A DNA stretch of 64,000 nucleotides from Okamejei kenojei (Eukaryota): the NCBI GenBank assembly GCA_035221665.1, contig CM069145.1, forward strand, positions 32,178,001 through 32,242,000. Direction: 5' to 3'. Within the stretch, counting starts at the first letter, position 1. The number at the start of each line of letters is the position of its first letter. Under the pieces are notes generated by a model. It did no database searches. It was not told where the DNA came from and saw only the letters and a program-made list of their open reading frames with translations. The position numbers and the translations under genes were made by a program. Below are positions 1-64,000 of this stretch, piece by piece.

Positions 1-13145: not shown

Positions 13146-13199
13146 GCAAAATAAACTCAGCAATTTTTTTTTAAAAAGCAGTAGAGTGGTACAGGAAAG

Positions 13200-13520
13200 T
13201 TAGTCCCTGGTGAGATAGACGTTTACAGTCCTAATGGCCTCTGGGAAGAAACTCCTTCTCAACCTCTCCGTTCTCACAGTATAGCAACGGAGGCATTTGC
13301 CTGATCGTAGCAGCTGGAACAGTCCATTGCAGGGGTGGAATGGGTCTCCCATTATCTTATTGGCTCTGGAGTTGCACCTCCTGATGTATAGTTCCTGCAG
13401 AGGGGCGAGTGATGTTCCCATAGAGCGTTCGGCCGAACACACTTGTCCTGGGCAGAGCAATTCCCAAACCAGATTGTAATATTTCCAGACAAGATGCTTT
13501 CCACAGTCGCTGAGTATAAG
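13200..13520 (-). mobile_element. Rex1/Babar LINE 3' fragment
   Basis: Translates to YSATVESILSGNITIWFGNCSAQDK and DPFHPCNGLFQLLRSGK...RTERLRRSFFPEAIRTVN*, typical of the Rex1 ORF C-terminus. Confidence 0.8.
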
Positions 13521-13529
13521 GATTGTTAG

Positions 13530-14658
13530 CAATGTTCCCTCTAAGCTGTGCGTGTGCGCGCACACACACGTTTTGCAATCAGCATACAAAGAAAATTTAT
13601 GTGCGCACAAAAGGATTTCCGCGGATTTTGAAATTCGGAAATAAAAAAATCTTTGCTATTAAATTTTGCTACTATAAATAATAGTGAATAAATTTTATAG
13701 CGGAGATTTTTTTTCTGAATTTCAAAATCTGCGGCCTGAACCGGCACCGGGGACAGCTGCAGTCTGTTCCGGCATCAGGGAAATCAACAATTGGACCATT
13801 TTGTGGGCCTCATCTGGTCCGTGGGTGCCGCATCCGTCCCTGCCAGGGCCGCCCTCCTCAAAGATGGCAACACTGCTGGCAGGAACCCAGCAGTAAATGG
13901 ATGGGACTGGACCTTGGAGAGGAGGGAGAGGGAGGTGGGGAGGGAGGGGATGGGGGAAAGAGAGAGAGGGGTGGAGAGGGAAGGAGAGGGAAAGAGGGGG
14001 AAGGGAAAGAGGGGGAAGGGAAAGAGGGGGTAGGGAAAGAGGGGGAAGGGGAAGAAAAAAAAGAGGGGGAAGGGAAAGAGGGGGTAGGGAAAGAGGGGGA
14101 AGGGAAGAGGGGGAAGGGAAGAGGTGGAAGGGAAGAGGGGGAAGGGGGGGGAGGAGATAGGGGGTGGGGGAGGACTTGTTACAGTGTTAAAATAAGGAAC
14201 TGTTTCATTTGAAAAACGAAAGCATTCAAGAGCCTGAATGTCATAGGCTCTACAATGTTACCTAAAATGTAGTACTCAATAATTATACAATATTATACAG
14301 TATAATTATACAATAATTTATACTTATTTGTAAAAATCTCATAATCATATTGACTTTATTGTACAGTTTACGAAGATTCATTTCAAATTCTGTAGCTGGC
14401 TTATTGCGTTTTTATTGAAAGAAATTTTGATTCACCATGTCAAATTCAAAGGATGCAAAGGGTGTGAATTAACAAACATCACATCAAAAGTAACTTTAGT
14501 ATTAGCCATGAGAGAGAGGCTATGGCAAAAATATCGTGAAACAATTTCAGGTTTACATCTGCACAATTCAATGCGCGCACACATTTGTAACAGCATAAAA
14601 AATTGCACAATACAAGATTTTTGCGCACACGAACCACTATAAATTAGAGAGAACATTG
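13530..14658. mobile_element. Non-autonomous hAT-like DNA transposon
   Basis: TIRs CAATGTTCCCTCTAA / TTAGAGAGAACATTG (14/15 match). Flanking 8-mers ATTGTTAG / CTTGTGAG (6/8). TGCGC-rich subterminal repeats. Confidence 0.75.
13915..14172 (+). repeat. Purine-rich (GGGAAAGAGGGGGA)n low-complexity tract
   Basis: Direct inspection. Confidence 0.95.
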
Positions 14659-15579
14659 CTTGTGAGTATGGAGGCTTTGTGAGTTTATGTGACGAATGGG
14701 AACCAAGCCCTTTGAAGTTTAAAAAGAACATGAAACACCACTCATGTTGGATGCTGAACCATCGGGCTTCCTGAACAATTGGATAATGGATAAAGGATTA
14801 TCAGAATTTTATTTTTAACATCATAACATGCATTGAAAACAATTAGAGTGAACACTTCACTTTGGATTGCTTTGATTTGACCACTCCATTTAAATGCAAT
14901 GACTCTTGAATTTTATGCATCATGCTGCATTTTCTGCACTCCAGCCCATGGTATCGCCTTAGTGATTGTCCACCTTGCACCACTCTTTCCTCATACCTGC
15001 ACTGCAAATATGCCCACCCTTCTACTTCATCCAATTCCGTCAAACTTTCTGCTTAAAAATCAAGAATAAAATTTAACATTGGATCTGAAAGTCCAGAGTC
15101 CCATTGTATTGCCAACAGGATACTTGTAGATTGGATCTTTATGCCTTGGGTCACACAAATACATTTCCAGTGCTCTTAAGTTTTACAGAGGGAGAAAGTC
15201 ATCTTTGATCACTAGCGCTATGTGTTTTGAGGATATCAGTTGTTGATAGTCAGCTGTGCATTTGACTATTGACATCAATGAAACTACATGTCAAGAGCTC
15301 GGTAGTACGCACAATCACAGATGACTTTCTCTTTGAGGTTGTTTTGACTACAGCCAGCCATTCACCATTCATATTATTGCAAACTATAATATGTCTAAGT
15401 ACTGTTAAGTTAGATTGATCCATCGGGCAGATGAAACCAACACCAATCATTTAGAATATGTCAATAGTGAAAGATAGGATAATAATATTATAATTAATGA
15501 AAATGTGTGTGAAGTTAAAAATAAAAAATAAAAAATGACCCTAGAGTGACCAAACAAGAACAGTCTGTATACATGCAAA

Positions 15580-15790
15580 TATATGCAAAAAATGTTGATG
15601 ATAAAGGAAACAGGCCATTGTTAGGTGTGGGCTAGGTGAAACTGAGTTAAAGACAATGAGACTCAACAAGATGGCTTTGAACCTAGTATAACGAAGGACA
15701 AAGAGAGAGGGGGAATGCAAGGGTTACTTGAAGTTAGAAGAATTAATATTCATACTACTGGGTTGTATGCTGCCCAAGCAAAATATGTTA
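15580..15790 (-). mobile_element. Penelope-like 3' UTR and ORF-end fragment
   Basis: GATAAAGGAAACAGGCCATTGTTAG...GAATGCAAGGGTTACTTGAAGTTAG...GCTGCCCAAGC. Confidence 0.7.
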
Positions 15791-16808
15791 TTTGGTCTAT
15801 CGACTGTATAGCAGTCATTGGACACCTCCACAATGCTGTATTCTCTCTATCCACAGCATGCCTTGTCTCCAGGGCCACCCAGACATGACCGGGACATGGA
15901 AGAGAGCTTGTCAGAATGATCACCCTGTCACGGGAGAAGCAAACGAGATGGGACACTTCCAATTCATTTAGATTTTGGCGCATTTGTATTACTGAAACTA
16001 TCTTAAAGAAGCCCAATTGCCTAATTGCTTGTTTCATCTAGATGAGCTACTACTAATCCAACATAAGCATAAGAAAGCACTAATTATTGGACCCACTGGG
16101 AACTTTAACATTCTGTATGTCCTGGGCAGCAGTAATTAATAGAGCAATTATTACACAGCACTGTTTTCCGAGGCGACTCCAATGTGATGATTAGATAGAA
16201 GCAAAGTGTGTAACTATTACTGTGAGCAAAGGCAGAGAAAGATGTAATGAAATATTTCTCTATGCTGCTTTAGACAATCTCAGCTAAAAGTCACATCACT
16301 TATCTTAGAATTTGTGCAATACATTACCACATTTTGAGCCTCCCTTAATTTCATTTCTGAGTTTAGACCTACATTAAGCAATATAAGCTTGGTGAAATTG
16401 CAGAAAACAGCGAATACATATCACTAATACCGAGACAGAAATAAAACTGAATTAATACAGAAATGCTTCAATTTGAAATTATTTTCTTCTATGTTAATGG
16501 AGATGTATTAATAAAATAATATTCTTGGACCTTATGGCAAAACATTACTGCCTCAGAATCTAATTTATTAATAAATGGGTCTAGTTTGGACGGGGCATCT
16601 TGGTCACCATGGACGAGTTGGGCCGAAGGGCCTGTTTTCATGCTGCATGACAATGACTAAAAACAGGATTGACTGAATTAACATTTATATAATGTTCAAA
16701 GTAATTCTCTTCTCATTCCCTTAAATGTATTTCCATAAATACCAGAAAATATGTACATTGTGAATATGTACATTGTAACTGTAAAATGCTTTACCAACAA
16801 CTCATTAA

Positions 16809-17426
16809 AGGGCCTGTCCCACTTGGGCGCCATTTGCGCGTCATTTACGCAACAGGCCGGTAATGACTGACGCGCGACCATCGCGCGAAAATCATCTAGC
16901 AGTACGACAGTCGCACGCCAAGCGCTCCTGAGGGCCCTGCCCCCTTTGGGAGCCATTTGCGATGTCGTTCGTACCTAGTCCGATCTCCGTGGCAAGGATT
17001 TTCTCAGTGAAAATCAAAAATACTATGGTGAAAATTTTTCAAAACTACGCGCGCTTTATACCTGGGTGGTCATGTGGTGCGGTGCTCAAATTAAGCGCAA
17101 ATGGCGTGCAGACCACGTACGGGCGGCGCACGGTTACGGATGTTGACGCACGGTGATGCATAATAAATTAGCATAGGCAACAGTCGTGCGTCACCGTGCG
17201 TAACCATGCATCACCATGAACTACACGTACGGCATCAATGCATCAGCGTACGCCATTAGTATGTCAGCGTGCGCATGAGATATGTCACGCAGGTGGCGCG
17301 CAAGGATTTTGAGCCTCACAAAATCCTGGGGCGCCGTGTGTTACCGCACGTCACTGCATACGCCACCACGCACGCCAACCAATTTTTAGGATGTCGCACA
17401 AATGACGCCCAAGTGGGACAGGCCCT
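16809..17426. mobile_element. PIF/Harbinger-type MITE, complete
   Basis: TIRs AGGGCCTGTCCCACTTGGGCG(C/T)CATTTG, TAA TSD at 16806-16808 and 17427-17429, CpG-rich interior. Confidence 0.9.
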
Positions 17427-18410
17427 TAACTCAAAGGGTTGGCACAAAAGTGCATCATTTATGAATGTAATATTTTTAAAGGTTAAGATTTATTATTGAC
17501 TCTAATAGATACAAAAGAAAGCATTTGTGCTGGAAAAATCTGGAAAAACTTCCATAAATATTAAACCCCACATATAGACAAAGCCATAAGCTTTAAATCT
17601 ATTCTTTCCTGATCCACTCTAAACCAATGATTGAATCCTCTCTTATAACCAGCATAGCTCACCTTTCCCTCACATCAGATTAACACACATAAAACACAGC
17701 ATTGTATACAATATGGATCAAATGAACAAACATTTGTATTTAATTTAAAACCGAGACTGTTTTACAGAATCCAATGATTAATGCCCCACACCACCAAATC
17801 CATCTCCACAAGTTCAATCATTTTCTCTGTGATGCCTCTCTTATTTTTAGCTATTTATCATTTGGGTGAGAGTCAATTTCCTGCAAATATATTTTCAGAA
17901 TTTGCAGCCCCAGTTTCTATAAGATGCACATTCCCTTCACGGTTTACCTGCGTCAAAGTAAATAAGACAGCCAACAATCTGGTTCCACGCTGATCAGGGC
18001 CATGGTTCACAGTTAAGGGGCCATGTACATGGGTTGTTTTACAGATGAATTTTCTGCCTTTAATCATGAAGAGTTTGTCTTTTCTAGAGAGTATTCTGGA
18101 CCGTGGCCTTGTTTGGCAGTATGTTTTGCCACAGTGGGGAAAGAGAAAATGACTTCTTGCTGTTAGCTTTAAGAAAACAGCACCGCTAGCCATTCAGAAG
18201 TCTATGAAGGTGGCCCTCAGCTTGGGTTTGCCCTCACCTCTGCAATGATAACCATGCATCTTATATCGACTTGAGTTGGAGAAATCTAAACTAAAACTAA
18301 ATTTAAAAAAAACTAAAACAATCCACAGCTCAACAAACAGGGTAGCTGCAGGCCTTCCAAAAGCCTTCAAGAACAAGTTGGTTCTCATTAATTGGGGAAC
18401 GATTTCTAGT

Positions 18411-18724
18411 GGGCGGCACAGTGGCGCAGTGGTAGAGTTGTTGCCGTATAGCACCAGAGACCCGGGTTCAATCCTGACTACAGGTGCTGTCTGTACAGAG
18501 TTTGTAGGTTCTCCCTGTAACCACGTGGGTTTTCTCCTGGAGCTCCAGTTTCCTCTCACATTCCAAAGAAGTACCGGTTTGTCGGGTAATTGGCTTCCGT
18601 AAATTGCAAATAGGCCCTAGTGTGTGGGATAGTGCTAGTGTATGGGGGAATTGCTGGTTGGCACAGACTCGGTGGGCCAAAGGGCCTGTTTCCGAGCTGT
18701 ATCTCTGAACTAAACTAAACTAAA
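18411..18724 (+). mobile_element. HE1-type tRNA-derived V-SINE, full length
   Basis: Pol III A box (TGGCGCAGTGG) and B box (GGTTCAATCC), V-domain-like core, CR1-like 3' end GGGCCTGTTTCC, (AAACT)n tail. Confidence 0.9.
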
Positions 18725-19554
18725 AAAAGTCCAGCAGCTTTAATTCTCATTTCTGCTGAACCAGTCAAGTTTGAAAGAGATAAAATCAAGCAAGTATGTT
18801 ATTTATTTCAAATTGTTCAAAGTCGTTACAATCACTGCTTAAAAATGCCAGGCACTGCAAATACTGTAATTACACCAGTAACGGTAATTATGTGTCCAGT
18901 GGTTCATGTTAAATAATGCACAAAATTAGAGCAATATAGGATTAGGGACAAAATAGTTTGATATTGTTGTCTGTAAAGATCATGGCAAGAATGCACTGGA
19001 TGGAGTCTGGAGATACAGATGTATTCTAGAGATTTATTTGTGAAAAGTGGTACGTAGCAAATGCTTCAATGGTGTGATGTGGGAATCTAAGAAGTTGAGG
19101 TAATGATAAGTACAAATTTTAAAATAAACCTGTTAAAGATGGCCCTGTGCCATTAGTGTTGTCATAAATTGTTTGAATTAAACAACTTTCCCACGGTATT
19201 CTTATTTTTGTTGCATTTTAATATAACAAGAATGTTCATGCAGCATATATCCACTTCAAAAAATCCATGGACACACTGGATATAAAGGGCACCTGCATGT
19301 AAAAGAAAGGATGTTTGGCAGGGAAGAGATATGGTGATGATTTGTGATATGTGAAAAATTAACAAACTAATTACAATAACAGTAAAAAACATTGGTGGAA
19401 ATGATAGATGTAAGTAATAAATGTTTGCAATTTTGTTCATGAATTTTCATGATCAACTGTGATAGATTTTAGGAAAATTGCAGTAGCAACCCTAGAGTGA
19501 GGAATTTCCATAGATCTAGATCTGGTAAATTCCCAATTATATTCCTGTTGAAAG

Positions 19555-19662
19555 AATGTGTAGGAAAGAACTGCAGATGCTGGTTTAAATCCAAGGTAAA
19601 CACAAAATGCTGGAGAAACTCAGCGGGACAGGCAGCATCTCTGGAGAGAAGGAATGGGTGAT
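19555..19662 (-). mobile_element. Penelope-like terminal-repeat fragment
   Basis: GAACTGCAGATGCTGG...ACTCAGCGGGACAGGCAGCATCT. Confidence 0.75.
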
Positions 19663-19903
19663 AAAAGGATATTGACTTAAATATTAACTGTTTGTAAACT
19701 GTCCTGGTATGCAAGTGAGGCAAAAAAGTAATGCCACATACTCACTCTATGCAGATTAACACATAAGAACTTAAATAAATTGGTAAAAATCTCCTTTAAA
19801 GTAGCAGACAATAAAATTACCATGAAAATTTATTAAAAATCAAATTTGGATGGTTCTATTGTAATCAGGGCTTAACATGATTTCCCAACTTTTATATTCA
19901 ATA

Positions 19904-21013
19904 CTAGACTAAGTGGGACATGTTGGGTCCCTGTCACACAAAAGGCCTGGTCCCCCAAAGCAACCCTTTCCCCCAACGCAATATTCCACCACTCACACAT
20001 AGCCCCCAACTGCGCAGGCACGGCTCATTTCCCCTCATCCCCAGCACTCTCTCCCCCTCTTCACCCTCCCTCTTCTTTCCCTCCTCCTCCCCTCCCCAAT
20101 ACCTCCCACACCTCTCCCTCCCTCTCCTTTCCCCTACTCAGTCACTCCCTCCCTCCATAACTCCTCTCCCGTCCCTACTCCCTCCTATATGCCCCACCTC
20201 CCCACTCCACTATATATCCCACTCCCTACCTTCCCCTCCTCTCCCTCTATTCTCTACCCTTCACCCCACTCCCCCTCGTCACCACCTCCCTCTTTTGTTC
20301 CCCTCCCCAATCCCTCCGTCACCTCTCCTTTCTCCTACCCTCAGTCACTCCCACTCTCCCTCCATAACTCCTCTCCCTACCCCTCTCCTCTATCTCCCCT
20401 CCTCCCCCTCTCCCTCCTCACATCCCTCAATTTTCCCATCCTCTCCCTCAATCCACCCAGTCTCCATCCTCACCTCCCCATTTCCCCCCTCTCCCTCCTC
20501 ACCTCCCCCACTTTCCCCCCTCTTCCTCCATACCCCCTCCTCTCCCTCAATTCCCCCATACTCCCTCCTCACCTCCCCAGGATCTCAAGGTTGCCGAACC
20601 TCTAACCAGAGGTTGTCTTGGCCGGAGGTTGCCTTAACCAGAGGCTGCGCCAACCAGAAGACGTGCCAACCGGAAGACGCGCTGGGCAACGCCCGACAGA
20701 GGTGGGTGCCACTGGTGACTGACAATGGACGCGGCCAATCAGTGCGGCGATGTTGCAGGAAGAAGCGTTGCCGTCCCGGCCGTGACTGACAGGAGAGGAG
20801 CCCAATCTACGCATGCGCAGTTTTAAAGATTTTTAAACCTAAATGACTTCTAATATATACCACTGATCAGAACAACTTGTTGCACTTGCAGCACAGGAGA
20901 ATGGTGAGTAAGGTGGCAAAAAATCGTAGTGCTATCGTGTACCGTTTTTGCGTAAATGTAAAAACAATGCAAACTGGAAGATAACAAGATGACAGTTTTA
21001 GTTATGTAATAGA
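19904..21013 (-). mobile_element. Non-autonomous Helitron, complete
   Basis: Minus strand reads A|TCTATTACATAACTAAAA ... GGGAC-CCAACAT-GTCCC hairpin, 11 nt, CTAG|T. This is the canonical TC...CTAG structure in an AT target without TSD. Confidence 0.85.
20030..20578 (+). repeat. C/T-rich low-complexity tract inside the Helitron
   Basis: Almost G-free pyrimidine tract with short internal repeats. Confidence 0.95.
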
Positions 21014-21169
21014 TTACTAATGACAAATCCAGACACCCAAAATACATTTGTAAATGTCTTAGCAACTTACCCTAGTATCTTCAATGACAAATTAATAATT
21101 ACATGTATTCTTAAACCAAGTCAAACTTTTACCGATAAGCTTCTGAAACCATTCAGTACCTAAACAGTA

Positions 21170-21855
21170 GCGATAGAGTTATACAGAAGGGAAACAGGCC
21201 CTCTGGCCCAACTCATCCATGCCAATCAGGATGCCCATCTATGCGAGCCGTATTTGCCCGCATTTGACCAATATCCCTCTCAACCATTCCTATATGTGTA
21301 ACTATCCAAATGCCTGTGTTGTTATTGTACCTGCCTCAATCACTTCCTCTGGCAGCTCGTTCCATATACATACCACCTCAAAAGGCCACATGTGTGGCGT
21401 GCCGCGGGTAAAATTGTGAAAACATTACATAACAATGAATTCAATGTATGTATAGTCTCTGAGAATGTTGGAAGAATTTGTGCATAGTTCCTGAATTGTA
21501 CATTGAATTTACATTGAATAAAGTTTATTTTTATTTTATTTTATTTTATTTGTGAAAAGGCTGCCTTCAGGTTCCTATTAAATCTTTTCCCTCTCACCTT
21601 AAACCCTGCACTCTTGTTCTTGATTCCCCAACCCCATGGAAAAGATTGTACATTCACCCAATCTATGACACTTGTGATTTTACATACTTCTATGAGATCA
21701 CTCCGTCTTCTATGATACAAGTCCCAGTCTGCCCAACGTCTCCCTATGTGTCCCGCGAGTCCTGACAACATCCCCAAAAAATCTTTTTGCACTCTTTTCA
21801 GCTTAATGACATCTTACCTACTGCAGGGTGAGCAAAACTGAATACGACATTCCAA
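21170..21855 (-). mobile_element. Decayed CR1 3' fragment, interrupted at ~21381-21549 by a plus-strand Tx1/L1-like 3' end
   Basis: CR1 tail motifs GAAACAGGCCC and TCCTCTGGCAGCTCGTTCC resume after the insert. The insert ends TGAATAAAGTTTATTTTT(ATTTT)n. Confidence 0.6.
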
Positions 21856-23149
21856 GATGTAGAAATAAGGAATTGTAGATGTCGGTTTACAAAAAATAGA
21901 CCAATTTTTGTGAGTGCTGGAGTTATTCAACGGATCAGGCAGCATCGTTTTGAGTTGGGAGTTTTCTTCAATACTCAGAGTGCAGCCCTATCAACACCTT
22001 TACAATTTGGACAATATGTTTATCATATTCACATGTCGCTTGTTGGAGAATTACTCAAATCTTCAGAGCTTGATACCAAGAAGACACATACCTTCACCAC
22101 AATGTGAACAGGGGTGGGGGTGGGTTCCAGGAAAAAAACAGCATTGCTTTCAATGCATGGAGAATGCAAGTTCTCCAGAATGGCTTGGAGAAGACTTGCA
22201 CATACAGGTGGTCATTTGCAGTTTACGCATGGTAATAAAAAGGGGAGTGCTAAACTGGATTCTTTGAACATTCGATTATTCAGTGTGCCTCATACAAGCA
22301 AGAACTTTTGTATTTCCTTAAATGAATCCCTTGTGTTAACATTTCCTTATTAAGAATGGGTTTTTTCATCATTAAACATGAAGGTAACAATAGGTCGGGA
22401 GTCATGCTTTAAATTGCAATTAACATTCAGCAGCCAGCAAACACCTTTGTTATATTCACCCCTGAAGCTGCATTTTACAGACATAAACAAGCCCTGCAGT
22501 TCGGCCAGTGACAGTCAGCTTTGACAGTTTGCAACGAGAAGCTACACAACACAACTTATTTAAAGCTAATTATTGCTGAGCTACTTACATGGTTCCTGTC
22601 AGAATCCGTGGCACTTTAACCTTTCATTCCTTTTCTTTTTAGAATTAATGATAAGCATGGACATATCACAGATGAATAGTTCATCTCAAATGACTTGCTG
22701 CCATCCTAGTGATCATTATAGTCCCTCATTAGTTTTGTTTGTTCTGTATGTGTTCATTAGATGCAGCTTTAACTAAGTTCTTTATTTCAGTGAATTTACT
22801 TTGTAGGCCTTAATTTCAGTTGGGATTGAAAGGCTGGGATTGACACTGAGGTTCTTTGTGATCATTCAAAATCGTATTTTACCATTTGAAATTTGAAACA
22901 TTGTTATAATAGATGCACAGAGCTCTTGATGGTTATATTGAAATGTACAATCAGCAGCCAAACCTCTGCTTCAACATATAAAAGTCACAAAAAATACAGT
23001 TTTTGGAACTGTGGGATCTTTGGATCTAATTATTTGGATCTGTTAGAATGTTGGATCTTTGGATCAAACATCTCATCAATTATTGAAGCAAATCATTATA
23101 ATGGCAACAAATTAGAGCAAATAATCACAATGCAAAATAATCAGCTATG

Positions 23150-23410
23150 AGCATAGATGATAGAGCAGTACAGCACAAGCACAGGCCCTTCTGCCCATAA
23201 TGTCGGTTTCGAACATGATGCCAAGACCAACACTTATCTACCTGCACATAATCCACATCCCTCCATTCCACTTCTTCAGTCTGAAGAAGGTTCCTATCCG
23301 AATGGTCACCCATTCCTTTTCTCCAGAGATGCTGCCTGACCTGTTGAGCTACTCCAGCAGTTTGCGTCTATCTTCAGTATAAACCAGCATTTGACGTTCC
23401 TTCCTACAAA
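23150..23410. mobile_element. CR1 tail (minus) with inserted Penelope terminal fragment (plus, ~23275-23410)
   Basis: ACAGGCCCTTC...GAACATGATGCC followed by CAGTCTGAAGAAGG...GATGCTGCCTGACC. Confidence 0.65.
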
Positions 23411-23914
23411 TTCCTTCCATATACCTATCCGAAGGTCTCTTAATGCCCTGTCAAATCCTACCTTTAAAATTTGGGCCCTGATGATGTGATCTGAGCATGG
23501 TATTTTGCCCGATACCAGGTTTTCACTGAAGCTCTAAAAACTTGATTCTTGCAGCATTTACCAGGAAGGAATAACATTAAGGATAAAGGATATCACCCAT
23601 CAAATATAAGTGTCACCACTGGCTGTTCTATCAGTATCAGGGCAGTTTCCTCCCAGTTGAGTTGCCTGAAGTTGGTTCTGAACCCAACCTTTCAGACTCA
23701 AACGCAGCACTACTCCTGTTACAAATGCTCCACTCGATTTAAATATTTAGAGACATGTATTCTTACCTCCAATAGCAGGGGCACTCTGGAAGCCTCTAAC
23801 ATCTGACCTTCACCTTCACCTCGCTCTTTAACTCAATGTCACTTAACATAGATGATGATTTTTATTATCCCTGCAAACTCAAAATGTCCAAAGTTACCAT
23901 TCAAGCTGCCCATT

Positions 23915-24358
23915 ATAGAGTCAGAGAGTCGTAGTGTGATACAGGACCTTCGGCCCAACTTGCCCACACCGGCCAACATGTCGCAGCCACACTAGTCCCA
24001 CCTGCCTGTGTTTGGTCCATATCCCTCAAAACCTGTCTTATCCATGTACCTGTCTAACTGTTTCTAAAATGTTGGGATAGTCCCTCCTCTGGCAGCTTGT
24101 TCCACCACCTTATGTGTGAAAACATTACCCCTCAGATTCCTATTAAATAATTTCACCTTCACCTCTGGTTCTCGATTCACCTACTTTGGCCAAGAGATTC
24201 TGTGCATCTACCCGATCGATTAGTGTCATGATTCGATACACCTTGATAAGATCCCCCCTCGTCCTCCTGCGCTCCAAGGAATGGGTGTCCCACCCTACTC
24301 AACCTCTCCCTATAGCTCAGACCCTCTCAGACTCTACTCAACCTCTCCCTACAGCTCA
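23915..24358 (-). mobile_element. CR1 3' fragment
   Basis: CCTTCGGCCCAACTTGCC...CTCTGGCAGCTTGTTCC...ATAAGATCCCCCCTC. Confidence 0.8.
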
Positions 24359-24359
24359 G

Positions 24360-24519
24360 ACATTTCGAGGCGTGACACCTGTTTGGTCGTGTGTAGTCGC
24401 CCAAAGAGTCGTAGCTTTTTCTGGTCACCGCGGGATTTTTGCAACATTTTGACATTTTTCGGCGACCTGCTGCGAGTATGACAGGTGCCGGCAAAAATTG
24501 CATAAGTGGGACATGCCCT
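24360..24519. mobile_element. Harbinger MITE, right end only
   Basis: Ends AAGTGGGACATGCCCT + TTA, the same TIR family as 16809-17426. Confidence 0.65.
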
Positions 24520-24585
24520 TTACTGAGTATTTCTGGCATTTTCTGTTTTTATATTTAATGTTTTGAAGCGCTGTTTCTTCACCAT

Positions 24586-25206
24586 TTGAGTATAAGCAGG
24601 GAGGTTCTACTGCAGTTGTACAGGGCCTTGGTGAGACCACAGCTGGAGTATTGTGTACAGTTTTGGTCTCCAAAACTGAGGAAAGACATTCTTGCCATAG
24701 AGGGAGTACAGTGAAGGTTCACCAGACTGATTCTTGGGATGGCAGGACTTTCATATGAAGAAAAACTGGATAGGCTTGGCTTGTATTCGCTAGAATTTAG
24801 AAGATTGAGGGGGAATCTTATAGAAACTTACAAAATTCTTAAGGGGTTGGACAGGCTAGATGCAGGAAGATTGTTCACGATGTTGGGGAAGTCCAGAACA
24901 AGGGGTCACAGTTTAAGGGTAAGGAGGAAGTCTTTTAGGACCGAGATGAAAAAAACATTTTTCACACAGAGAATGGTGAATCTGTGGAATTCTCTGCCAC
25001 AGAAGGTAGTTGAGGCCAGTTCATTGGCTATATTTAAGAGGGAGTTAGATGTGGCCCTTGTGGCTAAAGGGATCAGGGGATATGGAGAGAAGGCAGGTAC
25101 AGGATACTGAGTTGGATGATCAGCCATGATCATATTGAATGGCGGTGCAGGCTCGAAGGGCCGAATGGCCTACTCCTGTACCTATTTTCTATGTTTCTAT
25201 GTTTCA
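24586..25206 (+). mobile_element. CR1 LINE 3' fragment
   Basis: [15 protein letters not shown]...LGLYSLEFRRLRG...FFTQR...LWNSLP. (TTTCTATG)n tail. Confidence 0.95.
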
Positions 25207-26259
25207 CGAAGGCTTGCCAAATTCTAGGCAAATCACCCAAGTCCCTTTCCCACAGGAAATTTGGTTGCCCATTTCCTTCACCGTGTATCTTTCCTTGTGG
25301 GTTTAAAAGCTTCTGTGAAGTAGTTAATTCAGTGTTATGGTGAAGCAGATTTCCAGGGGTTTATTCCACTCTCTTCATCCACAAAATTGATTCACGTTCT
25401 TTTTCAACGTACGATTCTTCATGGATAAGTACCGGAAATCATGCCAAGTATTGTTACTCACCTTTGAATGAACATAGGATTGAAAAGTTCCTCCTTGATC
25501 ATCATTGCAGAATATTTAGAATGTAGACAAGTACAGCCACAGGAATAGGCTCTTCGGCAAGCAGTGTCTATGCTGAACATGATGCCAAAATAAACAAATC
25601 TCATCTGCCTACATATGACCTATATCGCTCCATATCTAAAAAACCCTTAAATCCCACCATCATATCATTATGTTGTTTGTGCACAGCTCATGTATTGTCT
25701 ACTAAAGAAAACACGCAAATTTGAGAGGACGATAAGGCTTCTTTCAAGGATTGAATAGAATTAGCAATTTAAGGCATTGCTAAAACCTTGTATGTTGCAA
25801 TAACATATTACTCTTAAATTATGCTCTTTTATGTGGCAAAACTGGTCTAAACCAATAAAAATAATGTGTATGAGCATTAAAAGCCAGAGGCATAGTCAGA
25901 ATTCAACATAGATTTGATCCCAGCCCCGTGCAGTCCCTGCCAAGTGTGAAAATGTAACACGCGCACTCTGCAAAATCTTCCAGCGACCAGAAGCAAAATC
26001 CAAAAAGACTCAAACCAACACCCTTTAACAGCTGACAGCCGAAGGCATTAAAAAACATGGTAGAGAACAAGCCAGTAATTCACACTGCCAGCACTTTCTG
26101 CATAAGCACCTCCTAATATCAGTTGCTGACAATGACCAACATTTCCAAACGCAGGACTATTTGTAACGTATGCAGGCAATAGCTGGTGCACCTCAAGAAA
26201 CATCTTTTTGTTCTCTACGACTCACCAAAAGAGAGGGGAGTGAGTAGATGTACTCTTCA

Positions 26260-26434
26260 GGGGGGGTTACACAAAAAGCTGGAGAAACTCAGCAGGTGCA
26301 GCAGCATCTAAGGAGCAAAGGAGATAGGTGACGTTCTTCTCCTTCGCTCCTTAGATGCTGCTGCACCCGCTGAGTTTCTCCAGATTTTTGTGTAACCCTC
26401 GATTTTCCAGCATCTGCAGTTCCTTCTTTAACAC
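26260..26434. mobile_element. Palindromic Penelope-derived mini-element
   Basis: ~61-bp inverted arms (26264-26324 / 26338-26398). 14-bp TSD AGATGTACTCTTCA / AGATGTACTGTTCA. Confidence 0.8.
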
Positions 26435-38994: not shown

Positions 38995-39600
38995 GACCGA
39001 GAAGAAGAAATCTATCTGTTATGGATTGATTTATTTCATTTTCCCATGTATGTCTATATGATTCCGTCGATGGTATCTCGCTATCTAAAAGGGTATTGTA
39101 AATATAAGTTGTTAATTTTTCTGTATTAGGATGCTTATTCAGACATTCATCAAGGATTTCTGGTTCCCTATTCCTATAATCTTGTGTATTTGACCTAACA
39201 TAATCTCTGAGTTGTAGATATCGAAAAAAAATATTTGCGTGTAATCCATAAATCTGTTGCAGTTCCTGAAATGAAAGATAAGTGCCTTTCTTATAAAGGT
39301 GTTCCATCTTTTTGATTCCATAGTTTTTCCATTGTATAAAGCCTTTATCCAGCATGGAAGGTTTGAATAAGGGATTGTTTACAATAGGGAGACAGTAGTA
39401 TATTATCCAGTTTTAAAGCCTTTTTAAGTTGTTTCCAGATTCGTGTACCACTATATATTATAGGGTTTTCAAATAGGTTTTTTTGTGCAATTTTGTCGGT
39501 GCAAATGTAATCGAACCGATTTCAAAAGGTTGACAATCCTCCTTTTCCATCCTTAACCAATCTGGTTGTTGATCCATTTCTTCCAGCAAGAAATCTATCC
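38995..39600 (-). mobile_element. L1-clade LINE ORF2 C-terminal fragment
   Basis: W..YGIKK.EHLY...YLSFQELQQIYGL...FFRYLQLRDYV, resembling the post-RT region of fish-type L1. Confidence 0.75.
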
Positions 39601-41319
39601 AAGATCAGTTGAACTGTCTTGTCTTGAACTGAGGAGTTGCTGCTGTGCTCCATCTGCAGGGTTGCTGAAGAGGTTGTACAGCTTTGCATTTTTCACTGCA
39701 CAACTGTGACATGCATGGTCAAAGCGACAGACTGAATCAGATTATATCCAGCTTATGGAGGTAGCAGGTCATTGCCCCCCATCTCATGACTCACAATGAA
39801 ACTTTTCTAAAAATATACTTATATGGTCCCCACCTTGCTTTGTTGGTCGTCGATAAAGATAGCAAATATTCCTCAGCTCAGGTTTGAGTTAAAATATCCA
39901 AGAAGCCAAATTACATGATGAGGGTTTGTTCTGTATATTTAAAGAAGAATCACACTGTTCAACAACAGTCCTCAACAGTCTTTTTGTCCACTTGCTGCAA
40001 TGGTTAAATTGATAACTTGCAAGGATTGCAAGACATTGGAGAATGAGTTTCAGAGGAAACTCTAACAGTCCAATCATATGGTTTCCACCAGTTACAAAAT
40101 ATATCCTAGCCCTATTGTATCTTCGATAGGTTCATTGGGGGAATTATGTCTTAATTTATTTATTGTTGGTCAAATTTTGTATATGTCTTTTAAGATAATC
40201 TTCCCAGGGTCATATATCCAGATTTTAGGGAATAAAATGATCAAAGGAAATTTATTTTTTCCCTCCCTGAACAGATGTGCTCTGCAGCTGGGAAACCCAG
40301 GAAAATACAGGAAAAATGCCAACTGATTTATTTGATGAACTTGGGTTTAACCCAGGTGATTGCTTGCAATGATACCATTATACATGTGATTATTAGTTTC
40401 CAGTTGAAAATGACCAGATATGGTGTGTACTCACTCCATCAATACTGAAACATTGCTACACATCGTGAGACGGGGCGACATAAATCTTTTGTATGCTTAG
40501 ATCTACAGGTTTTTATTATTAAGCAAAATCCGGGCCTATTGGGAGAAAGGCAACCATACAGTATGAATTAGGGAAAAATAGAATGAGTTCCTTATAATGC
40601 ATGCCAGTTTTACCCCCTACTTTATTTGTAATAAAATTTACTTTTAATTAAAGATCATATTATTCCCCAAGGCTGATAGTGTTTTTCTTCTGACATTAGT
40701 AGCACACAAGGCGAGTTCACTAAATTCAAGACACTAATTGTATAACGTCATTTGTAAGTGTTTATATTGGTTTCCTTCCTTCTTGCAAATTATTTTTTAC
40801 ATAGTTATTTTACATTTGTTCTTTGATAGGAACCATTCAGTAGAAACGTAGGTGTATTCAGGATCTGTGCACATCATATTGTATATTCTTTTGGAAATAT
40901 TTTATATCGTTTAATGAGATGCGAGAAGTACCGAACAATTCAGGAAACAAAACCACCCCCACCACCAAGAGAATTTCCATTGTAACTCCATTCCATTGTC
41001 TGGCAAGAGACTGAAACTTTAAACCCCCTACATGTGGGTAGATTGGATGTGTTCAGTACTAAGGTGTTACATTTTATTGACAATTAATAAGTAAAACCTT
41101 CATGCTGTCACAATATATTTTCCCATGAGATTGACACAGCTGATTGGCTTGTAGAGATTTCATCATGTTTATGCTAAGACAAAAGTAGTATTTTTCACCA
41201 GATCAATTCCAACAGTACCATCACTAACCTCACCTCCATATTTCCCTTTTGCCCTACAACATTCTCCCTCACAGGATCATCATCTGACCATGATTCTGCT
41301 GCCACAAGAAACAAAGAGC

Positions 41320-41740
41320 TGGCACGGTGGTGTAGCAGTCTGTACAGACTTTGTGTGTTCTCCCTGTGACTGTATTGGTTTTGCCCAGGTGCTCTGGTGT
41401 CCTCCCACACTCCAAAGACATAGAGGTTTGTAGGTTAATTTGCTTTGGTAAAGATTGTAAATTGTCCCTAGTGCGTAGGATAGTGCTGGAGTATAGGTTG
41501 ATCGCTGGTTGGCGCGGATTCGGTGGAATGAACGGCCTGTTCCCATGCCATATCTCTGAACTAAACTAAATTAATCTAAGACTTATTTTTGTACGGTAGA
41601 CAATCAAACTACCAGTATTTCTTTGGGACATGGGAGGAAACTGGAGCACTCTCTGGAAACCCACATAAACACAGGGAGGATGTGCAAACTCCACAATGAC
41701 AACAGGTCAGGATCAAACACGAGTCCCTGGAGAAGAGAGA
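41320..41740. mobile_element. HE1-type SINE (plus, 41320-41578) and SINE fragment (minus, 41615-41740)
   Basis: Core and tail motifs shared with 18411-18724. Confidence 0.75.
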
Positions 41741-42175
41741 AAGTAACTATAACCGCTGATTTATCTTTCATGCCTTCACAATATATTTTCCATGAGATTG
41801 ACAACAAGCTTATTGCTGGCAGAGATTCCAGCCAAGACAAAAGCAGCGGTTTAAAATAAATAAATAAATACATAACTTTATAAGATAGTATGGAAGCCAC
41901 AGGATAATTGAAGCAAATTGCATGGATTGTTCACAGCAGGCAGTAGGTTAGCATTTATGAGAGAGCAGAATGATGTAAGATCGAAGAATGTTTGCATGGA
42001 CCATTTGAGCTGAATTACCAGTTTGTATTGTGAAACTCTATGAGGCAGACATCGGCCGCTCAAAATAGAAACTGGAAAAATAATAGCTGTGAAGAAAGAC
42101 CAAAAATATACTTCATTACAAAAGATGGATGGAAGATTGACAGACAACTGACACTTTAAAAAGACTGAATTATAA

Positions 42176-42345
42176 GGGAGAGAGGGGGGAGAGAGATGGG
42201 GGAAAGAGGGGGGGGGGGGGGGGGGGGAGGGGTGGAGAGTGGGGGAGAGAGAGGGGGAGAAAGGAAGAAAGAAAGAAAAGGGAGAAAGACAGAAACAAAG
42301 AAAGAAAGAAAGAAAGAAAGAGGTGGCAAGCAGGAAGAAAGAGAA
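42176..42345 (+). repeat. G/A-rich simple repeat
   Basis: Poly-G and (GAAA)n. Confidence 0.9.
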
Positions 42346-42904
42346 GTACCTTAAATACTTCTGAACTAGTGATTTATCTTTCATGCTTTCTCATCAGAGG
42401 AGCACGTACCAGGAAATTGCACACTATTTTCCTGCCAGTAGTTATGAAATGATGAATGCAAGCTGTGCAGAGTCCAGAAAGAAGTCTCAGCCCTAAAATG
42501 AAAATCATTATGTAAAAGAGTAGCAGGTTATTCCATCACAAAAGCACCACAACGAACCCCAATTCGAATGCTTAATTCAATCTAAAATGAAAAAGCCGAA
42601 TGATTGTTGATGAAAGGGGATAGAATTGCATCTCACTATGGTCTTTGCTATAAATTCAACAAAGTAGGCACCTGCTTAGTCATGAACTCACCTGGGATCA
42701 ATGTGCTATCTGCTTACCTCTACATCCTGCAAATAAGTATATTGCAGTATGAGAGAATTTATTGATTTTTATTTCGTATTAACTTTGTTCCCGTTTTCAT
42801 TTGGTTAATGCGAATGTCGGAGTTTGTTTTCAGTGTCAGCACAGGTGTTTATGTAACAGTGGAAGAGAAGTATGTTTGTAAAATGGTACGACAAGAACGT
42901 CTAT

Positions 42905-43033
42905 TGACGAAGGGTCTCGACCCAAAACGTCACCCATTCCTTCTCTCCAGAGTTGATTTCTGTCCCGCTGAGTTACTCCAACTTTTTGTGTCTATCTTCA
43001 GTTTAAACCAGCATCTGTAGTTCCTTCCTCCAC
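42905..43033 (+). mobile_element. Penelope terminal fragment with decayed hammerhead-like core
   Basis: TTGACGAAGGGTCTCGACCCAAAACGTCACC...CCAGCATCTGTAGTTCC. Confidence 0.75.
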
Positions 43034-43141
43034 ATCTTCCACATTTACAAGATACCTTTATTGTGGTAGGAGATCTCAGGGCATGGTACAGGGAGATTAC
43101 TTATAGCTGATATAAAAGAGATTAAATATAAAAGCTTGGAA

Positions 43142-44659
43142 TACAGCCTTATTCTAAAATGGATTAAATTATTGTTTTTAATCATCAATCTACACACAAT
43201 ACCCCATAATGAAAAAGTGAAAACAGGTGTTTAGAAATTTTTGCAAAGTAATTAAAAAGAAATGACTGAAATATCACATTTACATAAATATTCAGACCCT
43301 TTACTCAGTACTTTGTTGAGGCACCTTTGGCAGCGATTACAGCCTCAAGTCTTATTGGGTATAACGTAACAAGCTTGGCACACCTGTATTTGGGTAATTT
43401 CTCCCATTCTTCTCTGCAGATCCTCTCAAGCTCTGTCAGGTTGGATGGGGCGCGTCGATGCACAGCTATTTTCAAGTCCCTCCAGAGATGTCCGATCATG
43501 TTCTAGTCTAGGCTCTGGCCGGGCCACTCAAGGACATTCACAGACTTGTCAAGAAGCCATTCCTGCATTGTCTTGGCTGTGTGCTGAGGGTTGTTCACCT
43601 GTTGGAAGGTGAACCTCCGCCCCAGTCTGAGATGCTGAACATTCTGGAACACGTTTTCATCAAGGATCTCTCTGTACTTTGTTCCGTTCATCTTTCCCTC
43701 GATCCTGACTAGTATCCCATTTCCTGCCGCTGAAAAGCATGACGCTGCCACCACCTTACCTCACCGTAGGTATGGCATTGGCCAGGTGTTGAGCAGTGCC
43801 TGGTTTCCTCCAGACGCGATAGAGTCTAAATTTGGTTTAATCAGACCAGAGAATCTTGTTTAGGTGCCTTTTGGCAAACTCCAAGCAGCTGTCATGTGCC
43901 TTTTGCAGGAGTGGCTTCCGTCTGGCCACTCTACCATAAAGGCTATATTGGTGGAGTGCTGCAGATATAGTTGTCCTTCTGGAAGGTTCTCCCGTCTCCA
44001 CAGAGGAACACTGGAGCTCTGTCAGAGTGACCATCGGGTTCTTGGTCACCTCCCTGACCAAGGCCCTTCTCCCTCGATTGCTCAGTTTGGCCAGGCGGCC
44101 AGCTCTACGAAGAGTCCTGGTGGTTCCAATGTTCTTCCATTTAAGAATGCCGGAGGCCACTGTGCTCTTCGGGACCTGCAACGCTGCAGAAATTGTTTCG
44201 TACCCTTCCCCAGATCTGTGTCTCGACACAGCCCTGTCTCGGAGGTCTACGGACAATCCCTTCGTCTTCATGGCTTGGTTTTTGCTCTGACATGCACTGT
44301 CAATTGTGGGACCTTATATAGACAGGTGTGTGCCTTTCCAAATCATGTACAATCAATTTAATTTACCACTGGTGGACTCCACTCAAGTTATAGAAACATC
44401 GCAAGGATAATCAATGGAAACAGGATGCACCTAAGCTCAATTTTGAGTATCATAGCAAAGGGTCTGAATACTTATGTAAATGTAATTATTTAATTACTTT
44501 GCAAAAATTTCTAAACACCTGTTTTCACTTTTTTATTATGGGGTATTGTGTGTAGATTGATGATAAAAAAAAAAGAATTTAATCCAATTTAGAATAAGGT
44601 TATAACATAACAAAAATGTGGAAACGGTGAAGGGGTCTGAATACTTTCTGAATGCACTG
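43142..44659 (-). mobile_element. Tc1 transposon, IR/DR type, defective
   Basis: ~200-bp inverted repeats containing TATTCAGACCC direct repeats. Right end ...GAATGCACTG + TA. Outer ~55 bp of the left TIR missing. Confidence 0.95.
43305..44271 (-). pseudogene. Tc1 DD34E transposase pseudogene
   Basis: HTH region (LSVDLRDR...GEGY..IS..L.VPKSTV), VARRKPLL, ILWSD, decayed QQVNNPQH and WPGQSLD*NMIGHLW, C-terminal AVIAAKGASTKY. Deletions and stops. Confidence 0.92.
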
Positions 44660-44679
44660 TAATTATGCCTATGCAATTC

Positions 44680-45420
44680 AAGTGCTTATTCAGACACTTT
44701 AACTGTTGTCACCGACCCAGCTTCAACCATTCTTTCTGGCAAAACAGTTCACCTAGTTACTTCTCTCTGGGTGACGAATGTCCCCCATGTATCCTGTCTA
44801 GTTCTCCTCCCTGCTACTCAAAATCCAAGTCCTCTGCTTTTTTTTTCTGCTACTTATATGGGGAAAAGTTCCCCTCTGACTATCCATCCACATTAGGTCA
44901 ACTTTATATACTTTAATCGTATCACCTCTTAACCTCTTCTGCTTCATGAAGAACTGACAGAAGAACTTCTCCAATTTCTCCTCATAACTAAGCTGTCTGA
45001 ATAAGGGTCTCGACCCGAAACGTCACCCATTCCTCTCTCCAAAGATGCTGCCTGTCCTGCTGTGTTACTCCAGCATTTTGTATCTATCTCTGCTCTATTC
45101 CACTTTACATTCTGCTGAATCTTCTCTGCACACCCTCCAGTGCTATCATATCCTTCCTATATACGGTTACCTGAACTGCATATATTACTCCAGTTTGGGG
45201 CTGATCAAGTTTTATTAAGTTTGGGCATAACCTCCATACTTCCATAATCAAAGCCCAAACTAATGAAGTTAATATCTCAAATGTTTTCTTAATGGTATAC
45301 ACTACCTGTGTTGCCACCTTCAAAGATTTGTAAACATGGATTCCAAGGTCACTCTGTTCCTCTGGGCTCCCTCAGACCCCACCATCCACAGTGTGCTCCC
45401 AGTAGCAGTACTAATTCCAC
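44680..45420 (-). mobile_element. Decayed CR1 fragment with nested plus-strand Penelope terminal piece (~44995-45090)
   Basis: DMIALEGVQRRFSRM. Nested CTGAATAAGGGTCTCGACCCGAAACGTC. Confidence 0.65.
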
Positions 45421-46181
45421 AATGTATCACCTCACGTTTGTGCGGACTAAATTACACCTGCCTTATTTCAGCCCATATCACCGATATCACATCAATATCT
45501 CGCTGCAAACATGTTACTGGGAGCCAGAGTAAACAAGTGGAAGGGGAGATTAAAAGAGCAACTGGACGATATGGGTTAATGTAACAAAATACATACAAAG
45601 TAATACATTTTGGGTGCAAAAATGACTTAGGCTGCACAGACCAAAAAGAGAAACGTCATGGCGTTGATTAATAAAGGGTTTAGGGGATCAAGTAGGGGCT
45701 CACTGTCATAAAATTTCAGGTTAGGATGATAAATTCCAATAATTGTCTGAAAGATTTTAGGATCGAAGATTTATAGAATCTAAAAGTAAACATTATAGTA
45801 ATTTCAGGGGCAATAATCCAACCTTATTGGCAAAACAGTTTCCATTCAGTGTTAGAAGCAAGGAACTACAGATGTTGGCTTACATAAAAAGATACCTAGT
45901 GCTGGAGTAACTCAACGGGTCAGGCAGCATCTCTGGAGGACATGGATAGGTGACATTTCGTAATGGGACACTTCTACGGACTGCAAGCACATTCAGTGTT
46001 AGATACACATGCAAGGAAGAATTTACTGTTCTTGGTTAAAAAAAATATATTGAGACATCATTAAAATGGGATGATGGTAATGAGTTCAGATGATAAGTAA
46101 ACCTGGATTGTTTTTTGAAGGTACACAAAAAGCTGGAGAAACTCAGCGGGTGCAGCAGCATCTAAGGAGCGAAGGAGATAG

Positions 46182-46213
46182 GCGACGTTTCGGGTCGAGA
46201 CCCTTCTTCAGAC
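46182..46213 (-). ncRNA. Minimal type I hammerhead-ribozyme-like motif
   Basis: CUGAAGA-A-GGGUC-UC-GACCC-GAAA-CG-UC: complete catalytic core, 5-bp stem II, palindromic ACGU in place of stem III, only 2 bp of stem I in cis. Confidence 0.55.
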
Positions 46214-46447
46214 TGGTCAGGGATCAGGGAAACGAGAGATATAGACGGTGATGTGGAGAGATAAGGAACAATGAGTGAAAGATATGCAAAAAAGTATCGG
46301 TGATAAAGGGAACAAGCCATTGTAAGCTGTTTGTGGTGTGAAAATGAGAAGCTGGTGCGACTGGGGTGGGGGAGGGAGATAGAGATAGAGGGAATGCCAG
46401 GGCCCAAGGGCTGAGGGAGAGGTGGGAAGGGGGGGAGACAGCAAGGG

Positions 46448-48361
46448 TTAACAGAATTGAGAAAATTCAATATTCAAGCCCAAAGGATGCAGACTCCCCA
46501 AGCGGAATATGAGGTGCTGTTCCTCCAGCTTGCGGTGTTGCTCACTCTGGCCGTGGAGGAGGCCCAGGACCGAGAGGTCGGATGTGGAATGGGAGGGGGA
46601 GTTGAAGTGCTGAGCCACCGGGAGGTCGGGTTGGTTATTGCGGACCGAGCGGAGGTGTTCGGCGAAGCGATCGCCAAGCCTCCGCTTGGTCTCACCGATA
46701 TAGATCATCTGGCATCTGGAGCAGCGGATGCAGTAGATGAGGTTGGAGGAGGTGCAGGTGAACCTCTGTCGGACCTGGAAGGACTGATTGGGTCCCTGAA
46801 AGGAGTGGAGGGGGGAGGTGAAGGGACAAGTGTTGCATTTCTTGCGGTTGCAAGGGAAAGTGCCCGGGGAAGGGGTAGAGTGGGAGGGGAGAGAAGAATT
46901 GACAAGGGAGTTGCGGAGGGAGCGGTCTTTGCGGAAGGCAGACAGGGGGGGAGATGGGAAGATGTGGCGGGTGGAGGGGTCACGTTGGAGGTGGCGAAAC
47001 TGGCGGAAGACTATATGTTGTATTTGCCGGCTGGTGGGGTGAAAGGTGAGGACCAGGGGGACTCTGCCCTGTTTGCGAGTGGGGGAATGGGGAGCAAGGG
47101 CAGTGTTGCGGGGTATGGAGGAGACCCTGGTGCGAGCCTCATCAATAGTGGGGGAGGGGAATCCCCGTTCTCTGAAGAATGAGGCCATTTGTGATGACCT
47201 GGTGTGGAACACCTCATCCTGGGAGCAGATGCGGCGTAGACGGAGGAATTGGGAATAGGGAATGGAGTCCTTACAGGAAGCAGGGTGGGAGGAAGAGTAG
47301 TCCAGGTAGCTGTGGGAGTCAGTAGGTTTGTAGTGGATGTCGGTCAGGAGCGTATCACCTGCAATAGAGATGGTGAGGTCAAGGAATGGTAGGGAAGTGT
47401 CGGAAATGGTCCAAGTGTATTTGAGTGCCGGATGGAAGTTGGTGGTGAAGTGAATGAAGTCAGTCAGTTGTGTGTGGGTGCAGGAGGTGACACCAAAGCA
47501 GTCATCGATGTAACGGAGGTAGAGGTCGGGGATGGGGCCCTGGTACGCCGAGAACAAGGATTGTTCGACGTACCCAACAAAGAGGCAAGCGTAGCTGGGG
47601 CCCATGCGTGTGCCCATAGCTACGCCTTGTGTTTGGAGGAAATGGGAGGAATCAAAAGAGAAGTTATTGAGGGTGAGGACCAACTCTGCTAGGCGGAGGA
47701 GGGTGTCAGTGAACGGGTATGGGTTGCTCCTCTGGTCGAGGAAGAACCGGAGGGCTTTGAGACCGTCCTGGTGGGGGATGGAGGTGTAGAGTGACTGGAC
47801 GTCCATGGTAAAGATGAGAGGATGGGGGCCTGGAGAATGGAATGCACGGAGCCGACGGAGAGTGTCTGAGGTGTCTTGAACATAGGTGGGGAGGGATTTA
47901 ACAAAGGGGGATAGGATGGTGTCAAGGTATGTGGAAATGTGTTCGGTGGGGCACGAACAGGCAGAGACAATGGGTCTGCCAGGGCAGTCGGGTTTGTGGA
48001 TTTTGGGGAGAAGGTAAAATCGGGCCGTGCGGGGCTGGGAAACGATGAGGTCGGAGGCTCGGGGGGGTAGGGAGCCGGAGCTGATAAAGTCGGTTATGGG
48101 GCTCGAGATGGTGGCCTGGTGTTCGTCAGTTGGGTCATGGTCCAGGGGTAAGTAGGAGGAGGTGTCCGAGAGTTGGCGCGCGGCCTCCGCTTTGTAGAGA
48201 TCGACGCGCCAGACTACCACGGCACCTCCCTTGTCGGCGGGTTTGATAACCCAGTCTGGGTTGTTACGGAGTGAGTCGATGGCAGTACGTTCAGGGCTGG
48301 AGAGATTGGAGTGAGACAGGGGGGTGGAGAAGTCGAGGCGGTTGATGTCCCGACGGCAGTT
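46448..48361 (-). CDS. PLE polyprotein fragment: reverse transcriptase + Cys linker + GIY-YIG endonuclease (no native start)
   Basis: KPADKGG, LPKIHK, GRPIVS, MDVQSLYT, GVAMG, RYIDD, FLD, KPTD, CNRKKCNTC linker, NLIY..CSRC..YIGET..R..EH, GLN. About 640 codons without a stop. Confidence 0.93.
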   Translation of the reverse strand, partial: NCRRDINRLDFSTPLSHSNLSSPERTAIDSLRNNPDWVIKPADKGGAVVVWRVDLYKAEAARQLSDTSSYLPLDHDPTDEHQATISSPITDFISSGSLPPRASDLIVSQPRTARFYLLPKIHKPDCPGRPIVSACSCPTEHISTYLDTILSPFVKSLPTYVQDTSDTLRRLRAFHSPGPHPLIFTMDVQSLYTSIPHQDGLKALRFFLDQRSNPYPFTDTLLRLAELVLTLNNFSFDSSHFLQTQGVAMGTRMGPSYACLFVGYVEQSLFSAYQGPIPDLYLRYIDDCFGVTSCTHTQLTDFIHFTTNFHPALKYTWTISDTSLPFLDLTISIAGDTLLTDIHYKPTDSHSYLDYSSSHPASCKDSIPYSQFLRLRRICSQDEVFHTRSSQMASFFRERGFPSPTIDEARTRVSSIPRNTALAPHSPTRKQGRVPLVLTFHPTSRQIQHIVFRQFRHLQRDPSTRHIFPSPPLSAFRKDRSLRNSLVNSSLPSHSTPSPGTFPCNRKKCNTCPFTSPLHSFQGPNQSFQVRQRFTCTSSNLIYCIRCSRCQMIYIGETKRRLGDRFAEHLRSVRNNQPDLPVAQHFNSPSHSTSDLSVLGLLHGQSEQHRKLEEQHLIFRLGSLHPLGLNIEFSQFC

Positions 48362-48549
48362 CTGGTTTTTTGAAGGAATCTGATATAGTTGATGAAAGGG
48401 ATAAAGCATTTGTGTTGTGTCAGGAATAACAAAAAGATCATGGATGGGTTGATTTAGTGGGTGAAAATTTGGCAACTGCCGTTTAGTCTGGGACAGCGTG
48501 AGGTCAAGACCTGATGGTCTGAATACTTTTAGCAAGACACCATGTGCTA

Positions 48550-48790
48550 GAAAATCTTAGCAAGTCGGGCAGCATCTGTGGAGGGGAATGGACAGACAGA
48601 GTTTTGGGTCAGGACCCTTTTTCAAACTGATAGAAGTGGGAGGAGAAAGCTGGAAGAAAGAGGTGGGAATGGAACAAAGCCTGGCAAGTGTTTGGCAGAT
48701 GGGTAGAGTAAGTGACAAAGGCTCGAGGTGAAAAGGAGACAAATGGGCGTCAGATAAGGAGAGGCGAAGCGAAATCCTCAAGTACATCAT
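48550..48790 (-). mobile_element. Older Penelope 3' UTR fragment
   Basis: GGCAGCATCTGTGGAGGGAATGGACAG...GGGTCAGGACCCTTTTTCAAACTGA. Confidence 0.6.
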
Positions 48791-48909
48791 CAATTTTAAT
48801 TTAACTTTTCTCGACACACTGCACCTACAGGTGGAACTGCTGTAGGGGTTGATTCAGGGGTAACACAAACTCTTGCTACTATAAGCCAATTCCCCACTGA
48901 GGTGTATGA

Positions 48910-49260
48910 GTTGATGGGGGGAATAGACGGAGTGAATGCGCCGTTTCTCTTACCAGAGTTGGGGAATCATGAACCAAAGGACATAGGATTAGAGTGAGAG
49001 GAGAAAGATTTAATAGGAAGCTGAGGGTTAATTTTGCCACAGAGAGGGTGGTGGGTATATGGAAAGAGCTTCCAGAGAATGTAGTTGTGGCAGATGCTTT
49101 AACAACATTCAAAATACATTTGGAAAGGTACATGGATAGGAATGGCTTAGAAAGATATAGGCCAAACGCAGGAAGGTGGGACTAATATATATGGAGCATC
49201 TTGACATGGGCTAGTTGGGCCAAAGGGCCTGTTTCTGTGCTGTGTGCTTCTATGACTCTT
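48910..49260 (+). mobile_element. CR1 3' fragment
   Basis: GERFNRKLRVNFATERVVGIWKELP. Tail GGGCCTGTTTCTGTGCTGT. Confidence 0.8.
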
Positions 49261-49689
49261 TGGCTCAACTTGCTCACGGCGACCAAGACGCCCCATCTAC
49301 ACTAGTCCCACCTTGGTCCATATGAATCTATGACAATGACTCACTATGATCCAGCACGAGGCATGGCTCTGTCACAATAGACAATAGACAGTAGACAATA
49401 GGTGCAGGTAGGCCATTCGGTCCTTCGAGCCAGCACTACAATTCAATGTGATCATGGCTGATCATCCACAATCATCCACAATCAGTCACAAGCAGGCTTG
49501 AAGGATTCCAGAAACAGCAATAACCCACCACTAGAAGAAGCAAGCTGCCCACAAAGATTAGAAAAGTCCCACTTGCGAGCAGATCACTTTCATCATTGAA
49601 CAGCAAGATCTAATTCATGAGCAGATTGCTTCCCCTCATGCACACATTGATACCACTCATGAGCAGTGTGTGGTTCTACAACACCTAGG

Positions 49690-50440
49690 GAAATGAGGTG
49701 TTGCATTTTGGGAAGTCTAACATGGGCGGGACCAACATAGTGAATGGTAGGGGCCTGAGGAGTGTTGTAGAGCAGAGGGATCTAGGAGATGGTCAGGTCA
49801 CAGATAGATAAGGTGGTCAAAAAGGCTTTTGATACATTGTCCTTCATCAGTCAGAGTACTGAGTTGTGAGGTCATGCTGCAGTTGTATAAGATGTTCGTA
49901 AGACCGCATTTAGGGTATTGTGTTCCGTTCTGGGCACCATGTTATTGGAAAGGTGTTGTCAAGCTGGATCAGGTACAGAGAAGATTTACGAGGATGTTGC
50001 CAGGAATAGAGGGTTTGAGCTATAGGGGGAGATTGTGTAGGCTGGGACTCTGCAGCGCAGGAGGATGAGGGGTCTCATAGAGGTGTATAAAATCATGAGA
50101 GGAATATATGGGGTAGGTGCATAGAGTCCGTTGCTCAGGGTAGGTGAATCAAGGACCAGAGTATATAGGTTTAAGGTGAAAGGGAAAAGATTTAATAGGA
50201 ATCTGAGGGGTAACATTTTCACTCAAATGGTGGTGGGTGTATGGAACAAGCTGCCAGAGGAGGTAGTTGAGGATGGGACTATCCCAAAGTATAAGAAGCA
50301 GTTAGACATGTACATGGATAGGACAGCTTTGGAGGGATATGGACCAAATACAGGCAGGTGGAACTAGTGTAGCTGGGACATGTTGGCAAGTTGGGCCGAA
50401 GGGCCTATTTCCACGCTGTATCACTCACTCTCTGACTCTG
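49690..50440 (+). mobile_element. CR1 3' fragment
   Basis: LYKMFVRPHLGYCVPFWAP...QRRFTRMLPG...WNKLP. Tail GGGCCGAAGGGCCT. Confidence 0.88.
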
Positions 50441-52076
50441 TGACACTACAGTGATATTGCAGCTCAGACGATTTATCTCTTGCTTGAGTAGAAACACGGC
50501 AATAGGAACTGGTCCCTCTTCTTACGAAGCAGAGATGTTGACATGATGTTCAGGGTGCACAGAGAGCTGACTGTGAGATGGAAAAAGACAGCACTCCATC
50601 TGAGAGTCTGTAGGGTGGCTGAGGCTTAGGTCTGGAGGCTGCAATAATGGCAGAATGGTCAGAGTGATAGCAAATCATTGGACCATGGTGTGCGCTGGCA
50701 CATTGGACATCAGTCTGGGTTCAGGGCATATTTTTCTATCTCAATTCACAGGACATCAGCTTTGGCAGCAGCATGAATTTGGCCCAGGAGCTTCTTGTGG
50801 GTCATCAAAGATATCCGTGTAGTAAAAAAGAAGCATCTTCCAGCAGCCAGATTGCACCATGAAGGAGATACGATGAGGGTGGGTTGTACATGACACCTGC
50901 AAATAAGGAAATAAAACAGGAAAAGGAGGTCGGAGTCAAATGTAATGTCCTGACTTTTGTCCATATGGGAGGTTTGTGCAAATGCATTGTGCAAATGTCC
51001 CAGTGGGGGCATTCCCCCCACTGGGACTTAGTTAAGCATGGATGTGGCAAATTCAATCTAATCATGGTGGTAAATTCACCAGTAAATGATTGCCAGTGTG
51101 ATAAAAATTGATCTTTGCGAACTTTGCCTGTGAAAAGCCGGTATGAATCAATCGAATATCTCGGCTAATAAATAAAAAGTCTCTCCTTCATTGGCAGGTG
51201 TGGAAAGACAGGTGAATAATATTTAAACTTAAGTAATTGATGAAGCCACGTTGAGAAATGTAGCTAAGTAACAATCATATCGTTATCAAACTTGGCAATT
51301 TGACCGTGCACACAAAATGAAACCTGTTTCAGGGCAAATAATCCAATACCACATTTCATTCATGCAATGTGACATTTTAAGTTATTTGTAGGCCACAACT
51401 ATTACTATTCATTATACATGTTGCAGATCAATGAACCAGGGTACTATACACATCTATCTTACTACCTGGTAACAAGTTCAATTCAGTCAGGACAAAGTTT
51501 TGATAGTTGTTTTTTTTTAGATACTTAATTTGTTCCTGACTAGCTGGCAAGTGAAAGGCACATTGAACAAACAGTGCTTTCAGACAGAAGTAGTCTCCTC
51601 CAGGCCAACATTCCTCTCGGCCAAGCACAAATAGATTTTATATTTCATGCAGTCTGCACTGAACAAAAAAAGTGGTTACAATTGCAGATGAAATTAAATG
51701 AGGAGATAAAGAGAAATCTAAAGCAACAACCCAGGAACTGCAGAGTGAGTTAACAAAACATTGCATACTAGCAGGTTTAATTTAATGCAGAGATGTTCAA
51801 AGTCTTGCACATAAGAAAAAACAATAGGTGACCTGTACAAGTCATGAATAGTCTTCAAAGGGCTAAAGATAAAGTTGGAAGAGATCTCGGTGTCTTAAAA
51901 TACTCCATGTTCAATGAATCCCAATAAATATAGATTATCAATTAATAAAACTGACAGACCACTGAATTACATAGTTAAAGCACCAGGATAAAATTAGTAT
52001 AACTCAGAAAGGACCTAAATATATTAAGTGTATGAACTTTGAAAGATCACATTGGTTAAATTTTTTTTGAGAATAG

Positions 52077-52276
52077 TGTAGGAAGGAACTGCAGAAGCTG
52101 ACCGAAGATAGACACAAAATGCTGGAGTAACTCAGCAGGTCAGGCAGCATCTCTGGAGAAAAAGAATAGGTGATGTTTTGGGTCTGAAGAAGGGTTTAGA
52201 CCCAAAACGTCATCTGTCCTTTTTCTCCAGAGACACTGCTTGACCCGCTGAGTTGCACAGCATCTTGTGATTATCT
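52077..52276. mobile_element. Palindromic Penelope-derived mini-element
   Basis: Inverted copies of the terminal repeat joined at CTGAAGAAGGG. Flanked by TTTGAGAATAGT / TTTGAGATAGT. Confidence 0.7.
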
Positions 52277-52914
52277 TTGAGATAGTTATTTCTTTTGAAA
52301 GCTGAGAGTAGTAAGGAAATCATGGTTATTTACAAGAAAAGAAAGGATGTGAGCAAATAGATCTGTTAGGAAGTGACCTATGGAACAATCACAGAGAAAA
52401 TGTTGCAGTTCCGCTAAAGAAATTTCACTAAACTCAAGAAGAGCTTCAATGGAATTAATTTAGGTTCTTGGTTTCTTGGTCTTCCAAAATATTCCAAATG
52501 GAATTTAAACTGGAGGATGTTCTCTCATCACAGAAGCTGCCTGACCAATTATGCATTCCTAACATTTTCTCTTTTTAAATATTTGCTAACTAATTTCAGG
52601 AGTATTGTGATCATGTCTTGGCACCACTGTTTGGATAGGATGCCAAAGCAAAAGAGAGCAAATTAAGGCAATGGTGCTTGAGATGAAAGCCTTCAGCTTC
52701 ATGGAACTCCTACCTTCTCAATGCTGCTGATGAATCAAGGCCAATTAATTCCACCATAAGAAGTTCAAGGTGGTTGGGAGATTAAACATTGACACTCAGG
52801 GAAGTACAATGTGTGAAGCAAAGGTCAACTTTAAAATAGACAAAGGTGAAAGCGGGTACAGATTCAGCGGAGAAGCTGGCAAAATACATTCATATCTACA
52901 GGACACATTTCGGC

Positions 52915-53512
52915 ACAATGGCCTTCATCAGTCAGTGTATTGAGTATAGATGTTGGGAGGTAATGTTACATTGTACAAGACATTGGTGAGGCCATATTTA
53001 GAGTATGGTATTCAGTTTTGGTCACCCTGTTACAGGAGAGCTGCTGTAAAGCGTGCAGAGATGATTTACGAGGACGTTGCTAGAACCCGACGGTCTGAGT
53101 TGTTGGAAGATGTTGAGCAGGCTGGGACTTTATTCCTTGGAGTACATGAGGATGAAGGGTGATCTTATAGATATGTATAAGTTCATGAGAGGAATAGATA
53201 GGGTAAATGCACAGAGTCTTTTACCCAGAGTAGGGGAATCAAGAACCAGAGGACGGAGGTTTAAGGTTATCAAGGAAAGATTAATAGGAAACTGAGGGAC
53301 AACATTTTTACACAAAGGGTATATGGAACAAGTTGGCTGAGGAGGTATTTGAGGGAGGTACTATCACAATGTTTAAAAAACATTTGGACAGGTATGGGGA
53401 TAGGAAAAGTTTAGAGGTATATGGGCCAATTGCGGGTAGGTGGGACTAGTGTAGATGGGGCTTATTGGTCGGTGTGGTGAACTTGGGCTGAAGGGAAGGG
53501 CTTGTTTCCACG
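52915..53512 (+). mobile_element. CR1 3' fragment
   Basis: LYKTLVRPYLEYGIQFWSP...LGLYSLE..RMKGDLI. Confidence 0.88.
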
Positions 53513-54297
53513 AAATCTGATTGAACAATATAGCGTTGCAATTTATGTTTTCAACTAAAAGTACATAATATGATTTTTTTAAAGTGAAACCACAGAACTT
53601 AAGAACAATAGAATATTCATATTATTACACAATGTAAGCTTTGGATAATGGATAATAGTGTTATTTGACTCTCTCTTGTGTGCCATTCAGACTCAATCAT
53701 TTTCTCCCCCCATAACACAGTGAGGTCCATTGGCAATAACTTTATAATAAAAAAACTTATAATACTTTATTAGCAAATGATTTCATCAGTTCTCCTTTCT
53801 CTACCAAAAAGGATATTGAATTACTTCTGTGTTTTTAAAAAGAGCACATTTCCAGTTTTCTTTTGCCATGTAAGTGCTTGCATATGGTAGAGTGTATTTC
53901 CAAAGACAATAGCAGTCCCGCACGCAAGTGGCAGTTCAGCTTGGCCTGAACAATGCATGCCACGGAGATGCTGAAGCCAATTGAATTGTCCGCATTACCA
54001 CCCTAGTTAAGAATGAACAATTCATTACGGACCAAGAACTGAAACTGGCATTTTTCCAGTTTGCGTCATCTCACCAGTGGAGCGAGGACGTTGCACAACA
54101 GTTTGTTTCCACAAACACCTAAAAATTAAAGCTCACATCAGCATCTACAAACGACAATATTACGATGCTGCCTGACCCATTGAGTTACTCCAGCACAGTG
54201 TGTTCTGCGCAAGATTCTTACATCTGCTGTTCCTTGTGCTTCTATCATATTGATAAAATGCTCTTGGGTGCAGTAAACTAACTTTATTCACTCTCTT

Positions 54298-54422
54298 GGG
54301 GGTGGGAGATTGCAACCTTCATGTGGTCCACCCTCTTTAGATGAATGCAATCAACCTGGATCAAATAGAACAAGTTGTCCTACAACTTTAGGCTGTGCAG
54401 GCCATACACAAGAAGAAGAAGC
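54298..54422 (+). mobile_element. 125-bp non-autonomous retroposon with (AAG)n tail
   Basis: Exact 11-bp TSD TTCACTCTCTT (54287-54297, 54423-54433). A second 5' fragment lies at ~56255-56294. Confidence 0.75.
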
Positions 54423-54797
54423 TTCACTCTCTTCAGCAGCAAACACTGGTTCTTGTGAACAAAGCCAGATGAATGAAGATCTGCCCTCCAGTCATCATTT
54501 TCCTCACAACCATGATTGCTTGTGGATCACAATGTACACTGTATCTGCACAACCAAAAGCCACACGATTTCCTGGGGGAGTGAAAGCAACGGAAAAGCAA
54601 CCGGGTCGATGTACATAAAACACAGAACATAGCACCGTACAGCACAGGGACAGAGCCTTCGGCCCATGAAATATGTGCTGAACATGATGCCAAGTTAAAC
54701 TAATGCCTGCACATGATCCACATCCCTCCATTCCATTTACTGGCATGTTAAGAAAATTAAATGGGAAATGTACTCTCACCCTCGTGGGTGATAGGAA

Positions 54798-55955
54798 TCT
54801 TGTTGTCGTGTCGCTGCACTTTTCCAAGCCACTGCATAACGCAGGCTCTGGCACATGGGTTGAAGAGCTGGAGATCTTCTGGTTTGTAGGACTCTGGGAG
54901 GAGGGGGCAGGTAAGTAAGTGCTCCATGGTTTGGGTTATCTCCCCGCTGTCACATTCAGTTGATCCATCTTTGTTGTGCCCCCACTTCTGCATGAGGGCT
55001 TTGCACCATCCAACTCGTGTTCTGAGGAAATTGAGGCAGAGCCAGACTGGCCATGTCTCTTTCGCTCCCAATAGAAGGGACTCCTCAGGGTATAGTGAGT
55101 GTGTGTGGGGTTCTGATTGTAGGTGTGTCACCCAAACATCTATCCTACAGGTGTGGAGGTTATCGTTCAGGGGTTGAACTGCATGCCATAAGCTGTTTCT
55201 GGATTTTAACCCCTTTGGTGCCTGGAGGTGTTGGAAGAGTGGTTGACAAGGGTCAGCCTCCTGCTTGGTCCTTTGAGGACACTGCTCTTCTGATTGGTGG
55301 AGGTGCAATACCACACAGCAGGTACAGGTAGTCAACTCGTGAGGGTTTGAGGCAACCAGAGAAGGTTCTGCATGCCGCGTTTAGCAATGGATCCAACTTC
55401 TTGGCATGTGACAAACGTCCCCAGACTAGGCAGGCATATTTGGCTGCTGAATAGCATAGTGCAAGGGCAGTACTCTGGATGGTTCCTGGATCTGATCCCC
55501 ATTTAGAGTTGCCCAGCTTTCTCAGGATGTTGTTCCTGGCTCCTATCTTTGCTTTTGTCTTGATAATATGGTCTTTGTAGCTTAGGTGCAGTCCAAAGTA
55601 ACTCCTAGGTACATGGGTTTGGCTGAGTAGGCTAGACTCTTCCCATACCAGTGAACAGTTAATTTGCTGTTCGCATCACGGTTCTTAAGGTGGAAGGCGC
55701 TAATTTGTGTTTTGTCTGGGTTTGCCCTTAAATGATTTAGGGCATAGTAGTTGATCAGGCCGTCTAACACTTCAGTGAAGGGCTTCTCAAGTACTGCGAA
55801 GGACTGACACTGAGATGTGATACAGAGGTCATCAGCATACAGGAAGCTCCTGGTGCTTGGGTGGATGGGTTGGTCGTTGGTGTAAATGTTGAGAAGCAGA
55901 GGGGCAAGAACACTGCCTTGAGGAAGCCCATTCTTTTGTCTGCGCCATCTGCTGT
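54798..55955 (-). mobile_element. Vingi/Ingi-clade LINE 3' fragment
   Basis: NGLPQGSVLAP, FLYADDL, HLRANPDKTQISAFHL, YLGVTLD, C-terminal ECDSGEITQTMEHLLTCP (decayed CCHC). 3' end GACACGACAACAAG. Confidence 0.75.
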
Positions 55956-56319
55956 GAGTGGGTAATCAATGCTGGTGTGTGTGCGCCAAACCTGGCACTA
56001 CTACATTCAGGTTCTGTTGAACCAAAGTGATCTTTACAAACTTCCATGAATCGCAATTCCCCAAAAATGTTAATGAGTAGGTTCATACTCATGCATGTCT
56101 GATTTAGAAATATAGGTGCAACAGTTTGTTGCTTATTTTCTAATCTAAATTCCCACAACAAGATAAAATTGTTATATTTGCTCTCTTCGAAAAATCAGAT
56201 TTTAATCAACCAGGTTAATGGAGGGCAAGGAAAATCAATTCTAAACAGTTTAAGTGGGATGGAAGATTGCAACCTTCACGTGGTCCGCCCTGTTACATTT
56301 TCAAGTATCAGACTGCAAT

Positions 56320-56590
56320 GGGCAGGACAATGGTGCAACGGGGGAGCTGCTGCGCCAGGCACCTGGGTTCGATCCAGACCTCAGGTGTTGTCTGTGCAGA
56401 GTTTGCATGTTCTCCCCGTGATAGCATGGGTTTCTTCCCACATTCCAAAGACGCGTAGGTTTGAAGGTTATTTCTGTAAATTGCCCCTCGTGCGTAGGTG
56501 GTATAACCTGGAACTAGTGTGCGGGTGATCAATGGTGGGTCAAAATGCCTGTTCCTGCACTGTATCTCTAAACTAAACTAAACTAAACTA
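56320..56590 (+). mobile_element. HE1-type SINE
   Basis: B box GGTTCGATCC, core GAGTTTGCATGTTCTCCCCGTG, (AAACT)n tail. Confidence 0.88.
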
Positions 56591-58058
56591 TTATCTAAAA
56601 TGATGTGAAATAATTTAACATTGTTTTGACTTGTACTGAGGACAAATTGTTCATATTCAGCATAACACTGGTTGTAATTTGTAGCAGTTAAAATATTCAA
56701 CAAATCCTGGAAATGAAGAATCAAACAAATATAGGAGGAAGCACACAAAAATACTTGCGTCATTTCAAAAGAAAACTGCCGGCGATTTTGTTAACGTCCA
56801 AAGAGTGAGAACGAGTGTAATGTTTTGAAAGCAGATTATTCGTCCTTATTCAAAAACGTTAACCTGTTTACTTTTTCAGATGCAGATCATCTGGATCTGT
56901 GGTTGCTATTGGACAATTGAATGTGAAACGCAGCATGTCTGTTTACAAGTGTTGAGGGGCCTGTGTGCAGCTTAGTCCTTAAAATTATTGCACAGATTGG
57001 CAACTGTAACACCCAAAATGCATACCTTAGGAAAAAAGCCTTAACTGCATAATCATGAACCCACAAACATCTGACTGGAATGATACAAACTGTGGTTCAG
57101 ATATGTGTGGCTTCATGATCTACTCCGCAGACTGAGATCAGAATTACAGTCTCTTGCAAGCAACATTAAAGCAAGACCGTGTCTGCTCTGTGTGGATGAT
57201 CCCAAGCCAGAACTTCAAAGAAGTCCATGGCCGTCCGAAGTTGGGTGCGACCGCACCCCTCTTTTTTTCTAGAGGAAAACAAATTCCGAGGAAAAAAAAA
57301 TATATATATTTGCGACCATCCGCTCCCGCGCAGTGGGGGTAAGCTGGTGACCAAAGACGCAGAAGCGACGCAAAATGACTCTGCGTGTGTGCAGTGGGCG
57401 GGATCAGATCACCGCCATTTTCAATGCATCCCAGGCCTAGTTTGGGTGGGTGGGACCATGACATATTGCGTTGCGTTGCGGGAAGGGGGAATCTGGTTGT
57501 TTTATATCGAGGGTGTTAAACTACCTGCGAAGGGTCCAACCCGACCCGCGGGATGGTTTGGAAAAAAAAAGGACTTCCCGATTCTCCGGGGGCGGAGGTG
57601 CGGTGTGGTGTTTGCCCGCCCGGTCCATGGGCTCCATCCGCGGTGTCGGAGCCTCGCCTGCGGGTCCCATCCGCTGCTGGCGGTCGGTCTGGGAAGACCG
57701 TACTCCCGTCATCAGGCGGGAAGCGGGAAGGACTGAATATGAACCCAGTCCTGGCAGCGGCCGTGACCCGACACCAGGCGCTGCTCAGGCTGGGTCCACG
57801 CCACCACCCCCCCACACCCCCCGCCGGTCCCTTGCCCCCAACCCTTGCCTTTCCCACCCCCCCCCCCACCTTGCCTTTCCCACCCCCCAGCCAGGCCCCC
57901 CCCCCCCCCATTGTTTCTGGTCGGCAACGGCGACGGCTGTAGTGCGGGGTGACGCAATTGATTTTATTGTATTAATTTTAATATATTGGTTGAAAATCCA
58001 TACATTGAAGGAAGAATATTTTATAGTCCCTCTGTGGTCCTTAACCCCAACCCTAACC

Positions 58059-58278
58059 GGTCGTCGCCCGCAGGACAGCATACGTCAGCGTATGACAGGG
58101 CGCACGACATGATGAGACACCCAGATGTCGCCCCTGGATTTTGAACATTCCAAAACCCAGAGGTGACAGGGAGTCACCGCGCGTCACTACGTGCGTCACC
58201 ACGCATCCGGCCGCGTCACGACTCGATAACCTTTTTTCAGGCTGTCGCCGAAAATATCACCCAAGTGGGACAGGCCTT
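58059..58278. mobile_element. Harbinger MITE right end nested in the cargo
   Basis: Ends CCCAAGTGGGACAGGCCTT + TCA, the same TIR as 16809-17426. Abuts the truncated FAM110C frame. Confidence 0.75.
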
Positions 58279-59335
58279 TCACGCTGCGAAACTTGAGGGC
58301 AAGGTTTTCGAAGGCGGCGTCGGCGGCAAACTTCTCCCTGGCCAGGTTCTCGATCACCTCAGGCTCGAGTCCGCAGTGCTCGAAGAAACTGTCCAAGCCC
58401 GAGCAGGCTCGATAGAAGCAGCAGCTGAGGTCGGCGTGCGAGCGCCATAATCCGCCTTCACCAAACTGCCGCTTGAGCAGCTCCTTGGGGCGACCTGCTG
58501 CTGCTTCTCGTGGCGCTGCTGGCGTGGTTACTTGTGCACCCTGGGATGCTGCTGGCGAGGCTGCTGTTTCTCCCTGGAGTGCTGGTGGCGTGGCGACTGG
58601 TGCTTCCTGGGGCGCTGCTGGAGTGGTTACTTGTGCACCATTTGGGTGCTGCTGGTGTAGTTACTTGTGCACCCTGGGATGTTGCTGGAGAGGCTGCTGT
58701 TTCTCCCTGGAGTACTGCTCGTGTGGTTACTTGTGAACCCTGGAGTGCTGCTGGTGTGGTTACTTGTGCACCCTGGGGTGCTGCAGCCGCTGTACCCTCT
58801 GCTTCTCCCCTTCCGACATTGCTGCTCCTGTTGCCAGCCCTTGCTGCTTGTTGCCCCGGCCGCTAGAGCCGGGCAGCAGCCAACGGACCAGGCTGCCAGT
58901 GCTCTTGAAACTGTGGGCGCTGCTATTGGCCGCCGCTCCTCGCACAAACTTACACTTCTGCTGGTACATGACTAGCGAATCGGGCCTGAGCTGCCTTTTG
59001 GAGCTGGAGCAACGCACAATGTCAGGTGGGAGCCCCAGCTGCCCGCTGCTGGGGGCTGCCGGAGGCCAGGTTAGTCTTCATACCCTGCTGCCGCTGCCTT
59101 CCTCGGGGGCAGAGCTGCCCAAACCATTGGGCTCCACTTTGCACCCCCTTGCCTTCTGGCTCTTCAAGTTCTTGGCGTTGTCGGCAGCCAGTCTCTCCAC
59201 AACGCTCTGCCGACCCCGCCTGTCCCCCTCCATTTGACTGCGGAGGTAGCCGGGGCCCTTGGACATGAGCCTGAGCGGCAGAGAGATGCTCGCCTCAGGC
59301 AGCATGCTTGCAGTGGGCATGATCTCGCTCGGCAC
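58279..59335 (-). pseudogene. FAM110C: FAM110C-like pseudogene, C-terminally truncated
   Basis: N-terminal FAM110 motif PLRLMSKGPGYLRSQ...SVVERLAADNAKNLKSQ. FAM110C-type RPDSLVMYQQKCKFVRG. C-domain LWRSHADLS...LDSFFEHCGLEPEVIENLAREKF...LKFRSV. GTG at the start position, in-frame TGA at 59078-59080, two frameshifts, missing ERNARIIKWL tail. Confidence 0.88.
58505..58790. repeat. 30-bp tandem repeat inside the FAM110C copy, ~9 units
   Basis: Unit GCTGCTGGYGTGGTTACTTGTGCACCCTGG; the minus strand encodes PAAPQGAQVTT-like decamers. Confidence 0.9.
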
Positions 59336-59648
59336 CTTACTTTGATCCAGCCAACGAGGACAAACACGTTTTCACATCCGCAAAGAAGGAAAGACCAGGA
59401 CTTACATTTGGTGCAAAAACTCCAAAATAAGGCTCAGAATGCACCAGATTGCATCTAAAACCCAAAAGCTTTCAGGCCCTTAAGCGGGCCCTGGAACCCG
59501 GATGTGAGGGGCTTCCCGCTTGTGATGTGCACTGTGTGCACATTACTTCACATAACATTTTTGGAATCCTGTCATGCCACCCCCCTTTTTGAAAAGCTTC
59601 GTACGGGCCTGAAGTCCAAGGGAATTGCGCCCAGTGTATCTTTTTTTC

Positions 59649-59915
59649 TTAGTTTAGAGATACAGCGTGGAAAAAGGTCCTTTGGCCCACCAAGTTCATG
59701 CCCATACACTATCACAATCCCACACACACTTGGGACACTTTTACAAATCTTACCAAAGCCAATTAACCTACAAACCTGTATGTCTTTGGAATGTGGGGGG
59801 GGGAAACTGGAGCTCCCAGAGAAAACCTATGTGGTCACGGGGAGAAAGTACAAACTCCGTGCAGACAGTACCCTTAGTCACGATCAAACCCGGGCCTCTC
59901 AGCTCTGCAAGACAA
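59649..59915 (-). mobile_element. HE1-type SINE
   Basis: TTAGTTTAGAGATACAGCGTGGAAA...AATTAACCTACAAACC...GTACAAACTCCGT. Confidence 0.8.
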
Positions 59916-61305
59916 CTATACCAATGTGGATCTTGCTTAACATAATCGGGTGATTATTTCATGTGGAATCTTGCATTCTCTAAATTAACTGTTGCCTTTC
60001 CAGCATTACAACAAAATGTATATATTTGCCTGTAAAATGCTTTGGGACAACCTCAAATAAACTAAATGAATAAAATTCTTTGTTTAGCTGAAAACCATGT
60101 TGGACCCATTCGTTTTAGCTCCACCTAAGTATTTCTGTGGCTCCAACCAAAGCTTCCCCCTCTTCCTCTCTACACAATCTGTTTGCAATGGTCAACACCA
60201 TACTGTTTACAAGACTACAGCTAGCTACTTCAGTGCAGCTGATTGACTGAAATGAGCACAAATTAGTTGCTGCCATATTAATGGGGCAAGAATCGGTTTT
60301 AAATTGGAATCAGGAGGTAGGAGTTGTTCCTACAGACTTCACATCACAGCAGGTTAATTTACGTTGTTTAGTTAACGTGCATTAATTCAGAACAGCTGCA
60401 GAGTTTGAGCAAAGCTGAATTTATGACTGCATTGTAAACAAGGCTTCAGATTACAGATAATGTTATCCACAGAAATAATGCAAATGGGACTGTGCATCCC
60501 ACAAACTGCTTGAGCTGCAGGAAATTATGTCATTAGTATAGATGTTTCCACTTTATATTGCCTTGTCAGGGTCTTGATCTCGATGAAACATAGATTATCA
60601 GATGCTTTCTTGTACACTGTCTAATCTCAAGGAATAGTGGCCTAGACTATGCAATAATAATAATGATGAGGTTGTCAGCGCTAATCATTATTAAGGAAAA
60701 ATTGGATGGCAACTTCCACCAAGTGCGCAGTTCAGCATCAAAACTGGAAGGTTGCCCTGCTCTTCCCAAAGAAGTATCCCATCGATAAATTTGGCCTGTA
60801 CACACATGGAATTGCATGAAGCTGTAGTTAATGGTTACCAGATAACCATTAAACTCACTAGAACAGCTTGTGCACATTCATTCAAAACACAAATTAAAGA
60901 AGCCATGTGCCTCTTTCTTAACATTCTATTTTTTAACCAGAATTTCCTGGATTTCCTAGACTTTGATAAATATTCCAGGTTAATGTGGGATTCAATCCTG
61001 CAAGCTCACAAAGTTAACTTAGAGATATTGTCAAAAACCATCATTCCTCTTTCCCGTGTGATGTAATGTCCTCATCAATTCATGTTTACAAAAAGTAGAC
61101 CAAATCCAGTCAGGATATTTATTGGTTCAGCAGTCTGCCCTCAATCATTAGGACAGTAATGGAAGATGTTAATGATGGTGCTATCAAGCATCACTGTTCA
61201 CTTTCAACTTCTTATAGATGGTTTGTTTGGTTCCACCAATACAACATAGTTCCAAATCTTTTGTCCAAAAGCATAAACAAAAGAGCAAATTCCAGAGGTG
61301 AATGG

Positions 61306-61607
61306 AATAATAAGATTAAACGAGAACTTACCAGTTTGAAGTTTGATCTTTATTTTATGAGGAGTTACGATGAGGGATTACTTAAAGAAGCCCCGCAAGG
61401 CGCATGCGCGTCATACTTCAAAGCAGCGGTGTGAAAACGCAGTAACTATAGTCAAAGTGATATAGTAAGACCCAGAAGACTAGAACTACCAGATGATCTT
61501 TGCGATTATGAGGGTCGGGAGCGGAGGGCACGTAATCCCTCATCGTAACTCCTCATAAAATAGAGATCAAACTTAAAACTGGTAAGTTCTCGTTTAATCT
61601 TACTATT
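61306..61607. repeat. DIRS terminus / internal complementary region inverted repeat
   Basis: 61306-61381 is the reverse complement of 61532-61607 with about 3 mismatches. Confidence 0.9.
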
Positions 61608-61829
61608 TTACTTCGGAGTCACGTGAGTGACTACGTGAAGATTTCAAAGCTCTGCGATTTCATGTCGTAGATCCATTCCATACAACACACTGCTTCAGTT
61701 GACACAGGAATGAACAAATAATGTATTGAACATTGCTCAAATTATTCAATAAACATTTTAAATAATAAACAAACCAGTAATAACCCCTCTATCCCAGGGT
61801 GAAATTACAAATGAAATTTACAAAATAAA

Positions 61830-62760
61830 TCAAACGGAACCCAAAACAGCATGCCCAAAACCTTGCACTGCCAGGACAGGTTTGTCATAAAACTTTGAGA
61901 AGGTCGACTCCCTAGACCATCCTGCGGCCCCGAGGATTTGATCTAGAGGCACGTCCTTGTGCCTTAGCTGCGGATGTTGATGCCGCCCTGGTGGAGTGAG
62001 TTTTAAACACATGAGTGTCTACTCCAGAACAATCCAAAACCTGTTTCAACCATCTAGAAATAGTTTGTGCTGACACCTTTTTATGAGTTTTTTTGTGGCT
62101 GATGAGCATTGCTGTTTCAAAGCCTCTGAGACTCTTAGTTACCTCGATATATTGACTCAGGTGCGTAACTGCACATAGCCTTTGGTCAACGGGGTATGCT
62201 TTAAAGCTTACTTTGGTTCCGGCCATACCTGGCCTGCTTTGTTTGATTAAATCATATACATAATATGTCATATTATCTGCAGAAGAATACATGCTATCCA
62301 GCCGTAGCATTTGCAACATTTGAACCCATTGCGCTGATTCTAGCGCCATGAGCATAATCACTTTAAGTGTTAACTTCTGAAAAGATAGTGATGTGATTGG
62401 AGCCCATTGCCGAAGCAGTGTGAGAACTATACTCACATCCCAGATTTCTGTATATCTAGGCTTAGGAGGGTTTTTGTTAAAGATACTTCTCATAAATTGG
62501 GACACTAGCGGATGAGACCCGATAGATTGTTGTTCTGAAAATTGCCCTAAATAGGAGGATAAAGCACTCCGAGCACTATTAATGGCAATATAGCTCAAGT
62601 GTTCATCAAAATGCAATGTAGCAAGGAACTCCAATACATCCCGTCTGCTTGCAGTATGATAAGATATATCTGACTGCAAGCAAAACATCTCCCATTTCTT
62701 AATATGAGACACATATTGTTTTTTAGTGCTATCTCTCCAAGCTGCAGTAATCACATCCAC
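61830..62760 (-). pseudogene. DIRS tyrosine recombinase, disabled
   Basis: HSTRAAS, AAGW, TFSKFY motifs. Expected first catalytic Arg appears as W (SAQWVQ). Frameshift before the C-terminal GW/Tyr segment. Confidence 0.88.
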
Positions 62761-64000
62761 GGTCCTACTCGACAGTCTTGGAACGGTCTGGTCAGAATCT
62801 GCAGATTAACAGATTAATATGATCAAGTAACGGATGACTTTCTCCTGTTACCGGATGAACCAACAAATGACTGCACTTGGGGACAGTCATGAATGGCTGA
62901 GTCATCATTCTCAGGACCAATGGGAACCATGGCTGTGTAGGCCAGTCAGGAACCACCAGAAGACCTGAGGCGGAGTCCTGCTCTATTTTGGTGAGACATT
63001 GCCTGATGAGGCAGAATGGGGGAAAAGAATGTACGTCCCCAATGTAGCGAGAATGCATCCACCGCTACTGCTCCTGGATCTGGTTCCCACGAAACGTAAT
63101 TAGGCAACTGGTGATTTAGCCTGGATGCAAACAGATCTATGTCTGGCAAACCATACCGGCTGACATGGTTAGCATCCACTCTATGTTGTCATTAAATTTC
63201 CGTGACCTGGTGTCCGCCACCACATTATCTCTACCTGGTAGGTAGATAGCTGAGACCCAGATATTTCTGGAAATGCACCAGTCCCAAATGAGGTTAGCCA
63301 GATTATAACATGGTACTGACCTAATTCCTCCCATGTGATTGATATAAGCAACAGCCATGGTATTGTCAATCTGGAGCTGAACATGTAAATCATTCATTGC
63401 TGAACAATATGCTTTTAGCCCATAGAATGCACCCAGCAATTCTAAGTAATTTATACCATGCCTCTGCAGGATTAATTCCTCTTGCACACTCCATCTACCA
63501 CCACAGCTAGACTCGCTATCCATGGCTCCCCATCCCAAAGCACTGACATCTGTTTGTAAAATCACTGAAGGTTGTTGAGTCAAAATATTTTTGGTACTTC
63601 ATGAGATATTGATTATCCACCATTGCAATTCGGTGATGGCTTTGGCTGGCAACTGCTTTGGTCTGTCGAAATGACCTGCATGTTCTTTAAGTGCATGTTC
63701 TCTAGCTCATTGCAAACTCTGATAGTGCAGAGGTCCAAATTGCATTGCAGGGAAAGCCGCCACTAATTTACCAATAACACTGGCTACTTGCCGGATGGAG
63801 GGTTGTTGCTCCTCTACGAGACTGCCACAAACCTCCATGATTTCAACAGCCTTGGCCGTAGGCAAAGTCACTGACATATCAATTGAATCAATGACAAATC
63901 CCAAATAGTCAATTATTTGGGATGGTACTAGCTTGGATTTTGTTGGATGGATGAGGAAACCTAATCTCTGAAATAGGTGTTTGGTTGCTGAATCCCACTC

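Follow-up and report, generated by a model that had tools for sequence, protein, structure and literature searches.

Pack-MULE and Pack-CACTA elements of plants are non-autonomous transposons with terminal inverted repeats (TIRs) that multiply mostly dead pieces of host genes and form chimeras. In animals, the capture of genes by cut-and-paste transposons is regarded as rare, and as nearly always single-copy and fragmentary (PMC8277862). As given in the sections of this survey that are cited here, 100 reference animal genomes yielded 370 cases of Pack-TIRs including four multicopy families (Tan et al. 2021, PMC8277862), and the commonest carriers are hAT elements (208 of the 370). Pack-hAT-N8_XT of Xenopus tropicalis has three copies and carries a 291-bp piece of a UTR (PMC8277862). 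The elephant shark, the only cartilaginous fish that a search of the survey by name retrieves, is listed there without a Pack-TIR. Helitrons of vespertilionid bats have also amplified host gene sequence, with 12,382 copies over all families in the part of the description cited here (PMC4224331). No published description of a FAM110C-carrying skate transposon was found in the literature searched, which left out most subscription journals, Repbase and Dfam.

The element described here lies at positions 57226-59611 of a 64-kb stretch of the genome of the skate Okamejei kenojei (below, the window). It is a copy of a hAT transposon that is non-autonomous and makes target site duplications (TSDs) of 5 bp (Table 1). 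The left end reads CATGGCCGTCCGAAG and the right end, read inwards from 59611 to 59597, reads CAGGCCCGTACGAAG; 12 of the 15 positions of this TIR pair are identical, and the direct repeat AAGTC stands on both flanks. The original prediction, made from the letters of the window, had named these borders, the imperfect 15-bp TIRs and the flanking repeat exactly. It had also described a GC-rich block, and indeed the GC content, 58% within the element, is only 43% and 39% in the 2 kb on either side.

The minus strand of the element contains the domains FAM110_N (E 8e-13) and FAM110_C (positions 1-61 of 114, E 2e-8), both above the Pfam cut-offs, and the predicted FAM110C-type block RPDSLVMYQQKCKFVRG. 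The captured fragment, first taken to span some 1.06 kb, is present but somewhat longer, about 1.12 kb. It is 84% identical to the parental gene along this length, ends at codon 355 of 419, has four frameshifts relative to the parent and is antisense to the transposase gene. The start codon is replaced by GTG (59335-59333). The claim that no transposase is present holds for the gene in the window copy; however, this copy still contains 10 bp from the 3' end of the transposase, the first three of which (ACC) are common to the FAM110C leader at the capture junction, and longer copies retain the last 48 codons.

Mapped against longer copies, the window copy is a type B element (defined below) with two further deletions. 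About 1.3 kb present in longer copies is gone at 57954/57955, and 0.45-0.66 kb present in most other copies is deleted directly after 59403. The first 554 bp of the left arm are 67-87% identical to the arm of the transposase-bearing locus L171, and the right arm is 74-94%, mostly 86-93%, identical to the right arms of other copies.

Table 1. Features of the Pack element (positions in the window)
Feature	Position	Strand	Evidence
Left TSD, 5 bp, AAGTC	57221..57225		family-wide 5-bp TSDs
Left TIR, 5' end of hAT element	57226..57240	+	same end on transposase-bearing L171, L202, L203, L204
Left arm	57226..57954	+	first 554 bp resemble arm of transposase-bearing sister subfamily L171/L202
Nested TTAA-type TIR element, right-hand part	57955..58277		its terminus, 58263-58277, cuts cargo at codon 355
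Captured FAM110C, ~60 nt of 5' leader and codons 1-355	58279..59396	-	84% identity to parent, Pfam, disablements
Transposase 3'-end remnant, 10 bp	59394..59403	+	junction alignment; remnant translation; hAT dimerisation domain in relatives
Right (3') arm of hAT element, TIR at 59597-59611	59404..59611	+	similarity to right arms of other copies
Right TSD, 5 bp, AAGTC	59612..59616		AAGTC repeat

The window contains a number of other repeats. One repeat, SINE-like by appearance, flanks the Pack element in two opposite orientations (56362-56576 and 59649-59894), with pieces that are 72-84% complementary. At 61306-61607 there is a MITE-like structure with inverted 76-bp arms, 96% complementary and separated by 150 nt. 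Long open reading frames at 2745-5258, 26589-29158 and 46451-48556 encode fragments of retroelement reverse transcriptase, RNase H or endonuclease. Eight long open reading frames in the window outside the Pack element yielded retroelement domains or no match at all, and no context of host genes.

The parental FAM110C gene was found at one locus on C5. As the original prediction anticipated, it is intact: a single exon encodes 419 amino acids, synteny is conserved, and the TIR motif is absent from the 9.9 kb at this locus. Its closest named relatives are the FAM110C proteins of Amblyraja radiata (86%) and Rhinoraja longicauda (82%), which bears out the assignment of the cargo to FAM110C. Exons of SH3YL1 lie 125 kb away; FAM110C and SH3YL1 are also neighbours at human 2p25.3, according to the part of PMC4359793 cited here. 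Three other FAM110 paralogue loci were found. Two of them, L078 (C20:42.42 Mb) and L053 (C27:9.05 Mb), appear frameshifted in the assembly, and thus some indels seen in single copies may be assembly errors. The third, L051, is intact. Judging by their motifs, L078 and L053 are likely FAM110A and FAM110D, and L051 is presumably FAM110B.

The element belongs to a large family, as had been proposed. A DNA search of the same genome, in which the best 40 of 4,480 candidates were scored, gave at least 100 matches on many chromosomes, and a search with the FAM110_C model was scored for the best 150 of 565 candidates. A 21-mer from the right end occurs exactly 371 times in the genome, whereas its reversed control does not occur; thus the family is not due to chance. 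A FAM110C 21-mer occurs 232 times, the parent included, and its reversed control again does not occur. Calibrated by the fraction of exact matches among copies that span this site (9 of the 26 found via the transposase remnant, 39 of 83 overall), the latter count suggests by extrapolation 490-670 cargo-bearing copies, some of them segmental duplicates on unplaced scaffolds.

Right ends are not all accompanied by cargo. At least 300 bp of FAM110C was found within 1.5 kb of nine of the first 30 exact right ends. Another eight of these 30 (L104, L108, L109, L117, L124, L125, L128, L132) have the flank GTGTA and no FAM110C within 1.5 kb. They likely represent a short derivative nested in another repeat and spread with it as a unit, and thus the 371 right ends exceed the number of independent insertions.

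The copies share their ends and differ in their flanks. Both ends are available for 22 elements; a perfect TSD of 5 bp is present in 17 of these and absent from five, and all 17 TSDs are different; 16 of the 17 belong to cargo-bearing copies. An earlier pass had given 15 of 18 paired elements. Paralogous empty sites exist for two of the 17 (L033 and L087), where the joined flanks match uninterrupted repeats elsewhere. The same search with the joined flanks of the window copy found no paralogous empty site.

Some copies lie close to one another. A further type B copy, L226 (G000:C15, ~32,165,000-32,167,655), lies shortly beyond the border of the window, at a distance of about 67 kb from the window copy, and the two are possibly related by a local hop. 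Closely similar type B copies occur on the unplaced scaffolds C388, C1121, C56, C121, C721, C299 and C967 (L163-L167, L206, L216). The four of these whose right end was read have nearly the same flank, ACAGG or TCAGG, which suggests amplification within a larger duplicated or tandem unit.

The carrier can be classified by its relatives. In longer copies the last 48 transposase codons adjoin the FAM110C leader, on the opposite strand. The central transposase exon was found at 11 loci in the genome. Of the nine examined, four (L171, L202, L203, L204) have the same left end as the window copy; in L202 the right end is present as well, together with a 5-bp TSD. The C-terminus of the transposase from L197 matches the hAT dimerisation domain PF05699 (29.5 bits, cut-off 21.4). 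The 48-residue remnant alone has no match in Pfam, and an 80-residue piece from L171 is below the Pfam cut-off. The central pieces had nothing above the Pfam cut-off, nothing in PDB and no longer relatives; their atlas neighbours are the DUF4371, FAM200/ZBED5 and GTF2IRD2-like clusters, all of which we take to derive from hAT. The transposase 3' end is repeated in tandem two to four times in L197, L201, L202 and L204, and twice in most type B copies.

hAT transposases with 5-bp TSDs are known as hAT5 (Kapitonov and Jurka 2007, as cited in PMC12730594). On the evidence of its 5-bp TSD and of the hAT transposase in relatives with the same ends, the carrier is probably of the hAT5 type, with which it shares the 5-bp TSD in place of the usual 8 bp (the part of PMC12730594 cited here). 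No intact transposase gene was found in the nine examined loci of the 11, all copies found being decayed and intron-containing, and therefore the mobilising enzyme is one that we infer.

Other classes were considered and rejected. A classical hAT of the Ac, Buster or Tip kind is excluded by the TSD, as none of the 22 paired elements has one of 8 bp. The CA..TG termini and the 5-bp TSD fit the Transib/CMCT clade, whose features are given in the cited part of PMC12730594 as CA..TG termini and TSDs of 2-5 bp. However, the linked transposase is hAT and not RAG1-like or CACTA-type, which rejects Transib and CACTA. A Pack-MULE would have long TIRs and a TSD of 9-10 bp instead of the 15-bp TIRs and 5-bp TSD seen here. 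Finally, a processed pseudogene made by a LINE does not agree with the TIR ends, the fixed junctions common to the copies and the absence of a poly(A) tail.

The history of the family can be read from its copies. At least 300 bp of FAM110C is present at 100 distinct loci, a sample biased by the manner in which loci were retrieved: the parent, one copy of the whole coding sequence (L057/L085), 48 copies of type B, 25 of type A and 25 partial ones. Type B extends from the leader to codon 355, and type A is the 3' third of the gene with its stop codon. The median divergence from the commonest letters of the subfamily is 4.6% in B and 7.1% in A. In L085, the left end is followed by a short arm of the L203/L204 type, then by FAM110C from 3 nt past the stop codon back to position -55, and then by the transposase remnant. 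The trinucleotides ATT and ACC at the two capture junctions are common to the gene and the element (3-bp microhomologies). This founder and the B copies have an identical right junction between cargo and transposase and identical indels in the leader, and thus likely descend from one capture.

In type B, the left arm is of the L171 type and runs directly into the right-hand portion of a nested TTAA-type element. The copy L218, which lies beside an L171-type arm, is of the founder type and contains the complete 1.7-kb nested element, with both TIRs, inserted at codon 355 and flanked by the 4-bp duplication CTCA/TTCA. Free copies of elements of this type end in TTAA-type sites. Kolobok transposons have TTAA-type 4-bp TSDs and AG..CT termini. 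We take the nested element, by its ends, to be Kolobok-like; its TSDs, including the nested CTCA/TTCA, agree with this type. The window itself has, at 16809-17426, a TTAA-type TIR element of 615 bp that is intact and whose ends are those of the one nested in the cargo.

A very probable scenario is as follows. Firstly, while a broken hAT5 element was being repaired, the growing strand may have switched template to FAM110C and back, at the microhomologies ACC and ATT. The whole coding exon, in antisense, would thereby have replaced the part between the first ~110 bp of the element and the last 48 transposase codons; the product survives as L085. Secondly, a TTAA-type element inserted at codon 355, the state seen in L218. 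Thirdly, an L218-like copy situated inside a sister hAT5 arm may have suffered a deletion by which the left arm of the outer element became fused with the nested one and the C-terminus of FAM110C was lost. This would have produced subfamily B, the window copy included, while a separate deletion may have left the 3' third of the gene in subfamily A. Finally, the elements transposed repeatedly, as witnessed by the distinct TSDs, and meanwhile start codon and reading frame of the cargo were lost; only the ends are required for movement.

One possibility is that the captured template was FAM110C mRNA or cDNA, by RNA-templated repair, and not genomic DNA; the later history would be unchanged. The cargo is nearly exactly the coding sequence, from 55 nt before the ATG to 3 nt past the stop codon, and contains neither promoter nor intron, although the parental coding sequence itself is one exon. 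On the other hand, a poly(A) tail is absent, the cargo ends 3 nt past the stop codon and not at the 3' end of a transcript, and the microhomologies at both ends fit ordinary template switching. Thus we consider an RNA template rather unlikely, and prefer a switch to genomic DNA.

A second possibility is that the cargo acts as a helper or forms a family of young genes, in that the FAM110C protein or an antisense RNA aided the spread of the element or has been kept by the host. The founder did capture a complete coding sequence, and there are about fifty cargo-bearing copies for each of the 11 loci that contain the central transposase exon. However, the two successful subfamilies have retained different, non-functional parts of the gene, and most B copies have inherited the start loss and the frameshift. 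GTG stands in place of the start codon in 41 of 72 copies, 50 of 65 show a -1 frameshift near codon 182, and the two defects occur together in 31; thus broken copies went on transposing. The same run of bases has no frameshift in early-branching copies, which argues against a systematic assembly error. Only three of 99 copies are free of disablements, and all three are partial.

The substitutions tell mainly the same story. Raw NG86 ratios of 0.55-0.84 could be read as selection, but a context-matched permutation shifted them to 0.79-1.17, and that reading was rejected. By this method omega is 0.37 between the parent and subfamily B (P=0.001) and 1.00 for the changes shared among 43 B copies, after removal of five others, of which one aligned poorly and four were nearly identical duplicates on scaffolds. 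In the 25 A copies it is 1.05 and 1.17. A mild excess of silent changes among the private changes of B (115 against 97 expected, P=0.019, omega 0.79) counts against dead cargo. A search aimed at open frames found, in 21 loci examined, two type B-like copies that are open from the ATG to the truncation: 361 aa in L217 (3207-4265) and 311 aa in L206 (1518-2473), both running into the nested element. A further open-frame copy is annotated in Amblyraja (P0013). The omega values of the two open frames are 0.81 (P=0.23) and 1.17, with no sign of purifying selection on either. In a single poly(A) library of a related organism, read to 6% (7.3 million records), 190 reads fall mostly on the arms and the depth over the cargo is 0-5, which is weak evidence on expression.

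Together these values, with omega between 0.8 and 1.2, suggest that the cargo decays nearly neutrally, and in most copies it likely makes no protein. A functional cargo is therefore very improbable. Related to it is the speculation, itself quite improbable, that the family of several hundred copies is not inert: small RNAs from the antisense cargo would control the parent, or the few open-frame copies (L217, the 311-aa protein of Amblyraja) would be young genes for a FAM110C lacking the conserved C-terminal motif. If true, this would be the first whole-gene cut-and-paste amplification of such size put to use in a vertebrate. Finally, the two readings by which the original prediction could have failed, a sole, genuine FAM110C locus with assembly errors or ends that come from two unrelated insertions, can be dismissed, since the intact syntenic parent is on another chromosome, both ends travel with the cargo and matching TSDs in 16 copies, and nothing speaks for either reading beyond signs of occasional assembly indels (L078, L053).

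Thus the window copy is very probably one of hundreds, descending from a likely single capture in a skate ancestor, with dead cargo moved by the transposase of related elements. The original proposal that a non-autonomous element captured FAM110C and moved it stands. The capture did not occur at this site: the window copy is a late, deleted descendant. What is added to that proposal is the identity of the carrier (a hAT, probably of the hAT5 type), the capture of the whole coding sequence, and its later truncation here by a second, nested transposon.

The family seems to extend to other skates. In the ranges searched, the only additional proteins annotated as FAM110C-like or FAM110B-like are two in Amblyraja and four in Leucoraja, the latter on four contigs. 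Most of them share derived residues with the copies described here, and Amblyraja P0013 stops at the same KFRSV/K point as type B. In the run of another organism, contigs bridge the junction of cargo and transposase (X13 record 20) and that of nested element and cargo (X13 record 17). A protein tree, from which the subfamily A rows and P0130 were left out, unites all the copies in it with the FAM110C of skates, to the exclusion of four other batoids, with support 100; with supports of 23-76 it does not place the capture relative to Rhinoraja. As judged from the protein sequences, the FAM110C-like proteins of Amblyraja and Leucoraja likely belong to the same transposon family, which would account for spurious gene models labelled FAM110C-like or FAM110B-like in the public annotation of skates.

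The family shows three features of multicopy Pack-TIRs: host sequence lies within TIR ends, the parent is situated elsewhere without the element, and the TSDs are distinct. As in Pack-hAT-N8_XT and Ssk-FB4 of Drosophila, the host sequence is held between TIR ends and has a distant, identifiable parent, and, as in multicopy Pack-TIRs generally, there are several distinct TSDs and short microhomologies at the breakpoints (sections of PMC8277862 cited here). Unlike Pack-hAT-N8_XT, however, the skate element took up an entire coding sequence of 1.26 kb and multiplied to hundreds of copies, far beyond what the survey reports for such captures, and unlike Ssk-FB4 its cargo has no sign of selection for protein (PMC8277862). 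The bat Helitrons are likewise vertebrate DNA transposons of high copy number in which the host sequence is sometimes reversed. However, they are rolling-circle elements with neither TIRs nor TSDs and carry mostly gene fragments, whereas the skate element moves by cut-and-paste (cited part of PMC4224331). With Pack-MULE and Pack-CACTA it shares the role of a non-autonomous TIR carrier that multiplies mostly dead gene pieces and forms chimeras by recombination. It differs from Pack-MULE in superfamily and in its 15-bp TIRs and 5-bp TSDs, as against long TIRs and 9-10-bp TSDs (PMC8277862).

Thus, capture by Pack-TIRs is a known and familiar mechanism, and what is unusual for a vertebrate is the whole-gene cargo, the copy number and the completeness of the preserved history. 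An entire conserved vertebrate coding sequence has been captured and copied hundreds of times, and the founder, an intermediate and transposase-bearing relatives survive in one genome. This makes the model of template switching followed by transposition testable step by step in a vertebrate. Moreover, several hundred near-neutral copies of one exon provide a set of insertion markers, and of sites for measuring mutation rates, for skate phylogeny.
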